Virus record (IMG/VR): IMGVR_UViG_3300031555_003626
Location: 128,001 to 192,000 of that record
Direction: 5' to 3' (one strand)
From: a virus
Lineage: Duplodnaviria > Caudoviricetes
Length of the DNA: 64,000 nt
The stretch's first letter is position 1; each line of letters starts with the position of its first letter. Below are positions 1 through 64,000 of the stretch, one piece after another. Below the pieces are notes generated by a model that searched no databases, had not been told where the DNA came from, and saw nothing but the letters and a program-made list of their open reading frames with translations. Both the position numbers and the translations under genes were made by a program.

Positions 1-1
1 T

Positions 2-130
2 TTGATGGGTGCTTATAAAGCAGTCCAAGATGCCCAAGACGCTGAGAAACTTGCTCGTGCTGAAAGTGCTTATGATATTATCAGGAGACTTGCTACGCAG
101 CTTAAAGTAGAAAATCCTTGTGAAAAGTAA
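2..130 (+). CDS. 3' end of hypothetical protein (runs off window start)
   Basis: Open frame LMGAYKAVQDAQDAEKLARAE...PCEK* followed by a terminator-like hairpin. Confidence 0.6.
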   Translation: MMGAYKAVQDAQDAEKLARAESAYDIIRRLATQLKVENPCEK

Positions 131-141
131 ATTATAAATCT

Positions 142-173
142 TAAGAGATAGCTTAATTTTAAGCTATCTCTTA
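142..173 (+). terminator. Inverted-repeat terminator-like hairpin
   Basis: taagagatagctt / aagctatctctta perfect stem after a stop codon. Confidence 0.6.
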
Positions 174-186
174 TTGTATTATATTA
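173..186 (+). promoter_or_regulatory. Recurrent promoter motif AT(T/C)GTAT(A/T)AT (first copy)
   Basis: Same motif in about 18 intergenic gaps upstream of accessory gene blocks. Confidence 0.6.
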
Positions 187-215
187 TAAAGAAGATTTAT
201 TGGAGGATACTTTAA

Positions 216-395
216 ATGAACATGTATGAAGAACTTAAAGCCTGGGCAGATAAGTGGGGAGTTAAGTATACCGAGTATCCTGCAAATGAGAAATGGGTAT
301 TTAATATGCTCTATTTTGATAGTATGGATTATCAAGAACCTGCTTTTGAATATGACCCTAAAACTGGCGAATACAGATGGCGTGGAGGAGATTGA
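216..395 (+). CDS. Hypothetical protein (59 aa, below ORF-track cutoff)
   Basis: GGAGG RBS, ATG, MNMYEELKAWADKW... Confidence 0.7.
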   Translation: MNMYEELKAWADKWGVKYTEYPANEKWVFNMLYFDSMDYQEPAFEYDPKTGEYRWRGGD

Positions 396-398
396 TTA

Positions 399-614
399 GT
401 GAAAGCTAACGTTTGGAGAATTACTGGATACCGAGGTAGAAATGACTACGATGGCCCGGCAGATGATAATACTAAGTTAGATATTATATTTGATAGCCGG
501 CTCAAGAAAGAAGATGTTGAGGATATATTGTTTTACTACTGGGGTAAGAAATATCGCAGTGTTGCTATTAAAGCAGAGTTGCTTGAGGAGATAGAGTATG
601 GAAAAGTACTATAG
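399..614 (+). CDS. Hypothetical protein
   Basis: GGAGGAG RBS, GTG start, packed gene array. Confidence 0.7.
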   Translation: MKANVWRITGYRGRNDYDGPADDNTKLDIIFDSRLKKEDVEDILFYYWGKKYRSVAIKAELLEEIEYGKVL

Positions 615-1056
615 AGTAAATGACGTTAATGAGATACTTAATAAGCTCGCCAAAGAGCCTGCTTATCAGCATGACGGAGAAGATTTTTATGCTGGAGTTT
701 ATACTGTCGAGGACGTGCTTGCAGACCTAGAGGAAATAGAAGCAGATATAGATGAGCTTAAGAAAGAAGTCGCTGACCTGAATAACCGTCGTCACTTGAT
801 CTGGGCTATCGGAGTAGACTATGACGGATGTAATACAGTAGAGAGTTTAAAGGAACTTATTGATGAACTTGTTTCTTATACTCAGCTGCCGCGGGAGCAG
901 GTTCCTGATATTACTTCCAGAACTGGTAAGTGGATCAGAGTGGATAATCATCGTTGGAAGTGCACAGCATGTGGCAAGGAAACAGATCTTCCGCATTATG
1001 ACGGAGCTTACTATTGTTTTAATTGTGGTGCAAAGATGAAGGAGGAGAATAGCTAA
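598..1056 (+). CDS. Hypothetical protein with C-terminal Zn-ribbon
   Basis: W..CTAC...YCFNCGAKM motif. Confidence 0.75.
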   Translation: MEKYYRVNDVNEILNKLAKEPAYQHDGEDFYAGVYTVEDVLADLEEIEADIDELKKEVADLNNRRHLIWAIGVDYDGCNTVESLKELIDELVSYTQLPREQVPDITSRTGKWIRVDNHRWKCTACGKETDLPHYDGAYYCFNCGAKMKEENS

Positions 1057-1247
1057 TGAAAGTATATGTAGTTATGGAAGAGGTTACGATCGCCGGGCAA
1101 GAGTGTGAAAGAGTGATGGGAGTTTTTTCTTCTAATGAAAAGGCTAGCAGGGCTGCTAAAGAATACGAGCAGTGCGTTAATGATTCTTGTTGGGCTTATA
1201 AATATTACTGGATTGAGCGTGAGGTAGATAAAGTATGGGAGGAATAA
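1056..1247 (+). CDS. Hypothetical protein
   Basis: AGGAG RBS, TAATG overlap, MKVYVV...GVFSS phage-type motif. Confidence 0.7.
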   Translation: MKVYVVMEEVTIAGQECERVMGVFSSNEKASRAAKEYEQCVNDSCWAYKYYWIEREVDKVWEE

Positions 1248-1627
1248 CTGTTATTAATACTGAGCCTTATAAGTTTCAGCCAGTTCCGGAAGTAGGAAAG
1301 GAATATCATATCTTTGACGACGGTAAGTTGAGTATGAGCAGACATTATACTGCAACAATACAGAAGCTTATTTACCCAGAGGAAGCTTACGAGATTACTG
1401 ATTTGTATAAAGCTTGGGAAGAGCAAGTAAGAGAGTGTTATTGGTTATTTGCTCAGGACACTGATTATTTTATTATGGCAAAATCTAATTTTGATTCAGA
1501 ACCTTTGTACTTTGTAAGAACAGTAGACGGTGGTTGGTTCTCGATAGATTATCCTAATGTTTGGATGGGAGCCCGACTTGATATAGACGGAAGCTTATAT
1601 AATAAGATGATGAAAGATTATGCTTAA
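1235..1627 (+). CDS. Hypothetical protein (start uncertain)
   Basis: Co-oriented ORF in array. Confidence 0.7.
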   Translation: MGGITVINTEPYKFQPVPEVGKEYHIFDDGKLSMSRHYTATIQKLIYPEEAYEITDLYKAWEEQVRECYWLFAQDTDYFIMAKSNFDSEPLYFVRTVDGGWFSIDYPNVWMGARLDIDGSLYNKMMKDYA

Positions 1628-1639
1628 GGAGAATAACCA

Positions 1640-2035
1640 ATGAGAAAGTATGATTACGACCAGTTGATTAAAGAAGGTTATAAAATTGAAAATGCCGTTA
1701 TTAAAGATGTAGATTTGAGTATGGCAGACCACGGATGCCTTACTCTTGCTATGACTCTCGACGGTGGCGGATGGAGCGTTGTTTATGGTGGCTATTGTCT
1801 CGGCAAAGGTTATCTTGGAGCCGATGATGATTTCTTTAGTGGTAGTGCTGCGGGTATGGAATACTTGACAAGAATCATGGATATCGTTGGTGTAGAAAGA
1901 TTTCAGAACCTAAAGGGCAAGTATGTTCGTGTTGCTACCAAAGGCTGGGGAGGCTCTGTTAAGATTATTGGTAACATTATTAAAGACCAGTGGTTTGACG
2001 CAGAAACCTTTTTCTCTGATAAAAAGGAGCATTGA
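1640..2035 (+). CDS. Hypothetical phage protein
   Basis: AAGGAG RBS, co-oriented ORF. Confidence 0.75.
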   Translation: MRKYDYDQLIKEGYKIENAVIKDVDLSMADHGCLTLAMTLDGGGWSVVYGGYCLGKGYLGADDDFFSGSAAGMEYLTRIMDIVGVERFQNLKGKYVRVATKGWGGSVKIIGNIIKDQWFDAETFFSDKKEH

Positions 2036-2316
2036 TGTTGAAGAATAAAATACCTTTTGAAGAGCTTCCTGTAGAAGAACAGTTCAAAAAAGTATTCGGG
2101 AACTACGAAAGAACTATTCAGGAAAGAGTTCTTTACGATGTACTGACTGAATTCTATTTTGCTGACTGGACCAGGAAGTGTGACTATGAGAAAATGACTT
2201 CAGAAGAAGTTGTTGAGGCAGCTATGACTGTTTGTAAGAAACTAGAAGAGAAATATAATTATTCTTTAGATGATGACTTCTTTAGCAGAGGCGTATCTAA
2301 TGATATAGATTGGTGA
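2035..2316 (+). CDS. Hypothetical protein
   Basis: TGATG overlap, AGGAG RBS. Confidence 0.7.
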   Translation: MLKNKIPFEELPVEEQFKKVFGNYERTIQERVLYDVLTEFYFADWTRKCDYEKMTSEEVVEAAMTVCKKLEEKYNYSLDDDFFSRGVSNDIDW

Positions 2317-2326
2317 GGACAAAATA

Positions 2327-2527
2327 ATGGATGATATTATTATGCCAGATGGCGATTATACTATTAGAATTCCTAAGAGAGTGGCAACAATAAAACTCTG
2401 TGGTGGCGCTATGACATTTTATATAGATGACACTATGCAGTGGCAGAGGCCAACAGACGAGCAAATATATAACCTTAAAAATTTGTTTTGCATTGAGGTT
2501 ATTCCGGAGGACGATAATGAAATTTAA
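2327..2527 (+). CDS. Hypothetical protein
   Basis: GAGG RBS. Confidence 0.65.
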   Translation: MDDIIMPDGDYTIRIPKRVATIKLCGGAMTFYIDDTMQWQRPTDEQIYNLKNLFCIEVIPEDDNEI

Positions 2528-2813
2528 AGATATTGAGACAACACCGGAAGAAGTTGCGCAATTTCTTAAAGATGTTGGTTTTGAAGGTTTTGATCCCAAC
2601 GAGATTGAGGTTAGTGATTGTCCAACTCTAGAAGATCAAATGAAAGCCATTGAGGAGAGATTTGTAATGCTAGACGATCTTTATGAAATTGCTATTGAGC
2701 TTGATTCACGTGAAACATCTAATAATTGCGTAGTAGACCGTCTTCAGTCTTTTGGTTGGGACGAGCTCTGCGATAAAGGCATAGAGATACTAGAAAAACT
2801 TAAGAAGATATAA
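2517..2813 (+). CDS. Hypothetical protein
   Basis: GGAGG RBS before ATG at 2517. Confidence 0.7.
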   Translation: MKFKDIETTPEEVAQFLKDVGFEGFDPNEIEVSDCPTLEDQMKAIEERFVMLDDLYEIAIELDSRETSNNCVVDRLQSFGWDELCDKGIEILEKLKKI

Positions 2814-2826
2814 AGGAAGGTAATTT

Positions 2827-3369
2827 ATGAATAAACCTATTGTTGTTAATTTGACCGGAGCACCGGGAGCTGGTAAGAGCACTGGTGCAGCAAAAATTTT
2901 TAGTGAGCTTAAGCTACTTGGTATTAACTGTGAGCTTGTCGGCGAGTTTGCAAAGGATAAGACTTGGGAGCATAATATTACTGCCCTAAATTGTCAGGAG
3001 TATATCTTTGGTAAGCAGTCCTACAGACTTGCTAGATGTAGAAATGAAGTAGATGTTATTGTTACAGACAGTCCGCTTCCGCTTACTATTATTTATACTA
3101 AAGATGAAAAGATTAAAGAACCACTTACTGCGTTGGCTATGGCTGTATATAATTCTTATGATAATATTAACTTCTTTATAAATAGAGTTAAGCCTTATAA
3201 TCCTAAGGGTCGTAATCAGACGGCCGAAGAAAGTGATGCTCTGAGCACAGAAATTAAGGAACTGTATCAGAGATTAAATATTCCGTATACTGAAATCACT
3301 GGCGATGAGGAAGGCTATCAGAAAGCTATTGCTAAAGTAGTGACTAAACTTAATACTATAAATAATTAA
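2827..3369 (+). CDS. P-loop NTPase/kinase, NadR/AAA_28-like
   Basis: Walker A GAPGAGKST, V.EFA, VIVTDSP, GR.Q motifs. Confidence 0.75.
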   Translation: MNKPIVVNLTGAPGAGKSTGAAKIFSELKLLGINCELVGEFAKDKTWEHNITALNCQEYIFGKQSYRLARCRNEVDVIVTDSPLPLTIIYTKDEKIKEPLTALAMAVYNSYDNINFFINRVKPYNPKGRNQTAEESDALSTEIKELYQRLNIPYTEITGDEEGYQKAIAKVVTKLNTINN

Positions 3370-3378
3370 AAATAAATT

Positions 3379-3412
3379 AACAGCTATTTCTTTTACAGAA
3401 GTAGCTGTTTTT
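3379..3412 (+). terminator. Rho-independent terminator
   Basis: aacagctatttc / gaagtagctgtt stem plus T tract. Confidence 0.65.
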
Positions 3413-3466
3413 CTATATCTGATATTGTATTATATAATAAGAAAACTTATTTTGAGGTGCTAAGAT

Positions 3467-3832
3467 ATGTCAAAGCTTAAGATTAAAACTCATACTACTT
3501 ATACTTATGAAACTACTGACGGCAGAGAATTCGAAGACCAGTCTGAGGCTCAGGAGTGGCAGGACCATTTAGAAAATATTACTGGCACCGTAATGCTTGA
3601 TCATAATTTTTGTAATACTACCAGAGTAGACGAAGCTATGTATGTACATGTTAAAACTGAGGCTCAGCTCAAAGCTTTTGAAGCTATCAATTCTTATGAA
3701 GGCATGTGTGCGAAGATTGATGCTCTCGGCTACTGGTACTATGATGAGCGCACAGATAATTATGTAAGCGTAAATAAGGAAATGTATAGGCTTCAGAGCA
3801 TTATTGAAACTCTTGATGTTCTTGGAAAGTGA
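3467..3832 (+). CDS. Hypothetical protein
   Basis: GAGGTG RBS; Y.T.DG..F motif shared with 26489 and 56293 ORFs. Confidence 0.75.
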   Translation: MSKLKIKTHTTYTYETTDGREFEDQSEAQEWQDHLENITGTVMLDHNFCNTTRVDEAMYVHVKTEAQLKAFEAINSYEGMCAKIDALGYWYYDERTDNYVSVNKEMYRLQSIIETLDVLGK

Positions 3833-3839
3833 GGATACG

Positions 3840-4994
3840 ATGTTTAATACTGAACTTGGCTTGTTTTGCTATATGCACGATAACTGGGAAGAGCTTTTGA
3901 CTCAAGAGCCTTATTATCTTAAGATAAAGGAAGACGGCCCTTATGTAATTTTTAACTATGACCAGCTCAGATCAGATTTTTCTAATCATATTGTTCAGGA
4001 AGCTAGAGGCATTATCTTTAAAAGAGATGATTGGACTCATCCTGTTTGTTGGCCGTTTATGAAGTTTTTTAATGCAGGAGAGCCAAACGCAGCAGAGATT
4101 GATTGGTCTACCGCTTTCGTATCTGAGAAGGTCGACGGCTCTCTAATTAAGGTATGGTGGGATGGTTCTTGGAAGATCTCTACTAATGGAACTATTGATG
4201 CTTATAAGGCAGAGATTGGTGACGCTAGAATGCCTGACTTCGGAACTTACTTTACTGAAACTATTCATACATACTATACTACCTGCAGTAGTTTTCTTTG
4301 TGAGCTTGACTCGGACCTTACCTATATGTTTGAGTTGGTAGGCCCTTATAACAGAGTAGTTATTCCTTACGAAGAGCCTGATATCTATTTCCTTGGAGCT
4401 CGTAATAAGTATACCGGAGAAGAGCTTAACTGTTCTCCTTTGGCTGCTGGTGCTCTTGGTATGGGAAGATTTAAGTTGCCTAAGCAGTACCCTTTTAATA
4501 CTTTGGAGCATTGTATTAAGGTTACTGAGAATTTCCCTTGGGACGCAGAAGGCGTTGTAGCCTGTGATGCTAATTTTAACCGTGTTAAGATAAAGTCGCC
4601 TGCTTATGTTATGGCGCACTTCGCCCGGAATAATAATGTGATCAATAGAAAGCATCTTATCAACGTAATCCTTACTAATGAGGTAGAAGAGTTTCTTTGT
4701 TATGCCGCCGACTACAAGGAAGAGCTCGAGAAGGTACAGAATCTTATGAAGGCTTACTATAAGGTAGGCGATCAGATTGCTAAGTCCTGTCAGCGACTCT
4801 ATGATATTCCTAAAAAGACTTATGCTTACTGGGTACAGACTCTTCCTAAGATTTATCAGGACCTTGCTTTCAGAAATTATAATAACATTATGTCTACTAA
4901 GGATTATACCGCCGGCTGGAATGAGAATAAGTGGGACCAGTATCTTGATGAGTTTGAAAAGCTTAAGGAGGTTTTGTTTGATGGCAAAAATTGA
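3840..4994 (+). CDS. RNA ligase, T4 Rnl1 (RnlA)-like
   Basis: EARGIIF, KFFN, motif I EKVDGSLI, FEL, EGVV, KIKS. Confidence 0.85.
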   Translation: MFNTELGLFCYMHDNWEELLTQEPYYLKIKEDGPYVIFNYDQLRSDFSNHIVQEARGIIFKRDDWTHPVCWPFMKFFNAGEPNAAEIDWSTAFVSEKVDGSLIKVWWDGSWKISTNGTIDAYKAEIGDARMPDFGTYFTETIHTYYTTCSSFLCELDSDLTYMFELVGPYNRVVIPYEEPDIYFLGARNKYTGEELNCSPLAAGALGMGRFKLPKQYPFNTLEHCIKVTENFPWDAEGVVACDANFNRVKIKSPAYVMAHFARNNNVINRKHLINVILTNEVEEFLCYAADYKEELEKVQNLMKAYYKVGDQIAKSCQRLYDIPKKTYAYWVQTLPKIYQDLAFRNYNNIMSTKDYTAGWNENKWDQYLDEFEKLKEVLFDGKN

Positions 4995-5232
4995 ATATTA
5001 TAAAGAAAGTAAGGAAACGGTAGACCTGCCTAATTGTTTCTGCGGTGAAGAGCCTGAGCTTATAGAGGATTATGATGACGTTGGCGACTACAGATACCAT
5101 CACGTTAGAATACAGTGTCCTTATTGCGGAGCCCATACAGACAGTCGAGGCTGGAATACTTTTAATCCTTATCATGTAGCTGTTGAGAAAGCTATTGAAG
5201 ATTGGATTAAGATGATTAGGAGAGAAAAGTAA
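4981..5232 (+). CDS. Lar-like zinc-finger protein
   Basis: CFCG...CPYCG...AIEDW pattern. Confidence 0.55.
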   Translation: MAKIEYYKESKETVDLPNCFCGEEPELIEDYDDVGDYRYHHVRIQCPYCGAHTDSRGWNTFNPYHVAVEKAIEDWIKMIRREK

Positions 5233-5585
5233 TGACTGGTGTAGAAATTTTAAATGAAATTCAAGTAGTAACAGAATCCAGTTTTGGTTGGACTGCTTTC
5301 TGGATTACATTTAGCATAATCTTTGGTATTTTTATAATTATTGGTATAATTCTATCAATAACTGAAGGCCCCGATTTAATAGGCTGGATAGCTCTAGTAG
5401 GTTTCGGAATATTTATAAGTCTACTTTTTGGATTTCTATTTGGAGTATATTGTGAAACGCCTGCTAAATATGAAACACATTATCAAGTTATTATAGATGA
5501 CTCAGTATCAATGAATGATTTTCTAAATAAATATGAAATTATTAATACTGAAGGAAAAATTCTTACTGTAAGGGAGCGAGATTAA
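5232..5585 (+). CDS. Hypothetical membrane protein
   Basis: Two hydrophobic segments. Confidence 0.75.
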   Translation: MTGVEILNEIQVVTESSFGWTAFWITFSIIFGIFIIIGIILSITEGPDLIGWIALVGFGIFISLLFGFLFGVYCETPAKYETHYQVIIDDSVSMNDFLNKYEIINTEGKILTVRERD

Positions 5586-5807
5586 ATGAGAGGATCTATT
5601 GGAGTACACGCTGCACATTGTTGTAAGTGGCATGGTTGTAAGTACGGCGACCCGGATTGTCCTGTAGCTAACGGAGAAGTTGAACAGGAATATCTTTGTG
5701 AGGATTGCAGTACTGTTTTAGAGGAAGAAGAGTACTATAAGAGAATGGCTCGTGAGATAGACGATATTAAAGAATGGTGGGAGGTGAAAAAGAAAAATGG
5801 CAAATAA
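5586..5807 (+). CDS. Hypothetical Cys/His-rich protein
   Basis: HCCKWHGCKYGD.DCPV motif. Confidence 0.7.
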   Translation: MRGSIGVHAAHCCKWHGCKYGDPDCPVANGEVEQEYLCEDCSTVLEEEEYYKRMAREIDDIKEWWEVKKKNGK

Positions 5808-6033
5808 GAGATTTACTATTGATTGTGAGATGCCTGAAAGATGGGTAAATGATTTCTGTTCTTTCTTGAGACAACTTGAACGTAATGGTAATATAGGTCA
5901 TTCTTCGCTTATTGGTTTTTATGCTGATGGCGATGGAGACTTTAGACCTAAGTTCAGTATTAATGTAGATTATACAGAGACCGAGGGTAGAGAGACTTCT
6001 TGGTTTCCTGAAGTAATGTTTGATGCGGGGTAA
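5797..6033 (+). CDS. Hypothetical phage protein
   Basis: GGAGG RBS; DGDGDFRPKF motif. Confidence 0.7.
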   Translation: MANKRFTIDCEMPERWVNDFCSFLRQLERNGNIGHSSLIGFYADGDGDFRPKFSINVDYTETEGRETSWFPEVMFDAG

Positions 6034-6037
6034 ACTT

Positions 6038-6334
6038 ATGAGTAAAAATTATATGTATGTTTCACCAAATCCAGTAGAAAATTTGTTTCATAACATCCTT
6101 TATCACGCCGAAAATTTTGAGATGAGAACAGGTTATAAGCCGACTATCTTTATCACACCGGATTTGTTTAATTCTTTGGCAGTTAATTATAAATATGATC
6201 TAAGATTTACTGTCGCAAAAGATGAGCCCGATACTTTTTGCGGTTATCCTATTGAACAAATAAGAAGTAATAAGAGCAGTGTTTCTATTGGGTATAAAAT
6301 TTTAGATGAAGAGCCAGCTGAAAGGGAAAGATAA
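6038..6334 (+). CDS. Hypothetical protein
   Basis: Co-oriented ORF in array. Confidence 0.65.
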   Translation: MSKNYMYVSPNPVENLFHNILYHAENFEMRTGYKPTIFITPDLFNSLAVNYKYDLRFTVAKDEPDTFCGYPIEQIRSNKSSVSIGYKILDEEPAERER

Positions 6335-6634
6335 GTGGATAAGTATATAAAAGCTAATGAACTAGTCGATAGAGTTATCGAGAGCATGAATTATAATCCG
6401 CATAATAATCCTCTGCAGAGTCAGAATCACATAGCTGAACACAGACATTTCATACATATGATTGATTCTATAAAGGCAGAAGATGTTATTCTTGCGAGGT
6501 ACGGAACTTGGAGTCCTGAACCAGATGAAGAAATGCCAGACCCTATGTTTAAGCACGTAGTCTGTTCAGCGTGTAAAGGAAAAGCAAATACTACATATAA
6601 GTTTTGTCCTTGTTGTGGGGCAAAGATGAATTAA
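6335..6634 (+). CDS. Hypothetical protein with C-terminal Zn-ribbon
   Basis: CSAC...FCPCCGAKM. Confidence 0.7.
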   Translation: MDKYIKANELVDRVIESMNYNPHNNPLQSQNHIAEHRHFIHMIDSIKAEDVILARYGTWSPEPDEEMPDPMFKHVVCSACKGKANTTYKFCPCCGAKMN

Positions 6635-6739
6635 AAAATAAATGTGAATGATTTATTAACAAATTATTCACATTTTTTATTTATACGGTCGATCCTAATA
6701 TTGTATTATATAATAATGAAATTTATTTTGGAGGACTTT

Positions 6740-6913
6740 ATGAGCGAGCGCAAAAGATATAAGAAGACCTGCCCGTTTTGTGGAGCAGAATGTGAGAACT
6801 TTGAGGGCTCAAACTTATTCTGTAATTGCAATGCCAAATACTACTACTTTGATAAGGTCTGGCTTGATAGAAATACCGGTAAAGAAGTATGGGATAAGGA
6901 GACCGAGAAATGA
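6740..6913 (+). CDS. Small Zn-finger protein
   Basis: GGAGG RBS before ATG 6740; CPFC...CNC. Confidence 0.65.
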   Translation: MSERKRYKKTCPFCGAECENFEGSNLFCNCNAKYYYFDKVWLDRNTGKEVWDKETEK

Positions 6914-7095
6914 AATGGAATGTAAGTGTAAGCATAATGCTTACTATGGATTATGATGACATTGAGGCCGACACTGAAGAGGAAGCTAAGGATATTGCTA
7001 AAGAAAAAGCCGATGAGGATCTTTGGTTTGACAATGCTACCTTTGACGGCTTTACCAGTTGCATTGCCTGGTCGGACGAGGAGGCAGATGAATGA
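6910..7095 (+). CDS. Hypothetical acidic protein
   Basis: ATGA overlap; IEADTEEEA motif. Confidence 0.7.
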   Translation: MKWNVSVSIMLTMDYDDIEADTEEEAKDIAKEKADEDLWFDNATFDGFTSCIAWSDEEADE

Positions 7096-7268
7096 GCTGT
7101 AAGTGGTGTAAGTTTTGTAAATATGGATATCCTCACTTTGAAAAAGGAAAATGTGTAGTTTACTGTAATTTATCAGTTCTTAGCTACCCGGTGCAGAAAG
7201 ACCCGTTTGATACCTGTAAAGACTTTGAAAGTGAGGAAGAGAATAATGAAGATACTGAACTTACTTAA
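7092..7268 (+). CDS. Small Cys-rich hypothetical protein (58 aa, not in track)
   Basis: GGAGG RBS, ATGA overlap, MSCKWCKFC...C.DF. Confidence 0.65.
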   Translation: MSCKWCKFCKYGYPHFEKGKCVVYCNLSVLSYPVQKDPFDTCKDFESEEENNEDTELT

Positions 7269-7521
7269 GAAACGAGCTAATTTTTCTATGATAAAAAAGT
7301 GCCCTTTTTGCGGCGGCATACCTAAGTTATCACGATGTGGTGACCAAAGAGACCTTTGGTATGTTCGATGTACGGAATGCTGTGAAACACCTATTGACTG
7401 GGGTGAAGCAAAAGTAAACCCTGATAGTGCTGTAAAGATTTATAATAAAAGAGCAGAATACGCTGAGCACCTTATAAGAATATATAATCGAGTTAAGGAG
7501 AAGAAAAATGAAATACAGTAA
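7246..7521 (+). CDS. Lar family (restriction alleviation-like) Zn-finger protein
   Basis: KKCPFCGG...VRCTEC...AVKIYNKR. Confidence 0.65.
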   Translation: MKILNLLKKRANFSMIKKCPFCGGIPKLSRCGDQRDLWYVRCTECCETPIDWGEAKVNPDSAVKIYNKRAEYAEHLIRIYNRVKEKKNEIQ

Positions 7522-8104
7522 AGATGATATTATTGAGGCACTTAGGTGCTGCAGTCTTAACGGACGTAATTCCTGTGAAACTTGTCCGCTTAAAGAGGAG
7601 TGCGAAGAAAGCCCGCTCGAAAGTGTTATTGCTAAATATACTCTTGATGTAGTTAACGACATCGTACATAAAAATAAAAAGCTTACTGAAGAGCGAGATA
7701 CTTTTAAAGAAGCTTTTTATAATTATCAGAACTGGATAAACAGTATTGGTGCTTATGAGTCTGAGGGTTATGAAAGGTCCGCTGCTAAAGCTGCTGCCGA
7801 AATGGATATGTGGCGATGTGTCGCTGCTGAGAAGCAGACCTTACAGGACCAAAATAAAAGACTAATAGCCGACACTGAAGAGCTCTATAAAGAAATGGTT
7901 GAACGAATAGCAGAGGAGCGTAAAATTGAGAGAAAGCTTACTCTAAGACGCGTACATGCAAATTTATTAAGATATACTGAAAGTGTTGGTGAGTGCACTA
8001 CAGATAACCCGTTGGCAGAAACTTACTCAGTAGTCAGAGAAGAAGATATAGACCAAGTAATAAATGAAATGCTGGAGGACTGCGATGGCAAGAAAGGTGC
8101 TTAA
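7508..8104 (+). CDS. Hypothetical protein, N-terminal Cys cluster plus coiled coil
   Basis: ALRCC...C..CPL...C. Confidence 0.75.
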   Translation: MKYSKDDIIEALRCCSLNGRNSCETCPLKEECEESPLESVIAKYTLDVVNDIVHKNKKLTEERDTFKEAFYNYQNWINSIGAYESEGYERSAAKAAAEMDMWRCVAAEKQTLQDQNKRLIADTEELYKEMVERIAEERKIERKLTLRRVHANLLRYTESVGECTTDNPLAETYSVVREEDIDQVINEMLEDCDGKKGA

Positions 8105-8423
8105 GAATACGCCTAAGACAAAGAAATATTTAGACAGTCTGCCTAAGGTCTACGGGCTTTTTCTCTGGGCTAAGTGGGGCATGCTTGAGCTACCTTGGTC
8201 TGGCAAATATACTAAAGGTGATATTGCAGTTCCTTTAGTTTATCATTACTACGACGCCAATGGAATGTGCGATGAATATCATTTAGTGCCAATTAATAGT
8301 TGCTCAAGTGGCGCTTTCTGGGATTGGTATGAGTTTAAAAATAATGCTGAAGAAGTACAGGAAATACTTAACGAAGCCTTAAGCAGAGGAGAAATTGGTT
8401 ATAGTGAAGGAGAAGATATTTAA
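8085..8423 (+). CDS. Hypothetical protein
   Basis: GGAGG RBS before ATG 8085. Confidence 0.7.
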   Translation: MARKVLKNTPKTKKYLDSLPKVYGLFLWAKWGMLELPWSGKYTKGDIAVPLVYHYYDANGMCDEYHLVPINSCSSGAFWDWYEFKNNAEEVQEILNEALSRGEIGYSEGEDI

Positions 8424-8632
8424 TGAGATGGCCTTATAAATCTAAAACAGTATACGATCGAATTAAAAGACGATTTGCTCTTTTTCCAGTTGCAATAAAG
8501 GATACTTGGGTCTGGCTTGAACACTACTACAGCTTTTCTTGGGAAGATTATGGTGGTCCTAACATAGTACGTTTCTATACCTATGAGTCGGCAAAGGAGT
8601 GGGTGAGATCTTGGGAGGAAGATGGTGAATAA
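8423..8632 (+). CDS. Hypothetical protein
   Basis: TAATG overlap; RFALFPV...WVWLE. Confidence 0.7.
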   Translation: MRWPYKSKTVYDRIKRRFALFPVAIKDTWVWLEHYYSFSWEDYGGPNIVRFYTYESAKEWVRSWEEDGE

Positions 8633-8948
8633 TTTTGAAAACTTAAAAAAGATGTCTTTAGAGGACTTTGCGGCTTGGCTTGACGAGAATGGTATGTTTG
8701 ATAACTCGTCTTGGACAAACTGGTTCGCTAAGAAGTATTGTGATAATTGTGAGTCTATTGAATGCCGTTATGTAGAGGCAAAAGAAAAGCTCGGTATTAC
8801 ACCTTTTTATGATGATACTATCGAATGTGCCTATTGTGAGTTAGCCGACGAGTCTGGCATAAAGAGATGCAGATTTTTCCCGGATTTGGATGATATACCA
8901 AACAATAGAGAAGTTATTAAAATGTGGCTTGAGGAGGAGGCAGAATAA
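8622..8948 (+). CDS. Hypothetical Cys-containing protein
   Basis: GGAGG RBS; NFE.LK.MS.E...WL motif. Confidence 0.7.
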   Translation: MVNNFENLKKMSLEDFAAWLDENGMFDNSSWTNWFAKKYCDNCESIECRYVEAKEKLGITPFYDDTIECAYCELADESGIKRCRFFPDLDDIPNNREVIKMWLEEEAE

Positions 8949-9203
8949 ATGAGTTATTATAGTGAAACTTTTGAGCGACCGGAGATCGGAGAAACTATTT
9001 ATTTCATCGGCTATGGTATTGTAGAAGCTCTTAAGATTGTAAAGATTACTACAGAAGAAACCGAAGAGCAATTTATTGGATACGTGGATGCTTGCAGATC
9101 TGATGGTACTACTGAGAGTATCGGTTTTAATGTTTTCGGCGAGCTTGCTTTTGTATACAAAGAAGAGGCTGAAGTGGCTTTGAGCCAGGTGGAGGTAGAA
9201 TGA
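8949..9203 (+). CDS. Hypothetical protein
   Basis: P.IGETIY...F..KEEAE module. Confidence 0.7.
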   Translation: MSYYSETFERPEIGETIYFIGYGIVEALKIVKITTEETEEQFIGYVDACRSDGTTESIGFNVFGELAFVYKEEAEVALSQVEVE

Positions 9204-9409
9204 AAAGAAAACAATACTTATATGCCATTTCTTATTGGTGTACGGACAAAGAGGGACGAAGTGGTCAGAGCTGTAGTTTAATTACCCGCCCTACTAAAAT
9301 TAACACTGTAAATAGCTTCTATGATATGTCTGACTATCTTAGAGAACGTAATCAATTTAAGACTATTGCAATTTGTAATATTATGCTGCTTGGTAAGGTG
9401 AAAGTATGA
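9200..9409 (+). CDS. Hypothetical protein
   Basis: ATGA overlap, GGAGG RBS. Confidence 0.65.
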   Translation: MKRKQYLYAISYWCTDKEGRSGQSCSLITRPTKINTVNSFYDMSDYLRERNQFKTIAICNIMLLGKVKV

Positions 9410-9726
9410 AGATTGACGATTATGTTTCAGGTACAGCTTTTATAAGATTGTATAGAAGTCATTTTAAGTATGAGGAAGACTTTGAAAATATTTTAAGATT
9501 TCTTAAGATGTCTGAGAGGAATACTTTTATTGACCTGCCTGTTTATGAGAATGAAGTAAAAGGATCTTTTAGAGATTTTCCCGGAACTCGTCATGCTAAG
9601 TGGTCTAGGTATTCTTCTACAATGATGGAATGTAGCGCTTGTAAGAAGCATGTTCCGTATCACAGATATTACTATTATTGTCCGCAGTGCGGTTCAAAGA
9701 TGGAGTTTGCCGATGAAAACATGTAA
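9406..9726 (+). CDS. Hypothetical protein with C-terminal Zn-ribbon
   Basis: CSAC...YCPQCGSKM. Confidence 0.7.
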   Translation: MKIDDYVSGTAFIRLYRSHFKYEEDFENILRFLKMSERNTFIDLPVYENEVKGSFRDFPGTRHAKWSRYSSTMMECSACKKHVPYHRYYYYCPQCGSKMEFADENM

Positions 9727-9958
9727 AGACTGCAAATATTTTATGGGCATGGGAGACTGGAACCTTTGTTGCTCAAATCCGCCCGCGAGAGCAAAAGATA
9801 GCTGGTGTGGCTTCTTGTGCTATGAAGATACGGAAGCTTGTGAAAACTTTAAGGAAAAAGGTCAAGCAGAAAAGTTTACTGAACAGGTACTGGTAGGGAA
9901 GCTTCCGTCTATCGATGAAGTTAAAGATTTTGGAATTCAATATGTGGAGCGAGGATAA
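9713..9958 (+). CDS. Small Cys-rich hypothetical protein
   Basis: GGAG RBS; MKTCKDCKYF. Confidence 0.65.
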   Translation: MKTCKDCKYFMGMGDWNLCCSNPPARAKDSWCGFLCYEDTEACENFKEKGQAEKFTEQVLVGKLPSIDEVKDFGIQYVERG

Positions 9959-9961
9959 ATA

Positions 9962-10363
9962 ATGACTGAAAATTTTTCACCTGAATTAATAAATGAATGT
10001 GCTAAGGACCTTTGCTTTTATGGTGATAAATGCGAATGCAGATGCACGGAAAGAAATTGTGAAACATCGTGGCTGGCTGAGAATCTTCTTAGAGCTGGTT
10101 GGGTAAAACCGCCGGCTTATATCGGAATGAAGGTTTGGGTGCCGCATGTCTGGATGTTTAAAGAGGTTATGACCGACCTTAGAGAAGGCCACGTTTCCGG
10201 CTTACAGCAGAAGGCAGATAAGTCTTGGAAAATTAGAGTGACTCGGAACGGCTCTGTGGCTGACTATACGGTCGAGGAATTTAACAAATACTGTTTCTTT
10301 AATAAAGAGGATGCTGAGAATTATATTGAAGAAAAAGTAAAGGAGTACGCTAATGGCAATTAA
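9962..10363 (+). CDS. Hypothetical protein
   Basis: GAGG RBS; PP.IG.KVW module. Confidence 0.7.
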   Translation: MTENFSPELINECAKDLCFYGDKCECRCTERNCETSWLAENLLRAGWVKPPAYIGMKVWVPHVWMFKEVMTDLREGHVSGLQQKADKSWKIRVTRNGSVADYTVEEFNKYCFFNKEDAENYIEEKVKEYANGN

Positions 10364-10565
10364 TGACGGATTTGAAAAGCTTGTAAAGCTTCCTGAGGTT
10401 TGTAATGGTACTGACTATGAACTTAGCGAGCTTGCCGCGATTGCTTGGGAAAAGGTAAGTGAGGAGTCTGCTCTCGGAGTTAGTGCTATCACTTATATTG
10501 ACCCTGATGACACTATCGTCAAGAAGGTCTGGCACGACGGCATGACCGAATATTATTATACTTAA
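10353..10565 (+). CDS. Hypothetical protein
   Basis: AAGGAG RBS. Confidence 0.7.
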   Translation: MAINDGFEKLVKLPEVCNGTDYELSELAAIAWEKVSEESALGVSAITYIDPDDTIVKKVWHDGMTEYYYT

Positions 10566-10575
10566 GGAGGTTTAT

Positions 10576-10911
10576 ATGACTTTTAAAGAACGAATGACTG
10601 AGAAAGCAAATAAGTATGATACTAATGATAAAATAAAAGAACATATCGATAATATAAAAAATAAGATCGAGACGTTTTATCACAAAAGAAGCCTTACAGT
10701 AACTTTAATTGATGCTCATACGACTGTGGCTATCGGCGGAGGTAATTCGAATCGTTATGACCTGTTTGTTCCGGGTTGGATTAAGCCTCTGGAATATCAG
10801 CAGCTGTTTGTAGATGCCTTTAATGAGATTGGCTTTACAGATAAGGACATGGAGTTTGTCTTTGTGCCGGGTAAATCGTTCGATGAATATAATATTATTT
10901 TAAAGTGGTGA
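10576..10911 (+). CDS. Hypothetical protein
   Basis: AAGGAGG RBS. Confidence 0.75.
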   Translation: MTFKERMTEKANKYDTNDKIKEHIDNIKNKIETFYHKRSLTVTLIDAHTTVAIGGGNSNRYDLFVPGWIKPLEYQQLFVDAFNEIGFTDKDMEFVFVPGKSFDEYNIILKW

Positions 10912-10915
10912 AGAT

Positions 10916-11272
10916 ATGACTAATAAAAAAAGACTTACTCAGTTAATTTGTGAAAGCTATCAGACAGACGAGTGTATAGCTCATTGTAATTATGGTCCGT
11001 GCTGTACTTGCGAGCGTATTACCAATTATTTAGAGGCGAACGGTTGTATAGTATCGCCTTGGAAAATTGGCGATACCGTCTACTATATTACAAAGGACTA
11101 CAAAATCGATACAGATACCGTAATTAGACTTACTATTACTTCAACAGGGATTAATCCTATATTAAAGCGTCACAATCGAGGTTTTTGGAAACATTATAAA
11201 GGACGTTGGTTTAAGACTTTGTTTGAAGCAGAAGATTACTTGGAAGAATTAAAGGAGTGGATAGAAGGCTAA
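10916..11272 (+). CDS. Hypothetical protein
   Basis: PWKIGDTVYY module. Confidence 0.7.
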   Translation: MTNKKRLTQLICESYQTDECIAHCNYGPCCTCERITNYLEANGCIVSPWKIGDTVYYITKDYKIDTDTVIRLTITSTGINPILKRHNRGFWKHYKGRWFKTLFEAEDYLEELKEWIEG

Positions 11273-11670
11273 TGAGACTCGTTGATGCGGACATGCTTTT
11301 AAAACATAAACAATCTTATGAACTTCCAGACCCTAACGGTGGAGATTATCATATAGATGCAATTAATGCCTACTATGTTATTAATGCACCTACAGTAGAA
11401 ACAGCTGTAGTTCCACCTGTAGACGTGGGCGATAAAGTTTGGTATATCCATGGTGGCTATTATAATTCAGCTCGTCAGGAACCCCGCGAGATAGAGGTTA
11501 CCGAGATTAATAAAAAGAAGAGTGGTAAAACTATTGACTGGGCGTTTGTTGCTAATAGTACGAGATATAAGTTTTCCAGTATTGGTAAGACAGTATTTCT
11601 CACAAAAGAAGATTGTTTGGCAGCGATTAATAACAAAAAAGCTAAAAATTACAAACAGCATATCGTATAA
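11272..11670 (+). CDS. Hypothetical protein
   Basis: MRLVDAD...NAPTV plus VGDKVW...VFLTKE modules. Confidence 0.7.
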   Translation: MRLVDADMLLKHKQSYELPDPNGGDYHIDAINAYYVINAPTVETAVVPPVDVGDKVWYIHGGYYNSARQEPREIEVTEINKKKSGKTIDWAFVANSTRYKFSSIGKTVFLTKEDCLAAINNKKAKNYKQHIV

Positions 11671-11706
11671 TAAAATATAAACAAAATTTTACTAAGGAGA
11701 AAACAA

Positions 11707-12063
11707 ATGAATATTTTTGGACTTACTATTACTACTAAGAAAAAGCAGCTTGCACGTATCGCAAAGCACGATGAGGAGGTTCAGGAGCTTAAGAATATGA
11801 TTATTGAGCTTAATGAAGAGCTTTATGATATGGTAGATGCTTTCCCTTTTTATATGGGTCAGGTCGTTTACGACGTAGCTCTTAAGAACGCGCAGGGTAG
11901 ATATACTAAGACTAAGCCTTCTCGTGAGCACTGCACCATCACTGAAGTAGAGGTAAACGAGAAGAACTACTTCGGCCTTAAGAAGCGTCTTGAGAACAAT
12001 GACGTCTTTTATGAGCATGAGGAAGCAGTAGAGTATCTTGATTCGGTTTGCAAAAATGTATAA
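11707..12063 (+). CDS. Hypothetical protein
   Basis: Promoter motif and AAGGAG RBS. Confidence 0.75.
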   Translation: MNIFGLTITTKKKQLARIAKHDEEVQELKNMIIELNEELYDMVDAFPFYMGQVVYDVALKNAQGRYTKTKPSREHCTITEVEVNEKNYFGLKKRLENNDVFYEHEEAVEYLDSVCKNV

Positions 12064-13111
12064 GCTTTTAGATAATATAATGCTCGTCTGCAGAGATGAA
12101 TGTCACCGTAAAAGTACAGATGCTCTGCAGGCGTATCTTGTAGACCCTTCTAATAAGAGTCAGCTTAAGTCAGCGAGAACTTGGGCTACTTGGACTGAGT
12201 ACGGCAATTATGTTAAAACTGAATCAGGTAAGTGGGAGTATGAGTGGACTGAGAAACATGAGCCGCTTGAATATACTTTCGGCAATCAGCATTTTAGACT
12301 AGAGCTTCTTGATTGTGCTGGCGGAAGCTCTCAGGGTGGCAAACTCAGTTTCTGGAATTGCATTGTATCAAAAGATGACCAGAGATTTAAGATTGGTATT
12401 AATTCTGAGATGCTTCTTGAACTTTTGAAGAATGCGACTTTTGTTAAGGGAGTTTGTCAGGACGACCTGCTTTTCGTGACTGATAACGGAAGAGTCGGTA
12501 TGTGTGCCGAGGGCTCTCAGGTTCATAGAGACGCTATTAAAGATATGGAAATTAAGGCAGAGTCCAAAAAGAATGCTGTTTCTAAGTTTTCTTTTGGAGA
12601 CATTATTACAACGCCGACATTAAGAGAAGTATATCTTGGTACAGTTACTCAGTATTATACTTTTGACCCAGGCAATAATGATCAGTATAATTATTCACAT
12701 ATGCATTATCGTGATTGTACAATTACTAAGTTAGCTAAGCCTATTACTTGTCATGTCTTTGATAGTATCTATGGAGCAAAAACTAAGGTATCAGACTTTC
12801 TTAATGATTACGGAACTTCCCGCTGGTATTCATATCCTGATTTTAAGAAAACCTGTCCTAAGCGAGCTATTGATGGGAAGCTTGAGTTAGATTGCTCAGA
12901 GGAGTATTTTAAAGAAGAGCTAATAAAGAAAATTTATGATTATTCAGCTTTCGAAAAGTATGTTAATACATCATATTTGCGACCAGATGATAGAGTACTA
13001 TATTACTTCTTAGACAAAGAGACGTTTGGCTTTGGTTTTGAGCCTTTCGAAATTCCTGAGGACATTATGGCTAAGATTAAGGCAGCCGGTATTAGATATA
13101 TAGAAGAATAA
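12056..13111 (+). CDS. Hypothetical phage protein (351 aa)
   Basis: Long co-oriented ORF; SSQGGK motif. Confidence 0.8.
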   Translation: MYKLLDNIMLVCRDECHRKSTDALQAYLVDPSNKSQLKSARTWATWTEYGNYVKTESGKWEYEWTEKHEPLEYTFGNQHFRLELLDCAGGSSQGGKLSFWNCIVSKDDQRFKIGINSEMLLELLKNATFVKGVCQDDLLFVTDNGRVGMCAEGSQVHRDAIKDMEIKAESKKNAVSKFSFGDIITTPTLREVYLGTVTQYYTFDPGNNDQYNYSHMHYRDCTITKLAKPITCHVFDSIYGAKTKVSDFLNDYGTSRWYSYPDFKKTCPKRAIDGKLELDCSEEYFKEELIKKIYDYSAFEKYVNTSYLRPDDRVLYYFLDKETFGFGFEPFEIPEDIMAKIKAAGIRYIEE

Positions 13112-13133
13112 ATAATATAAAGGAGATTTAATT

Positions 13134-13256
13134 ATGAACATTAATGAACTTAAGATTGTAAATCGTATTGAACTTCTCAAGTCACGTAAGGCCGAGAATG
13201 GAAGAATCATTAAGAAGCAAGAAAGAAAACTTGCAAAAGTTAGAGGCGAGAGATAA
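13134..13256 (+). CDS. Small basic protein (40 aa, not in track)
   Basis: AAGGAG RBS; NRIELLKSR...N..IIKK.ERKL. Confidence 0.65.
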   Translation: MNINELKIVNRIELLKSRKAENGRIIKKQERKLAKVRGER

Positions 13257-13906
13257 TGATTAGTACACAACGTTTACGTAAAATACTTGGGTGGCTTGGA
13301 GCCTTACTTCCTTTAATAGTACTTTGTTTAGCCCTTATTTTTGGTTATGGCTTCCCGGATTCAATTTCGGCTACTTATTACCTTGACCCTTGTATTACAC
13401 CGTTTATGATTATCCTTGGCGCTGCTGGCATACTGTTAATTAGCTATATGGGTTATGATAGACAGGATGATATTATTTGTACTATTGCAGGTAGCCTTGC
13501 TCTTGGTATTTGTTTATTTCCATGCGCTCTAAATGGTTTAGTCTTGAGATGGCCTGAATTAGCAGAATTAACTCGAGTAGGTACTTTTCAGATTATTCCA
13601 GCTGTTAGTGGTATTATACATAATATTTGTGCTATCGGCTTCTTTGCGTTGCTTGCGTATAATTCGATATTTTTATTTACAAAAACCAGCGGTAATATGA
13701 CTGAGAATAAGAAGAAAAGAAATATTATTTTCTGTATATGCGGAATTGGAATGATTGCTTCCTTTCTTGCTATTATACCGATAAGTATTTTTGAAATTTG
13801 GGGTGGCGTTTGGATAGTTGAGGCTATTGCTCTCGCTTTCTTTGGTGTTTCTTGGCTCACTAAAGCAGGTTGTTATCCCTGGTTGTTTGCCGATAAGAAA
13901 AATTAA
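13256..13906 (+). CDS. Multi-pass membrane protein (DUF998-like)
   Basis: About 6 TM segments; SISATYY, IHNICA..FF, VEAIAL. Confidence 0.65.
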   Translation: MISTQRLRKILGWLGALLPLIVLCLALIFGYGFPDSISATYYLDPCITPFMIILGAAGILLISYMGYDRQDDIICTIAGSLALGICLFPCALNGLVLRWPELAELTRVGTFQIIPAVSGIIHNICAIGFFALLAYNSIFLFTKTSGNMTENKKKRNIIFCICGIGMIASFLAIIPISIFEIWGGVWIVEAIALAFFGVSWLTKAGCYPWLFADKKN

Positions 13907-13983
13907 ATAAAATAATAAAATAGCTTCCACTGGTATCGTATAATATATCAGTGGAATTTTTATTTATACAAAGGAGAAAAGCT

Positions 13984-14379
13984 ATGGCACTTGATATTGA
14001 TGAGATCAGAGTTAATTATAATAAGGGAGTATATACTTATAAAGCAGATATTCCTAAAAAAGTAAAGCCTGATCATGTATTTGATGAGGAACTCTCTGTT
14101 AAGCGCAATCGTGAGCTCGCACAGGAACATAACGACAATGTTGACAGGCTGTGGCGAGATAAGAATAGAATTCAGAGAGAACTCGATGAACGACTTACTT
14201 ACGATGTAGTTGTTTATATGATGTCATATTATGATCTCACTGAGCGACAGGCAAAAATTGTTGAGAATTTTGTTTATCAGCACTATCATTCTTCTATGAG
14301 TGACTATTTCGGCTATATTGATACTTTTGCTGATTTTGCTTTTATGCTTGTTGAACCAAAGGAGGAAACAAATGACTGA
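13984..14379 (+). CDS. Hypothetical protein
   Basis: AAGGAG RBS before ATG 13984. Confidence 0.75.
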   Translation: MALDIDEIRVNYNKGVYTYKADIPKKVKPDHVFDEELSVKRNRELAQEHNDNVDRLWRDKNRIQRELDERLTYDVVVYMMSYYDLTERQAKIVENFVYQHYHSSMSDYFGYIDTFADFAFMLVEPKEETND

Positions 14380-15397
14380 CTTTAAAGAGATCCTTAAAAC
14401 ACCTGAGTATGAGTTTTTAAAGACAAATCCTCATCTCGGCAAGAATATTATTCTTCTTGGTCTTGGTGGTTCGCACGCTTATGGAACTAACGTAGAAGGC
14501 TCTGATGTTGATATTAGAGGTGTTGCGCTTAATTCTAAGGCTGAAATTCTTGGCGCAGCTAACTTTGAGCAAGTAGTTAACGAAGCTACAGATACTACTG
14601 TTTATTCAATTAGAAAGATTGTTAGTTTGCTTTCTTCTTGTAATCCTAATACTATTGAGCTGTTAGGTTTGAAGCCCGAGCATTATCTTTATTTATCGTC
14701 GGGCGGTCAGGAGCTACTTGATAATAAGAAACTTTTCCTTTCAAAGAGAGCTAAGTATTCTTTCGGTGGTTATGCTTTCGCACAGCTGAGAAGACTTGAT
14801 AATAAGGCAGCGCGGACAATCGCGCAGGCAGAAAGAGAGCAGCATATTCTTAATAGTATCACGACAGCTACCTATACTTGGCCTGAGAAATATGGCTGCT
14901 TTAAAGACGGTGAAGGAATAAAGCTTTATCTTGATAACTCTGCACAGGATGATATGGATAAAGAAATTTATATGGATATTAACTTGACTCACTATCCACT
15001 TCGAGACTATAAGGCAATGTGGTCAGATATGAAGAATATCGTTTCTGACTATGATAAAATTGGACACCGAAATCAGAATGCTATCGAGCGAGGAAAGCTT
15101 GGAAAACACATGATGCATCTCGTAAGACTTTACTTGATGTGCATTGATATTCTTGAGAAAGAAGAAATTAACACTTACCGTGAGAAAGACATTCCTTTTC
15201 TTATGGATATTCGTAACGGTAAATTCCTAGATGCAGAGTCGCAGCCACTCCCCGAATTCTATGAAATGGTAAGTGACTATGAGAAGCGTCTTGATTATGC
15301 TGCTGAAAATACGAGTCTGCCCGAGAAGCCGGACTATAATGCAATTAATGAATTTCTTATGAGTGTTAACGAAAGAGTTGTTAAAGATTTAATTTAA
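14372..15397 (+). CDS. Pol-beta superfamily nucleotidyltransferase (RlaP/YcgL-like)
   Basis: GSHAYG...SDVDIRGV, NPN.IELL, KHMMHLVRL; directly upstream of an RNA ligase. Confidence 0.8.
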   Translation: MTDFKEILKTPEYEFLKTNPHLGKNIILLGLGGSHAYGTNVEGSDVDIRGVALNSKAEILGAANFEQVVNEATDTTVYSIRKIVSLLSSCNPNTIELLGLKPEHYLYLSSGGQELLDNKKLFLSKRAKYSFGGYAFAQLRRLDNKAARTIAQAEREQHILNSITTATYTWPEKYGCFKDGEGIKLYLDNSAQDDMDKEIYMDINLTHYPLRDYKAMWSDMKNIVSDYDKIGHRNQNAIERGKLGKHMMHLVRLYLMCIDILEKEEINTYREKDIPFLMDIRNGKFLDAESQPLPEFYEMVSDYEKRLDYAAENTSLPEKPDYNAINEFLMSVNERVVKDLI

Positions 15398-15411
15398 AGG
15401 AGAAAAATAAA

Positions 15412-16041
15412 ATGATTGAATACAATAAGATTGATACTCTTTACAAGAGAGATATGGAAGGAACTAAGAAGCTTCTCGAGGGTGAGTTTAGAAATCCTAC
15501 AGTAGAGTTTCTTAAGGATAATATTTGGACTTTTACCGAGAAGATTGACGGAACCAATATATCCGTTTGTTGGGATGGACATACTATTACATTTAACGGC
15601 AGAACAGAAAGAGCTGAGATTCCTACACATCTTCTTAACTACCTTATGGCTACTTTTAAGACAAATGAGGCTGAACAGATTTTTGAGGAGAAGTTTGGTG
15701 AGACGCCGGTAATTCTTTTTGGTGAGGGCTATGGTCCTAAGATTCAGAACGGTGGAAACTACAGAGCTGACGTAAGCTTTATTATGTTTGACGTTCTTAT
15801 TGCAGGCAACTACCAGCCTAGAGAATCCGTAGAAGATATCGCAAAGGCATTTGGTATTGATATCGTGCCTATTATCTTCGAGGGAACTATTCAGGAAGGC
15901 GTAAACTTTGTAAAGGGTCATCCTGATTCTACTATGGGTACCGCAAAAATGGAGGGTCTCGTTGGTCGTCCTAAGATAGAGATGCGCGACCGTTGTGGTA
16001 AGCGAGTTATTGTTAAGATTAAGTGGGAAGACTTTAAGTAA
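15412..16041 (+). CDS. RNA ligase, Rnl2-like adenylation domain
   Basis: TEKIDGTN, FGEGYG..IQ, FDV, VP, EGLV, KIK. Confidence 0.8.
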   Translation: MIEYNKIDTLYKRDMEGTKKLLEGEFRNPTVEFLKDNIWTFTEKIDGTNISVCWDGHTITFNGRTERAEIPTHLLNYLMATFKTNEAEQIFEEKFGETPVILFGEGYGPKIQNGGNYRADVSFIMFDVLIAGNYQPRESVEDIAKAFGIDIVPIIFEGTIQEGVNFVKGHPDSTMGTAKMEGLVGRPKIEMRDRCGKRVIVKIKWEDFK

Positions 16042-16055
16042 AATTGTACATAATT

Positions 16056-16090
16056 GAGCGCGGTATATATTGCTGCGCTCTTTTCTTTTT
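16056..16090 (+). terminator. Rho-independent terminator
   Basis: gagcgcggta / tgctgcgctc stem plus T tract. Confidence 0.65.
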
Positions 16091-16147
16091 AATTTTACTT
16101 ATCAATATTGTATAATATTATTTACACTTAAAATACGGAGGTAGTTA

Positions 16148-16852
16148 ATGTTAAAACGACATATTAATTTATTTATTAAATTATTTTTAATTATGGTATT
16201 GATTTTACTCTTTTGGTTTATTTTAAGCCAAGGTGAAGCAGAGTCAGTTGACACTTATGTAGAGAAACCGATTAAGACTGAGATAACTTTAATAGAACCT
16301 ACTTCTACGCCAAAGCCTACCCCTACACCAAAACCGACTCCCGTGCTCACACCCACTCCGAAGCCTACTGAGTTGGAGAATAACTACTTAGATAAAATTA
16401 AACAGTGGGAAGAAGAGCATTATTATGCAACAAAAGTCTGGGAGTTTCTCAGACAAGAGGGTTTTAGTCAAGAAATTACCTGTGCGATTATTGGTAATAT
16501 GATGATTGAGACTTCAGGCGGCTCTTTAGATCTTAAACCAAATATTTATAGCTCAGATGGAGAGTACTATGGCCTATGTCAGTGGGCTAAAGAATTTTAT
16601 CCTGAAGCACATGGGCTTTCTTTTGAACAACAATTAGACTTTTTACTTGAGACTATTGTTTGGGAAATTAATACTTTTGGTAAAGACTATAGAGCAGGAT
16701 TTAGCTATGAGGATTTCTTAGCTATGAGAGATCCTGCTGAAGCTGCACTTGCTTTTGCTAAATCTTATGAAAGATGTAGGCCAGCTAGCTATGAGCTGCG
16801 TCAAGAAGCCGCGTTAAAAGCATATGAATACTTTAATTTAGAGCGTCCTTAA
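16148..16852 (+). CDS. Membrane-anchored phage tail-type lysozyme (Phage_lysozyme2-like) cell-wall hydrolase
   Basis: N-terminal TM, PT-repeat linker, AIIGNMMIETS, GLCQW, QLDFL, FAKSYER. Confidence 0.7.
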   Translation: MLKRHINLFIKLFLIMVLILLFWFILSQGEAESVDTYVEKPIKTEITLIEPTSTPKPTPTPKPTPVLTPTPKPTELENNYLDKIKQWEEEHYYATKVWEFLRQEGFSQEITCAIIGNMMIETSGGSLDLKPNIYSSDGEYYGLCQWAKEFYPEAHGLSFEQQLDFLLETIVWEINTFGKDYRAGFSYEDFLAMRDPAEAALAFAKSYERCRPASYELRQEAALKAYEYFNLERP

Positions 16853-16907
16853 ATTGGGCGCTTTTATCGTATAATATTATATATAAATTTATTTGGAGGA
16901 TTATATT

Positions 16908-17255
16908 TTGATACATACTTCTTATTTTTCATCTCGTAAATATAAGCCTGAAGATGGGGTATCAGTAGCAAGATATTGCAAATTTTGGCGTGGCTCTACT
17001 TTTGAGGCCCTAGTACCAATTGAAGGGCTTCTATGGTGGTGGAAGCATCTTTCATTTGAAGAGCAAAACGAATCTCAACAATACTATGAGTATCTTTATC
17101 GAGAGCAGACCTTGAGTAAGTTAAATCCAGCAGAAGTTGCAATGATTCTTGAAGGCAAAACACTTTTGTGTTATGAGAAATCAGAAGATTTTTGTCATAG
17201 ACATATTATAGCTAAGTGGCTTAGAGAAGCCGGTTTTGAATGTGAGGAGCTCTAA
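16908..17255 (+). CDS. DUF488-like protein
   Basis: IHTSYF, LLCYEK..FCHRHI...WL; TTG start after GGAGG. Confidence 0.7.
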   Translation: MIHTSYFSSRKYKPEDGVSVARYCKFWRGSTFEALVPIEGLLWWWKHLSFEEQNESQQYYEYLYREQTLSKLNPAEVAMILEGKTLLCYEKSEDFCHRHIIAKWLREAGFECEEL

Positions 17256-17653
17256 TGAAACGGAAAGCAATACCTAAGAAAGTACGCGAGGCAGTTTATA
17301 ATAAATATGATGGACACTGCGCTTACTGCGGAAAAGAGCTTGGCCCAAAAGACTGGCAGTTAGATCATCTTATTCCTGTTCAGCGAGAACGCTTTAAGCG
17401 ATACTCTGAGGAAGAAATTGAGTGCTTTGAAAACTATGTTCCAGCTTGCCGGCGCTGTAATCACTATAAACGAGCGCATTCTTTAGAAGTATTTAGAAGG
17501 TATATTGAAGAGATTCCGGCAAAGCTTTATAGAGATAATTACATATATAAAGTTGGGCTAGACTACGGCTTAGTTGAGGCTCACGAACGTAAGATTAAGT
17601 TTTATTTTGAGGAGTATGAAGAACGTGAAAAACAAAAAGAAAATATCACTTAA
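17255..17653 (+). CDS. HNH endonuclease
   Basis: CAYCG...DHLIP...N..PACRRCN..K. Confidence 0.85.
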   Translation: MKRKAIPKKVREAVYNKYDGHCAYCGKELGPKDWQLDHLIPVQRERFKRYSEEEIECFENYVPACRRCNHYKRAHSLEVFRRYIEEIPAKLYRDNYIYKVGLDYGLVEAHERKIKFYFEEYEEREKQKENIT

Positions 17654-17963
17654 AGAGTGGACTTACATAGGAAAGCTTAACCATGCAGCAAAGTGGTGTA
17701 GACCCTTATGTTCCTATACCTTAATTAAGCAGGATGAGAAAACTTTTATACGTGAACAAAAAATAAATTTATTTGCTTATCTTCTTATTTTTATTCCGAT
17801 ACACTTATTGCAAGCATTCGTCTGTATGTGGGACGGAGGTTTAAGAGAGTTCATAATTCTTAAACGTGGCCTTGGCAAAGATTTTTTAAATAAAGGAACT
17901 GCTTCTTTTGAGCGTGCAGAGCAGGTTTGGACTAAAGAAAAGGTAAATATTATCAAAGATTAA
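17616..17963 (+). CDS. Hypothetical protein
   Basis: GAGGAG RBS; one hydrophobic segment. Confidence 0.65.
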   Translation: MKNVKNKKKISLKEWTYIGKLNHAAKWCRPLCSYTLIKQDEKTFIREQKINLFAYLLIFIPIHLLQAFVCMWDGGLREFIILKRGLGKDFLNKGTASFERAEQVWTKEKVNIIKD

Positions 17964-17982
17964 AAATTGTTTGTAAAATAAC

Positions 17983-17995
17983 TGCTAAATTATTT
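17983..17995 (+). promoter_or_regulatory. Putative late promoter motif TGCTAAATTA
   Basis: Same motif at 34702, 40988, 48726, 52538, 60997 and 63073, mostly upstream of structural-type genes. Confidence 0.5.
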
Positions 17996-18028
17996 AGTAA
18001 AAACTCTTATTGAAAGGAGTTGCTAAGT

Positions 18029-18646
18029 ATGAATATGTTTCGTATTTTTATGGAACTTGATGAAGCTTATAATGACCGACAATTTCATATAGATGAGCTC
18101 AAAAAGGCCGGTAAAAATTATAACTTTAGTAAATATACTGATGCTCAACTTTACCGTATGTGGCAAAGACTTCAGCAGCCAAGAGTAGCAGTCAAAGAGC
18201 CTAAACATGATCTTGACCTTGATTTTGAGCCTGAGCAAGAGCATGATTGTTGTAATTTCTGTGGTATGAGACTAACTGATTTTGGTCAGTGTCCGGTATG
18301 CGACCTTGGGGAAGAAGACATTAATGAAGGCATCTTTGATAAGCCAACTATGAGTAGTTGGGTTTCTATGTCTAGTAAGCCCACTAATACTGTGCCTAAT
18401 AGTGTACAGTCTACCGCGGCAACGCAAACAGCTAATAATAACATACCAACAAATGGTAAATATGTAGTAAGAATTGTATCTCAAGGCGGTCGCCTAAGAG
18501 CTCTTGCTACAGATGGTACAAATCCTGCTGCTTGGGTAGCTTTTCCGAATGACTTAAGACAATATGAAGGTCAGATGTATGAAGTTGATCAGCTTATTTG
18601 GAATGGTAAGAATTATAGAGTTGCTGGAAATATAGTAGAAATATAA
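18029..18646 (+). CDS. Hypothetical protein, possible virion/internal head protein
   Basis: AAGGAG RBS; N-terminus F.ELD..Y shared with next gene; CxxC...CxxC. Confidence 0.75.
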   Translation: MNMFRIFMELDEAYNDRQFHIDELKKAGKNYNFSKYTDAQLYRMWQRLQQPRVAVKEPKHDLDLDFEPEQEHDCCNFCGMRLTDFGQCPVCDLGEEDINEGIFDKPTMSSWVSMSSKPTNTVPNSVQSTAATQTANNNIPTNGKYVVRIVSQGGRLRALATDGTNPAAWVAFPNDLRQYEGQMYEVDQLIWNGKNYRVAGNIVEI

Positions 18647-18698
18647 ATAATAATTAAAATAATAAAATAAATTTAAAATTACTAAGGAGATTTATAAA

Positions 18699-19472
18699 AT
18701 GTATAATTTTATTAGTACGTTTGAAGAGCTTGATAAACTTTATGAAGAGCTCGAGATTACTGAAAACTTTGACAATGACAACGGTGTCACTGCTTGGAGT
18801 AAGAATGTAATTGACTTATACACACAGGCTGCAGAGCAGCTAGGTCTATCTGATTACACAATGACGATGACTAGAGACGATAACGGCAAAGACATTGCAG
18901 TTATCACTGCGACAAAGAATGGTAAGAAGCTTTTTGCTGAAGAGCCTTCTATCGATGAGACTCACAACGTTAAGAACATAGAGGATGCCAAAGAGGTAAT
19001 TAAGTTCCTTTTCCCCGACCTTACTGAGTCTTGTAAGGAAGCACTCACTGAGGCCGCTGAAGATGAAGTTGTAGAGGAAGAGATTCCTGTTGATGAGGAA
19101 CCCGTGGAGGAGCCTGCTGCAGGGGATGAGCCCAGACAGCTTATCTGTGAGTGCGATAAGTGTGGTGCTCTTGTAATTAAGGCTGAGTCTGATATTATTG
19201 TTGATGAAGAGTCTAACCTTGTTAATGTTGAAGATGAGTGTCAGTTCTGTGAAGAAGCAAATGGTTACAAGATTATAGGCGTGATGATGCCTTACGAGGT
19301 AGCTGAAGAAGCACCTGTTGAAGAAACTCTAGCAGAAGATGAATTCGTTGAAGAGTCGATTAAGACAGAGTCTAAGGATGACGAGCTTGAGGAGATTTTT
19401 GACATTAAGCCTTCCGTAAATCTTAGCTTAGATGGTGGACAGGGCAATGACGTTTCTGTATTGGGTCACTAA
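18699..19472 (+). CDS. Very acidic hypothetical protein, possible internal head protein
   Basis: AAGGAG RBS; repeated (L/I)xE motifs; CxCxxC...CxxC. Confidence 0.75.
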   Translation: MYNFISTFEELDKLYEELEITENFDNDNGVTAWSKNVIDLYTQAAEQLGLSDYTMTMTRDDNGKDIAVITATKNGKKLFAEEPSIDETHNVKNIEDAKEVIKFLFPDLTESCKEALTEAAEDEVVEEEIPVDEEPVEEPAAGDEPRQLICECDKCGALVIKAESDIIVDEESNLVNVEDECQFCEEANGYKIIGVMMPYEVAEEAPVEETLAEDEFVEESIKTESKDDELEEIFDIKPSVNLSLDGGQGNDVSVLGH

Positions 19473-19570
19473 TATTAATTTTAAAAATAAAGGTTAGTAT
19501 AAAAGCTAGCCTTTATTTTTATACTTTTTATTGTATAATATATTATAACTATATAAAAAGGAGAATTATT

Positions 19571-20131
19571 TTGGCTACATCTGTTCCAGAAATCAAAGCA
19601 GCCTATGAGCATACTAAGGCTGGAACATTTTTATTTAACTTGTGTGCCGCGTGGACTAAGTTTCTCGTGAAACACCGTCGGCTTTATTATCTTCTTGCGT
19701 GTACTTGGGGTCTACTTTGGACTTTGGCCGGTCTTGTTGTCTCAGGCGTGCTTGCGGTAGTAAAGCTTTTTGCAAAAGATAAGATTAAAATTACTTTTAA
19801 GCCTTATCATTGGATTTATAGTATCTCAGTCGGACATAACTTCTGGGGTGGACTTGAATTCGGACTTTGCTTCCTTCGTGATCAAAAGTCTCGTGGAAAT
19901 CTTAACGCACATGAATTCGGACATTCTTTCCAGAACTGCTTGTTTGGTCCGCTGTTCCCCCTTCTTGTAGCGATTCCTTCTATGACTTGGTATCATTCCA
20001 GGAAGAAGAATAAGGAGAAGGCAAAGAAACCTTACGATTCTATGTGGTTCGAGGACGCAGCAACTCAATGTGGCTTGTACGCAGTTAGAATTTTAAATGC
20101 TAAAGAACTTGTTAAGATAACGGAGGTTTAA
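19571..20131 (+). CDS. Membrane protein with HExxH motif
   Basis: TM segments; AHEFGHS.Q and WFE..A. Confidence 0.65.
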   Translation: MATSVPEIKAAYEHTKAGTFLFNLCAAWTKFLVKHRRLYYLLACTWGLLWTLAGLVVSGVLAVVKLFAKDKIKITFKPYHWIYSISVGHNFWGGLEFGLCFLRDQKSRGNLNAHEFGHSFQNCLFGPLFPLLVAIPSMTWYHSRKKNKEKAKKPYDSMWFEDAATQCGLYAVRILNAKELVKITEV

Positions 20132-20133
20132 AA

Positions 20134-20355
20134 ATGAAAAATTGGACCGCTTGTATTATAGCCTCAATAGTTTGTAGATTTCTTGGCCTTGTAGCTATTC
20201 TTGCTTTTGTATATTTTATGGTAGTACTTACTGGAAGTCTTCACTGTTTGTGGCTTCTATTCTTGATACTCATATTAGATTGTATACCTACATATGAATT
20301 TAAACGCGAAATTCCTAAAAATGAAAATAATAAGGAGATAAATAATGGCAATTAA
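20134..20355 (+). CDS. Small membrane protein
   Basis: GGAGG RBS, two TM segments. Confidence 0.65.
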   Translation: MKNWTACIIASIVCRFLGLVAILAFVYFMVVLTGSLHCLWLLFLILILDCIPTYEFKREIPKNENNKEINNGN

Positions 20356-20977
20356 AATTACTAAACCTGGACAGACCATTTTTCATGGTTTTTGTGACCG
20401 CTGCGGTTGTGAATTTACCTATGAACTTATAGACCTTAAGCTCAGCGCTGTTGGAAACAAGGTAAGTTGTCCTACTTGCGGAAAAGACTATCTACATCCC
20501 ACTATGGTACAGAATCCGACACTTCAGACAGGCATTGGTTATCAGTGGCCCTCAGACAGTACTGATCCTTGTGCTGGCTGTGTTTGGAGAAGCAATTTAG
20601 AACAGGGTGGCGTTTACATTGGAGATACTCCTTGTACCTGGTGTAATAAGAATCAGTTTAATAAGATTACTTGTGTTCAACCAAGTATTGAAGATTATAG
20701 AACACCTTGTGTAAATCAGTTAGATACTCATTTAACCACTTCTGCTTCAAGTGAACTTAGTGGCACAAAGTATACTACTGCTTATAATAGTTCTGACAAT
20801 GTAGTAAATGGCGAAGTTATGAATACTATCTTAGATTGTTGTCGTAATAACGCTAAGATTCATAAGGAATCTGCTTGTGAATGTAATAGCGACCGTTGTG
20901 GCGATACAGAAGGCTGTAATTCTTGCTCTGGCGAGCATAACTGCGGTAGTAAGAAAAACTGCAAAGGCAAACATTAA
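20345..20977 (+). CDS. Cys-rich hypothetical protein
   Basis: C..CGCEF.Y...CP.CG plus further Cys clusters. Confidence 0.75.
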   Translation: MAIKITKPGQTIFHGFCDRCGCEFTYELIDLKLSAVGNKVSCPTCGKDYLHPTMVQNPTLQTGIGYQWPSDSTDPCAGCVWRSNLEQGGVYIGDTPCTWCNKNQFNKITCVQPSIEDYRTPCVNQLDTHLTTSASSELSGTKYTTAYNSSDNVVNGEVMNTILDCCRNNAKIHKESACECNSDRCGDTEGCNSCSGEHNCGSKKNCKGKH

Positions 20978-21008
20978 AGCTCAATATAAGCGAAATTTAG
21001 GCTATCTG

Positions 21009-21038
21009 AGAAGGCATTGAAATATATGCCTTCTTTTT
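21009..21038 (+). terminator. Rho-independent terminator
   Basis: agaaggcat / atgccttct stem plus T tract. Confidence 0.6.
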
Positions 21039-21110
21039 ATTAAAAATATTGAAATCGGCAATATTTGTATTGTATAATATAATATAACAATTATGGAGGA
21101 AGAATGTATT

Positions 21111-21344
21111 ATGTATGATTCTATGGTTCGCGACGTTCTAAGAGAGTGGAAAGACGATGCTAAAGTAACACATCTTATGCTCTACAGTCTAAGAAAGAAT
21201 GTGCTTACTGTTTATACTGACCGTCCTGGCCCGCTTATTGGCTGTCGAGGTGAGAGAATTGCTCGCTATCAGGAAAAGCTTAAGGCGCTTCCGATTTATC
21301 ACATTGAAGAAGTAAGACTTGAAGAAACTCATGGAATTTTTTAA
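21111..21344 (+). CDS. Stand-alone type II KH-domain protein (ribosomal uS3 N-domain-like)
   Basis: VYTDRPGPLIGCRGERI matches the uS3 KH motif RPG..IG..G..I. Confidence 0.6.
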   Translation: MYDSMVRDVLREWKDDAKVTHLMLYSLRKNVLTVYTDRPGPLIGCRGERIARYQEKLKALPIYHIEEVRLEETHGIF

Positions 21345-21356
21345 GGAGAATTAATT

Positions 21357-21671
21357 ATGAAATCAACCGGAATTGTAAGAAGAATTGATGACCTTGGAAG
21401 AGTAGTTATTCCTAAGGAAGTAAGACGTACTATGCGGCTTAAAGAAAATGATCCTCTTGAGCTTTTTATGGAAGGAGAATACGTTTGTTTTAGAAAGTAT
21501 TCCACTGAACCAGAGCTTAAGGGTGCAATTGAAGGCCTGCATGAAGTTATCTATGACGAAAATAGCCCTGTAGCAGACCTTCCCGCCGAGCAAGTAGCTT
21601 CTATTAAAGCCCTGCTTCACGTTCTTGAGCGAGACCTTAAGGAATATATCTTTGATAAGGAGCCCAACTAA
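21357..21671 (+). CDS. AbrB/SpoVT family transcription regulator
   Basis: MKSTGIVRRIDDLGRVVIPKEVRR. Confidence 0.9.
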   Translation: MKSTGIVRRIDDLGRVVIPKEVRRTMRLKENDPLELFMEGEYVCFRKYSTEPELKGAIEGLHEVIYDENSPVADLPAEQVASIKALLHVLERDLKEYIFDKEPN

Positions 21672-21991
21672 TGATTAAGGTGGATAAAGATATGCTTGAC
21701 GCTGCGGAAGCTGCACTTGAAAAGGCTAAGAACGAGCTCAGATACGCTATTCATCTTGAAGAGTGTGGTAAAAATGCCGGTATCAGAAAGATGAATGCTA
21801 ATAAGGCTGACTGGCTTAAGTGGGTTGTTTATCTCGCGGAGCTCGGACTTGAGGCTGAAAAAATGTTTGCTGAGCAAGATAAAAAACAAAAAGAAGAAGC
21901 TGTAGATGAGCCCACGAAAGCATATGAACTTAAGTCTAATTTTCAGCGAGTAATAGATCTTTTCCAGGCAATTAATTCAGTAAAATTGTAA
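21671..21991 (+). CDS. Hypothetical protein
   Basis: TAATG overlap, AAGGAG RBS. Confidence 0.7.
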   Translation: MIKVDKDMLDAAEAALEKAKNELRYAIHLEECGKNAGIRKMNANKADWLKWVVYLAELGLEAEKMFAEQDKKQKEEAVDEPTKAYELKSNFQRVIDLFQAINSVKL

Positions 21992-22065
21992 AATATTGCA
22001 AAAATATAACTTCCTATATTGTATTATAATATAGGAAGTTTTTACTATTTATGGAGGATTTTATC

Positions 22066-22617
22066 ATGGTTACTATGGAGATGTATTTTGACAAAGAGAC
22101 TTTTGAGCCTGGAAAGAATTATTTTTCTATTGAAAAGGTAAAATGTAGTAGACCGCGAACTGAGCCCGAAACACACCTTCGTGAACAATCCTACAAGTGG
22201 AGTTGTATTGGATTTCACTGCATCGGCTGGGGCTGTCTGGTTGGCTTAGTCTTTATGATTACTTTCAGTGTTCTTGCCGCTTGTTTTAGTAACTGGCTTT
22301 ATGCTGGAACAGCTACCGGTGCTATTCTTTTTGTGGGTGGCATTATTTTTGCTAATGCTGTCTGCTGGCCCATGGAACAGGAGTATTCAGAAGAGCTTAT
22401 GGACTATCGACGAGAACATGAAGAAGAGCTTTGGGCAGAGGCTACTAAAGAACTGAAAGCATATAACGAAGAACAGCAGCGTATTGCTGAAGCTTGGAGA
22501 GCAGAGCATCCTTTTGAGGAGCATATCAGAACTTGTATTAAGGATCCTAATAGCTCTGTGGCTATTGCTATAGCAGCAAAATATTATGCAGAAAATTATT
22601 TAAATAAGGAGAACTAA
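22066..22617 (+). CDS. Hypothetical membrane protein
   Basis: GGAGG RBS, two TM segments. Confidence 0.7.
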   Translation: MVTMEMYFDKETFEPGKNYFSIEKVKCSRPRTEPETHLREQSYKWSCIGFHCIGWGCLVGLVFMITFSVLAACFSNWLYAGTATGAILFVGGIIFANAVCWPMEQEYSEELMDYRREHEEELWAEATKELKAYNEEQQRIAEAWRAEHPFEEHIRTCIKDPNSSVAIAIAAKYYAENYLNKEN

Positions 22618-22624
22618 TTAAGTT

Positions 22625-23323
22625 GTGGATTTAACTAAATACATAGGACATAAATACGGTCATTGGACTGTTATTGACGTTGGAAAGCCAAAAAAGTATA
22701 AATCCTGTTCTCGCAGCACTTTAGTTTGTCAATGTCTTTGCGGAAATATTAGGGTTCTTGATAAATCTGCTCTGATAAACGGACGGAGTAGAAGTTGTTA
22801 TTGTATGGGTGTTATTTTAAAGGAAGGTGAACAGTATAATGAGTGGACCGTAGTCGGTAAATCGGAAACTACGAATAAACATAATGATCAATTTTATGCT
22901 TGTAGGTGTTCTTGTGGTATTATTAGAGCTGTTCGTATGGCTGATTTACTTAATGGCGCATCTAAAAATTGCGGACATAGCAGAACGACGCTATCTCTTG
23001 GCGCTAGTGCAGTAAAAAATATTTTAGATCTTAATAAAATTGACTATTATATGGAATATATTTTTGAGGATTTACCTCGCAGAAAATTTGACTTTGCCAT
23101 TCATAATAATGGGATTATTACCCGTTTAGTTGAGTTCGATGGAGAGCAACATGCGACTAATAGCAAGTCTAGCTGGCATACCGAGGCCTTGATGATGCGT
23201 GATTTCGAAAAAAACCAGTATGCTATTCGTAATAAAATACCATTAGTACGGATACCGTTTTGGAAAGATAAAACCATAGAGTATGAGGATATTTTTGGAG
23301 AAGAATTTTTAGTAAGGGAGTGA
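22625..23323 (+). CDS. Putative homing endonuclease (Zn-binding repeats plus PD-(D/E)xK/Vsr-like domain)
   Basis: Two G.W.V...C.C.CG...L..G.S.SC repeats; FDF...LVEFDGEQH...K..YA...IPLVRIP. Confidence 0.7.
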   Translation: MDLTKYIGHKYGHWTVIDVGKPKKYKSCSRSTLVCQCLCGNIRVLDKSALINGRSRSCYCMGVILKEGEQYNEWTVVGKSETTNKHNDQFYACRCSCGIIRAVRMADLLNGASKNCGHSRTTLSLGASAVKNILDLNKIDYYMEYIFEDLPRRKFDFAIHNNGIITRLVEFDGEQHATNSKSSWHTEALMMRDFEKNQYAIRNKIPLVRIPFWKDKTIEYEDIFGEEFLVRE

Positions 23324-23329
23324 TAACTT

Positions 23330-23647
23330 ATCAAGTTATGGATTGATGACGTAAGGTCTGCTCCGCCTGGAGATTATCTTTGGTTTAAGGATATAAATGA
23401 GGCTTTACGATTTATTAGAGCAAATGTTGCGGAGATCGATTTAATTGACTTTGATCATGATGCTGGTGATTTCCGTAGAGGCGGCAAAGAAGATTATATT
23501 GTTATATTGAAAGAGCTGGAACGTCTTCATCGTCGTGGGATAGTTAATTGCAGTCATATTAATTTTAGATTACATTCTGCAAATCCAGTCGGCGTACAAA
23601 ATATGAGAGCTATTATTGAAGCTAATGGTTGGAAGGAGATTCGCTGA
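23330..23647 (+). CDS. Cyclic-phosphate-processing receiver-domain protein (ATC start; missed by ORF track)
   Basis: (M)KLWIDDVR...DFDHDAG...LHSANPVG..NM; GGAG RBS; TGATG overlap with next gene. Confidence 0.75.
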   Translation: MKLWIDDVRSAPPGDYLWFKDINEALRFIRANVAEIDLIDFDHDAGDFRRGGKEDYIVILKELERLHRRGIVNCSHINFRLHSANPVGVQNMRAIIEANGWKEIR

Positions 23648-23817
23648 TGTATAAAATTATGGATACAGAAAAGCTTTTTATTCCTGTAAAGTCAGGCTTT
23701 CCTACTGCTGCCAAAGCTTATGACTGGGCTAAAAAACACTTAGGCAAAGATTCCTGTCATCCTTGGGGAATGGGTAAGGTCGGTAAGCTCTATAGATACT
23801 TTATACAGTCATATTAA
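23647..23817 (+). CDS. Hypothetical protein
   Basis: AAGGAG RBS, TGATG overlap. Confidence 0.6.
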   Translation: MYKIMDTEKLFIPVKSGFPTAAKAYDWAKKHLGKDSCHPWGMGKVGKLYRYFIQSY

Positions 23818-23829
23818 GGAGATAAGATA

Positions 23830-24303
23830 ATGAAAACAGCTAGGCCACCCTTTGTTTGGAATGTGCTTCTACATGATTGGAATGCTCATGATGTGAGAGT
23901 ATATAACGTTTTGTCGACCAGAAGAGAAGATTACATAAAGAAGCTTAAGAAAAAGTGTACTACTAAGGAAGAGTTTGTTGAGCTGCTTGATAGAGACCTA
24001 ATGCACCAATTTTGGTCGCGTTCTGAGTACGAAATGATTCTGTATATTGAAAATGACCGAGTTTATCTTGAGCCTTGGTGTGGTGATTTTAAAGACGGTA
24101 GAATTGATATTACTGACGGTGATACTCTTAATTGGCCGGTCTTCGCTAGGGAGATGCTTAAGCAGGCTTGGACAGATAAAGAGACTGGTCGTAAGTATGT
24201 AAAATTTGATGTGTATGATCAGCTTAAGTTTAAATTTGATGAACTAATAGATTTTGTTTGGAATTATAGACATAAATATCAGAGAATAAAGAAGGAGATT
24301 TAA
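23830..24303 (+). CDS. Hypothetical phage protein
   Basis: AAGGAG RBS; FWSRSEYE, K.DVYDQ. Confidence 0.75.
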   Translation: MKTARPPFVWNVLLHDWNAHDVRVYNVLSTRREDYIKKLKKKCTTKEEFVELLDRDLMHQFWSRSEYEMILYIENDRVYLEPWCGDFKDGRIDITDGDTLNWPVFAREMLKQAWTDKETGRKYVKFDVYDQLKFKFDELIDFVWNYRHKYQRIKKEI

Positions 24304-24304
24304 A

Positions 24305-24532
24305 ATGAGAGTAAAAATTCAGCTTGATACTATTACCGATATTGGTAATTTTGTAGTTGCAGTTTCCCACGCAACCAGTAAAAATGATAAGGTATATGTA
24401 ACTGACGGTGATCGTTGTTGCATTAATGCAAAGTCTTTCCTTGGCCTTGTTGCTGCTAGAGACTTTGACGAGCTTTGGTGTGAGTCTGACAAGGACATCT
24501 ATTCCAGTATTAAAACATTTACTATTGATTAA
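24305..24532 (+). CDS. HPr-like protein
   Basis: F...V...INAKSFLGL motif (regulatory Ser region of HPr); no obvious His15 motif. Confidence 0.65.
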   Translation: MRVKIQLDTITDIGNFVVAVSHATSKNDKVYVTDGDRCCINAKSFLGLVAARDFDELWCESDKDIYSSIKTFTID

Positions 24533-24594
24533 CGTTTATATTTATAAACAAAACTGAGCTTTTCGTTTAAAATAATAAACATTAGGAGATAATT

Positions 24595-24996
24595 ATGAAA
24601 GAACTTTTGGAACTTGTTGCAGAAAATCCTGATTTGCCGATTGTTGCAATGGTTGATGGTGAAATTGTAGAAGACCCCAGTATGATGTGGTTAGGCTCGA
24701 TTACTCGTGTGCTAATTTCTGAGGTTGGTCTTATTGGCGAGCGTTATTATGATGATCGAGAGGATTTTAAAGAGGCTTACTACAGTAAGCATGATGAAGA
24801 ATTAGATCAGCGATTTAATTATAAGCCTTGCATTGGTACTTGGGGTGTATTTACTGACGAAGTTATTAAAGCAAATAATGAAGCTGGAGAGATGCTTGAA
24901 GCTTTTCTTGATGCTAAAGCAGATGAGTACATGAGAAAGGCTATTGTTATTTATGTTCGAGAACCTGATAGTAAGATTTTTAAGGAGGCAGACTGA
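24595..24996 (+). CDS. Hypothetical phage protein
   Basis: L.LV.ENPDLPIV.MV...AIVIYV. Confidence 0.75.
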   Translation: MKELLELVAENPDLPIVAMVDGEIVEDPSMMWLGSITRVLISEVGLIGERYYDDREDFKEAYYSKHDEELDQRFNYKPCIGTWGVFTDEVIKANNEAGEMLEAFLDAKADEYMRKAIVIYVREPDSKIFKEAD

Positions 24997-25271
24997 TGGA
25001 ATTTACTTATGGAGAGCTTAAGCAGGGCTTGCTTTGCTGTACAGTTTATAGAGATTGTACTGATTGCCCTTTGTATACAAATGATGACCTTGGGCCTAAG
25101 CAGGATTGCACTTATCATCTTATGTCTGCAGCTATGAATTGTATTAACGTTATGGAAAAAGATCTCGCCGATGCAAATAAAAGAGCAGAAAAGTGGGAAG
25201 AGGCCGCTACTAAGCATGAGCAGGATATTATTAAGCTCTATGAGAGCCTTGATAGACGAGGTAAGGTATAA
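24996..25271 (+). CDS. Hypothetical Cys-containing protein
   Basis: TGATG overlap; CC...C..CPL. Confidence 0.7.
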   Translation: MEFTYGELKQGLLCCTVYRDCTDCPLYTNDDLGPKQDCTYHLMSAAMNCINVMEKDLADANKRAEKWEEAATKHEQDIIKLYESLDRRGKV

Positions 25272-25465
25272 TGACAGATTTACGAGGAGCTTTACTTGCA
25301 GCAGCAGAAGAAGCCGATAAAATGCAGAAAGAGACTAACTGCAGGCTGAACAATATTGAATCATATATTCAGTATATTGAAGGCGAGAACGAAAGATTAA
25401 AAAAGAAACTTAAGGATGCTGCAGAAGTTATAAAACAGTTTGTAGATATTTTATCAGAAGATTAA
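25271..25465 (+). CDS. Hypothetical coiled-coil protein
   Basis: TAATG overlap. Confidence 0.65.
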   Translation: MTDLRGALLAAAEEADKMQKETNCRLNNIESYIQYIEGENERLKKKLKDAAEVIKQFVDILSED

Positions 25466-25482
25466 AAATAGGAGTTATTAAG

Positions 25483-25869
25483 ATGAGTATTTGGTTTATA
25501 TTTACAGCTATGATATTTTTACATATTATAGATGACTACGTGCTTCAGGCGCCTTGTCTGTGTGACCTTAAGCAAAAGAGCTTTTGGGAAAAGAATGCCC
25601 CACAGACTATGTATAAGAATGATTATATTATTGCTTTAATTATGCATGCCTTTTCTTGGTCATTTATGATTATGCTTCCTATTGCAGTGGCAAAAGGTTT
25701 TAATATAGATATTAATTTCTTTTTAATGCTTATTATTAACACAGCTTTTCATGCAGGTGTTGATGATTTAAAGGCAAATAAATACTGTATTAATCTTTGG
25801 ACTGATCAGCTTGCACACATTGGACAGATTATAGTCACTTTGACTTTATACATTTTGGAGGTATTTTAA
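25483..25869 (+). CDS. DUF3307-like membrane protein
   Basis: H..DDYVLQ, H...D..K, DQLAH. Confidence 0.75.
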   Translation: MSIWFIFTAMIFLHIIDDYVLQAPCLCDLKQKSFWEKNAPQTMYKNDYIIALIMHAFSWSFMIMLPIAVAKGFNIDINFFLMLIINTAFHAGVDDLKANKYCINLWTDQLAHIGQIIVTLTLYILEVF

Positions 25870-26126
25870 TGCTACAGCGAATTGATATTAAGCTAGAAGA
25901 CTATTGGTTTGGCTACAATGAATATTACGTTTTTTATGACGATGAGCACATGACTCAGGAGCAGGCTGAAAAGGCTCTTGAATTTATTGATTGGGGCAGT
26001 TGGGAACCGGAACTTACACCTTATTATCTCATTGTTCCCGCAGTAAAGAAACCGCTTTTAAACAGTATTAAAGAATATTTTGAAAGCGGTCGTCATGAGG
26101 AGGTAGAAGATGACCCCGAAGATTGA
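25869..26126 (+). CDS. Hypothetical protein
   Basis: GGAGG RBS, TAATG overlap. Confidence 0.65.
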   Translation: MLQRIDIKLEDYWFGYNEYYVFYDDEHMTQEQAEKALEFIDWGSWEPELTPYYLIVPAVKKPLLNSIKEYFESGRHEEVEDDPED

Positions 26127-26421
26127 ACCACAAAAAATTGAAAAGTGTGCTGCTTGCGGTACAAAACATACGGAAGGCTTTGTAGTATGCTCAGGTTTTG
26201 GTGCGTTTTCTGATGCAATTTGTTTGAGTTGTATTTCAGAAGGTAGAGAAGTTTATTCACACATAGTAAATGATATCGCTTTTGCAGGGCCATGGCCAGA
26301 TGGCATAAATGAAGACTATCAAGCAGAAGTAAGACGACAGCTTAGGCTTCATAACAAGACAGAAGAAGAATTTATTGAAGATGTTGCAGCTGTCCACGAT
26401 TTTTTAGATCAGGCATTTTAA
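26110..26421 (+). CDS. Hypothetical Zn-finger protein
   Basis: CAACG...CLSC. Confidence 0.7.
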   Translation: MTPKIEPQKIEKCAACGTKHTEGFVVCSGFGAFSDAICLSCISEGREVYSHIVNDIAFAGPWPDGINEDYQAEVRRQLRLHNKTEEEFIEDVAAVHDFLDQAF

Positions 26422-26488
26422 AAGAATGTCTGATTTTTCTTTACCTTATATTGTATTATATAATAGTAAAAATTAAGGAGTACATAAA

Positions 26489-27127
26489 ATGAATAATCGT
26501 ATTTATTGTCCTGTAGCGAATGGTTGGGCTGAAAGAGTAAGCAAGTCTAAGAAAATCCATGTTTGTAGGCAGTGTAAGCATTCAATCGATAAGGGTTCTT
26601 CTTACGTAAGTTTGCATGTAAACCTTGGCGGCCCTAGCTGGGTATCTGAATCTATGTGTGATGATTGCTATGCTATTGCTTTTGAGAAGGCTTTTAGTTT
26701 TACCCCGCCTGTAAAAGCTCTTCCTGACGGTATTGAAGCGGTTTATAGAACTTCCGACGGAGAAGTCTTTGAAACAGTTAGTGAGGCTGAAAAGCATATG
26801 GCTGATGCAGCAAAGTATTGCCTTATGTATAACGATAGGGGTGAGCGCACTTATGAAGTAGACAATGCTATGGTACTTAAGATTCTTAACGGCGCGGGAA
26901 TGACTTATTTTGTAAATGCTTGTAAAAAGTGCATGAAAGAAAATCCCAGCTTTGGTGATGTTTCTGGTGGACTTATTAAAGACTATGAGGAATGTCAAAA
27001 GGACCTTGACCTGTATGAGCGTCTTAAGCCCGTATATCTTTGGAATGATGATAGGTATATGTTAATTGACCTTGATCAGTACAGAGCGCTTCTTGGCTAT
27101 ATAGTTGATACTTACGGAGTAAAGTGA
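26489..27127 (+). CDS. Hypothetical protein
   Basis: AAGGAG RBS; C..C..I.KG..Y...CxxC. Confidence 0.75.
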   Translation: MNNRIYCPVANGWAERVSKSKKIHVCRQCKHSIDKGSSYVSLHVNLGGPSWVSESMCDDCYAIAFEKAFSFTPPVKALPDGIEAVYRTSDGEVFETVSEAEKHMADAAKYCLMYNDRGERTYEVDNAMVLKILNGAGMTYFVNACKKCMKENPSFGDVSGGLIKDYEECQKDLDLYERLKPVYLWNDDRYMLIDLDQYRALLGYIVDTYGVK

Positions 27128-27453
27128 TGACAAAAGAAATAAAAGAATACTTGGAAAGAGAGTCTTACGACCACGCCACTCTTGCTGACTGGTATATTTC
27201 TTCGGTCGGTAATGAGGCACCGGTCTGGACGGAAGAGCATATAGACGAGCTTTTGAATGACTTCTATGTTATTCCGCGAGAGATTTACTTAGAGCCAGTG
27301 AATTATTTATCTGCGAAGCTTTCAGACAAAGAAATTGCGGAATGTCATAGGTTTATGGACGAAATTTCTAAGCTAAGCTTAATCAATCTTGGAATCCCGA
27401 GAAAGCTAATTGACGAACTTTATTTTCCTAAGGAAGAAGGTGATGCTGAATGA
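27124..27453 (+). CDS. Hypothetical protein
   Basis: GGAG RBS, overlap with previous gene. Confidence 0.7.
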   Translation: MMTKEIKEYLERESYDHATLADWYISSVGNEAPVWTEEHIDELLNDFYVIPREIYLEPVNYLSAKLSDKEIAECHRFMDEISKLSLINLGIPRKLIDELYFPKEEGDAE

Positions 27454-27994
27454 AGTCGAGAGTTATTTTTCTTGACTATGATTAGATGGGGTTGTCAATA
27501 CTCCCATGTGGAATGAGAAAGGCACCAGCTGTAGATACAACTGGCCGAGCGACGGAAAAGTAAATAACTTCCAGGCCGTTCAGTGGGTTTCAGAGGCCTG
27601 CAAGAAGTTTCATTATGATATCGTAGTTACTTCTACTTGGCGCCGTCATGATAACTACAAGGAATGCCTTATTAATGGTGGTCTTAGAGAAGGTATTGAA
27701 ATTCTTGGTAAAACGGAGCACCTCGAGGTTCCTGAGGGATGGTCTCGTGGTCATGAGATCCAGAAGTATCTTGATGAACATCCCGAAATTAATTACTTTA
27801 TGATTCTTGACGACGAAAATGTTCCTATTAATGAAGTACAGAGAGAGCATTTTATTCAGGCTGTAGATGCTCATGGAGGCTTCAATGAGGCAGATTTCTT
27901 TACTTTTGAAAAGAAATACATGAAAGACCTTGGTCACGGCGGATCTTTCTGGGACCGTAAACATAAAGATTATAGGAAGGAAATTATAGAATGA
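27450..27994 (+). pseudogene. HAD phosphatase of the Swiss-Army-knife RNA-repair type, frameshifted by a 5-nt insertion
   Basis: ATG 27450 MKSRVIFLDYD* and downstream frame GVVNT...IVVTSTWR...RGHEI..YL...ILDD join if 5 nt (tagat) are removed. Confidence 0.7.
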
Positions 27995-28350
27995 GAACGA
28001 TAGATACTCTATTGACAGATTTTAATGATATTTGTACCTTGTATAGATACCTTTACATGTCTGAAGATCATTTTATTGACGTTGAAACACCGGCTACTAC
28101 TTTGAGAATTACTATGACCGAGCAGCTTAATTTTAAATGTCAAAATCTTAACTTTCCTGACCTTCCGCCAATGGGATATAATGATATGATGACTCTTAAC
28201 CAGTCATTGGGAATTATTGACCAGCTTAAGCATAAGCCCGGTATTATGAATTTCCGTGAGGGTGCTTCTCGCTGGGACGAAATTTTTGATATTACTAACG
28301 CTAATTTGGCTCTAAATAGAGATCATAAGAAGAGGTATGCTACTGTATGA
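27991..28350 (+). CDS. Hypothetical protein
   Basis: ATGA overlap. Confidence 0.7.
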   Translation: MRTIDTLLTDFNDICTLYRYLYMSEDHFIDVETPATTLRITMTEQLNFKCQNLNFPDLPPMGYNDMMTLNQSLGIIDQLKHKPGIMNFREGASRWDEIFDITNANLALNRDHKKRYATV

Positions 28351-28532
28351 TTACAAAAGAACAGGCGATTGATATTATAGCTAAGTTTGATTTTTTCTAC
28401 GGCCAGCGGGCAGGAAGAGAGCTTTGGTTCGATAAGTCGAGAGAAGTACAGGATGCGGATGTAAAAAATTTCAGCGATGATTGTGTAAGACTGCTTGAGT
28501 ATATTATGAAGACGGAGGCGCCTAATGTATAA
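28347..28532 (+). CDS. Hypothetical phage protein
   Basis: FF.GQRAGRELW..K..VQ motif. Confidence 0.7.
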   Translation: MITKEQAIDIIAKFDFFYGQRAGRELWFDKSREVQDADVKNFSDDCVRLLEYIMKTEAPNV

Positions 28533-28908
28533 TCCTTTTGATCATTGGAAAGAACTAAAGTGTACAAAGTGTATACATGCAGAGCTTTGTATGCAAAATA
28601 GAGGCGGAGCCGACCTTGATATTGCTGCTGATAACTGCAGACATTTTAAAGATGCTTCTACTATTATTGAGCTACCTAAGAAATTTTGGCTTGTTTTCAA
28701 TGTTCCAGGTTTTTATAATATTACAGAGTATGATGTAGAACGAATCAGCATTGCCAACGGAGTAATTGATAAAATGTGGGGCTCAAACAAAACTTCGAAA
28801 GAAGTAGTATATAAAGAGCATTTTGGTAGCCTAGTTTTCTTTTCAGAGGAGGCTGCTAAGCTTGGTTTAGAAAAACTTATTGAGGAGTATCGTAATGAAG
28901 AAGCTTAA
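28525..28908 (+). CDS. Hypothetical protein
   Basis: GGAGG RBS; C..CIH..C. Confidence 0.7.
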   Translation: MYNPFDHWKELKCTKCIHAELCMQNRGGADLDIAADNCRHFKDASTIIELPKKFWLVFNVPGFYNITEYDVERISIANGVIDKMWGSNKTSKEVVYKEHFGSLVFFSEEAAKLGLEKLIEEYRNEEA

Positions 28909-29266
28909 TATTAAAAATTTGACTATTAATCTTGCAGATAATGTGCAAAGGGAAGACTGGGAAAATGCTGTTTATCACGCCTTTGAATCAGTATCTTCTG
29001 ACGCAGAATTTATTAACTTGGTTAAAGTCAAGTTGCCAAATGTTCCAATGGATAAAGCTCATTTTATTTTTCGACAACTAAAAGAAGCCTTCACTGAGCA
29101 GGGATTGACTAATTGTGTATTTGTGCCTATTCACCCACAGGGCATTCGTGATATTTCAATAGAAAGAATTGAATTAGATAATAAAGAGGAATGTAAAGTT
29201 ATAACCCAAGACATTTTTACTGATACTCCAGCCATGACTAAAACTACTGTTTCTGGAGGTTGGTAA
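28895..29266 (+). CDS. Hypothetical protein
   Basis: GAGGAG RBS. Confidence 0.7.
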   Translation: MKKLNIKNLTINLADNVQREDWENAVYHAFESVSSDAEFINLVKVKLPNVPMDKAHFIFRQLKEAFTEQGLTNCVFVPIHPQGIRDISIERIELDNKEECKVITQDIFTDTPAMTKTTVSGGW

Positions 29267-29541
29267 TGAAACATAAATGTTATATTTATAATAAAGGTTT
29301 TGAAGCAATGAAGAATAATGTCTGTGACACTTCTTGCGGCCTTTGTCCTGCACCAATGAATGCTCAGGAAGCTCTAGATATACTTACTAGTTATCTTCTG
29401 GGCGATGATTGGTATATTGCCATATCAGTAAATACTGAGCAGTGTAATGCGATTATTACAGAGCAAATTTTAGATAAATTTTCTAAAAAGTGGAAAAAAG
29501 ATTGGAACCACTTTGAAAAATACGATCAAGATACTGTATAA
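29266..29541 (+). CDS. Hypothetical protein
   Basis: GGAGG RBS, TAATG overlap. Confidence 0.7.
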   Translation: MKHKCYIYNKGFEAMKNNVCDTSCGLCPAPMNAQEALDILTSYLLGDDWYIAISVNTEQCNAIITEQILDKFSKKWKKDWNHFEKYDQDTV

Positions 29542-29545
29542 TATA

Positions 29546-29659
29546 ATATCAGGTGCCACGAAGCCCGGGAAACGGATAGCATATAGTTGAAAAAAGTACC
29601 TTGACGTTAATGGGAGCTAAAGCAGCTGTGGTTATGGAGTTAGATGAACAGCCTGATAT
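29546..29659 (+). ncRNA. Structured RNA module, copy 1 (AGGTGC...GGAGTTAGA.GAAC.GCCT)
   Basis: Starts just after promoter motif at 29533; closing stem atatcagg/cctgatat. Confidence 0.6.
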
Positions 29660-29661
29660 GT

Positions 29662-29749
29662 TTAGAGGTGCCCGTTCGCAGACGTGTGTAGCAGCTGACC
29701 GCGAATTAGCTTAGCTACTTTGTAATGGAATTTGAGAAACAGCCTCTAA
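29662..29749 (+). ncRNA. Structured RNA module, copy 2 (diverged)
   Basis: ttagagg/cctctaa closing stem; aggtgcc...tggaatttgagaaacagcct. Confidence 0.5.
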
Positions 29750-30004
29750 TAGCTGAGTCGAATGACGTTGGGATGTTCCCCGTTCACCTTCGCTTGGGTG
29801 CTCAGCAACAAGCAATTTATGAATTATCCGGACCTCCGGCGGTTATGCGGCAGAAGCTGCCACCGCACTGGGCAATAGGCCCTGGCTTGATATACCCGAG
29901 CTTCCGGAAGGGGTTATTAAAGCAAGTACGCCAATAGCAGAGAGCGATTCGAGTAAAAATCGATGTGGTGTAGGTAAGAGTCCTACCTTGCTGTAAATTT
30001 AATA

Positions 30005-30187
30005 GTAGGTGCTACGAAGAGCCCTTAAGCCGTTAGCCGTAAAGCAGTGGAGTATACGTTTACTGTGAAATTGCTTTTACGTGAATCGGGGTGCTTAACA
30101 GGCCAGTAATTCGTTTGTTAATCGTGTGGTTACTGTGGCGGGGTTGTGCCGAGAGCTGTAGTAAACGGAGTTAGAAGAACGGCCTAC
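30005..30187 (+). ncRNA. Structured RNA module, copy 3
   Basis: gtagg/cctac closing stem; aggtgctacgaag...agctgtagt...ggagttagaagaacggcct. Confidence 0.6.
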
Positions 30188-30200
30188 AAAATATTTTAAA

Positions 30201-30357
30201 TGTCTGAAAAGTTATAAGCTTCTTATCGATTGCAGTCCTAAAGACTTAATAAAGAAGTAGGCGTGCTTAATGGAGTTAACTAAAATCGTCGCACTCTTGC
30301 CGAGTAATTAACGGTGCTAGGTGGGTAGCTGAAATGTCCACAAACGCAATCCAGACA
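30201..30357 (+). ncRNA. Candidate structured RNA
   Basis: tgtctg/cagaca closing stem, gattgc/gcaatc long-range pair, internal hairpins; no ORF. Confidence 0.35.
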
Positions 30358-30429
30358 ATAATGCAAAACGCTGACTAAGACGTTAGTTCAGCGCTAGGGG
30401 CGCTGAGATAAAGGCGCCCTTTCTTATAT

Positions 30430-30573
30430 CCACAATTGGCGGAACAGGCAACACAAATGTAAGTCCTGACTGTAGGCAGCCGGTGTAAGTCCTACTGGTG
30501 TAGACGCACCGCGGAGTAGCGGCGATACACTGACGAGTGTATCATCTGGGTTCGAATCCCGGGTTGTGGACCA
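30430..30573 (+). tRNA. tRNA-Leu-like RNA with 51-nt D-loop insertion and non-canonical anticodon loop
   Basis: ccacaat/gttgtgg acceptor plus ACCA, T arm ctggg-ttcgaat-cccgg, long variable arm, TGGCGGAA..AGACGC D arm; 6-nt loop ggagta. Confidence 0.6.
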
Positions 30574-30597
30574 TATTTTATTTATAGGAGATTTGTT

Positions 30598-31152
30598 ATG
30601 GTTATCGGAATTGATTTTGATGGCGTAATGAACCGTATGTTAGAGACTTGGCTAGAGTGGCTTAATATGCGACACGGCTTAACAGTAAAGTTTAAAGACG
30701 TAAAAAATTGGGAACTTGAAAAATGTTATCCGACACTTACAAAAGATGAACTGTATGCTCCATTACACTTCACAGATTTTTGGTCTGAAGTAAAGATTCA
30801 GGAAAATGCACCCGAGGTAATTGAAAGACTTATTCAAGAGGGCCATCAAGTTTATGTAATTACAAGTACTCACTACGATATAATTTCAGCTAAGTTTAAG
30901 AATTGTCTTCTTAAGCATTTTCCTTTTATAAAGAAAGAAAATATAATTATTACATATAATAAATCGCTTATCAGATGTGACCTTTTACTTGACGACGCAG
31001 AGCATAATTTAATAAATTTTAAAGGTATTAAAGTAGTTTTTGATGCACCTTATAATAAAAATACTTCCGTAGCAGATTTTAGAGTATGTTCTTGGGAAGA
31101 CTTTTATGAACTAATTTCTGAGCTAAAAACTGCTATTACTAATATTGTATAA
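30598..31152 (+). CDS. 5'(3')-deoxyribonucleotidase (NT5C-type HAD)
   Basis: IGIDFDGV, ITS, K, LLDD..HN, FDAPYN. Confidence 0.85.
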   Translation: MVIGIDFDGVMNRMLETWLEWLNMRHGLTVKFKDVKNWELEKCYPTLTKDELYAPLHFTDFWSEVKIQENAPEVIERLIQEGHQVYVITSTHYDIISAKFKNCLLKHFPFIKKENIIITYNKSLIRCDLLLDDAEHNLINFKGIKVVFDAPYNKNTSVADFRVCSWEDFYELISELKTAITNIV

Positions 31153-31187
31153 TATATTAAATAAAATAAAGGAGTTATGACTAAAGT

Positions 31188-31631
31188 ATGAGAACTAAGA
31201 AGTACTGGCAGAATCTTAGTGAACAACACTATAAAAGCCTGCAAGAATCGCGTAATCTAAATGACCTTAAAGATCAGGCTCTTAAATTTTTGCTTGAGAG
31301 TCCGGAGACCTATAGGGTTAAACTTACAGGGGATGTTCAAGCTATCTATACTGCCCCATACTCAAAGCAGATTACAAAATTTGAGTACGTAGACGGCAAA
31401 GGTAAGTATCATAGACACTTTAGACCTATAGCTATTGACAAGCTAGAAATTATCAGTACAAATGCCGATACAGCTGTCATGAGATTTGAAACTCTTACAG
31501 ATAAATATACTTATTGGATTCTAAACAAAGCTGACGAGACCATTGCAGAAATTCCTGAGGATTACTTCTGTACTAATCATAGAGGCAATTTTAAAACTTG
31601 TGAAATCAAAGGAGGAGAAGATAATGGGTAA
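31188..31631 (+). CDS. Hypothetical protein
   Basis: Promoter motif and AAGGAG RBS. Confidence 0.7.
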   Translation: MRTKKYWQNLSEQHYKSLQESRNLNDLKDQALKFLLESPETYRVKLTGDVQAIYTAPYSKQITKFEYVDGKGKYHRHFRPIAIDKLEIISTNADTAVMRFETLTDKYTYWILNKADETIAEIPEDYFCTNHRGNFKTCEIKGGEDNG

Positions 31632-32418
31632 TAATAAAAAAGATTCACTTGGCGACCGTATGAAAGCTAATTATGAAAATAGATCTAAGACTTTCTTGAC
31701 TCGTCGCACACCTTGTATTATTCGTCTTGACGGAAAAGCTTTTCATAGCTTCACAAGGAATTTCCAAAAGCCATATGATGAGGTTTTTCATAAGGCAATG
31801 AACTCTACCTTGCAGTATCTTTGTAAAAATATTCAAGGGTGTAAGTTTGGATACACACAGAGCGACGAAATTTCGCTTCTGTTGACCGATTACGATACTC
31901 TGACTACTGATGCTTTCTTTGATTACAACGTGCAAAAGGTATGCTCTATTGCAGCTTCTATGGCTACCTTGCAGTTCAATAAAGCTTTCAGAACATATGT
32001 TAATGAATATACCGCCGGCAAAACTCTCGATAACTATTCTATTGAGCTTTTGAAGGCTAAAGATAAAGGCGCAATGTTTGACGCTCGCTGCTTCAGCATT
32101 CCTGTATCGGAAACGTGTAATGTATTTATTTGGAGACAGCAAGATGCGACTCGAAATGCTGTTCAGATGCTCGGGCAGACGTACTTTAGTCATAGTGAAC
32201 TACATAAGAAGTCTACTTCAGATATTCAAGAAATGCTTTGGCAAAAGGGCATAAATTTTAATGACATGCCTATTGAATTTAAGCGTGGTGTTTGTTGTTA
32301 TAAGAGAGCTATTGAGGTAAACGGTGCTGCAAGAACTGAGTGGTTTATTGACAAAGAAGGACCTATCTTCACTCAGGATAGAGACTATATTGAAAGACAC
32401 CTTCCTAAGGAGAATTAA
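31624..32418 (+). CDS. thg1: tRNA(His) guanylyltransferase Thg1-like (3'-5' polymerase)
   Basis: LGDRMK.YE, IIRLDGKAFH, GYTQSDEISL, FDAR, WRQQDATRN. Confidence 0.9.
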   Translation: MGNNKKDSLGDRMKANYENRSKTFLTRRTPCIIRLDGKAFHSFTRNFQKPYDEVFHKAMNSTLQYLCKNIQGCKFGYTQSDEISLLLTDYDTLTTDAFFDYNVQKVCSIAASMATLQFNKAFRTYVNEYTAGKTLDNYSIELLKAKDKGAMFDARCFSIPVSETCNVFIWRQQDATRNAVQMLGQTYFSHSELHKKSTSDIQEMLWQKGINFNDMPIEFKRGVCCYKRAIEVNGAARTEWFIDKEGPIFTQDRDYIERHLPKEN

Positions 32419-32973
32419 ATGACAAATAGAGAGAGATTTATTTCACTTTGTACGTTTAACCGTACAGGAAAAACAGAACTTTTTGAGTGGCTCGAGAGTA
32501 GCGATTTCTTTACTGCGCCAGCAAGTGCAAAGTATCACGGTGCTTATGAAGGTGGCCTTGTAGAACATTCCTTGAATGTTTATGACGCTCTTGTAAAACT
32601 ACTTACTATATATCCCGAGATTCAGGTATCTGAAGAAAGTATTGCTATCGTCGCTCTTTTCCACGACCTTTGCAAAGTAAATATGTATGAGAAAGAGACT
32701 CGCTATCGTAAAGATGAAAACGGAAAGTGGGAGCCTTATGAAGCGTACACTCACAACGAGAAACTTCATTATGGTGGACACGGAAGTAAGTCAGTATTTA
32801 TTCTTCAGAACTTTATTAAGCTCACACCTGAAGAGGCAGTGGCTATTAATTGCCATATGGGCTCTTGGGAAGATAATCCTAACATTGGACCTGCCTTCGA
32901 GCATTGCCCTTTGGCTTGGCTTCTTCATGTTGCCGACGAGAGCGCTACTTTTATTACGGAGGCAAAGAGATGA
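32419..32973 (+). CDS. HD-domain phosphohydrolase
   Basis: APAS.KYH...GGLVEHS, FHDLCK, GHG.KS, HM, AD. Confidence 0.85.
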   Translation: MTNRERFISLCTFNRTGKTELFEWLESSDFFTAPASAKYHGAYEGGLVEHSLNVYDALVKLLTIYPEIQVSEESIAIVALFHDLCKVNMYEKETRYRKDENGKWEPYEAYTHNEKLHYGGHGSKSVFILQNFIKLTPEEAVAINCHMGSWEDNPNIGPAFEHCPLAWLLHVADESATFITEAKR

Positions 32974-33752
32974 AATTTTTTATAGTGAGTGATATACATT
33001 CATATTACTCTGCTCTAAAGAAAGCTTTAGATGAGGCTGGCTTTGATAGAAATAATCCTGAACATTGGCTAATTTCGTGCGGAGATGCTCTTGATAGAGG
33101 TTATGAAAGCGAGGAAGTACTTCATTTCCTTATGTCGCTTGAAAGAAAGATTCTTGTAAAGGGTAATCATGACCTTCTTCTTGATGACCTTTGTGTGAGA
33201 GAATTTCCATATAGTCACGATTTTTCCAATGGAACATTTCGTACAGTGAACGATATTGGAGGCGCTGGAGAAGGCTATCCTTTTGAGGACTGCTGTAGAA
33301 ATACTTGGAATAGAACTGCCGCTTATCGTGCTTCACTTGTAAACTATTTTGAAACTGAGAATTATATCTTTGTGCACAGCTGGATTCCTACAATTACTTC
33401 AGGCGCTTCTAAGCCTTGGCATACTCTTAATAAGTATTACGAGTATAAGGAAGACTGGCGTGATGCCACAAAAGCTGAGTGGGAAGAAGCAATGTGGGGT
33501 AATCCCTTCTTTAAGGCTCAGGACGGTATGAATAAGACCGGCAAGATTATTGTTTTTGGTCACTGGCATTGCTCTTTGGGGCACCTGATGAGTAGTGATG
33601 GAGAGCTTAGCGAGTTCGGCGAAAATGCTTGTTGGGACATTTATAGAAATGAAGATTGGAAGATAATCGGAATTGATAAGTGTACAGCTCATACTGGAAA
33701 AGTTAACGTTTTAGTTATTGAAGATAATTTTTTAAATAAGGAAGGTATATAA
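32970..33752 (+). CDS. Calcineurin-like metallophosphoesterase
   Basis: SDIH, GDALDRG, GNHD, FVH, GHWH. Confidence 0.85.
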   Translation: MKFFIVSDIHSYYSALKKALDEAGFDRNNPEHWLISCGDALDRGYESEEVLHFLMSLERKILVKGNHDLLLDDLCVREFPYSHDFSNGTFRTVNDIGGAGEGYPFEDCCRNTWNRTAAYRASLVNYFETENYIFVHSWIPTITSGASKPWHTLNKYYEYKEDWRDATKAEWEEAMWGNPFFKAQDGMNKTGKIIVFGHWHCSLGHLMSSDGELSEFGENACWDIYRNEDWKIIGIDKCTAHTGKVNVLVIEDNFLNKEGI

Positions 33753-33754
33753 TT

Positions 33755-34015
33755 ATGTTTATTATTAGCGGTGAAAAAGGTACGGGTAAGACAAGAGCTC
33801 TTCTTGAGAAGGCTTTTGCTGAAAACGGTATTGTTGTCTGTGAGAATCCTGATAAGATGAGAGAGCGTGCTTATAAGTATGGTATCGTAGGACTTGATAT
33901 TGTAGGCTATGATGACATCTACCTTGCAGGTAAGCCTGTTTATATTCACGATATCAATAAGTTTATAGAGCATAATATGCCGGAGGCGAAGGGCTATACC
34001 CTGTGTATTGACTAA
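33755..34015 (+). CDS. Small P-loop protein
   Basis: GEKGTGKT. Confidence 0.65.
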   Translation: MFIISGEKGTGKTRALLEKAFAENGIVVCENPDKMRERAYKYGIVGLDIVGYDDIYLAGKPVYIHDINKFIEHNMPEAKGYTLCID

Positions 34016-34230
34016 TGGATAAGAAATTTCTTTATGGCGCTCGTGATACTTTGACTGGGAAGCTTGTTAATGATATAACAAACCCCGGTCGTAAGTTTTG
34101 GGAGATACGTGGCAACTGCATGAATGCTATTAATGCATATAATAATAGGACTTCTTTTTATGGTCGCCGTCAGCACCATGGCCCACTTGAGCTCGTTACT
34201 TTCGAGCTTGTTGAAGTTAAGGAAAACTAG
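34015..34230 (+). CDS. Hypothetical protein
   Basis: TAATG overlap. Confidence 0.65.
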   Translation: MDKKFLYGARDTLTGKLVNDITNPGRKFWEIRGNCMNAINAYNNRTSFYGRRQHHGPLELVTFELVEVKEN

Positions 34231-34458
34231 CAGTAGTTGAAACACCTGAAGAAATTTATGATAGGCTTTATCCGCCTAAGATTGGTACATTCAGTTACTG
34301 CTCCGGCGTGGCAGATATAACAGCAGATAATATATGTGTTCAAGCAGTAGAACCTATACCAGAAGCTGCGTCTATCAAAAAGTCTGCGACAAAGAAAACA
34401 TCTACCAAAACAGTAGAAGAACACTAAAAATTTTTAAAGCAGGGTTGGTGAAATAGTT

Positions 34459-34629
34459 ATGTTAGAAATAAATGATTTTTGTATTAAAGAATGCCCACGT
34501 GGCAAGGAAAAAAGTGAAGAATTACTTGATAAAAATAATTCTGCTTTAGATGCGGCTATGGATATGTATTTCTTTATAGAAAAATGTCTAGAGACCTGTC
34601 CATACAGAGATAAAATTAAAAATACATAA
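34459..34629 (+). CDS. Small hypothetical protein (56 aa, not in track)
   Basis: GGTGA RBS; MLEINDFCIKECP...C..TCPY. Confidence 0.55.
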   Translation: MLEINDFCIKECPRGKEKSEELLDKNNSALDAAMDMYFFIEKCLETCPYRDKIKNT

Positions 34630-34739
34630 GAAATAGGCTAAATTAGATATATTAGAGAAGTAAATTCTTTTTGGGTTTGCTTCTCTTTTTATTTTAATAT
34701 TTGCTAAATTATTTGATTAAAAAAATTAGGAGGCCTCGG

Positions 34740-35258
34740 ATGTTTAGTAGTTGGACTGACTATACTACAGCGATACCATGCATTACAATATATATTAATT
34801 GTGACACATGTCTTGCTATAAATTTACGCGCGCTGAATCTGACTGATAGCGATGAGTTTATTTTTACTTTAAAAAACTATGATTATACAGAGTCAGATTT
34901 TATTTATATTTTTAAAGCCCGTAATGCTGATATGAATGAAAATGGTGAAGTACTATTTAAAATTCCTGCTAAGACTTCTAAGGCGCTAAAGCCTGGTGCC
35001 TTTTACACTTTTGCTGTCTTAGCTGATGCTTATAATAAAAAATCTTCTACGATATATAAGAGATTAGCTGAGAGTGGTAAAGTTTTACTCGAGTATGGTA
35101 CACAAGACATGCTGGTAAAAACTGGTGAAAATCAAGAATACCTTGAAAATGTCATGGCCGCTAAACTTGTTGCTCCTGAAGTTGTTCCAAGTCAGATTGA
35201 GAGCTCTAAGCCAGGTACCTTATTAAGTGGCCGTCTTGAGATTATTGAGGAGGCCTAA
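34740..35258 (+). CDS. Putative structural protein (BppU-like Ig fold)
   Basis: Late motif at 34702, AGGAGG RBS; FTLK...T..LKPG..Y pattern similar to 53999 ORF. Confidence 0.55.
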   Translation: MFSSWTDYTTAIPCITIYINCDTCLAINLRALNLTDSDEFIFTLKNYDYTESDFIYIFKARNADMNENGEVLFKIPAKTSKALKPGAFYTFAVLADAYNKKSSTIYKRLAESGKVLLEYGTQDMLVKTGENQEYLENVMAAKLVAPEVVPSQIESSKPGTLLSGRLEIIEEA

Positions 35259-35260
35259 GG

Positions 35261-35404
35261 ATGTTTGAAATTAGAAATTATGAACAAGAGCCTATAGTTC
35301 TAATAAGGCCTGCTACGGTACAAGAACTAGCTGCTTATGAAACCTGGAAAAAAGAAAAGACTAAAGAAGAAAATAAGGAGAACTTAAACTATGCCAAAAT
35401 ATAA
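35261..35404 (+). CDS. Small hypothetical protein (47 aa)
   Basis: GAGGAGG RBS. Confidence 0.45.
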   Translation: MFEIRNYEQEPIVLIRPATVQELAAYETWKKEKTKEENKENLNYAKI

Positions 35405-36287
35405 AGTAGTATTAACAGTGCAGGATAGCTTTGGAATGCCCAAAGAAGTTGATGGTGGCACTATTGATATAGATTTAGCTGAGGCCTTAACTGCTACGGA
35501 TGTTAAACAAATTGAAGAAGCGCTTCCGCTTGAAGATTACATTAAAAAAGCCGAGTTGTCGGAAGAGCTTAATACATATGCAACAGATGGTGAAGTAGAA
35601 GATGCAGTTACATTTACAACAGATAAATTCGTTACAAATGCTTTTGGTGATTATGCTGTTGGTGACTCTGTAAAGGGTCATACAATAACTGCTGTATTAG
35701 CTAAATTATTAGGGTTAGTTGATAATATGCCTCAGCGTCCTAGCGGTGGTGAGCTTCCAGATGATCCTCAGCCTGATGAGCCCGAGCGCCCTGAAGAGCC
35801 TGAGCAGCCAGATGACTTTGATAGCATTACAGATGCAATTATTGCGAATAAGACACCTATGTATTCTGTTGACAACACTGGTAATATCATAGCAGTGTCT
35901 TATGAAAATGTTATTATCTATGCCGCAGACGAGCCTATTGCACAACCAACAGAATTTGGTTTTTATCAGATAGTAGGCGAGTCTGGCGACGTAACTGAGG
36001 CCGGTTATCAAGAGCTTACTGCTGAGAATCCTGATGTACCCTATATTATTGCATTGCCTTCAGGTATTGATTTTAATACCATGGTCACAGTACAAACCTA
36101 TGATTCATTAGAAAATAAATGGAAAAATGATTCTTTTGAGATGTCTAATGACCTTGAAGTAATAACTGGTATTTGTGATGAGCTTGGTATAGATATTTCG
36201 CACATAGATGCTGATGCATATACCATTTGGGCAGACCTTGAGGCTGGGCCTACTGGTAAAATTCATAGATTTATTATAACAGAATAA
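35391..36287 (+). CDS. Putative tail/virion structural protein
   Basis: AAGGAG RBS; in late module; Pro/Glu linker. Confidence 0.6.
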   Translation: MPKYKVVLTVQDSFGMPKEVDGGTIDIDLAEALTATDVKQIEEALPLEDYIKKAELSEELNTYATDGEVEDAVTFTTDKFVTNAFGDYAVGDSVKGHTITAVLAKLLGLVDNMPQRPSGGELPDDPQPDEPERPEEPEQPDDFDSITDAIIANKTPMYSVDNTGNIIAVSYENVIIYAADEPIAQPTEFGFYQIVGESGDVTEAGYQELTAENPDVPYIIALPSGIDFNTMVTVQTYDSLENKWKNDSFEMSNDLEVITGICDELGIDISHIDADAYTIWADLEAGPTGKIHRFIITE

Positions 36288-36297
36288 GGAGAACCCT

Positions 36298-36822
36298 ATG
36301 GCTTTAGAAATTTCTAATCAATATTCATACGTCGGTAGAGGTCCATTTGATGCAAAATCTCTTGTAAAGACTTATGCAGATTTATTAGCAGAAGAATCTT
36401 GGCTATCAGATGCTGGCAAAAATATCGCGTATAACGGTATGATTGTAGCTGTCTGGCTCAATAAAGATGACCCAGCTAGAAACGGTATTTACTACTTACA
36501 CGACAGTACAGTTACAAACACATTTAAAGCACCTGACGTTACAAATGAAGCTAACTGGCACAAATTAGTAGAAATATCTGATATCACTGAGAGACTAGCA
36601 GCTATTGACGAAAGACTTGCTGCGTTAGAAAACGATGAACCAGACGTTATTACTTATGGTTATCGTAAAAACTTTCCCATTGAAGGTGAGTTAAATAAGC
36701 TTTACGTTGCTGCAGATGAAGGAAAAACTTATGTTTGGTTTGGTGAGGAATATTTAGCCGTCGGAGGGTCAGGCGGCGACTATGAAGAGCCTAAAGTAAT
36801 TTATGGTGGCTCTGCAGATTAA
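36298..36822 (+). CDS. Putative tail fibre adaptor protein
   Basis: N-terminal GPFDAK domain paralogous to 37997 and 53586; FP..GE..KLY.A.D....Y.W module. Confidence 0.6.
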   Translation: MALEISNQYSYVGRGPFDAKSLVKTYADLLAEESWLSDAGKNIAYNGMIVAVWLNKDDPARNGIYYLHDSTVTNTFKAPDVTNEANWHKLVEISDITERLAAIDERLAALENDEPDVITYGYRKNFPIEGELNKLYVAADEGKTYVWFGEEYLAVGGSGGDYEEPKVIYGGSAD

Positions 36823-36879
36823 CTATGATATAATTTAATTTTAAAATTATATAAATATTTTATAGAGAGGTAAAAACAA

Positions 36880-37977
36880 ATGGCAGAAAAACAATTAAGT
36901 ACCATTATCGTTCTAAGAAACGACAAGTCTACTGACTGGGCTACTTCTGAAGTTATTCTTCGTGAAGGTGAACTCGGTGTTTCTTACTTAGATAATGGCA
37001 ATGTAATGGTTAAGGCCGGTAATGGTGTCGACAAGTTTGCAGATCTTCCTCAGGTTGAGTCTGTTCTCGAGTCTGACATGATGCTAACCTATAGCTTTGG
37101 TAAGCATACCGTTCCCACTGGTGGTTCCTTAAACGCTGGAGGCACCGGAATGACCATGTCTCAGTGGCTTGCAGACTCCCTTAAGAAAACTGTTGAGCCT
37201 ACTATCAAGCGTTATCCTAATGCAGGACTTTCCGCAAGTTGCTCTAATTCTGGAGCATCTCTTGAAATTGGCTCTTACATTACTTCTGTTTCTTACACCG
37301 GATCTCTTAGTGAAGATGGTGACTACGAAACAAACGGTAAGGAGACCGCTTCAGGCATTAAGTCAAGTGACCTTAGCTGGGAAGTAACTCTTGGAGATGA
37401 TGCAGCTACTAAGAAGACATCTAGTACTGGTAGCTATACAACTAATATTCAGATTAATAGCACGACAGCAAACACTGTTTATGCAACAGTTAAAGCTAAG
37501 GCTACTTTAAGTCTAGATAATGTAGTAACTCCTACTAATAACCTTGGTGAGGCAAGTTCTACTGTTAAAATTAAGGGTTATGACGCAGCTGGTACCACTG
37601 TAAAGAACCTTACTGCTGATGTTAAAGCAAGCGGTTATCGTAATACCTGGTCTTATGTTGGCACAGACGACACCTTTGAGCTCACATCGGCAAATATCAG
37701 ATCAAAGTTTACTGCGAAGAATGCTTCTACAACTTCTTTTGGTACTGTAACAATCCCTGGTGGTACAAAGAGAGTTGCCTTTGCTGTTCTTGGTGATAAG
37801 ACTCTTAAATCTGTTATTGACGTTGATGGCCAAAACCTTGACGTTAAGGCAAACTTTACAAAAGAAACAATCGCTATTGAAGGCGCTAACGGTTTTGAGG
37901 CAGCTAACTACTCTGTATTCCACTTTGAGAATCCTAATGGTGTTGCTGCTACTAAGTATACTGTAACAATCGGTTAA
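36880..37977 (+). CDS. Tail fibre-associated protein with Mtd/hyaluronidase-type N-terminal domain
   Basis: LRND...W...L..GELG...KAGNGV..F.DLP. Confidence 0.7.
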   Translation: MAEKQLSTIIVLRNDKSTDWATSEVILREGELGVSYLDNGNVMVKAGNGVDKFADLPQVESVLESDMMLTYSFGKHTVPTGGSLNAGGTGMTMSQWLADSLKKTVEPTIKRYPNAGLSASCSNSGASLEIGSYITSVSYTGSLSEDGDYETNGKETASGIKSSDLSWEVTLGDDAATKKTSSTGSYTTNIQINSTTANTVYATVKAKATLSLDNVVTPTNNLGEASSTVKIKGYDAAGTTVKNLTADVKASGYRNTWSYVGTDDTFELTSANIRSKFTAKNASTTSFGTVTIPGGTKRVAFAVLGDKTLKSVIDVDGQNLDVKANFTKETIAIEGANGFEAANYSVFHFENPNGVAATKYTVTIG

Positions 37978-37996
37978 TAAGGAGGACGAATAAATT

Positions 37997-40981
37997 ATGG
38001 CAATGAATTATCAAAATTTCGCCTCTCTTGGCGTTAACTTAAATAGACAGAAATATGGTCCTCTGGATATTTCTAATGTATTTACTTCCGCTGCGGATTT
38101 AAAATACTACTTAACTAAGGGTACATTTACAGAGGGTGTATCCGAATATTGGTACAAGAACGCGAACGAAAAGATTGTTCCTTATCCTTATGAAGGTCAA
38201 GTTCTTGCTACCGTTATTGACGGTGTTGTTGAAGTATTCGTTCTTGCTCTTGATGCAGAAGGTAACTTCGAAACTCGTGAGATCGCAGGTAAGATTGAAG
38301 TAGACGGTACTACAATTGTTAAGGATGCCAATGGTAAGCTTTCTATCGTTGCTCCTGTTAATCCTGACTCTACTAAAACTTATAACTTCTCTTATGCAAA
38401 TGGAGTATACTCTTGGGTAGAAGTTGATACTGCTACTGCTGCTGGACAGGCACAGGCTATTGCAGGTCTTACTGATCGTACTGTAGCTCTTGAAACAACT
38501 GTTAATGGTAAAGCAGCTGTTGGTGAAGAGGGTGCTGAAGGTTATCAGCCCGCTGTTGTAGGTCTTGTAGACAAGGTTGCTGCTCTTGAAGCTGTTGACA
38601 ATGCTACTCAGGCTGAACTTGATGCTTACAAAGAAGTAGTTACTGCTGCTATTGCTGCTGGCGTTAAGGAAGCAAAAGACTATGCAGATGCTCAGGATGC
38701 TGACACTGTTTATGATGATACCGAACTTGCTGGTCGTGTATCTGCTATCGAGGCAGATTATCTAAAGACTGCTGATAAGTATGATGACACTGAACTTGCT
38801 GGTCGTGTAACTACTATCGAAAATGACTACCTAAAGAAGTCTGACGAGACTATCTATGATGATACTGCTCTTGCTGGTCGTGTAACAACCGTTGAAGGTA
38901 AGGTAGCAGACCTTGAAGATGCTGTTGCTGCTATTGATTATATCGATGCCGATGAGCTTGCTGATGCACTTGCTCCTATTAATGAGGCTCTTGGTACTAA
39001 GGCGGCACAGGCGGACTTAGAAACTCTTAAGGGCAGAGTTGATACTTTCTTTGAGGGTACCGGTGTTGAAAACGTAATTGATACTCTTGAAGACCTAATT
39101 AACTTCATTAATACTCATGATGACGTTGAAGTTTCTGGCATTCTTGCTAGTATTGAAGCTATCGAAGGTAAGCTTGCTGGTATTGATAGCACTGTTGCTG
39201 CTTATGTAACTGCTGCTATTGAGGCTCTTAAGATTGGTGATTATGCTAAGGCTGCAGATCTTACTGCTCTTGTAGATAGAGTTGCAGTTCTCGAGGCTAA
39301 GCCTTTCGATACTTATGCTACTAAGACAGAAGTTCAGGGCGTAGACGCTAAGTTTGCTGACTATACTACAACTTCTGACCTTAACACTCTTCTTGCTGAC
39401 AAGGCAGATGTAGATAGCGTAGTTGCTAATACTGCTTTTGAGACATTCAAGGGTGAAAATACTACTGCTATTGCTACCGCTAAGCAGGAAGCAATCGACG
39501 CTGCTAAGGCTGCTGAGGAAGCCAAGGGCTACGCTGTTGATGCAGATGTAAAAGCAACTTATGCAACTAAAGCAGAGCTTACAACTCATGAAGAGAGTAT
39601 TGCTAATGACCTTCTCGCTTATGCTAAGACAGCAGATGTAAATAAAGAACTTGCTAAGAAAGTTGAATCTGCTACAATTGTTCATGCTATTGCGGCTGAC
39701 CCTGATAATGGTATTGAGGCTATTCCTGAGGGTGTAACCAAAGACGGTGCTACTCTTAAGATTGTTGTTGATGCTCCTACAAGAGCTGAAACAACTCAAA
39801 TGATTGCTGATAAGGTTGCTGCTGTTACTGGTGGTGAATCTGCAGCAGCAGTTAAACTTCTTGTTGAGGCTGAAACTGAAAGATCTATTGCTAAAGACGA
39901 AGCTCATGATGCTGCTCTTGCAACTCTTCAGGGCGACGCGTCTAAAGCAGGCTCTGTAGCTGAAGCTAAGGCTCTTGCTCAGAAGGGTGTTGATGATGCT
40001 GCTGCTGTTGCTGCAAATCTCGTAACAGCTAATGCCGCTATTGCAGATAATGCTCGTGAAATCGGTGTTGCTAAAGATTCTATCAATACAGTTAATAATA
40101 CATTAACTGAGAAGATTACTGCTCTTGAAAATGCTGATACAAAGTTTACCGGTGATATTGCTTCTCTTCAAGGTATTGTAAGCGGTGAAGGTGGTCACGC
40201 TTCTCGTATTACAGCTCTTGAAGGTCGTGCAACAAATCTTGAAGCTAAGGATACTGAGCTTGCAGCTCTTATTCAGAGCAACACTGATAAATTTGCTGGC
40301 TATTACACTAAGGGCGAAGTTGACGCTGCTGTTATCACTTCCGGTGAAGTTGTTCGTGGTGCTGCCGATTCTATCACAATTGCTAATAATAAGATCACTG
40401 TAACTCTTAATAGCTATACTAAGGGTGAAGTTGATGATCTTCTTGCTAACCTTGACCAGACCGCTCTTGAGACAGGCATTGCTAATAATGCTTCTGATAT
40501 CGCAATTCTTGTTGGTGACGACAAAGATGCAGAGACGGGTAGAGCAGCTAAGTCTGTTAGAGCAATTGCTGCTGAGGAAGCAAAAGCTGAGGTTGCTGCT
40601 CTTGTAGGTGAGGCTCCCGATGCTCTCGACACTATCCATGAAATTGCTTCTTGGATTGAGAATGATACAACTGGCGCTGCAGCTATGAGCGCTGAAATTG
40701 CTGAGCACTCTGCAATTTTAAGTGGTTTCGGTGGTGAAGGCCAACCTGCTACGGTAGCTACTGCTATTGCTACTGCCAAGGCTGAGGCTATTGAAGCTGC
40801 TACATTTACTCTTGGAGTTGCTACTGCTGAAAAGCTTGGTGGTGTTAAATCCGCAAGTGGTGATAATAAAGTCGCTGTTGCTGAAGATGGCGTAATGAGC
40901 GTTGCTACTGTTAATGTAAGCACTCTCGCTCAGACTGCTGGCGATGTGCTTGTTCTCAATGGTGGCTCTGCAGCTGTCTAA
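37997..40981 (+). CDS. Long coiled-coil tail fibre protein
   Basis: 994 aa Ala-rich coiled coil, 3x YDDT(E/A)LAGRV, APDALDTI.EIA, AT..KLGGVK. Confidence 0.75.
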   Translation: MAMNYQNFASLGVNLNRQKYGPLDISNVFTSAADLKYYLTKGTFTEGVSEYWYKNANEKIVPYPYEGQVLATVIDGVVEVFVLALDAEGNFETREIAGKIEVDGTTIVKDANGKLSIVAPVNPDSTKTYNFSYANGVYSWVEVDTATAAGQAQAIAGLTDRTVALETTVNGKAAVGEEGAEGYQPAVVGLVDKVAALEAVDNATQAELDAYKEVVTAAIAAGVKEAKDYADAQDADTVYDDTELAGRVSAIEADYLKTADKYDDTELAGRVTTIENDYLKKSDETIYDDTALAGRVTTVEGKVADLEDAVAAIDYIDADELADALAPINEALGTKAAQADLETLKGRVDTFFEGTGVENVIDTLEDLINFINTHDDVEVSGILASIEAIEGKLAGIDSTVAAYVTAAIEALKIGDYAKAADLTALVDRVAVLEAKPFDTYATKTEVQGVDAKFADYTTTSDLNTLLADKADVDSVVANTAFETFKGENTTAIATAKQEAIDAAKAAEEAKGYAVDADVKATYATKAELTTHEESIANDLLAYAKTADVNKELAKKVESATIVHAIAADPDNGIEAIPEGVTKDGATLKIVVDAPTRAETTQMIADKVAAVTGGESAAAVKLLVEAETERSIAKDEAHDAALATLQGDASKAGSVAEAKALAQKGVDDAAAVAANLVTANAAIADNAREIGVAKDSINTVNNTLTEKITALENADTKFTGDIASLQGIVSGEGGHASRITALEGRATNLEAKDTELAALIQSNTDKFAGYYTKGEVDAAVITSGEVVRGAADSITIANNKITVTLNSYTKGEVDDLLANLDQTALETGIANNASDIAILVGDDKDAETGRAAKSVRAIAAEEAKAEVAALVGEAPDALDTIHEIASWIENDTTGAAAMSAEIAEHSAILSGFGGEGQPATVATAIATAKAEAIEAATFTLGVATAEKLGGVKSASGDNKVAVAEDGVMSVATVNVSTLAQTAGDVLVLNGGSAAV

Positions 40982-41089
40982 ATTATGTGCTAAATTAAAT
41001 AAGTGAGGTATGAAAAATTACCTCACTTATTGATGAAAATAAAATAATATTTGAAATTAAAATAAATTTTTATAAGGAGATTTTAAATT

Positions 41090-42865
41090 ATAGCTAATAC
41101 TACATTAAACATGCAACTTCTTCTTCGTAGAGATCAAGTGTTTACCTCCACTTATGTGCTCGCAGCAGGTGAACCTGGTTTTGAGATCAGCACTAATACT
41201 TTCAAAGTAGGTGATGGTACTAAGACCTGGGCTGAACTTCCTTTTGCTAATAAAGAGCAGATTGAGGTAATTCTTGAGAATTACTACACTAAATCAGAAG
41301 TAGATGCACTCGTTAAAGCAGTTGATGATAAGGTAGCTGCTCTTAATGATACTTATGCAACTGATACAGAGGTAGAAGGAATTAGAGCTGCTCTTCAAGG
41401 TGCTATTGATACTAAGCTCGCTGCTGAAACTTTCAATACTTATTCAGCATCTAGACAACTTACTGATACTGAAATTAATACTGCTATCGGTAACGTTGAT
41501 GCAAAGTTTGCTAGCTACAGAACTTCCGCTGATCAGGATGTAATCGATAATGGTATTAAAGGTAGATTGGATACTCTTGAAGCTAAGCCTTTCGATACCT
41601 ATGCTACTAAGACTGAAGTTCAAGAAGTTGCTGGAGACCTTAGTGACTATGAGACTTCTAATAACACCAGAGTAAAAGCAATTGAAGATGAAATCGATAC
41701 ATTTGGTGATATTGTAACTCATGATGCTACAGAGTTTGAGACTGCTGGAGCAGCTGCTGAAGCTGAAGGTAGAATCAATGAGACTCTCAAGAGCTATTAC
41801 ACTAAAACTGAAGCTGATGCAGCATTCACTACTCCTGCTGAAGTAATTGCAGAGGTTAATAAGGCACTCTCTGAAGTTTCTAGCGCTGATACTATTGAGA
41901 GTATAACAACCTTAGTTAATTATGTAAATGAAAATGCGGCTGACCTTACTGGTCTTATCACCGAAGTTTATGGTTCTGCTGAAATGACTGGTGACAGCAG
42001 ACTTGATACTATCGAAGCTAAAGCTGCTATGAGTATTACTGCCGATGATATCACTGCATGGAACGCTGAGAAGGGTGTTAAAGCAATTGTAGATGCTAAT
42101 AAAACTACATGGGATAAAGCAGGCACTGCACTTCAGGCTGCTGACCTTGCTGATTATGCTAAGACTGCAGATGTAGTTACTAATGATGAGTTCACTGCTT
42201 TTGAGGCTGCTAATACAGAAGTTATTGGTAAGAAGCTTGATAAGACTGCTTTTGATGCATTTAACAATGGTACCTCTAAAGATGTAGCTGCTATTGAGGC
42301 TGATATTGTAACTAAAGCGAATGCAGCTCAGAGTGCAGCTGAAGCTAAAGCTGCCGAGCTTGATACTGCTCTTCATAACACAATTTCTGGTGAAGTAGCT
42401 ACTGCTAAGCAGGAAGCGATTGATGCAGCTAAGGCTTACGCTGCTACTAAAGAGCAGGGAGATAAGATCGATAATTTAAGTAACGGTATTGCATATGATT
42501 CTGGATTCCTTAACTTAACTGCAAATGAAGTAACGGTAAATACTACTGCCTTTAGCTATAACGGCAAAGAAGTTGCTACTGTAGATGATGTAGCTGCTGT
42601 TGATGTTGGTGTAACTAAGATAACTGCTGGTACTGATATCGTTGTTACTCCTGCAGAAGGAACTGGTGAAGTTACTGTAAGTCATAAGGAATACAACACT
42701 GGTCTTCTTACTAAGGATCCTGATCAGCTTGATGAGGGCGATGCTTATGTATTCACTGGATTAACTCTTAACAATGGTCACGTTGAGAGTGGCTCCATGA
42801 AGAGCATTAAGGATATCCTTGAGGCAATGTCCTTCACTATTGATGGCGGTACATCTGCTAACTAA
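41090..42865 (+). CDS. Tail fibre protein with Mtd/hyaluronidase-type N-terminus (probable ATA start)
   Basis: AAGGAG RBS then ATA GCT AAT; GEPGFE...FKVGDG...W..LP; shares LEAKPFDTYATKTEVQ with 37997. Confidence 0.7.
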   Translation: MANTTLNMQLLLRRDQVFTSTYVLAAGEPGFEISTNTFKVGDGTKTWAELPFANKEQIEVILENYYTKSEVDALVKAVDDKVAALNDTYATDTEVEGIRAALQGAIDTKLAAETFNTYSASRQLTDTEINTAIGNVDAKFASYRTSADQDVIDNGIKGRLDTLEAKPFDTYATKTEVQEVAGDLSDYETSNNTRVKAIEDEIDTFGDIVTHDATEFETAGAAAEAEGRINETLKSYYTKTEADAAFTTPAEVIAEVNKALSEVSSADTIESITTLVNYVNENAADLTGLITEVYGSAEMTGDSRLDTIEAKAAMSITADDITAWNAEKGVKAIVDANKTTWDKAGTALQAADLADYAKTADVVTNDEFTAFEAANTEVIGKKLDKTAFDAFNNGTSKDVAAIEADIVTKANAAQSAAEAKAAELDTALHNTISGEVATAKQEAIDAAKAYAATKEQGDKIDNLSNGIAYDSGFLNLTANEVTVNTTAFSYNGKEVATVDDVAAVDVGVTKITAGTDIVVTPAEGTGEVTVSHKEYNTGLLTKDPDQLDEGDAYVFTGLTLNNGHVESGSMKSIKDILEAMSFTIDGGTSAN

Positions 42866-43006
42866 TATTGTATAATTAAATAGAAACAGGTAAGGTTGGA
42901 ATTGATACTTTACCTATTCTCCAAAAATTTGGAACTGATAATTTTAAAGGAGAAAAGCATTAAAGGTTATTTAAAGCTAATTTCCTGAAAAATTAACTAA
43001 TAAGCG

Positions 43007-43044
43007 GATAAGCTGGTTCCAAAAAGGGCCAGCTTATCTTTTTT
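43007..43044 (+). terminator. Rho-independent terminator
   Basis: gataagctggttc / gggccagcttatc stem plus T tract. Confidence 0.65.
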
Positions 43045-43071
43045 AATAACTATATAAGGAGGACTATAAAA

Positions 43072-44373
43072 TTGGCTAATAATAATGTCAATAATAAAGT
43101 CGATTTAAAGGTTAGTTCAATAGTTCAAAAGCATGATATTGAAGTTAACTGGAATAAAGCAACTACATTTATTCCTAATAAAGGTCAAATAATTGTTTAT
43201 GACATTGAAGTTGATGAAAATAATAATACTCTAGCACTTCCAGAAGGTCGCACTAATCCTTACACATATGAACGGTTTAAGATAGGTGATGGGATACATG
43301 ATGTAACGAATCTACCCTTCGTTAGTAATGTTGAGCGCGGTGAAGGAAAAGGTACTATTCAGCAAGTAGCAGATAAGGTTTCTGATGGGTTTGATTTCAC
43401 AGGAAAAAATCCTCATGCAACAGAACTTGACGGCACTTTAACAGGTAGTATTACATATGGAGCTACAGGTGACTATGCTACTGCATTTGGTGGTAAATCT
43501 TCCGCTCAAGGAAAACGTTCAATGGCAGTAGGTACAACTACTATTGCAAAAGGAAATTACTCATTTGCAGCAGGTGATAATTCAGTAGCATTAGGAAATG
43601 ATTCAGCAGTATTCGGCTATCAAAACACTGCAGCAGGTCAAGCATCTTTGGCAGCAGGTTCTGGAACTCAATCAAAAGGTAACGCGTCTACTTCGTTAGG
43701 TAGAGATACAGTCGCTGAAGGTGATTATTCTTTAGCTGCTGGTTTTGAGAGTAAGGCAAAACATTTTGGCTCTACTGCTTTAGGTAAAGGGCTAGAAACA
43801 GCGGCCGATGATCAGGTGGTTATTGGTAGATATAATGATACTGGTTTTACTTATCATGATACTCATGGAACACCAATATTTACTGTAGGCTGCGGACGAT
43901 CTGATGAATGGGGTAGTTATCGTAGAAATGCTTTTACAATCGCCAGTGATGGCACTATGTTTGTAGGAGATTATCCATATACAGATAAAAGTAATCATAT
44001 TGGCTCGCTCTATGAAAATAAGGAATATGTTTGGCCTGAAGCTGAAGTACGAGATGAAAACAATGGTTGGGTAAGGCATTTAGGCACTCATGTACCGATT
44101 CAAAGCGTTACTGATAATGATGTAAATTATAGCTCTCTCACCGTTGCAAAATCATGGGCAGGTGCTGATACTATTGTTCAGCGTAATGATAAGGGTCAAA
44201 TCATAGTTACAGATCCTACTGAAGATACGCATGCAGCCACTAAGGCATATGTTGATAATGAAATAGCTAATATTGATATTCCAAAAATAGATTTATCTAA
44301 TTATGCTACTGTAGAATATGTTAACAGTAAAGTTAGCGGATTGGATTCTGATTTCTTTAATTCTTTATATTAA
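43072..44373 (+). CDS. Tail fibre/receptor-binding protein with YadA-head-like repeats
   Basis: KIGDG N-terminal domain; 14-aa A.G..S.A.G repeats; HAATKAYVD. Confidence 0.7.
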   Translation: MANNNVNNKVDLKVSSIVQKHDIEVNWNKATTFIPNKGQIIVYDIEVDENNNTLALPEGRTNPYTYERFKIGDGIHDVTNLPFVSNVERGEGKGTIQQVADKVSDGFDFTGKNPHATELDGTLTGSITYGATGDYATAFGGKSSAQGKRSMAVGTTTIAKGNYSFAAGDNSVALGNDSAVFGYQNTAAGQASLAAGSGTQSKGNASTSLGRDTVAEGDYSLAAGFESKAKHFGSTALGKGLETAADDQVVIGRYNDTGFTYHDTHGTPIFTVGCGRSDEWGSYRRNAFTIASDGTMFVGDYPYTDKSNHIGSLYENKEYVWPEAEVRDENNGWVRHLGTHVPIQSVTDNDVNYSSLTVAKSWAGADTIVQRNDKGQIIVTDPTEDTHAATKAYVDNEIANIDIPKIDLSNYATVEYVNSKVSGLDSDFFNSLY

Positions 44374-44384
44374 TAGGAGGAAAT

Positions 44385-44603
44385 ATGGAAAATAAAATTA
44401 TAACAGCCGAGGAAGGCAAAGTTTTTAGAAGAATTGCCGATGGTCAAATTTACGGAAAAGAGATTTCTTTAGGTTACTCTTATTATATTAATGGAATTAG
44501 ACTTGCTGAACCACATTTAGACATTCCAGAAGATTTTGAACAAATTGATGAGCCTATTATAGAATATCAAGAAGAAATATCAGATGAAGGAGATACTGAA
44601 TAA
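44385..44603 (+). CDS. Small tail fibre-associated protein
   Basis: ITAEEGKVFRR...I.LG...PEDFEQID. Confidence 0.6.
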   Translation: MENKIITAEEGKVFRRIADGQIYGKEISLGYSYYINGIRLAEPHLDIPEDFEQIDEPIIEYQEEISDEGDTE

Positions 44604-47600
44604 TGGCTTATGAATTAACTTATTCATTAATAAATAATAAAACAGAATATGAAATATCTGGATATACGGGCACTCCTGATGTTGTTGATATTCCTAGTAC
44701 ATATAATGGAAAATCTGTAACCTCAATCGGCTCTGATGCGTTCTATGAATGCACAAGCCTTACGAGCGTTGTTATCCCTGACAGCGTAACCTCAATCAAG
44801 CAGGCTGCGTTCATGCATTGCACGAGTCTTACAAGCATTACAATCCCTGATAGTGTAACCTCAATCGGCGGTTTTGTATTCTCTGGATGCACGAGCCTTA
44901 AATATAATGAATATGACAATGCTTATTATCTCGGTAATAAAAATAACCTGTACAGATGGTTGATAGAAGCGAAAAATACAAGTATAACTTCTGTTAATAT
45001 TCATGAGAATACTAAATTTATCGGCTATGATGCGTTCGAATACTGCAGGAGCCTTACGAGTGTGACTATTCCTGACAGTGTAACTAGCATCGGTTCTGAT
45101 GCGTTCTATTATTGCGACAGCCTTACGAGTGTTACAATCCCTGACAGTGTAACCACAATCGGCTCTAATGTGTTCGCTTATTGCACTAGCCTTACGAGCG
45201 TGACTATCAGTAATAGTCTAACCTCAATCGGTAGTTCTATGTTCAAACATTGTGACAAGCTTACGAGCGTAACTATCCCCGATAGTGTAACCACAATCAG
45301 CTCTTCTGCGTTCTTGGATTGCACGAGCCTTACAAGCGTAACTATCCCCAATAATGTAACCTCAATCGGCAATTATGTGTTCGATAATTGCACGAGCCTA
45401 AAATACAATGAATATGACAATGCTTATTATCTCGGTAACAAAAATAACCCTTACGTATTGTTAATAAAAGCGAAGAATAAAAGTATAACTTCTGTTAACA
45501 TTCATGATAATACTAAAATTATCTATGCTTCTGCATTCTCAGGTTGCATAAGCCTTAAGAGCATTACAATCCCTGATAATGTAAACTCAATCTGTGATTA
45601 TGCGTTCGAATTTTGCACAAAACTTAAGAGCGTAAATATTCCTGATAGTGTAACCACCATTGGCAATCGCGCGTTCTCTGATTGCGATAGCCTTAACGCA
45701 GTATATATCACCGACCTTGTCGCTTGGTATAATATAAGCTTTGGTAGTTATCTTGCAAATCCTCTTAATTGCGCAAATAATCTTTATCTCAACGGACAGC
45801 TTGTAACTGAGGTTGTAATTCCCGAAGGTATAACATCTATCAACTCTTCTGTGTTCTATAATTGCACAAGCCTTATGAAAGTGACTATCCCCAACAGTGT
45901 CACTATCATTAACACTTATGCCTTCTCAGGTTGCACGAACCTTATGAGTGTGACTTTACTAAGTACAACTCCGCCTTCATTAAGTTCCAATAGTTTTAAT
46001 AATATATCTGAAGATGTTAAATTCTATTGTGTTTCTTCAGTATTAGATACATATAAAACATCTACTAACTGGAATACTTATGCAGATAATTTTGTAACAG
46101 ATGACTTAAGATTATATTTCATTATGAATGCAAACTCTCAGAAGAATTATGTTAGAAATTATGTTGATTTAAAAGCATCTAAGTATGATGGTAGCGGAGA
46201 AAATTCTATTGTTGTTGGTGAAGGTTCAAATGCTATTGGAGGATCTTCTACTGCATTAGGATATTATGTTACTAGTGGCGCTAAAGCTTATGATTTTGAT
46301 ATTACAAAATCTTTAGATTATGCTGAAAACCAACCAGAAGAAGATATTACAAATAATGTAGGACGTTATTACTTAACAAGTAATGAAGGATTAACAGATC
46401 TTGCAGCAGGAGATGTATATTCAGTAATCCTTAGCGGTAACTGGGATTTCCAAGGAACTATTGCAGGTTATAACGATGATATTAATGACTGCTATATTAT
46501 AGTAGATAATTATATAAAGCCAACAGCTACTGATTATTATCTAAAAGATGAGAATGGTAATGATATCAAATATCGTAATACAAAAGTTACTACAAGCTCT
46601 TATATATTAATTGTAGACAAACCCTTAATTGGAAACAAAGTAATTGGAACAGGTACAGTTGCTTTAGGTTATTCAAACAAGGCAGAAGGTGTTTGTTCTG
46701 CTAGTATGGGTTATAATAACACTAGCGCAGGTAAATATAGCTTCAGTGCTGGACGAGACAATAAAGCTGGATACTGTGCTGCAGTATTTGGGCAACAATC
46801 AGAAGCATTAGGACACAATAGCTTTGCAAGTGGTGTACGTGCAAAAGCTCATGCTCATTACAGCTCAGCAATTGGTTATAATAATACTATTCAAAGTGGT
46901 GCTACTTATGGTGTTTGTCTTGGTACAGGACTTGTTGTGACAGACGAAGCACAAACAGTTGTTGGTAGATATAATAAAGAAGCCGACTCTAAAGGTTGTG
47001 TATTTGTAGTAGGCGGTGGCGAAGGTACTGGAGGCAGATCTAAAACTGCTTTATCTGTAACGCCTGCTGGAGATCTCAAAATAGCTGGTAGCTTTACAAA
47101 CAATGGAGATGCCCAAATTAAAGGTACTTTCAACGCTATGGATCAATTAGTGGTTGAACAGGGCATCACTACTTTAACAGATGCAGGACAGTTAAATGTG
47201 AATGGAGCTACTATTTTAAATGGCACTTTAACTGCAAATAATATAGTAACGATTGAAGGTAATACAACTTTAAATGGTACTATAACTGCTAATGGCTATT
47301 TAAATGCTGAAAGTGGTGCAACTCTAAAAGGTACAACTAATATAAATGGTACTCTTGTAGTATCTGGAGAGATAACGACAGGTGGTAAAAAAGTATATCG
47401 TATTCCAACTACTGGTGATTTAAAAAATACAGCTGCTTCAATGATTTTAGGAACAAGGCCTTTAAAAGATAGTGAAGGCAATGTTACTGGTTATGCAGAA
47501 AGTTACTTCAGTGTAGCCGCTAGTGGTACTAGTTCAAATTCTATTGCACAACGTGATAGCACAGGCTGTATACGAGTTGCTGAGCCTACTTTATCTAATC

Positions 47601-47662
47601 ATACTGCGACAAAGAAGTATGTTGATGATTTAATTAAATCAGCACTAAGTAAGAGTTATTAA
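44603..47662 (+). CDS. BspA-type leucine-rich repeat (LRR_5) protein fused to YadA-like fibre region
   Basis: Many LTSVTIPDSVTSIG..AF..C repeats, then A.G..S.A.G repeats, ATKKYVD. Confidence 0.8.
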   Translation: MAYELTYSLINNKTEYEISGYTGTPDVVDIPSTYNGKSVTSIGSDAFYECTSLTSVVIPDSVTSIKQAAFMHCTSLTSITIPDSVTSIGGFVFSGCTSLKYNEYDNAYYLGNKNNLYRWLIEAKNTSITSVNIHENTKFIGYDAFEYCRSLTSVTIPDSVTSIGSDAFYYCDSLTSVTIPDSVTTIGSNVFAYCTSLTSVTISNSLTSIGSSMFKHCDKLTSVTIPDSVTTISSSAFLDCTSLTSVTIPNNVTSIGNYVFDNCTSLKYNEYDNAYYLGNKNNPYVLLIKAKNKSITSVNIHDNTKIIYASAFSGCISLKSITIPDNVNSICDYAFEFCTKLKSVNIPDSVTTIGNRAFSDCDSLNAVYITDLVAWYNISFGSYLANPLNCANNLYLNGQLVTEVVIPEGITSINSSVFYNCTSLMKVTIPNSVTIINTYAFSGCTNLMSVTLLSTTPPSLSSNSFNNISEDVKFYCVSSVLDTYKTSTNWNTYADNFVTDDLRLYFIMNANSQKNYVRNYVDLKASKYDGSGENSIVVGEGSNAIGGSSTALGYYVTSGAKAYDFDITKSLDYAENQPEEDITNNVGRYYLTSNEGLTDLAAGDVYSVILSGNWDFQGTIAGYNDDINDCYIIVDNYIKPTATDYYLKDENGNDIKYRNTKVTTSSYILIVDKPLIGNKVIGTGTVALGYSNKAEGVCSASMGYNNTSAGKYSFSAGRDNKAGYCAAVFGQQSEALGHNSFASGVRAKAHAHYSSAIGYNNTIQSGATYGVCLGTGLVVTDEAQTVVGRYNKEADSKGCVFVVGGGEGTGGRSKTALSVTPAGDLKIAGSFTNNGDAQIKGTFNAMDQLVVEQGITTLTDAGQLNVNGATILNGTLTANNIVTIEGNTTLNGTITANGYLNAESGATLKGTTNINGTLVVSGEITTGGKKVYRIPTTGDLKNTAASMILGTRPLKDSEGNVTGYAESYFSVAASGTSSNSIAQRDSTGCIRVAEPTLSNHTATKKYVDDLIKSALSKSY

Positions 47663-47680
47663 GATGAAAGGAAACAACAT

Positions 47681-48646
47681 ATGGCTAAAAATGATAACTT
47701 ATCAGATTTCTTTACAGAAATAATTGAAGTTATTCATAATAAAGGGGTAACTCAAAAGATTTATCCATATCAGATTCCTGATGCAATTCGTAAATGTAAA
47801 GATTCAAGTTATGAAATATTGGAGGATGACAGTAAAATGTTTCCTCCAATAGAGGATTTATTACAGGATATTGCAAACATTTTAAAGAATATCTTAGGTA
47901 TTTCTGGAGAAATAAATGCACAAGATTATGCTAGTGTAATATCAGGCATTGCATCTTCTTACACACTTACTTTTACGAATGCATGTGAAGGTATGTATTT
48001 ATCTGTTAATGGTACTCGTTATACTGATAATGCTGTGATAGATGTATCAGCAGACGACTATATTGCAGTAGGAGCTATAGATACTAGTAATGCTTACAAT
48101 GCATCATTGTTCCAAGCTTGTAATATAGATGTGGATGGGGGCTTATTAGCTAATGGTGGAGAGTATACCGAGTATGAACTAGGTGAATATAGAGAAAGCG
48201 GTGGAGCTCTACAAGTAGAAACAACTTATGTTCAAACATATACTAGTTTTTATGTTGAAGGCGACTGCTCAATTACACTTACACCTAAAGAAAAAAATAC
48301 TGTTACTATAAATTATCCTACAGGTTGTCCAGACAGCTTACGTATTTATGCTCATACTGCAGCTGATCCAAAATATTCTGATTGGCATATCTTTGTAGAT
48401 ACTGTAAATAATAATTCTTATGGTTCAGGTAGCTCTAGTTATGCTTTCAATAGTGATGATAATTTTATAACTATTTTAAGTAATGCTTACTGGCAACCAG
48501 TAGATAGTATTATCGATTCAATATATGGGTTGGATTTAGTTTATATAAGAGCTCATGTTGATTCTGGTAATGGAGAGATACAAGATATAATGGAACGCAC
48601 ATACAGAATAACACAGACTGATGTAGTAATTAATCTAACTAATTAA
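47681..48646 (+). CDS. Putative structural protein
   Basis: Duplicated N-terminal helical motif (I...I...I.PYQIPDAI / IA..L...INAQDYA..I), beta-rich C-terminus. Confidence 0.6.
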   Translation: MAKNDNLSDFFTEIIEVIHNKGVTQKIYPYQIPDAIRKCKDSSYEILEDDSKMFPPIEDLLQDIANILKNILGISGEINAQDYASVISGIASSYTLTFTNACEGMYLSVNGTRYTDNAVIDVSADDYIAVGAIDTSNAYNASLFQACNIDVDGGLLANGGEYTEYELGEYRESGGALQVETTYVQTYTSFYVEGDCSITLTPKEKNTVTINYPTGCPDSLRIYAHTAADPKYSDWHIFVDTVNNNSYGSGSSSYAFNSDDNFITILSNAYWQPVDSIIDSIYGLDLVYIRAHVDSGNGEIQDIMERTYRITQTDVVINLTN

Positions 48647-48830
48647 ATAAAATAAAGCTCAGGCTAGATTTATTAAAAATATCTCCAGTCTGAGTTTTAT
48701 TTTTATGCATGTTAAATTCTTTATTTGCTAAATTAATTAGAGATCAAAAGCTAATCAAAATTTAAATATGAGATAGATAGCTAATTTTCATATTTATAAC
48801 TAAAAGATATTTTATTGAAAGGAATTTATT

Positions 48831-49538
48831 ATGGCAAAATTAGATATAACAGCTGAACAGATACAATCTACGACTAATATGATAACTTCTAGCGCAGCCG
48901 TTTCTGAATGGAATACTGATTTAAAGTATCCAAGTACTAAAGCTACTTTAAATAAAGCACATCCTGTTGGAAGCATTTTGATTACCAGTGTTAACTACTC
49001 TACAACCGACACAAGGCATCCAGATAATAGTATTGGTGGTACTTGGGAATTAGTTGACAAAGAATACCGAGTTGCAGCTACTGAATCAATTACTTGGACA
49101 CCTTACGATTCTAAGGCTACATTATCCAGAGGAATTGTTACGTGTTCAAATCATATGGTCTATTTAACAATGGAACTTACTGCCAACTCTACTATTTCGC
49201 CCAGCCCAGACGGCCAAATAACAGGTAAGCTAGGTCAAATTAACCCTAACAGTATTGGGGCTATTTATGATGTATCACATCCAAATCCTTTAGCATTCAA
49301 TACTACTACTGATTTTACCCTTGCTTATGCTGTTACAGGGGCAGGGGCTACTGCTGAAAGCTGTATTATTGTAGCTAATTTGAGTACAACTGGCGAGGTT
49401 AATATCCGGGCCATACTTAATGCGAATAAACAGCTAGTCTCAGGTACAAAAATATATTTAAGTATATCGGTACCAATGAAATCTACTAATATGGCTGATA
49501 GCTTTTGTGATAAATTTTATTGGAAGCGCACTGCTTAA
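48831..49538 (+). CDS. Putative baseplate/tail fibre protein
   Basis: HPVGSI.I.....P....GGTWE...YWKRTA. Confidence 0.7.
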   Translation: MAKLDITAEQIQSTTNMITSSAAVSEWNTDLKYPSTKATLNKAHPVGSILITSVNYSTTDTRHPDNSIGGTWELVDKEYRVAATESITWTPYDSKATLSRGIVTCSNHMVYLTMELTANSTISPSPDGQITGKLGQINPNSIGAIYDVSHPNPLAFNTTTDFTLAYAVTGAGATAESCIIVANLSTTGEVNIRAILNANKQLVSGTKIYLSISVPMKSTNMADSFCDKFYWKRTA

Positions 49539-49558
49539 CCTAATTATTAGGAAAGAAG

Positions 49559-50416
49559 GTGATTTTTATCGCTAGCTTAACGTTAGAAGTTTTAGATGGA
49601 AGCACCATTGCTTCGACTGAAATTTATGGAGCTAATAAAAAAACTTATATTAATATCGGCTCCGGAAATGTATTTAAACTACAGTGGGTGACCAGTGATA
49701 TTATTGTTGACCACTATGATTTAGTAATTAAACGACATAAACCAGAAGTGAATGTCTATGACGTTATTTTTGATAAGAACATTGGGTTAGTTAATGAGTT
49801 TTATGTAGATTCTGCTATATTGCCTGACTTCACAATGCCATATGAGACTTCTATTTATTTAGTCGCTTATGGAAAACAGGGAAGTGTACTTACTTCTAAT
49901 GTAGTAAATCCATATGTTTGTAAAGGCTGTGGTACATACGTAAAAGTACAGCCAGATGGCTATGAACAGCCAATCATGAAACGCGCAGTGGCTTTAGTCA
50001 AAACTAAACCAGATCGTATTACTTTAACTACTGTAGAAGAAGGAGAAGCTTCTGTTACTTCGAGTGCTGTGTCTGCTAATTATGCTGAAGCGGTACTACG
50101 AGATAGTGAAGGTTATATTTTACGAGATATAACTAAAAAAGTTCTTTTTTCTGTGCCTGCAACAACTGTTGAAATGGAATTAGCAGACATTACTGGTCAA
50201 CTTTTGGTAGACGATACTGGACGAACTTTATTTGCAGAGGTTTCTAATTTACTTGAAAATCCAGATGGCTGGACTATTATGCAGGAAATTTATACAAAAG
50301 ATGACGCCAATAACTGGCGTATTAATGATATTGAATACGAAGTACTTGTAGATAAAACCGGTGAAATTATTTATACTCTTAACGATGGTAAATATGAGCC
50401 TGTTTATGTACTATAA
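49559..50416 (+). CDS. Putative structural protein
   Basis: In late module; L.D..G..L.D repeats. Confidence 0.6.
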   Translation: MIFIASLTLEVLDGSTIASTEIYGANKKTYINIGSGNVFKLQWVTSDIIVDHYDLVIKRHKPEVNVYDVIFDKNIGLVNEFYVDSAILPDFTMPYETSIYLVAYGKQGSVLTSNVVNPYVCKGCGTYVKVQPDGYEQPIMKRAVALVKTKPDRITLTTVEEGEASVTSSAVSANYAEAVLRDSEGYILRDITKKVLFSVPATTVEMELADITGQLLVDDTGRTLFAEVSNLLENPDGWTIMQEIYTKDDANNWRINDIEYEVLVDKTGEIIYTLNDGKYEPVYVL

Positions 50417-50443
50417 GCTAGTTTATTTAAGGAGAGATATAAC

Positions 50444-52486
50444 ATGTCTTATAAATTAAAACACACAGCAGAGGCTATTGACGATAAGCTAAGCTTAATT
50501 AATAAAAATAAAAATCTTTTGCCTTATCCTTACGAAGAAGAGCCTGGTGGGGTTGGCCTTATTGATGTAGGTGATGGCTCGTTTCTAACAAATACAGATT
50601 TTCCGGAAGCAGGCTATGAATTTTTACTTCATACTGTTGTACTACCTGGAGGTAGAAAATATAAAATTAGCCTCGATATTGCAGATTTTATAGACGAATA
50701 TGCTATGACAGTGAATCCAGGTTTCTCACTAATAGTTAGAAATAAGTCAGGTGCAGACCTTGACTTAAATAATGAGGTACTTGACCTTAGTGCTGAAACA
50801 GAAGAGACATCTATTAGTGTATTTCTATATGTCCCAGCGGGCGCTAGAGCTAATTTAATAGTTAAACCTCAAATAGAAGAGGGCGAAGAGCAGACGGCTT
50901 GGGTACCCTACATGAAAGATATAGCTAATTATGTGGATGAGCGTTTTAATAGCACCAATGTTAAAATTAAAGCTATTGCTGAAGCTGTTGCTAATAATGC
51001 CGGCAGTAGCGAGTATACCGGCCCTGAAAACATAGAAGACGGTACTACTACTGGAATTCAGCAAATTCAAGATCAAGAATCTGGAGTTACTGCAGGTTAC
51101 TTTAACTTTACTAATAAAAACCAACAAGCAACTAAGCATGATAATAGCTTGACTGGCGAAATTGAATATGGTGCCACAGGTGAGTTCGCAGTAGCATTTG
51201 GAGGTAAATCTGCGGCAATTGGAAAACGTTCTATGGCTGTAGGAACAACCACTATAGCTAAAGGAAAATATTCATTTGCTTGTGGTGATAATAGCGTTAC
51301 TTTAGGTAATGACTCTTTTGCAGCTAACTATCAAACAACTGCCAAGGGTCAAGCTTCAGCTGCTTTTGGTTCTGGTACAATTTCTGAAGGAAGTGCTTCC
51401 GTTGCTATGGGTAAGGAAACTCATGCTAAAGGAGAATATTCGTTCGCTACAGGATATCAGTCTAAGTCTAACAGTCAGTCTTCAGCGGCTATAGGCGCTG
51501 GAGCTGTTACTTCGTCTGAAATCAACGGTCAGGTCGTTGTGGGTAGATACAACAGATACGATACACCTGCAAGCTCTCAATCTGTGTTTATTGTTGGTTC
51601 TGGTGGGAGCGATACTGCACGTGAAACTGCAATGTCAATCGATATTTACGGAGATATGTGGAAGGGCTCAAACCCAAGTGCGCTAGATCGCTACATAACT
51701 GCAGGAGAAGCATTTAGACTTCCTGAATCGGTTAGTGATAAAGCAGACGGTACTTATATTCCTTGTTATGGGGTCACTAGCGGTAAGATGACTTCGGGCA
51801 AAGAATCACCAAATTCTTTACAGTTAGCGACGAGTTGGGCTAAAGGAAACACCCTAGTAGGTAGAGATGAAAACGGTGCGATTAATATAGGAACACCTAC
51901 AGCCCCCGGTCATGCAGCTACTAAGCAGTATGTTGATAACTCTCATATAGCTAAGATAAAAGAAACGCTGACTCAGTTATTTGACCGTGATGAATTTTAT
52001 GAAGTGCAGTCTACCGGTACTATAACAGTTAGATTAACTTGTAACTCACAGGAGTCTTTCGGCAGTGATACGTGGCTTGATTGCAATCATGACCTAGAGG
52101 TGTTTTTTGATGGAGATGCAAATAAAACAACGCTTCCACTACCTAAAGGTACTTTGATAAGCATAACAGGAAAATCGGAGACGGGTGATGCACACTATCT
52201 TTTAAATAATAGTACAGTAACTGTTTATTTAGAAGACTCTGATTATTCCGGAGATGGTGGGCCAGGCCATCTAATTGGGTTTGATGCTTTTACACCAAAT
52301 AGCTCTGAGACTATAAATAAAACTTACCGTGACGCGACAAGTGACCACGTTTTATATGCGGATACAGGCGAGTCCTCAATGGTTTGGGACAGCACATGTT
52401 TTGAAACCACTGAGGAAAGTCAAGAAGTTACTTTAACCTACACGCTTGCGAAAAATAAATATCTTGAGGCATTAGAAACTTTATAA
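50444..52486 (+). CDS. Tail fibre/receptor-binding protein with YadA-head-like repeats
   Basis: KPQIEEG....W.PY domain; repeat block closely similar to 43072 protein; HAATKQYVD. Confidence 0.7.
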   Translation: MSYKLKHTAEAIDDKLSLINKNKNLLPYPYEEEPGGVGLIDVGDGSFLTNTDFPEAGYEFLLHTVVLPGGRKYKISLDIADFIDEYAMTVNPGFSLIVRNKSGADLDLNNEVLDLSAETEETSISVFLYVPAGARANLIVKPQIEEGEEQTAWVPYMKDIANYVDERFNSTNVKIKAIAEAVANNAGSSEYTGPENIEDGTTTGIQQIQDQESGVTAGYFNFTNKNQQATKHDNSLTGEIEYGATGEFAVAFGGKSAAIGKRSMAVGTTTIAKGKYSFACGDNSVTLGNDSFAANYQTTAKGQASAAFGSGTISEGSASVAMGKETHAKGEYSFATGYQSKSNSQSSAAIGAGAVTSSEINGQVVVGRYNRYDTPASSQSVFIVGSGGSDTARETAMSIDIYGDMWKGSNPSALDRYITAGEAFRLPESVSDKADGTYIPCYGVTSGKMTSGKESPNSLQLATSWAKGNTLVGRDENGAINIGTPTAPGHAATKQYVDNSHIAKIKETLTQLFDRDEFYEVQSTGTITVRLTCNSQESFGSDTWLDCNHDLEVFFDGDANKTTLPLPKGTLISITGKSETGDAHYLLNNSTVTVYLEDSDYSGDGGPGHLIGFDAFTPNSSETINKTYRDATSDHVLYADTGESSMVWDSTCFETTEESQEVTLTYTLAKNKYLEALETL

Positions 52487-52622
52487 TTAAATAAACTAAA
52501 GCTTAGATTTATTTCCAGTCTAAGCTTTATTTTTATCTGCTAAATTATTAGAGATAAATGCAGTTAAATTCAGAAAAAGAGTTTAACTTAGAAAAAATAT
52601 AAAGAAGGGAATTTTATATAAT

Positions 52623-53573
52623 ATGTCAATTAAACTAGATAAAAGTATTAGCATAGATGGTACGCTCTATGATGTAACAGCTGTAGAGGCTGATAAAGCA
52701 GTAGAGGCTGATAAAGTTGTTAATAAATTAACTATAAATGCACCTGGAAAAGATCCCGAGTACTTTGATGGTAGTGCAAACAAAGAGATAACAATACCTG
52801 CTGTTACTTATAGTAATAGTGCAAAAACAATTAATGCTTTAGGCGGAATTGGCCCGAATACCTCATTTGACAATGAGCCTATTACAAAGGTACTTGATAT
52901 GCTTTTGTACCCTTATGTTGCCCCTGTTATTGGAGATACGAGTTCTTCGCCACACAATGGTGGTGTATTCGAAAATGGAAGCGTTCAAAAAATTGCGTCT
53001 GTTACTACTTCTATTGTAAAGAAATCAGAAAGTATTTCTAAAATAGAGCTATTTCACGGAAATACACTGCTAGGAACGCGTGAGGATCTTCCAGATGGTG
53101 GCAATATTAAGTTCGAAGTCCTAGATCTAGGTGTAGAAATCGATAACGATAAAGATACTCCAAAATATCTTACAATTAAAGTAACAGACAGTAAGGGTAA
53201 CTCTGTTACAGAAAACACTGGCACTTTTAGTTTTGTTTATCCTTATTATTATGGCGCAGTTGAGGCTAACACTACAATTTCTGAAATTTCTGAAGATGTT
53301 GTAAAAGGTCTTTATTGTAGCATTCATGATAGAGTTAATAGAACTGTGCCATTTACGCTTAATAATCAAAAAGTAGTTTTTGCCTATCCAAAAATTTATG
53401 GTACATTACACTCTATTATAAATCAAAATAACTATGAGGTTATTACTACTTTTACACGTAAAGAGCTTTACATAACAGGCTTGGATAAAACAGCACATCC
53501 TTATTATGTATATGTTTCAAATGGAGCTTCAACAGTCTCTAATTTTAAGTATACTTTTAACTATTTAAAGTAA
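52623..53573 (+). CDS. Putative tail fibre-associated protein
   Basis: FDGSANKEITI; C-terminus homologous to 36880 protein. Confidence 0.65.
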   Translation: MSIKLDKSISIDGTLYDVTAVEADKAVEADKVVNKLTINAPGKDPEYFDGSANKEITIPAVTYSNSAKTINALGGIGPNTSFDNEPITKVLDMLLYPYVAPVIGDTSSSPHNGGVFENGSVQKIASVTTSIVKKSESISKIELFHGNTLLGTREDLPDGGNIKFEVLDLGVEIDNDKDTPKYLTIKVTDSKGNSVTENTGTFSFVYPYYYGAVEANTTISEISEDVVKGLYCSIHDRVNRTVPFTLNNQKVVFAYPKIYGTLHSIINQNNYEVITTFTRKELYITGLDKTAHPYYVYVSNGASTVSNFKYTFNYLK

Positions 53574-53585
53574 AGGAGTTAAATA

Positions 53586-53969
53586 ATGGCAATATTTGAT
53601 AAAATTTCTGGTATTCCTGCTGATAATGGTTTTAAGTATCAGGCAGAAGCTCCGCTTGATGCTCGTTTAGTAGTAGACTACTACAGCGAATTAGCTGAAC
53701 TTGCTGAGGGACACGGTGCTTACATCGGTATGTTAGTTTATGTAAAAAGTGAGACGACTACGGCAGGTGGTATCACTTTTCCTAAAGGTTATTATTTTTA
53801 TGATGGTGTCATTTGGGCTGAATTTAAAGGAGCTGGCACTTCTAATGCAGAGGGTGCTGATAAAGTGCGAGTAACTTTGGATGATGGTAGTAAACCATAT
53901 GCTACTATCACAATTAGTGCAGAGGAGCCTGATGGCGGCAACATTGGAGATATTTGGTTTAAATACTAA
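53586..53969 (+). CDS. Putative tail fibre adaptor protein
   Basis: F.Y....PLDAR domain; C-terminal P....GDIWF. Confidence 0.6.
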   Translation: MAIFDKISGIPADNGFKYQAEAPLDARLVVDYYSELAELAEGHGAYIGMLVYVKSETTTAGGITFPKGYYFYDGVIWAEFKGAGTSNAEGADKVRVTLDDGSKPYATITISAEEPDGGNIGDIWFKY

Positions 53970-53998
53970 TTAGCCAAATAACACTAAAGGAGTTTAAA

Positions 53999-54373
53999 AT
54001 GGCTAAAAATATTATTAAACTTAACAGAGGTGACTCATTTGAATTTAAAGTGAGTATTCCAGATAAAGAAAATACTAATAAAAATTATATTTTAACTAAT
54101 TTTGATGTTGTTTATTTTGCCTTGTTATATCCATATCAGCCATTTGCCGACGCATTTATGGTTAAAGGCTACACTATAGAAGACCAAAATAAAGAAACCG
54201 GCGAAATAGTTATAAAGTTAGTACCAAATGATACTAGATGTCTTGCTCCAGGTATTTATTATTACACTGTTAAACTGCAAAGAGGCGGCACCTTGGAAGT
54301 TATAAATGACTTTGATGAGCCTGACGAAGTTAGAACAATAATTGATAGAACAAAATTTATTGTAAACGATTAA
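53999..54373 (+). CDS. BppU-like baseplate protein
   Basis: IKLNRGDS...IKL.P.DT..L.PG.YYY.VKL. Confidence 0.6.
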   Translation: MAKNIIKLNRGDSFEFKVSIPDKENTNKNYILTNFDVVYFALLYPYQPFADAFMVKGYTIEDQNKETGEIVIKLVPNDTRCLAPGIYYYTVKLQRGGTLEVINDFDEPDEVRTIIDRTKFIVND

Positions 54374-54464
54374 ATTTCAAAACTTTTTATCGTATATATT
54401 AATATATTAATTAATAATGTATATAATATTATAATAATATATTAAGTATATTATATATTTATTT

Positions 54465-54496
54465 AAGAACGTAAGTTAATTTCTTACGTTCTTTTT
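54465..54496 (+). terminator. Rho-independent terminator ending the structural module
   Basis: aagaacgtaag / cttacgttctt plus T tract. Confidence 0.65.
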
Positions 54497-54574
54497 ATTT
54501 TATAGTAAAATATTACAAATCATGCTGTATTATATATGTAGTAAATAAAAAAAATTATTTTAGGAGAATTTAAA

Positions 54575-54946
54575 ATGAGAAACTACGAGACAAAGATTTA
54601 TGATTACATTGATAAGAAGACAGGAGCACATGTAGTAAAAGCTACTACGATTTATGCAGGCCAAATGGTAAGTGCTTGCTCAAAGTGTGACCCTAATGAT
54701 ACTTTTAATCTCGATTTTGGTACCGCAGTAGCTCTTAAGCGTCTCGACCTTAAGATAGCTAATAAGCGAGCAGCAAGCATGAGAAATTACGCAAAATTCT
54801 GTAAAATGAACCTTGACTTCATTGAAATTGAAAAGCGTCGTGTTAAGAAGTCTATGGAGAGGGCCGAAATTGCTGTTCTTGATCGCAGAGTTGAGATTAA
54901 GGCTTTTGAAAAAGAGCTCGCAGAACTTATTGCAACTACAAAATAA
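54575..54946 (+). CDS. Hypothetical phage protein
   Basis: SKCDPNDTF....G..VALKR motif. Confidence 0.75.
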   Translation: MRNYETKIYDYIDKKTGAHVVKATTIYAGQMVSACSKCDPNDTFNLDFGTAVALKRLDLKIANKRAASMRNYAKFCKMNLDFIEIEKRRVKKSMERAEIAVLDRRVEIKAFEKELAELIATTK

Positions 54947-54985
54947 GAAATTTCCTACATATTTATTATATAAGGAGCTATACAG

Positions 54986-55414
54986 ATGATTTTACGAATT
55001 ACTGTCGGCGACAATGACTTTACAGAAGAGCTTGAACAATTTGCTGAAGACCCCGAAGGTAGTGCTTATCTTTTAAAGGTAGCTAAGCTTGAAAATACTT
55101 CTTTAACTCAAGATGAAAAGCTTGCACTTTTTAAACGCAAGGAACGCTTTAGAGAACTATTTTATAATACAGAAAAATATACTCCTGAGCTTTCTGCTGA
55201 ACTTTGTGAAATGGTTAAACAGAATTGGGAGGATTTTGTAAATCATATTATGCGCGACCACGACTACTGGAATGAAGATGATAAAATAAGACTTAGAGAA
55301 TATCTTATCAGAGACTTTAAAGTAAAGTTTCAAAAGAGCCTTACACCTAAGTGGGAAAATGGTGAAGTAGTTTACATTTGTTGCGGCTATTATAATAAAC
55401 ACTGGACATTTTAA
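54986..55414 (+). CDS. Hypothetical protein
   Basis: AAGGAG RBS. Confidence 0.75.
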   Translation: MILRITVGDNDFTEELEQFAEDPEGSAYLLKVAKLENTSLTQDEKLALFKRKERFRELFYNTEKYTPELSAELCEMVKQNWEDFVNHIMRDHDYWNEDDKIRLREYLIRDFKVKFQKSLTPKWENGEVVYICCGYYNKHWTF

Positions 55415-55436
55415 AATTACATAGGAGGAACTTAAT

Positions 55437-55694
55437 ATGACTTTTTTGGCAATTATTCAAATTATTTATTTAGCAATTAACCTTTTTGGCTTAGGAGTAA
55501 GCATTTACTTTATTTGTGGTACGACCGATGATTTTCCTATTGTATCTAAATTGTTTAGTTTTATTGCAAGGCACTTTGGAAAAGTAGCCTTTATTATTAC
55601 AGGTATTTTACTCACTATCTTGTTTTTGCCTACTATTGCTCTTACAGCTGCCTTTATTACTTTCATGTGGCTTTGGGGCACATATTGGGATTAA
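55437..55694 (+). CDS. Small membrane protein
   Basis: AGGAGG RBS, two TM segments. Confidence 0.7.
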   Translation: MTFLAIIQIIYLAINLFGLGVSIYFICGTTDDFPIVSKLFSFIARHFGKVAFIITGILLTILFLPTIALTAAFITFMWLWGTYWD

Positions 55695-55706
55695 GGAGTA
55701 CTTATT

Positions 55707-56003
55707 ATGTTAGATACATTATTAGTATTTTGGATATTCTTTAACGTAATATCTACAGTAGCAATAGAAGTTGTGTGCTTTTCAAGTGCTGAACATTTTG
55801 ACAAGATTGATATTCTTTTATACCCCCTATTAATAAGGACTCTACGAGCAAAGCTAAATATTGTTGGAACCGTTATAGTTACAATATTAGTTTCCATTCT
55901 TTGTTGTCTGGCGATTATTGCTTATTTTGTACTTTTAGCCCTCTTTGCTTTAAGCGGCTTACTAGTAAAATGTTTTCTTTGTATTTTTAAGAGAAAAGAT
56001 TAA
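55707..56003 (+). CDS. Small membrane protein
   Basis: AAGGAG RBS, TM segments. Confidence 0.7.
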   Translation: MLDTLLVFWIFFNVISTVAIEVVCFSSAEHFDKIDILLYPLLIRTLRAKLNIVGTVIVTILVSILCCLAIIAYFVLLALFALSGLLVKCFLCIFKRKD

Positions 56004-56029
56004 ATAATGTTAAATATAAGGAGTAAATT

Positions 56030-56293
56030 ATGAATAACGATACAACACTTAGTAGCTTTCTTGAAGATAGACTTTCTTATGAGCTGCCTGAAGACGATGA
56101 TTTCAATATTGCAGGCCTGGCTGAAGACCTTGCTTATAGTCTTAAAATTAATGGTTATTGTTCTGACCCTTATTTTGAATATGCTAAGGCTCTTATATGT
56201 CCTATCAATAAGAAACGCAAAAAATATTGTGGTTGTACCACTTGTGAAAGTCATGAGTTTTGTTTAATGCTACGTAAGGAAGGTTACGTATAA
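56030..56293 (+). CDS. Hypothetical protein
   Basis: AAGGAG RBS; C-terminal Cys cluster. Confidence 0.7.
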   Translation: MNNDTTLSSFLEDRLSYELPEDDDFNIAGLAEDLAYSLKINGYCSDPYFEYAKALICPINKKRKKYCGCTTCESHEFCLMLRKEGYV

Positions 56294-56733
56294 TGGAAAG
56301 AATTGAGATTCCTGCAGAAGTTTATTTTAAAGCCTTTGACGGTAAGAAATTTTATAGTGAGACAGAGTGCCACAGATATGAGTTTCTTTCTGACAAATAT
56401 ATGAATAAGGAACGTCACGCTGTCTGTGAAGATGGTGAAGGCCATTTGCATAATTTTTTCTTTGCTTGTGATAAGTATGATATTATAGAAATTTGCGAGC
56501 TTAGTAAATATGTACTTGGTTATCGTCCACAATATGTTGAAGCTGCTCCAAAGTGGGAAAATTTTGAATATGGTTGGCTTTGGGTAGCTTACGATTTTGA
56601 CGAGTACGGACCTGCACCTGCTCTTGGCACTGTTTCTGACTTTATTGAGATTCAGGAAGACTGTGCTAGGTCATATAATGATGCGGTTCAAATAGCAAAA
56701 CAAATTGAAATTCTACCAGGGCCGAGGAGCTAA
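56293..56733 (+). CDS. Hypothetical protein
   Basis: F.AFDGK.F..E.EC..YE motif. Confidence 0.7.
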   Translation: MERIEIPAEVYFKAFDGKKFYSETECHRYEFLSDKYMNKERHAVCEDGEGHLHNFFFACDKYDIIEICELSKYVLGYRPQYVEAAPKWENFEYGWLWVAYDFDEYGPAPALGTVSDFIEIQEDCARSYNDAVQIAKQIEILPGPRS

Positions 56734-56735
56734 TT

Positions 56736-57245
56736 ATGCTTAGATTTTTTAAAGACTTAAAAGTTTATTTTACTGATAGACCTAGATACGAGCAGTGGAA
56801 ACGATATAAAAAGCTTCAGAAAGAGTATCGTAAAAAGCTGATAAAGCAGGCAAAAGAATTTTGTCCGTGGTCTGGTTGGTACATGAATGAAATGGTAAAA
56901 ACGATGCTTGAGTTTTATAATAAGACTTATACTGCTGGTGATTGTTGCTGGAGTGAGAAGTGTCGAGTACAGAAAATTGCTAACCAAACTAAGAAAGCTT
57001 TGCAGGCAGCAACTAACCTTGATACTTATGAAGATTTAGGTACTGACGAGCTTATAGCACTCGCGGAAAAGGAACCTGGTTTTACAAAGTATCTTGAGAA
57101 GTGGGAAAAGAAATCAGGCCTTAAAGTCAATAAAGATGAGAGAAAGTATCTTTTATATGGAGTAGCTTGTGCTTATTACGAGAAAAAATACACAACTGCA
57201 TTGTATGATATTATAGGAAAACATATTTGGGAGTGGTGTGACTAA
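56736..57245 (+). CDS. Hypothetical protein
   Basis: GAGGAG RBS; C-terminal WxD. Confidence 0.75.
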   Translation: MLRFFKDLKVYFTDRPRYEQWKRYKKLQKEYRKKLIKQAKEFCPWSGWYMNEMVKTMLEFYNKTYTAGDCCWSEKCRVQKIANQTKKALQAATNLDTYEDLGTDELIALAEKEPGFTKYLEKWEKKSGLKVNKDERKYLLYGVACAYYEKKYTTALYDIIGKHIWEWCD

Positions 57246-57580
57246 TGAATTTTAAACCTGAAAAAATACCCGTTACTTTCTCGCAGCTTTTAGAGATATG
57301 TAATTATCAGCAGCATATTATGGAAAAATATAAAGAGTTTATTGAGCAGAATATTGTTAATAAAATTTTAGAGACGGATTTTGACGACTCTTGGACTCCC
57401 ATCGGGCGCGCTAGTTTTAAGCGTATAACAATTCCACAGTCAACTTTTATGTTACAGTGCGATCCTTCTACTCTTAAAGCTTGGAAGTGGCTGCAATATG
57501 AGAGACCTGCCTTTGACTCCGACTATTATGTTAGAGCTGCTTTTGTTGAAGAAGGAGAAAATGATGCTAAAGCCAATTAA
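57245..57580 (+). CDS. Hypothetical protein
   Basis: TAATG overlap. Confidence 0.7.
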   Translation: MNFKPEKIPVTFSQLLEICNYQQHIMEKYKEFIEQNIVNKILETDFDDSWTPIGRASFKRITIPQSTFMLQCDPSTLKAWKWLQYERPAFDSDYYVRAAFVEEGENDAKAN

Positions 57581-57773
57581 AACTTTTTATGTTGTAGGTG
57601 CACCGAATTATAATGAGTATGCAGAAGCTCGTGATATTGCGAGAGACGAAAATTGTGTAGTAGAGCTTCGTTGGTGTCCTAATATTTGGACTGGCTGGTA
57701 TCATGAATATGTATTTGAGGATAGTGACCCTGCAGAGCTTGATGCAAAAACACCTAGAGTTTACGGAGTTTAA
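57561..57773 (+). CDS. Hypothetical protein
   Basis: AAGGAG RBS before ATG 57561. Confidence 0.65.
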   Translation: MMLKPIKTFYVVGAPNYNEYAEARDIARDENCVVELRWCPNIWTGWYHEYVFEDSDPAELDAKTPRVYGV

Positions 57774-57785
57774 GGAGATTTAAAA

Positions 57786-58712
57786 ATGGCTAAGTTGATT
57801 ATTTTATGTGGGCTTCCTGGAAGTGGAAAGAGCTATTATGCTGCCCAGCTATGGCGAAGAGAAAACACCTTTGATGAGCCTACTGCAGTAGTACACTCTT
57901 CAGATGCTATAAGAAAAGAACTTTTCGGCGATGCAGGCTCGCAGGAAAATAATGCTCTTGTATTTGAGACTATGCATAAGAGAGTAAAGGACGACCTTAG
58001 AGCAGGTAAGACTGTAATTTATGATGCAACTAATATTACTCGAAAGTCTCGTCGTGGAATAATCAATATGACTACTAAAGACGATATTGTTGAGTGCCAT
58101 ATTGTTTGGGCGCCTGTTGATACTTGTATTAAGCGAGATGCCAAGCGCGAGCGCCACGTAGGTAGAGAAGTAATTGATAAGATGATTCGTCGTTGGCAGA
58201 GCCCACATAAGTCTGAAGGTTTTACTTGTATCGATGTTATCTGCTCAGACCCTAACTTTGATCAGACTAAGTACGTAGCAATGCAGGCTGACCAAATGCA
58301 TATACCCCATGACAACCCCCATCACACTCTTGGTGTTTGGGATCATTGTATGCAGGCTTATTACTATCTTTGCCAGCAGCCTAATATCAATGATGACCTG
58401 AAGACTGCTACAATGTGGCATGATATCGGAAAGCCTTATACTAAATCGTGGCATATCGATAAAGTAAACGGAGCAGTAGATTATTCACACGCTCATTATT
58501 ATGATCATCATTGTGTTGGCGGCTATCTTGCTTACGGACTTTTCTTACATAAGGATTTTGATGAGGAAGATGTAGACTTTATGTGTTGGGTGAGCTGGCT
58601 TATCTGCAATCACATGGAGCCTTTCTTTAACTCTCATTGGTATAGAGAACTTCCTGAGCACTTGAAGCAGCCTATTGATATATTGCATGCCGCTGACGTT
58701 TCTGCACATTAA
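57786..58712 (+). CDS. Polynucleotide kinase (AAA_33) fused to HD phosphohydrolase (Pnk-HD)
   Basis: GLPGSGKS, SSD.IR, YDATN..R..R, then HH...H...HDIGK...H...HM...AD. Confidence 0.85.
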   Translation: MAKLIILCGLPGSGKSYYAAQLWRRENTFDEPTAVVHSSDAIRKELFGDAGSQENNALVFETMHKRVKDDLRAGKTVIYDATNITRKSRRGIINMTTKDDIVECHIVWAPVDTCIKRDAKRERHVGREVIDKMIRRWQSPHKSEGFTCIDVICSDPNFDQTKYVAMQADQMHIPHDNPHHTLGVWDHCMQAYYYLCQQPNINDDLKTATMWHDIGKPYTKSWHIDKVNGAVDYSHAHYYDHHCVGGYLAYGLFLHKDFDEEDVDFMCWVSWLICNHMEPFFNSHWYRELPEHLKQPIDILHAADVSAH

Positions 58713-58804
58713 CATAAATTTTAATAAAATAACATTATAATGTTAAAATTACAAAAATAATATTGTATAATATAATGTGAGTGCAGAGCGCAGCATTCAC
58801 AAAT

Positions 58805-58862
58805 AGAGCCTATACTTATTTCTAACATAAATTTTGGGAATTTAAAAGTTGACAGTTAGGCC
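58805..58862 (+). ncRNA. Y-RNA-like bulged stem cassette without tRNA domain (leader of the Ro-like/TerD gene)
   Basis: agagcctatacttatttct...agttaggcc; same motif as 61045, 61211 and 61338 with compensatory changes. Confidence 0.6.
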
Positions 58863-58963
58863 AAAATTGAGATACTACTTTATTATAAGGCGGTGGCTTA
58901 TTTTGGTTTAGATCAAAAAGCTACCGTTATTTTATTTTGATTTTATTTAAAAGGAGATACATT

Positions 58964-60943
58964 ATGACTACTATTCAGAAGATTCTTATTTCTCGTCGTA
59001 TGCTTGTAGCAGATACTATTCCTACTAAGTCTGCTTTTAGACTTGAGGGCGCATATCTTAATGCGTTTCTTCTCGCTAACTTTGGTATTGTTGTAGATAA
59101 GCCTGAACTTCTTACTAAGGAAATGGTAAAGGACATCTCTGATGTTTATAAGCTTAACGTACCTAAGTCTTATTTCGCAAATCCTCAGGATACTAAGTTC
59201 TATACTGCTGAAGAGCTTCTTATAGAGCAGTGTATCTCTTATTTCCTTGCTTATGGTGCGGAGGATTCTCATGTTCACATTTTTGATAAGGAGCTTCCTG
59301 AGTACCCTGTAGGTGAGGAGATCAAGATTCGTGAGTTCCGTATTCTTGACGCCGACGAAGCAGAAGCCGAGCTTATGGAGATTACTAAGGCTTATGCTGC
59401 TTATAAGCGCCCTTGGGGCCTTGATGAGGCAGCAGAGTTCCTTGAGCTCTACAAGAATGGCTATTACAGATTTACCGAGATGCCTGTAAACTGTGGCGAC
59501 AACGCTGTTCTTATGCTCGGTGAGAACACTGATTTCGCACAGTTTCTCTTTAAGAAGGACGTTGTAAAGCTTTCTGTAGCTCGTTGTGGCGAGAAGAAGG
59601 AACTTTCTCTTGATGGCGCTACTCGTGGCCTTATCAAGGCAATTATTCCTCTCGTTAAGGACTGTCCTATGTCTAAGAAGCAGGCAAAGTATTTCAATAC
59701 TCTTGTCAAGCTTACCGGTTCTAAGGTAAAGAAGGCTTCTAATGAGGCATCTCCTAATAGACTTGCTCTTGAAAAGTTGAATGCTGGTGACGTTGTTGGT
59801 GCTGCAAAGATTTTTGCAAAGAGTGGTTCTCTTCTTGAGAGAAATCTTAAGTTCCTTCTTTCTCGTGCAAATCCTAGGGAGGCAATACAGATTCTCGACA
59901 TGCTTTCTAATGAGAACCCTGCTGTTCTTTATCAGATAATGTCTACTGTTCTTGCTGACAACGAGGAGGCTCGTACCTTCTCCTTCTACGCAAAAAATAG
60001 AATTAAGACTCATATTGAGACTGAGTACGAGGCTCGTTGGAGAAAGTCCAGACTTAATGACGCAACTAAGAAGCTTGTACACGATATGTGCTTTGAGAAG
60101 ATTGCTGAGCATTATGTAAACACTGAGTCTCTCCGTAAGGTTTACATCGCTCCTAATTTCTATAAGGTAGCAATGCCTGTTAATACTTCTGCCTCTGGTA
60201 AGGGTATCGACGTTCCTGCTACCGGAACTAGACTTCCTATCAACGGCACTAAGATCAGATCTTTCGTACATTGGGAGAATGCTTTCGATATTGACTCCTC
60301 TACTATCTACGAGTTTGGCGATGGCTCTCTCAAGATGATTAATTTTTGCAGTTATAATTACGAGAACTTCGATGGCGCTGCTCGCTTCTCAGGTGATATT
60401 ACTGGTCCTAAGGGTACTGAGTATTTCGACCTTGACCTTGAGTCTCTTAAGGAACAGGGTGTAAAAAGAGTAGTATTTACCTTCCATGGTTATTGTTCTA
60501 CTCTTGACTCCGGCGAGATTTATTGCGGTTACCAGAACAAGAATAACTTCAATACTAAGGCCTGGGATCCTAAGAACATTGAGCTTAAGATTCACGTTAA
60601 GGGTGAGAAGCGTGCCTATGTGGCATTTGCTATCGATCTTGAGACTATGGAGATTATAGTACTCAACCTGATGCGCGATGATGACTCTCGAGTTGTTTCG
60701 CCTAAGGACTTTGAGGCTATTAAGGCTTTCATGGATCCTGCAAAGCTTGAACTCAATATGGGTCTTATTGCTGAGTGGCGTGCAGCTGAGGTTGTTGAGA
60801 CCCCTGAAGAGGCCACTGTTATCTTCTCGGATGACTATGTTGTAAAGGAAGTGGAATTGGCAGAGAATGAGGTACCTGTACCTGCTCCTGTAGTAATCCG
60901 TTCCTTCGATATTGAGAAGCTTAACATGATTGCAAACGTTTAA
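58964..60943 (+). CDS. Helical-repeat (putative Ro/TROVE-like) protein with C-terminal TerD-like domain
   Basis: C-terminus FVHW....DIDSS...FSGDIT....EYFDLDL..L...GV..VVF...Y is TerD-like; the Ro-like call for the helical N-terminus is inferred from architecture and flanking RNAs. Confidence 0.6.
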   Translation: MTTIQKILISRRMLVADTIPTKSAFRLEGAYLNAFLLANFGIVVDKPELLTKEMVKDISDVYKLNVPKSYFANPQDTKFYTAEELLIEQCISYFLAYGAEDSHVHIFDKELPEYPVGEEIKIREFRILDADEAEAELMEITKAYAAYKRPWGLDEAAEFLELYKNGYYRFTEMPVNCGDNAVLMLGENTDFAQFLFKKDVVKLSVARCGEKKELSLDGATRGLIKAIIPLVKDCPMSKKQAKYFNTLVKLTGSKVKKASNEASPNRLALEKLNAGDVVGAAKIFAKSGSLLERNLKFLLSRANPREAIQILDMLSNENPAVLYQIMSTVLADNEEARTFSFYAKNRIKTHIETEYEARWRKSRLNDATKKLVHDMCFEKIAEHYVNTESLRKVYIAPNFYKVAMPVNTSASGKGIDVPATGTRLPINGTKIRSFVHWENAFDIDSSTIYEFGDGSLKMINFCSYNYENFDGAARFSGDITGPKGTEYFDLDLESLKEQGVKRVVFTFHGYCSTLDSGEIYCGYQNKNNFNTKAWDPKNIELKIHVKGEKRAYVAFAIDLETMEIIVLNLMRDDDSRVVSPKDFEAIKAFMDPAKLELNMGLIAEWRAAEVVETPEEATVIFSDDYVVKEVELAENEVPVPAPVVIRSFDIEKLNMIANV

Positions 60944-61044
60944 TTAAAATAACTGGGCGTTAATTAATTTTAGCGCCCATAATAAAAAAAATATTTTGCT
61001 AAATTAATTAAAAATTACGTTTATTATATCGTATAATATAATAC

Positions 61045-61157
61045 AGAGCCAATGCTTATTTCTTTGCCTGTTAAGCCGTGTGTCGCAGGTTCGAATCCTG
61101 CCATCCCGCTGCAGTGGGATGTAGCTCAGTGGTAGAGCAACGATTATTAGCTTGGCC
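61045..61157 (+). ncRNA. Circularly permuted tRNA-Asn(GTT)-derived, YrlA-like RNA
   Basis: Conserved stem, then gc-ctgttaa-gccgt, T arm gcagg-ttcgaat-cctgc, closed acceptor catcccg/tgggatg, D arm tagctcagtggtagagc, acg, then stem 3' strand. Confidence 0.8.
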
Positions 61158-61210
61158 AAAAATTAATATTAAAGCAAAATTTGCTATTAATCTATCGTAT
61201 AATATAACAT

Positions 61211-61328
61211 AGAGCCAATACTTATTTCTTTAATGCTGGGGACTGCGATCGTAGGTTCGACTCCTGCCCCGCCGACCAATCGGTGGGTAGCCAAGCGGTA
61301 AGGCAGCGGTTAAATTAATAGTTTGGCC
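61211..61328 (+). ncRNA. Circularly permuted tRNA-Pro-derived, YrlA-like RNA
   Basis: tgggg-actgc, T arm gtagg-ttcgact-cctgc, acceptor cccgccg-ACCA-at-cggtggg (C1-G72, A73), D arm, gcggt. Confidence 0.8.
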
Positions 61329-61337
61329 AAAAAGTTT

Positions 61338-61451
61338 AGAACCAATGCTTATTTCTTATGATTTTCCAGCTGGCCGTGCGGGTTCGATTCCCGTCGCTCG
61401 CAGAGCGGGTGTAGCTCAATGGTAGAGTTCCAGCTTTCATTTAGCTTGGTC
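61338..61451 (+). ncRNA. Circularly permuted tRNA-Gly(TCC)-derived, YrlA-like RNA
   Basis: ttcca-gctgg, T arm gcggg-ttcgatt-cccgt, acceptor cgctcgc-aga-gcgggtg, D arm, ccagc. Confidence 0.8.
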
Positions 61452-61467
61452 ATATTTTGTTTAATAT

Positions 61468-61577
61468 GGGCTGATTAGCTTAGTGGTAAACCTTGGGTAG
61501 TTTCACATACCAAGTTAAGAGGCAGAGCCCCTCCCTTCAAAGGAGGAGACTCCGGTTCGACTCCGGAATCTGGCCCA
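61468..61577 (+). tRNA. tRNA with UCA anticodon (UGA-reading) and D-loop insertion
   Basis: cctcc-cttcaaa-ggagg anticodon arm, T arm tccgg-ttcgact-ccgga, bulged 8-bp acceptor; about 35-nt hairpin in the D loop. Confidence 0.6.
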
Positions 61578-61585
61578 CTTAATAT

Positions 61586-61740
61586 GCTCCTGTGGCGGAA
61601 TAGGCAGACGCTGTGGACTTGTTTGAGTAGTTTAATGTAAAACAAGTCCGCAAGACTGATGTGAGTTCAAGTCTCATTTCAAGCACCAAAAATCCACTGC
61701 CCGTAAGGGCGTACCGGTTCGAGTCCGGTCAGGAGCACCA
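61586..61740 (+). tRNA. tRNA-Leu(TAA) interrupted in the anticodon by a nested tRNA-like element (61621-61688)
   Basis: Removing the insert gives an 87-nt class II tRNA with gtgga-cttaaaa-tccac and ACCA end. Confidence 0.85.
61621..61688 (+). other. Nested tRNA-like insert 1 (68 nt, ends ACCA)
   Basis: gtttgag/ttcaagc acceptor, gttt/aaac D stem, agtc-cgcaa-gact, gtgag-ttcaagt-ctcat. Confidence 0.8.
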
Positions 61741-61744
61741 TAAA

Positions 61745-62248
61745 TCTGAGAACTCCTATATGATGAAATGATATACTCTATAGCAAGCTCAGCGTTAGCC
61801 CACCTCGAGTGCGTTAATCTCGAGTATTTATCGTGAGGGGCATGAATGATTTCTGTACATATATTGTGAATTTCGAATACTTGGTAGAGCAAGAAGGACG
61901 ATAACTACTTCTTTGGATCGTACAGCATTAATGATTTACTGAGTATCTCGACGTTAGGACTGATAAATAATTTAATAACCTTGAGGCGATTGCTACCTTG
62001 AAAGATAGGAGCAGACTTGAAAGAGCACTCGCGGACCAAAAGAAGTTAATTGTCGAGAAAACCGCGGACTTCGGTCTCATAATCGACGGATTGTGGGATT
62101 TAGTGACTAGGATGAGGTGTGGCTACGCAGACCAACTTATATAAATGACGGACGGGTAAATAGATCTGAAAAGTGAAATAACCGAGAAGTTTATATGCAT
62201 AGTGTCTAGGCGTAGAGTAGAGGCGATGTAAATTATTTATCAGACACC
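61745..62248 (+). ncRNA. Candidate large pseudoknotted ncRNA (~500 nt) inside tRNA cluster
   Basis: No credible ORF; perfect 15-bp pair 61960-61974/62229-62243 crossing pair 61899-61916/62036-62055. Confidence 0.55.
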
Positions 62249-62267
62249 AATGTTTTTTAATTTTTAT

Positions 62268-62342
62268 AGGTCTCTGGTGTAACGGTAGCACGGCAGTCTC
62301 CAAAACTGTAAGGTCAGGGTTCGAATCCTTGGGGGCCTGCCA
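62268..62342 (+). tRNA. tRNA-Trp(CCA)
   Basis: Canonical cloverleaf, gcagt-ctccaaa-actgt, G73 plus CCA. Confidence 0.9.
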
Positions 62343-62365
62343 AAAATCAATTTAATTAATAATAT

Positions 62366-62465
62366 GGGCATGTAAACTAAAATGGTAGAGTGGGATAATT
62401 GCCCGTGAGGTTCGATTCCTCCTTGGTCTTTGGTAGATATGCCGGTTCAAGTCCGGTCGTGCACT
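62366..62465 (+). pseudogene. Degenerate tRNA-like sequence with two T arms
   Basis: gggcatg/cgtgcac ends, D-arm-like start, gagg-ttcgatt-cctc and gccgg-ttcaagt-ccggt; no anticodon arm or CCA. Confidence 0.4.
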
Positions 62466-62472
62466 TTAATAC

Positions 62473-62549
62473 GCAAGTGTTGTACAGCTGGTCAGTGCGT
62501 CCGTCTGATACGCGGAATGTCAGTGGTTCGAATCCACTCACTTGCACCA
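62473..62549 (+). tRNA. tRNA-Ile(GAT)
   Basis: gcaagtg/cacttgc, tccgt-ctgatac-gcgga, ACCA. Confidence 0.85.
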
Positions 62550-62647
62550 ACCCGGAGAGCCCGAAAAGCCACGGTATCTGATATGGTCGCCCCCAACGAC
62601 TTGACGAGACAAGGTGATTATTTGGGGATAGTCACCTAGTTTAAATT

Positions 62648-62806
62648 ATGTCACCTGAATTAGAAGAATTATTACATAGTACTTTTACATTAAAACAGAC
62701 TTTATCACAAGTTTTGCCAAAAGAAGCAGTTGATTATATTCTAGAGCTTATTGCAAAAGACGGAGCTCATAGAAAGTATCTTAAGCTTATAGAAGAAGAA
62801 AATTAA
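62648..62806 (+). CDS. Small hypothetical protein (52 aa) in tRNA cluster
   Basis: ATG...TAA ORF with phage-like composition, weak RBS. Confidence 0.45.
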   Translation: MSPELEELLHSTFTLKQTLSQVLPKEAVDYILELIAKDGAHRKYLKLIEEEN

Positions 62807-62810
62807 ATAT

Positions 62811-62947
62811 TGAGCTATGGTGTAAAGGTAGCACAACAGACTTTCGTGGATTAGCATAAGTAATGCACTACATGGTTATAATAGTTCAAGTCTATTATTC
62901 ACGGCCAGACTCTGTTGGTTTTGGTTCGAATCCAGATAGCTCAGCCA
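62811..62947 (+). tRNA. tRNA-Gln(TTG) interrupted by a nested tRNA-like element (62845-62907)
   Basis: Removing the insert gives a 74-nt tRNA with acaga-ctttgac-tctgt, T1-A72, GCCA end. Confidence 0.85.
62845..62907 (+). other. Nested tRNA-like insert 2 (63 nt, ends GCCA)
   Basis: cgtggat/attcacg acceptor, gcat/atgc D stem, aatag-ttcaagt-ctatt T arm, vestigial anticodon arm. Confidence 0.8.
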
Positions 62948-63111
62948 GATCCGGAGTATGACTATCCTTCAACAGAAAACCGACCACGATAATCTCTTAA
63001 AGCGCTTTAGGAGGTCGAGTAAAACAAAGAAGGAACTTTTATTAAATTATTAATTTATCAAAAAAAATATTCGCTAAATTATTTAGAAATCAATTAAAGG
63101 AGATTATTGCC

Positions 63112-63213
63112 ATGAGTAAATCATTTTTGTTTAAATCGTCAAAATGCTATCATGGTGTAGTTATACCCTTTTCCAATCGCAAGGCGGAAGGGCCAGGAAT
63201 TTCTCAGCGTTGA
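63112..63213 (+). CDS. 33-aa peptide
   Basis: Late motif at 63073, AAGGAG RBS, MSKSFLFKSSKCYHGVVIPFSNRKAEGPGISQR. Confidence 0.4.
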   Translation: MSKSFLFKSSKCYHGVVIPFSNRKAEGPGISQR

Positions 63214-63446
63214 TCTGAACTTTATAAAGATAATCGACGTCTGAGATTAAGTTATTGAAAAATAAACTTAATTTTAGGCGTTATTTTTATCTAAAACTGT
63301 TTAAAATTTGCATTATGTTATTGTATAATATAATGTTAACGGTTATAATATCGGTTTGATATAAGCGGCATATATCATTTAATTGCGCCCTGCACCGAGG
63401 CGCACCCGATACAGTTGTTCACCTTAAGCAACTTCTGTCTATACAT

Positions 63447-63645
63447 GCTTCCGTAGCTCAGCTGGTAGAGCAACAGACTTTGATTGAATCGTTTAAATGG
63501 GTTATTAGATTAGTGAATGGTATAAACCTAATTTAATAAGTTCTGTTCGTAGGACATCGGCCTGATAGCCGAAGATGTGAGTTCAAGTCTCGTTTCAGTC
63601 ACCATAATCTGTGGGTCGCGGGTTCGATTCCCGCCGGAGGCACCA
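63447..63645 (+). tRNA. tRNA-Lys(TTT) interrupted by a nested tRNA-like element (63482-63604)
   Basis: Removing the insert gives a 76-nt tRNA with acaga-cttttaa-tctgt and ACCA end. Confidence 0.85.
63482..63604 (+). other. Nested tRNA-like insert 3 (123 nt, Ile-like, own D-loop hairpin, ends ACCA)
   Basis: gattgaa/ttcagtc acceptor, tcggc-ctgata-gccga (6-nt loop), gtgag-ttcaagt-ctcgt. Confidence 0.8.
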
Positions 63646-63665
63646 AAAAATTTTAGGAGTTAATA

Positions 63666-63851
63666 ATGAAAGTAAGATATACTTGTAAACATTGTAATGA
63701 GACAAACGAAATCACAAATTTTTGGAAGTGGTTTTGGACCCCGCATTTTGGAACCAGAAAGCGCCTTCATTGTAAGGCTTGTAACAAGGTTAGCTATATG
63801 AAACGTCAGGATGGTCGAAAGATCCTTGACTGGTATACAGAAAAGAAATAA
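63666..63851 (+). CDS. Small Zn-ribbon protein
   Basis: AGGAG RBS; CKHC...PH....L.CKAC. Confidence 0.7.
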   Translation: MKVRYTCKHCNETNEITNFWKWFWTPHFGTRKRLHCKACNKVSYMKRQDGRKILDWYTEKK

Positions 63852-63860
63852 TTTAATATG

Positions 63861-64000
63861 GGGTAGGTAGTGAAGTGGCCAAACACGCGGACTGTAACTC
63901 CGTGCTTCATTGTATTGAGCTTATCCGAAGGAACTCGCGACTCTGTAAGATATGATTCAATCAAGTTTAGGCGCGCATGTGACTTGTGAAGCTTCGCTGG
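63861..64000 (+). tRNA. tRNA-Tyr(GTA) with ~90-nt expanded variable arm, truncated by window end
   Basis: gtgaagtggccaaacac D arm, gcgga-ctgtaac-tccgt, gcttca...tgaagc stem, then ttc gctgg (start of T arm). Confidence 0.65.

Follow-up and report, generated by a model that had tools for sequence, protein, structure and literature searches.

The window analysed here is a stretch of 64,000 nucleotides that corresponds to bases 128001-192000 of a 233,329-bp phage record in IMG/VR (G000; 37% G+C). A tRNA array runs from about position 61,500 of the window to beyond its end. Within this array a tRNA-Gln(UUG) gene is interrupted by a 63-nt, tRNA-shaped insert. The features needed for the argument are, in window coordinates:

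3804-4994, plus strand: T4 Rnl1-like RNA ligase, candidate sealing enzyme (PF09511, 49 bits; phrog_562, E 2.6e-56)
15412-16041, plus strand: Rnl2-family RNA ligase domain protein (PF09414, 64.8 bits; phrog_548)
57786-58712, plus strand: polynucleotide kinase (AAA_33; PF13671, E 2.2e-25; phrog_505) with a weak C-terminal HD match (18 bits, below cut-off)
61621-61688, plus strand: sister insert of 68 nt, CCA-ended, in tRNA-Leu(UAA) after nt 34
62811-62844, plus strand: 5' exon of tRNA-Gln(UUG), nt 1-35, 3' end C32 U33 U34 U35 (Rfam tRNA match; in-silico splice)
62845-62907, plus strand: tRNA-shaped, armless intron of 63 nt (Rfam tRNA score; homologues in L178, L191, L170 and L045 with compensatory stem changes)
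62908-62947, plus strand: 3' exon of tRNA-Gln(UUG), nt 36-76, CCA encoded (Rfam tRNA match; in-silico splice)
62948-62995, plus strand: downstream flank agatccggagtatgactatccttcaacagaaaaccgaccacgataat, the 48 nt after tRNA-Gln, near-identical in G000, L178 and L191 (alignment)
63482-63604, plus strand: sister insert of 123 nt, CCA-ended, in tRNA-Lys(UUU) after nt 35; the orthologous tRNA-Lys in L178 lacks it

The Rfam tRNA model matches 62811-62944 with 50.3 bits and a 66-nt insertion. The insert lies after nt 35 and splits the anticodon between U35 and G36. Exact removal of 62845-62907 leaves a 74-nt tRNA that ARAGORN calls as Gln(ttg), with the loop CUUUGAC, a U1-A72 pair and G73, textbook features of bacterial tRNA-Gln. 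In its intron mode ARAGORN sets the boundaries off by one base and calls Glu(UUC); Gln is preferred over Glu in view of the acceptor-to-CCA boundaries and of the identity elements. The interrupted gene is the only tRNA-Gln in the 233-kb genome, which uses 593 CAA and 802 CAG codons for Gln; this codon usage is uninformative. In its default mode ARAGORN reports only a tRNA-Trp and a tRNA-Ile in the window and none of the three interrupted tRNAs (0/3), all of which are found by the Rfam tRNA model as tRNAs with large anticodon-loop insertions. Since standard tRNA finders miss such genes, the tRNA repertoires of phages are undercounted.

Several other stretches of the array and its surroundings were observed. 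The 48-nt flank at 62948-62995 may function as an RNA, or may mark a recombination boundary at which tRNA cassettes are exchanged. Between tRNA-Trp and tRNA-Ile, a tRNA-like stretch (62343-62470) carries the T-arm motifs gaggttcgattcctc and gccggttcaagtccggt and a terminal helix gggcatg/cgtgcac of 6/7 bp without CCA; a part of it is called as a weak tRNA-Thr by ARAGORN at relaxed settings only. A gene resembling tRNA-Tyr(GUA), its anticodon arm intact, extends from 63861 to the window end at 64000 and on to genome position 192023; it contains an insert of about 84 nt in the long variable arm, which is not tRNA-shaped, and L178 has this gene at 94.6% identity. The genome also holds a normal tRNA-Tyr, at positions 193678-193763. 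Directly downstream of a 668-aa protein without Pfam match, sub-threshold Rfam matches to YrlA (Y RNA-like) are found at 61077-61143, 61249-61304 and 61356-61458, with the order of T arm and D arm permuted. The roughly 520 nt between tRNA-Leu and tRNA-Trp (61740-62260) hold no convincing ORF and no Rfam match and may be a structured RNA. Finally, a 61-aa zinc-ribbon ORF (63666-63851) lies between tRNA-Lys and tRNA-Tyr and is missing in the otherwise syntenic L178.

The 63-nt insert has the following parts, all on the plus strand:

62845-62851 and 62897-62903: acceptor stem cgtggat/attcacg, 7/7 bp with one G.U
62852-62853: U8-A9
62854-62866: D arm gcat-aagta-atgc, 4-bp stem
62867-62879: linker a-ctacatggttat, 13 nt, which replaces the anticodon arm and cannot form a hairpin
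62880-62896: canonical T arm aatag-ttcaagt-ctatt, 5/5 pairs and a 7-nt loop
62904: G73
62905-62907: CCA (tail GCCA)

The sequence-only reading from which this work started had described a nested element of exactly these 63 nt that kept its acceptor, D arm, T arm and CCA and lost its anticodon arm, and each part was found where it had been placed. When the 63 nt alone were scored with the tRNA covariance model RF00005, 35.7 bits were obtained (E 8.7e-7, model positions 1-71; the gathering score is 29 bits). In that alignment the anticodon arm is drawn as a "stem" of 3 bp closed by a 2-nt loop, a physically impossible shape; the 13-nt linker stands where about 22 nt are expected and leaves no arm to present an anticodon. 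Because the anticodon arm is absent the element is unable to decode, as had also been claimed. On these features the 63-nt element is a tRNA-derived, non-decoding intron. The fold of lowest energy, at -12.5 kcal/mol, is not the cloverleaf, which has -9.5 kcal/mol (z about -1.5). This thermodynamic support is weak, so the case for the intron rests on the covariance-model score and on the comparative data. An alanine-type minihelix was considered and rejected, G3.U70 not being present in the acceptor stem of the intron.

Relatives of the locus were sought in several ways. No match was obtained by blastn of the locus against GenBank phages or by a protein-based search with the neighbouring kinase as query. 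A first scan with an anticodon-stem pattern gave four chance matches in coding DNA and one real one, in L003. The T-arm pattern AGTTCAAGTCT..T........CCA gave no further inserts with that T arm; the tRNA-rich loci retrieved by the AGTTCAAGTCT pattern did hold other inserts. A pattern restricted to the D arm and T loop (TAGCATAAGTAATGC...GTTCAANTC), which omitted the acceptor and the T-stem positions 49-52/62-65, was then scanned against viral and metagenome contigs and gave 22 distinct sequences. The closest relatives are these:

L178: 61-nt insert in tRNA-Gln after nt 35; acceptor stem as in G000, discriminator A, linker ACAAATGAGAT
L191: 63-nt insert in tRNA-Gln after nt 34; acceptor CACGGAT/ATTCGTG, T stem ATAAG/CTTAT
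L170 and L181: 55-nt insert in tRNA-Gln after nt 35; D and T arms shared with G000, acceptor wholly different and perfectly paired, 1-nt tail without CCA
L045: 58-nt armless insert in tRNA-Lys

L178 is 81% identical to G000 over 1.17 kb. Compared with these two, L191 shows compensatory, two-sided changes at pairs 2-71 and 3-70 of the acceptor and at pairs 50-64 and 51-63 of the T stem. Among the 14 nested members, 93% of the acceptor and T-stem cells are paired, versus 55 +/- 5% after the 3' strands were shuffled between sequences, and this value was matched in 0/2000 shuffles. All 15 nt of the D arm are shared by inserts with completely diverged stems, a conservation that is partly built in, as the D arm was the search criterion. 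The linkers of L178, L191, L170 and L045 are 8-13 nt long and conserved in neither sequence nor length; free-standing tRNAs with the same D arm have linkers of 21-24 nt and thus a complete anticodon arm. Since these short, unconserved linkers occur together with the shared D arm, the armless state, by this comparison, is an old and stable condition of the D-arm subfamily rather than the decay of a single genome's copy.

The outer gene was compared in the same way. In G000, L178 and L191 the intron is well conserved and the 48-nt flank near-identical, yet the tRNA-Gln exons differ at most positions. After exact deletion of the insert, each exon pair of G000, L178, L191 and L170 gives a perfect tRNA-Gln(UUG) cloverleaf with a 7-nt loop, G73 and a weak 1-72 pair. 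Because diverged exons still fold perfectly in four lineages, the outer tRNA-Gln gene is, on this comparative evidence, under selection to function.

To judge whether such inserts are more than chance, 159 phage loci collected on other grounds and G000 were scanned without bias (3.36 Mb, both strands counted). The scan was for inserts of 40-200 nt with a closing helix of 7/7 bp and any 4-nt tail, and it required that, once the exact insert was deleted, ARAGORN call a tRNA joined within the anticodon loop. It gave 16 inserts, every one of them placed after nt 34, 35 or 36. Two end in CAA and 14 in CCA, and as only about 0.25 CCA endings are expected by chance, chance is excluded. All 12 of the short inserts that were aligned have a 5-bp T stem and a 7-nt loop flush against the 3' strand of the acceptor, although the T arm was no selection criterion; in this alignment the T stem is 100% paired, four of its five pairs covary with changes on both sides, and G53-C61 is invariant. 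A relaxed screen of phage tRNA arrays raised the collection to 33-34 distinct inserts. The conserved bases are U8 (31/33), A14 (31/33), G53 (32/33), C56 (33/33), A58 (29/33) and C61 (32/33), and the base that precedes the insert (nt -1) is U in 29/33. The stretch from nt 9 to the T stem is shorter than the 39 nt of a tRNA in almost all short forms and is 26 nt in the G000 intron. The interrupted tRNAs are nearly all U34 tRNAs (Lys, Gln, Leu-UAA, Ile-UAU, Thr-UGU, Gly-UCC and Pro-UGG), split inside the anticodon.

In a count that allowed tails of 0-6 nt, 23 inserts have a tail of 4 nt (NCCA, or NCAA in L072) and 10 a tail of 1 nt; tails of 0, 2, 3 or 6 nt do not occur, and the single 5-nt case is doubtful. 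These two lengths match the two natural 3' ends of tRNA. In arrays whose ordinary tRNA genes include CCA the inserts are NCCA-tailed (for example G000, 13/13; L045, 18/19; L156, 27/29; L072, 12/12; L074, 12/13; L178, 8/8), the CCA-less Asn lineage has N-tailed inserts, and L170 and L184 mix both tail types. It is suggested that the tail type tracks the CCA coding of the array, as a trend and not a rule, among few independent lineages. In the 213-kb phage L072, two inserts (L072:3023-3084 and L072:9635-9701) end in ACAA instead of NCCA, and 12/12 ordinary tRNA genes of the locus encode CCA. L161, L165, L182, L188 and their relatives carry a 54-nt armless insert in tRNA-Asn(GUU), with a G1-A72 mismatch in every variant, covariation at pairs 3-70, 4-69 and 5-68, and a single T as tail; their arrays encode no CCA. 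L035:677-900 was set aside as a probably rearranged or decayed locus and not a family member: a tRNA-Gln 5' half is followed by a larger, complete tRNA-like block without CCA, and the 3' exon is partly missing.

The G000 intron has all the marks of this family. It lies inside the anticodon (after nt 34-36 in the family), its deletion restores a 7-nt loop and a recognisable tRNA, its first base is the +1 of its own acceptor, its 7-bp acceptor is stacked on a 5-bp T stem, and its tail is N73-CCA. It is thus a member of a widespread, barely described class of phage tRNA introns. As judged from the covariation and the conserved bases, selection in this class keeps only the "top half" of a tRNA and its 3' end: the 12-bp acceptor/T stack, U8, A14, G53, C56, C61 and a tRNA-type tail.

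The inserts are probably mobile. Of two near-identical phage contigs, L003 and L030, only one has a 71-nt, CCA-ended insert in its tRNA-Gln, and the tRNA-Ile insert that both share differs by two double compensatory changes in the acceptor. The tRNA-Lys of L178 is uninterrupted and its G000 counterpart has the 123-nt insert, and inserts with the same D arm occupy Gln, Lys, Leu and Asn tRNAs. Such presence/absence alleles and a common D arm in several tRNAs point to a mobile element.

How might the intron be removed? Its boundaries are the +1 of its own acceptor and its own A76, so its two splice sites are natural tRNA processing sites. Our preferred reading, to which we give slightly better than even chances, is that the shape of this tRNA-derived, non-decoding and probably mobile intron is its excision signal, that RNase P and an RNase Z-type enzyme make the cuts, and that a phage Rnl1 or Rnl2 ligase seals the exons. 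Host RNase P would cut at 62844/62845 and leave a 3'-OH on the 5' exon; an RNase Z-type endonuclease would cut after A76, at 62907/62908 (or after N73 in the CCA-less relatives), and leave a 5'-phosphate on the 3' exon. The exons would be held together by the acceptor, D and anticodon stems of the outer tRNA, and an Rnl1-like or Rnl2-like ATP-dependent ligase of the phage would seal the nick in the anticodon loop with no need for end healing. An acceptor-T minihelix with a 3' NCCA can serve as a substrate for bacterial RNase P, for which U is the preferred base at -1; cuts by RNase P and by RNase Z both produce 3'-OH and 5'-P ends, and T4 Rnl1 seals nicks in tRNA anticodon loops. With such ends, and with the exons held by the outer stems, the two cuts would present a ligatable anticodon-loop nick, a substrate of the T4 Rnl1 type.

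The conserved parts of the inserts (the 12-bp acceptor/T stack, the elbow, the single-stranded NCCA and the U at -1) are the parts read by RNase P and RNase Z. The anticodon arm should be dispensable for all enzymes of the proposed route, which would explain its loss. A precise cut after A76 is made by the tRNase Z of T. maritima (PMC1540738). With methanomicrobial RNase Zs the substrate decides whether the cut falls after N73 or after CCA, and these enzymes accept pre-tRNAs without D, T or anticodon arm, provided that the 5' end is matured (PMC7479834). What counts against the proposed 3' cut is that CCA inhibits RNase Z in many bacteria, for instance B. subtilis (PMC7479834). In the phage genome no RNase P RNA, no metallo-beta-lactamase/RNase Z and no CCA-adding enzyme was found, and both cuts would therefore depend on the host. 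The suggestion, made beforehand, that the element is a purely structural excision signal can be kept in part: the selection on the acceptor/T stack, the elbow nucleotides and the tRNA-type 3' end agrees with such a signal, whereas "purely" exceeds the data, given the 15-nt D arm shared across diverged stems and the apparent mobility of the inserts. Besides acting as an excision signal, the excised RNA may have roles of its own, or the interruption a regulatory or protective one.

The ligases were followed through the collection. A match to PF09511 or PF09414 at E<=1e-3 is present in 10/10 insert-bearing records and lies over the family cut-off in 8/10; no RtcB was found in G000 or in any of the 10 records. 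ATP-dependent ligases over cut-off do not discriminate, being present in 8/10 insert-bearing records versus 16/31 large control records from comparable phages without known inserts; the difference in Rnl1 (5/10 versus 4/31) is suggestive.

A serious rival to RNase P and RNase Z cutting, if an unlikely one in our judgement, is that a phage or host endonuclease recognises the tRNA-shaped insert and cuts both junctions to leave a 2',3'-cyclic phosphate and a 5'-OH, which the kinase-HD protein would heal and Rnl1 seal, as in the T4 repair of anticodon-nuclease damage. In its favour, the genome encodes an Rnl1-like ligase and, 4 kb upstream of tRNA-Gln, the polynucleotide kinase with its weak HD-phosphoesterase match, and the Lak introns (see below) carry extra 5' sequence that RNase P alone could not remove. 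A kinase/ligase pair is expected anyway, since large phages commonly encode one to counter anticodon nucleases. No candidate endonuclease was found; the archaeal splicing endonuclease family (PF01974) is absent from the phage. The junctions form a 4x7 internal loop and not a bulge-helix-bulge, and the restriction of tails to 1 or 4 nt is more simply explained by enzymes of the tRNA 3' end.

Another possibility is that the interruption is itself the function: U34 tRNAs would be kept inactive, or hidden from host anticodon nucleases, until the phage ligase is made, or the excised, CCA-ended mini-tRNA would be a working RNA (decoy or regulator). We think this quite improbable as the main explanation. 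It would fit the near-restriction to U34 tRNAs split inside the anticodon, but phage-encoded tRNAs are mostly U34 anyway; it would also fit the invariant D arm amid diverged stems, but there the search pattern itself contributes to the conservation. That the insert was kept while the surrounding exons were replaced also speaks for it, and the existence of close relatives without particular inserts, as expected of dispensable mobile elements, speaks against it.

That no splicing occurs, the gene being a disrupted pseudogene or RNase P just freeing two halves and a mini-tRNA, is very improbable: a splicing route of the kind proposed here is not known to have been demonstrated in bacteria or phages, but four lineages with very different exons all give a perfect tRNA-Gln after exact deletion (7-nt loop, UUG, G73, weak 1-72), on which ground the pseudogene was rejected, the gene is the only tRNA-Gln of the genome, and the design recurs in at least 33 distinct inserts. 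Known intron types were rejected as well. A group I intron needs a core of about 200 nt or more, Intron_gpI was not matched and tRNA is the only Rfam match; at 63 nt and without a P1-P9 core, self-splicing is impossible. A bulge-helix-bulge intron disagrees with junctions that form a 4-nt/7-nt internal loop between two helices, and with the lack of PF01974 in the phage.

Inserts too small to self-splice, in tRNA genes that are kept functional, mean that bacteria infected by phages must have some splicing route not yet recognised. What this route reads is narrowed down by the armless 63-nt member and the relatives of 47-61 nt: the acceptor/T stack, the elbow nucleotides and the tRNA-type 3' end, and not the anticodon arm. 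Stated in its general form, the RNase P/RNase Z reading would make this a third kind of tRNA splicing, found in large phages and free of a dedicated endonuclease, in which a mini-tRNA within the anticodon recruits RNase P (at +1) and RNase Z (at N73 or A76), the acceptor/T/D "top half" suffices, and Rnl1 or Rnl2 seals directly. We put this wider claim somewhat short of even. If true, it would give phage Rnl1/Rnl2 ligases a natural role beyond repair, and the dependence of U34 tRNA maturation on a phage ligase could serve to time or protect the phage tRNAs.

The closest known systems are the "enigmatic" introns in the tRNAs of Lak megaphages, of which one "may encode a tRNA" (Devoto et al. 2019, PMC6784885, Fig. 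4, Table S6). As in G000, a tRNA-like fold is inserted in the anticodon loop of a phage tRNA, is too small to self-splice and shows presence/absence alleles among close relatives. The Lak introns follow nt 36/37 and consist of a small 5' hairpin, an A-rich spacer and then a CCA-less tRNA-like part (Table S6, PMC6784885), whereas the G000 intron is flush with both junctions, splits the anticodon at 35|36, ends in GCCA and is armless, and so differs from the Lak layout. With the 5' hairpin and spacer in between, RNase P alone cannot define the Lak 5' splice site. A 2026 survey of jumbo phages repeats the "may encode a tRNA" remark and adds no mechanism (PMC13037316), and our full-text literature searches found no study on the removal of such phage tRNA introns.

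In its structure the G000 element resembles the minimal model substrates of RNase P and RNase Z, namely the acceptor-T minihelix with 3' NCCA and arm-deleted pre-tRNAs (PMC7479834), with which it shares the 12-bp coaxial acceptor/T stack, a canonical T loop, a single-stranded NCCA, U at -1 and a dispensable anticodon arm. It differs in that it is a natural, putative substrate that lies inside another tRNA and keeps a D arm with U8/A14, so that a full elbow is possible.

With the group I introns in the anticodon loops of bacterial, plastid and phage tRNAs, the element shares its location inside the anticodon and its mobile-looking, presence/absence alleles; it differs in its 63 nt and the lack of a P1-P9 core. 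An example is the tRNA-Leu(UAA) intron between nt 34 and 35, and to our knowledge every tRNA intron so far described from bacteria and phages is a self-splicing one of group I. Protein-dependent tRNA splicing is usually assigned to Archaea and Eukarya, and we know of no splicing endonuclease in bacteria. As with the archaeal and eukaryal bulge-helix-bulge introns, splicing in G000 would depend on proteins and the exons would be held by the tRNA body, but the bulge-helix-bulge motif is absent, the site is 35|36 and not 37|38, and the expected ends are 3'-OH/5'-P and not cyclic phosphate/5'-OH. The proposed sealing step has its nearest counterpart in the anticodon-loop repair by T4 PNK and Rnl1: a nick in a U34 tRNA would be sealed by an Rnl1-type ligase, and G000 encodes both a ligase and a kinase. 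In contrast to that repair, the break in G000 would be programmed by the gene's own structure and not made by a host nuclease, and no healing would be needed before sealing.

Follow-up and report, generated by a model that had tools for sequence, protein, structure and literature searches.

A tRNA-Lys(UUU) gene at 63447-63645, on the + strand of the 64,000-nucleotide stretch of phage DNA analysed here (the window), is split between U35 and U36 of its anticodon loop by a tRNA-shaped insert of 123 nt (63482..63604, + strand) that runs from a +1 G to a terminal ACCA. This element is very probably an expanded member of a family of tRNA-shaped inserts that interrupt phage tRNA genes at the anticodon. 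The reading that we favour on balance is that RNase P, an endonuclease cutting after the CCA and a phage RNA ligase together excise the insert and rejoin the exons, although every enzymatic step of this route is one that we infer. The original prediction had also described the insert as a three-level nested structure of isoleucine tRNA ancestry; those two claims are mostly unsupported and add little to what is established here, namely the boundaries and shape of the insert, its family membership, the intact exons and the ligase genes. The source record is an IMG/VR phage of 233,329 bp, of which the window comprises bases 128001-192000, and the tRNA cluster of the window begins near 61000. All parts of the split gene described below, and the ligase, RlaP and kinase genes, lie on the + strand.

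The 5' exon of the split gene (63447..63481) encodes the acceptor strand, the D arm, one strand of the anticodon stem (63473-77) and the loop residues C32 U33 U34 U35 (63478-81). The 3' exon (63605..63645) continues with U36 A37 A38 (63605-07), the strand that completes the anticodon stem (63608-12), the variable loop, the T arm, the acceptor strand and ACCA. As the loop reads CUUU before the insert and UAA after it, the gene is a tRNA-Lys(UUU) split at U35/U36. The Rfam tRNA model scores it at 53.1 bits (63447-63642), treating ~125 nt as an insertion in the anticodon loop. ARAGORN misses the gene with default settings and, when introns are allowed, finds it with a misplaced intron and gives its identity as Gln; once the insert is deleted in silico, the canonical 7-nt loop CUUU+UAA is restored and the program calls tRNA-Lys(ttt). 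The exons carry compensatory changes in the acceptor and anticodon stems relative to intronless orthologues and keep the constraints of a tRNA. Across the 233-kb genome, ARAGORN called no second tRNA-Lys.

The boundaries of the insert were fixed with empty-site alleles from syntenic relatives, which were located through a small zinc-ribbon ORF directly downstream of the gene (63666-63851). In BLAST comparisons with three such relatives, the alignment breaks at 63481/63605 and resumes without a gap on the relatives' side; in one of them, L326, positions 2740-2939 are colinear with window positions 63284-63481 and positions 2940-3179 with 63605-63844. The extra DNA is therefore exactly 63482-63604, the coordinates given by the original prediction. 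The syntenic tRNA-Lys(UUU) gene is uninterrupted in these three relatives and in a fourth, and the orthologous gene is likewise uninterrupted at three other loci. A 26-nt 5' exon sequence of this gene is common to 52 phage contigs and continues directly into TAATC in 50 of them. Judged from these alleles, the insert appears to be either a gain in its own lineage or a loss in all the others, and as part of the explanation that we prefer it may well have been acquired recently, in the sole tRNA-Lys(UUU) gene detected in this phage.

The insert presents the whole top half of a tRNA. Its first seven nucleotides, GAUUGAA (63482..63488), pair at all seven positions with 63594-63600 to form an acceptor stem (pair probabilities 0.81-1.0), and the 3' end (63594..63604) consists of the complementary strand UUCAGUC, a discriminator A and CCA, with ACCA at 63601-63604. 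Between the two strands lies a T arm, GUGAG-UUCAAGU-CUCGU (63577..63593), which is absent from the minimum free energy (MFE) fold and was placed by homology and by the tRNA model. With 5 bp, a 7-nt UUCRANU loop and a position adjoining the acceptor 3' strand, it is a canonical T arm of the kind seen in the family.

The lower half, by contrast with this conserved top, is predicted to be an expanded, lineage-specific trio of hairpins, here called H1 to H3, all three being thermodynamic predictions from one sequence. H1 (63502..63539) is the AT-rich hairpin of the original prediction; it has 12 bp, with arms UUAUUAGAUUAG (63502-13) and CUAAUUUAAUAA (63528-39) and a 14-nt loop UGAAUGGUAUAAAC, and its pair probabilities are 0.65-0.84, the ten inner pairs being at ~0.84. 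H2 (63540..63555), which had been overlooked, is a 6-bp hairpin with a UUCG tetraloop, GUUCUG-UUCG-UAGGAC (arms 63540-45 and 63550-55, probabilities 0.57-0.81). H3 (63557..63572) combines a 5-bp stem, UCGGC/GCCGA (63557-61 and 63568-72), with the 6-nt loop CUGAUA; this arm had been described correctly, is predicted with probabilities of 0.87-1.0 and occupies the anticodon-arm slot in the Rfam tRNA alignment with one loop position deleted. The central hairpins receive moderate support from fold statistics: folding of the entire insert gives z = -2.4, while an uninterrupted stem of at least 12 bp (G-U pairs allowed) occurs in 3.0% of shuffled inserts and in 3.7% of genomic segments of 123 nt. 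When the outer anticodon stem is enforced, the full precursor can adopt a nested double cloverleaf of -59.8 kcal/mol, 0.8 from the MFE of -60.6.

Scored alone against the Rfam tRNA family (RF00005), the insert reaches 29.9 bits, a marginal pass over the gathering score of 29. The match covers 63530-63601 and uses an internal pseudo-acceptor strand taken from the 3' arm of H1, with two mismatches; the D arm of the model falls on H2, its anticodon arm on H3 and its variable region on AGAUG. The anticodon-like loop has 6 nt rather than the 7 nt of the decoding type, and under permissive settings ARAGORN returns only 'tRNA-??? (ga)'. A possible internal duplication relates positions 1-13 of the insert to positions 49-61 (~10/14 identical); noticed post hoc in AT-rich sequence, it would account for the tRNA model beginning at position 49.

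How H1 relates to the D arm can be seen from the paralogous inserts. Over its first 20 nt, the insert aligns in turn with the acceptor strand of the paralogues, their positions 8-9, the 5' strand of their D stem and their D loop. Within this stretch, GUUUAAAUGGG (63491..63501), the homologue of the family's D loop and of the D-stem strand before it, can be aligned to GTTTAATTGGG and GTTTAAAGG and is unpaired in the best fold. The D region thus reads GTTT-AAATGGG here, against GTTT-AATTGGG and GTTT-AAAGG in the paralogues (GTTT-AA(A/T)TGGG). In the paralogues, AAAAC follows immediately after the D loop and closes a 4-bp D stem, whereas in the Lys insert 22 nt separate the D-loop homologue from AAAC (63524-27), 12 of them forming the 5' arm of H1. 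Because the 5' arm lies before AAAC and the 3' arm after it, AAAC falls within the apical loop of H1. Both family D-stem strands are present (63491-94 and 63524-27, 29 nt apart), but with AAAC inside that loop the D stem GUUU/AAAC and H1 are mutually exclusive; with structures otherwise equal, the D-stem fold has -16.5 kcal/mol and the H1 fold -25.9 kcal/mol. Joining H1 and the D stem GUUU/AAAC in one H-type pseudoknot was also considered and was judged sterically implausible, since it would leave 0 nt between the 3' strands. Compared with the other 14 family members, the Lys insert is the sole one whose D stem conflicts with the predicted fold, and it is also the sole one of the 15 with a full-length anticodon-like arm.

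The statement that the D loop holds the AT-rich hairpin is accordingly half right: the 5' arm is at the D-loop position of the paralogues, but the 3' strand of the D stem lies in the loop of the hairpin. Three hairpins are present and canonical slots exist for two. The supposed third level of nesting has neither an acceptor stem nor a CCA of its own and, as the insert contains no internal CCA-ended unit, there is no third level of like nesting. What does hold is that additional structure in the D and core region is tolerated, as it is in the RNAs at 30430 and 61468, which are tRNA-like and free-standing.

Neither the viral-contig scans nor the metagenome scan nor the phage's own genome yielded a homologue of the central 70 nt. 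In viral contigs, the pattern CCTGATAG..GTTCAAGTC occurred at at least 98 loci, with no BLAST similarity to the insert among the matches listed; TTCG..CTGATA..TGTGAGTTC occurred at 10 loci, all of them chance matches in coding sequence; and GTTTAAATGGGTTATTAG gave a single match, by chance. BLAST of the insert against its own genome returned nothing beyond a 24-nt T-arm match.

To define the family, we took all ARAGORN intron candidates in the tRNA loci examined and applied a simple rule: the 7 nt at the start of the insert pair with the 7 that precede N-CCA, removal gives a tRNA and the junction lies at the anticodon. Fifteen distinct inserts of 50-123 nt satisfy this rule, the Lys insert being the largest (the others span 50-119 nt). 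They interrupt genes for Lys(UUU) (five), Leu(UAA) (four), Gln(UUG) (two), Glu(UUC), Arg(UCU), Thr(UGU) and Asp(GUC), at points between positions 34 and 37, and exact excision yields a canonical anticodon loop in 15/15. The other 14, which include the phage's two further inserts, in tRNA-Leu(UAA) and tRNA-Gln(UUG), share with the Lys insert the 7-bp acceptor stem, the T arm, the N-CCA end and the restoration of the loop. The anticodon obtained by the rule always fits the body of the outer tRNA, as seen in U1-A72/G73 for Gln, the long variable arm for Leu and the E. coli-like loop CUGUCAC for Asp, whereas the intron placement that ARAGORN makes by default gives wrong identities. As a control, the same structural test was applied with other trinucleotides in the terminal position: 14 interrupted genes pass with a terminal CCA, whereas no other trinucleotide passes in more than 5.

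Covariation was tallied from anchored positions, the MAFFT alignment of the short members being poor at their 5' ends. Among the 15 members each acceptor position shows 3-6 pair types, and the T stem covaries too. In 13/15 the insert is preceded by U, and in 13/15 its +1 base is G. The centres are hypervariable in both length and sequence, and the inserts are patchily distributed among close relatives. All three inserts of this phage pass the Rfam tRNA threshold on their own, at 35.9 and 35.7 bits for the other two, next to the 29.9 bits of the Lys insert. A scan with the T-arm pattern found at least 118 loci, with one further nested insert among the matches listed; the remaining family members came from other scans. 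A metagenome scan for interrupted copies of the tRNA-Lys exon recovered seven group I introns, one unrelated tRNA-shaped insert and four other sequences.

What is conserved across the family, namely the acceptor/T-arm helix, the T loop and NCCA, is what tRNA end-processing enzymes read, and as these enzymes read the acceptor/T-arm half only, the D/anticodon half is free to vary. In the splicing route that we favour, RNase P would cut at 63481/63482, just before G+1 of the insert, so that the 5' exon ends in a 3'-OH, and an RNase Z-type or RNase E-type enzyme would cut at 63604/63605, directly after the encoded CCA, giving the 3' exon a 5'-phosphate. A phage ATP-dependent ligase, Rnl1-like or Rnl2-like, would then close the anticodon loop to CUUUUAA, the ligated product reading ...CUUU joined to UAAUCUGU. 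RNase P, RNase Z and RNase E leave 3'-OH and 5'-phosphate ends, as ATP-dependent ligases require. RNase Z is inhibited by CCA in many bacteria, where exonucleases mature the 3' end; in such hosts trimming would lead to the loss of the 3' exon unless another enzyme made the cut. Searches of the phage found no RNase Z-like gene, no match to EndA-type splicing endonucleases (PF01974) and no RtcB or TROVE/Rsr genes. With neither an RNase Z-like nor an EndA gene in the phage, the 3' cut would need some other host or phage enzyme. The RNase Z of Thermotoga maritima and methanomicrobial RNase Z are both documented to cut immediately 3' of an encoded CCA, as is RNase E, which can generate the mature CCA terminus directly (PMC3161902, PMC7479834); RNase E and the proline tRNAs of E. 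coli are the subject of a further report (PMC5291269).

Candidate sealing enzymes are encoded in the window. A T4 Rnl1-type RNA ligase gene, the first candidate exon sealer, lies at 3804..4994 (Pfam PF09511, E 8.6e-13), and its product matches PDB 2C5U and 5TT6 (T4 RNA ligase 1) at E ~1e-14. A second locus (14300..16041) comprises an RlaP nucleotidyltransferase gene (14300-15397, PF10127) followed by an Rnl2-like RNA ligase gene (15412-16041, PF09414), the latter with a weak match to T4 Rnl2 in the PDB. In addition, a gene for a P-loop kinase of the polynucleotide-kinase type (57786..58712; Pfam AAA_33, E 2e-25) is located ~2.3 kb upstream of the tRNA cluster; the PDB matches of its product are the kinase domain of Clostridium thermocellum Pnkp and Pnkp1.

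Both ligases are present in the single nearly complete insert-bearing relative, G005, where a search with the protein itself found an Rnl1 orthologue 79% identical to that of this phage. The Pfam-profile search for Rnl1 had returned nothing in five insert-bearing records, which was a false negative for G005, and the other four are 24-79% complete. Strong Rnl1 genes also occur in three relatives that lack such an insert within the ~22-kb tRNA loci examined in each. The ligase genes are thus not specific to insert-bearing phages, and their co-occurrence with inserts is not discriminating.

An alternative is that the tRNA-shaped RNA is itself the product, freed by tRNA end-processing, while the tRNA-Lys halves are by-products or serve as decoy or regulator halves. 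The genome also contains tRNA-like RNAs that stand alone, end in ACCA and have unusual centres (30430-30573 and 61468-61578), as well as permuted tRNA-like modules, so tRNA mimics seem to be used there in their own right; moreover, all three inserts pass the tRNA model, and the central hairpins are more elaborate than processing needs. We nevertheless regard this reading as rather unlikely, given that the exons are intact and have undergone compensatory substitutions, that the phage has no other detected tRNA-Lys gene and that the loop is restored exactly in every family member, which is not expected if the outer tRNA is dead. The two readings are compatible, as a released insert could also function. 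A nested two-in-one RNA operon of this kind, in which ordinary tRNA end-processing enzymes and a phage ligase splice the outer tRNA by a protein-dependent pathway new to bacteria and their viruses, and the excised 123-nt CCA-ended RNA, with its GAU-like 6-nt loop and extra hairpins, persists as a stable tRNA mimic with a job of its own, is a speculative extension to which we give still less weight. The RNA might decoy a host anticodon nuclease or a defence protein that binds tRNAs, or it might titrate a synthetase or a modification enzyme.

Descent from isoleucine tRNA, as put forward in the original prediction, appears improbable. It would make the insert a former tRNA-Ile(GAU) that lost one base of its anticodon loop and gained a hairpin in its D loop, and the whole family would be of Ile descent. 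The tRNA shape and the loop are as described: CUGAUA can be read as C32 U33 G34 A35 U36 A37 of a GAU loop with position 38 missing, which is also how the Rfam tRNA alignment treats it, and the spacing is tRNA-like, with a D-arm-like hairpin, 1 nt, a 5-bp stem, a 5-nt variable region and a T arm. When the insert was compared with 186 tRNAs of the phage and its relatives, the top local score of the H3 arm was to tRNA-Ile(GAU) of a relative, but the matches to Ile anticodon arms, which cover ~13-18 nt, contain gaps and are out of register. For the 3' half, Pro, His and Leu tRNAs give the best local matches, with Ile in 11th place, and the T arm and acceptor are likewise nearer to these three. Positions 93-116 of the insert (63574-63597, the T arm with adjoining acceptor 3' bases) are identical at 23 of 24 sites to the tRNA-Leu insert of the same phage, whose central arm is unrelated and not Ile-like. 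A GAU-like loop is found in 0/14 of the other family inserts. Outside six loop letters, then, nothing in the insert is nearer to Ile than to other tRNAs and, the likeness being limited to one loop, the statement that the inserts derive from a tRNA-Ile overgeneralizes. In the explanation that we prefer, the AT, UUCG and CUGAUA hairpins would be expansions rather than remnants of a decoding tRNA-Ile.

A ribozyme intron, whether self-splicing or self-cleaving (a miniature group I intron, say, or a pair of small nucleolytic ribozymes), is a most improbable reading of the insert: although on other phage contigs group I introns occupy the same CUUU/UAA site in tRNA-Lys genes nearly identical to this one, these are ~230 nt long and unrelated in sequence, Rfam searches gave no match in the insert other than tRNA at E <= 10 and none to ribozyme families in the surrounding 3.5 kb at E <= 1, covariance models detected no group I P3-P8 core in the insert, and its conserved parts are tRNA features rather than a ribozyme core.

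If the splicing route that we favour is true, it would be a third route of tRNA splicing, beside group I self-splicing and the bulge-helix-bulge/endonuclease pathway. It would also provide the RNA ligases of large phages with a physiological substrate other than tRNAs in need of repair after nuclease damage. The Lys insert is a useful case in three respects: its clean empty-site alleles fix the boundaries, it gauges how much extra structure can be borne in the half that is not recognized, and it interrupts tRNA-Lys(UUU), on which anticodon nucleases and T4 Rnl1 classically act.

The closest precedent is in Lak megaphages, in whose tRNAs Devoto et al. (2019; PMC6784885) described 'enigmatic' introns in the anticodon region, one of which 'itself may encode a tRNA'. 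Those introns are patchy between related genomes and their excision points were corrected using intron-less alleles; the paper gives no boundary rule, mechanism or structure (PMC6784885). Our literature search on tRNA-like introns and nested tRNAs found nothing relevant beyond that report. The Lak introns share with the Lys insert the anticodon-region site in phage tRNAs and boundaries drawn from intron-less alleles. The present case differs in that it concerns the tRNA-Lys of an unrelated 233-kb phage and a 123-nt insert in which three extra hairpins replace simple D and anticodon arms.

The sealing of a tRNA-Lys broken in its anticodon loop has a counterpart in T4, where the natural task of Rnl1 is to reseal that tRNA after healing of the break by Pnkp (PMC2610378, PMC3025547). 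The PrrC/Pnkp/Rnl1 system and the present one have in common tRNA-Lys(UUU) and a break in the anticodon loop, and both an Rnl1 homologue and a Pnkp-type kinase are encoded here. In T4, however, the damage is inflicted by the host 5' of the wobble base and leaves 2',3'-cyclic phosphate and 5'-OH ends, whereas the break proposed here would be the programmed removal of 123 nt, for which the ligase is a candidate.

With archaeal and eukaryal tRNA introns, which rely on a bulge-helix-bulge motif, EndA/Sen endonucleases and a ligase, the proposed route would share the logic of protein-dependent cutting and ligation as well as an intron in the anticodon loop. A bulge-helix-bulge cannot form in the Lys precursor, the junction consisting of 4 nt, a 7-bp helix and 7 nt, and the phage inserts lie at 34/35 to 36/37 whereas archaeal and eukaryal introns lie at 37/38. 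Unlike the bulge-helix-bulge, the recognition element here would be the intron's own tRNA shape. An embedded tRNA shape that is read by RNase P and RNase Z and sets the ends of the flanking RNA is familiar from the MALAT1 mascRNA and from mitochondrial tRNA punctuation. In both of these the flanks stay unjoined, whereas in the split tRNA-Lys gene a working tRNA would require that they be ligated.

Tandem and free-standing tRNA-like RNAs accompany the tRNA-shaped inserts in this phage. The free-standing RNA at window 30430-30573 ends in ACCA; it has a 7-bp acceptor stem, a T arm and a greatly expanded centre, and it shares the logic of the inserts: the top half is conserved and the bottom half is free. 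In a second tRNA-like RNA (61468-61578), the 5' strand of the acceptor stem is separated from the D arm by about 36 additional nt, which include a hairpin and a second D-arm-like segment. Its anticodon loop, CUUCAAA, contains UCA, which would read UGA, and its Rfam tRNA match is partial, being limited to 61513-61567 (31.9 bits). Outside this phage, a free-standing tRNA-like gene (locus L179, 17453-17550) and a 119-nt insert in a tRNA-Thr gene (locus L193, 5350-5468) contain the same central motif, CCGAATCCCAGG-AAAAGAC; this common sequence suggests an exchange of modules between inserts and free-standing tRNA mimics.

Three tRNA-like modules lie in tandem (61077-61143, 61249-61304 and 61356-61458), each arranged as T arm, acceptor hairpin and D arm, a circular permutation of tRNA. 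Their matches to the Rfam family YrlA (Y RNA-like) reach 24-43 bits, short of the threshold, which is 69. Every module is preceded by a common motif, approximately AGAGCCAATRCTTATTTCTT, and followed by TTGGCCAAAAA. Neither an Rsr/TROVE gene nor an RtcB gene was found in the phage.

An element between tRNA-Trp and tRNA-Ile (62365-62470) contains a pair of T-arm-like motifs, GAGGTTCGATTCCTC and CCGGTTCAAGTCCGG, but received no tRNA call. Another gene, tRNA-Tyr(GUA)-like and running from 63861 to the window end at 64000 and on to 192020 of the phage record, has an intact anticodon loop, but its variable-arm region is enlarged by an insert of roughly 84 nt; the gene is conserved in relatives (L170, 16044-16206, and the syntenic loci L325, L326 and L327).

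Among protein-coding genes, a 61-aa zinc-ribbon-like ORF with two CxxC pairs (63666-63851) follows tRNA-Lys directly on its downstream side. Four of the six relatives have it in the syntenic position, with 56-95% identity. The Rnl1-like protein of this phage comprises 396 aa. In three more distant relatives (records G006, G007 and G008, to which loci L176, L178 and L180 belong), the Rnl1 domain is found within open frames roughly twice as long (about 760-780 aa), which may represent a fusion with another domain.

The point at which the 123-nt insert (63482-63604) splits tRNA-Lys(UUU) is also occupied elsewhere. In loci L127, L309, L310, L311, L314 and L316-L318, the tRNA-Lys(UUU) genes are interrupted by group I-like introns about 230 nt long, and L127 and this phage have identical 5' exon sequence across 32 nt. 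Because these introns sit exactly at CUUU|UAA, two unrelated kinds of intron, one tRNA-shaped and one group I-like, use the same site.
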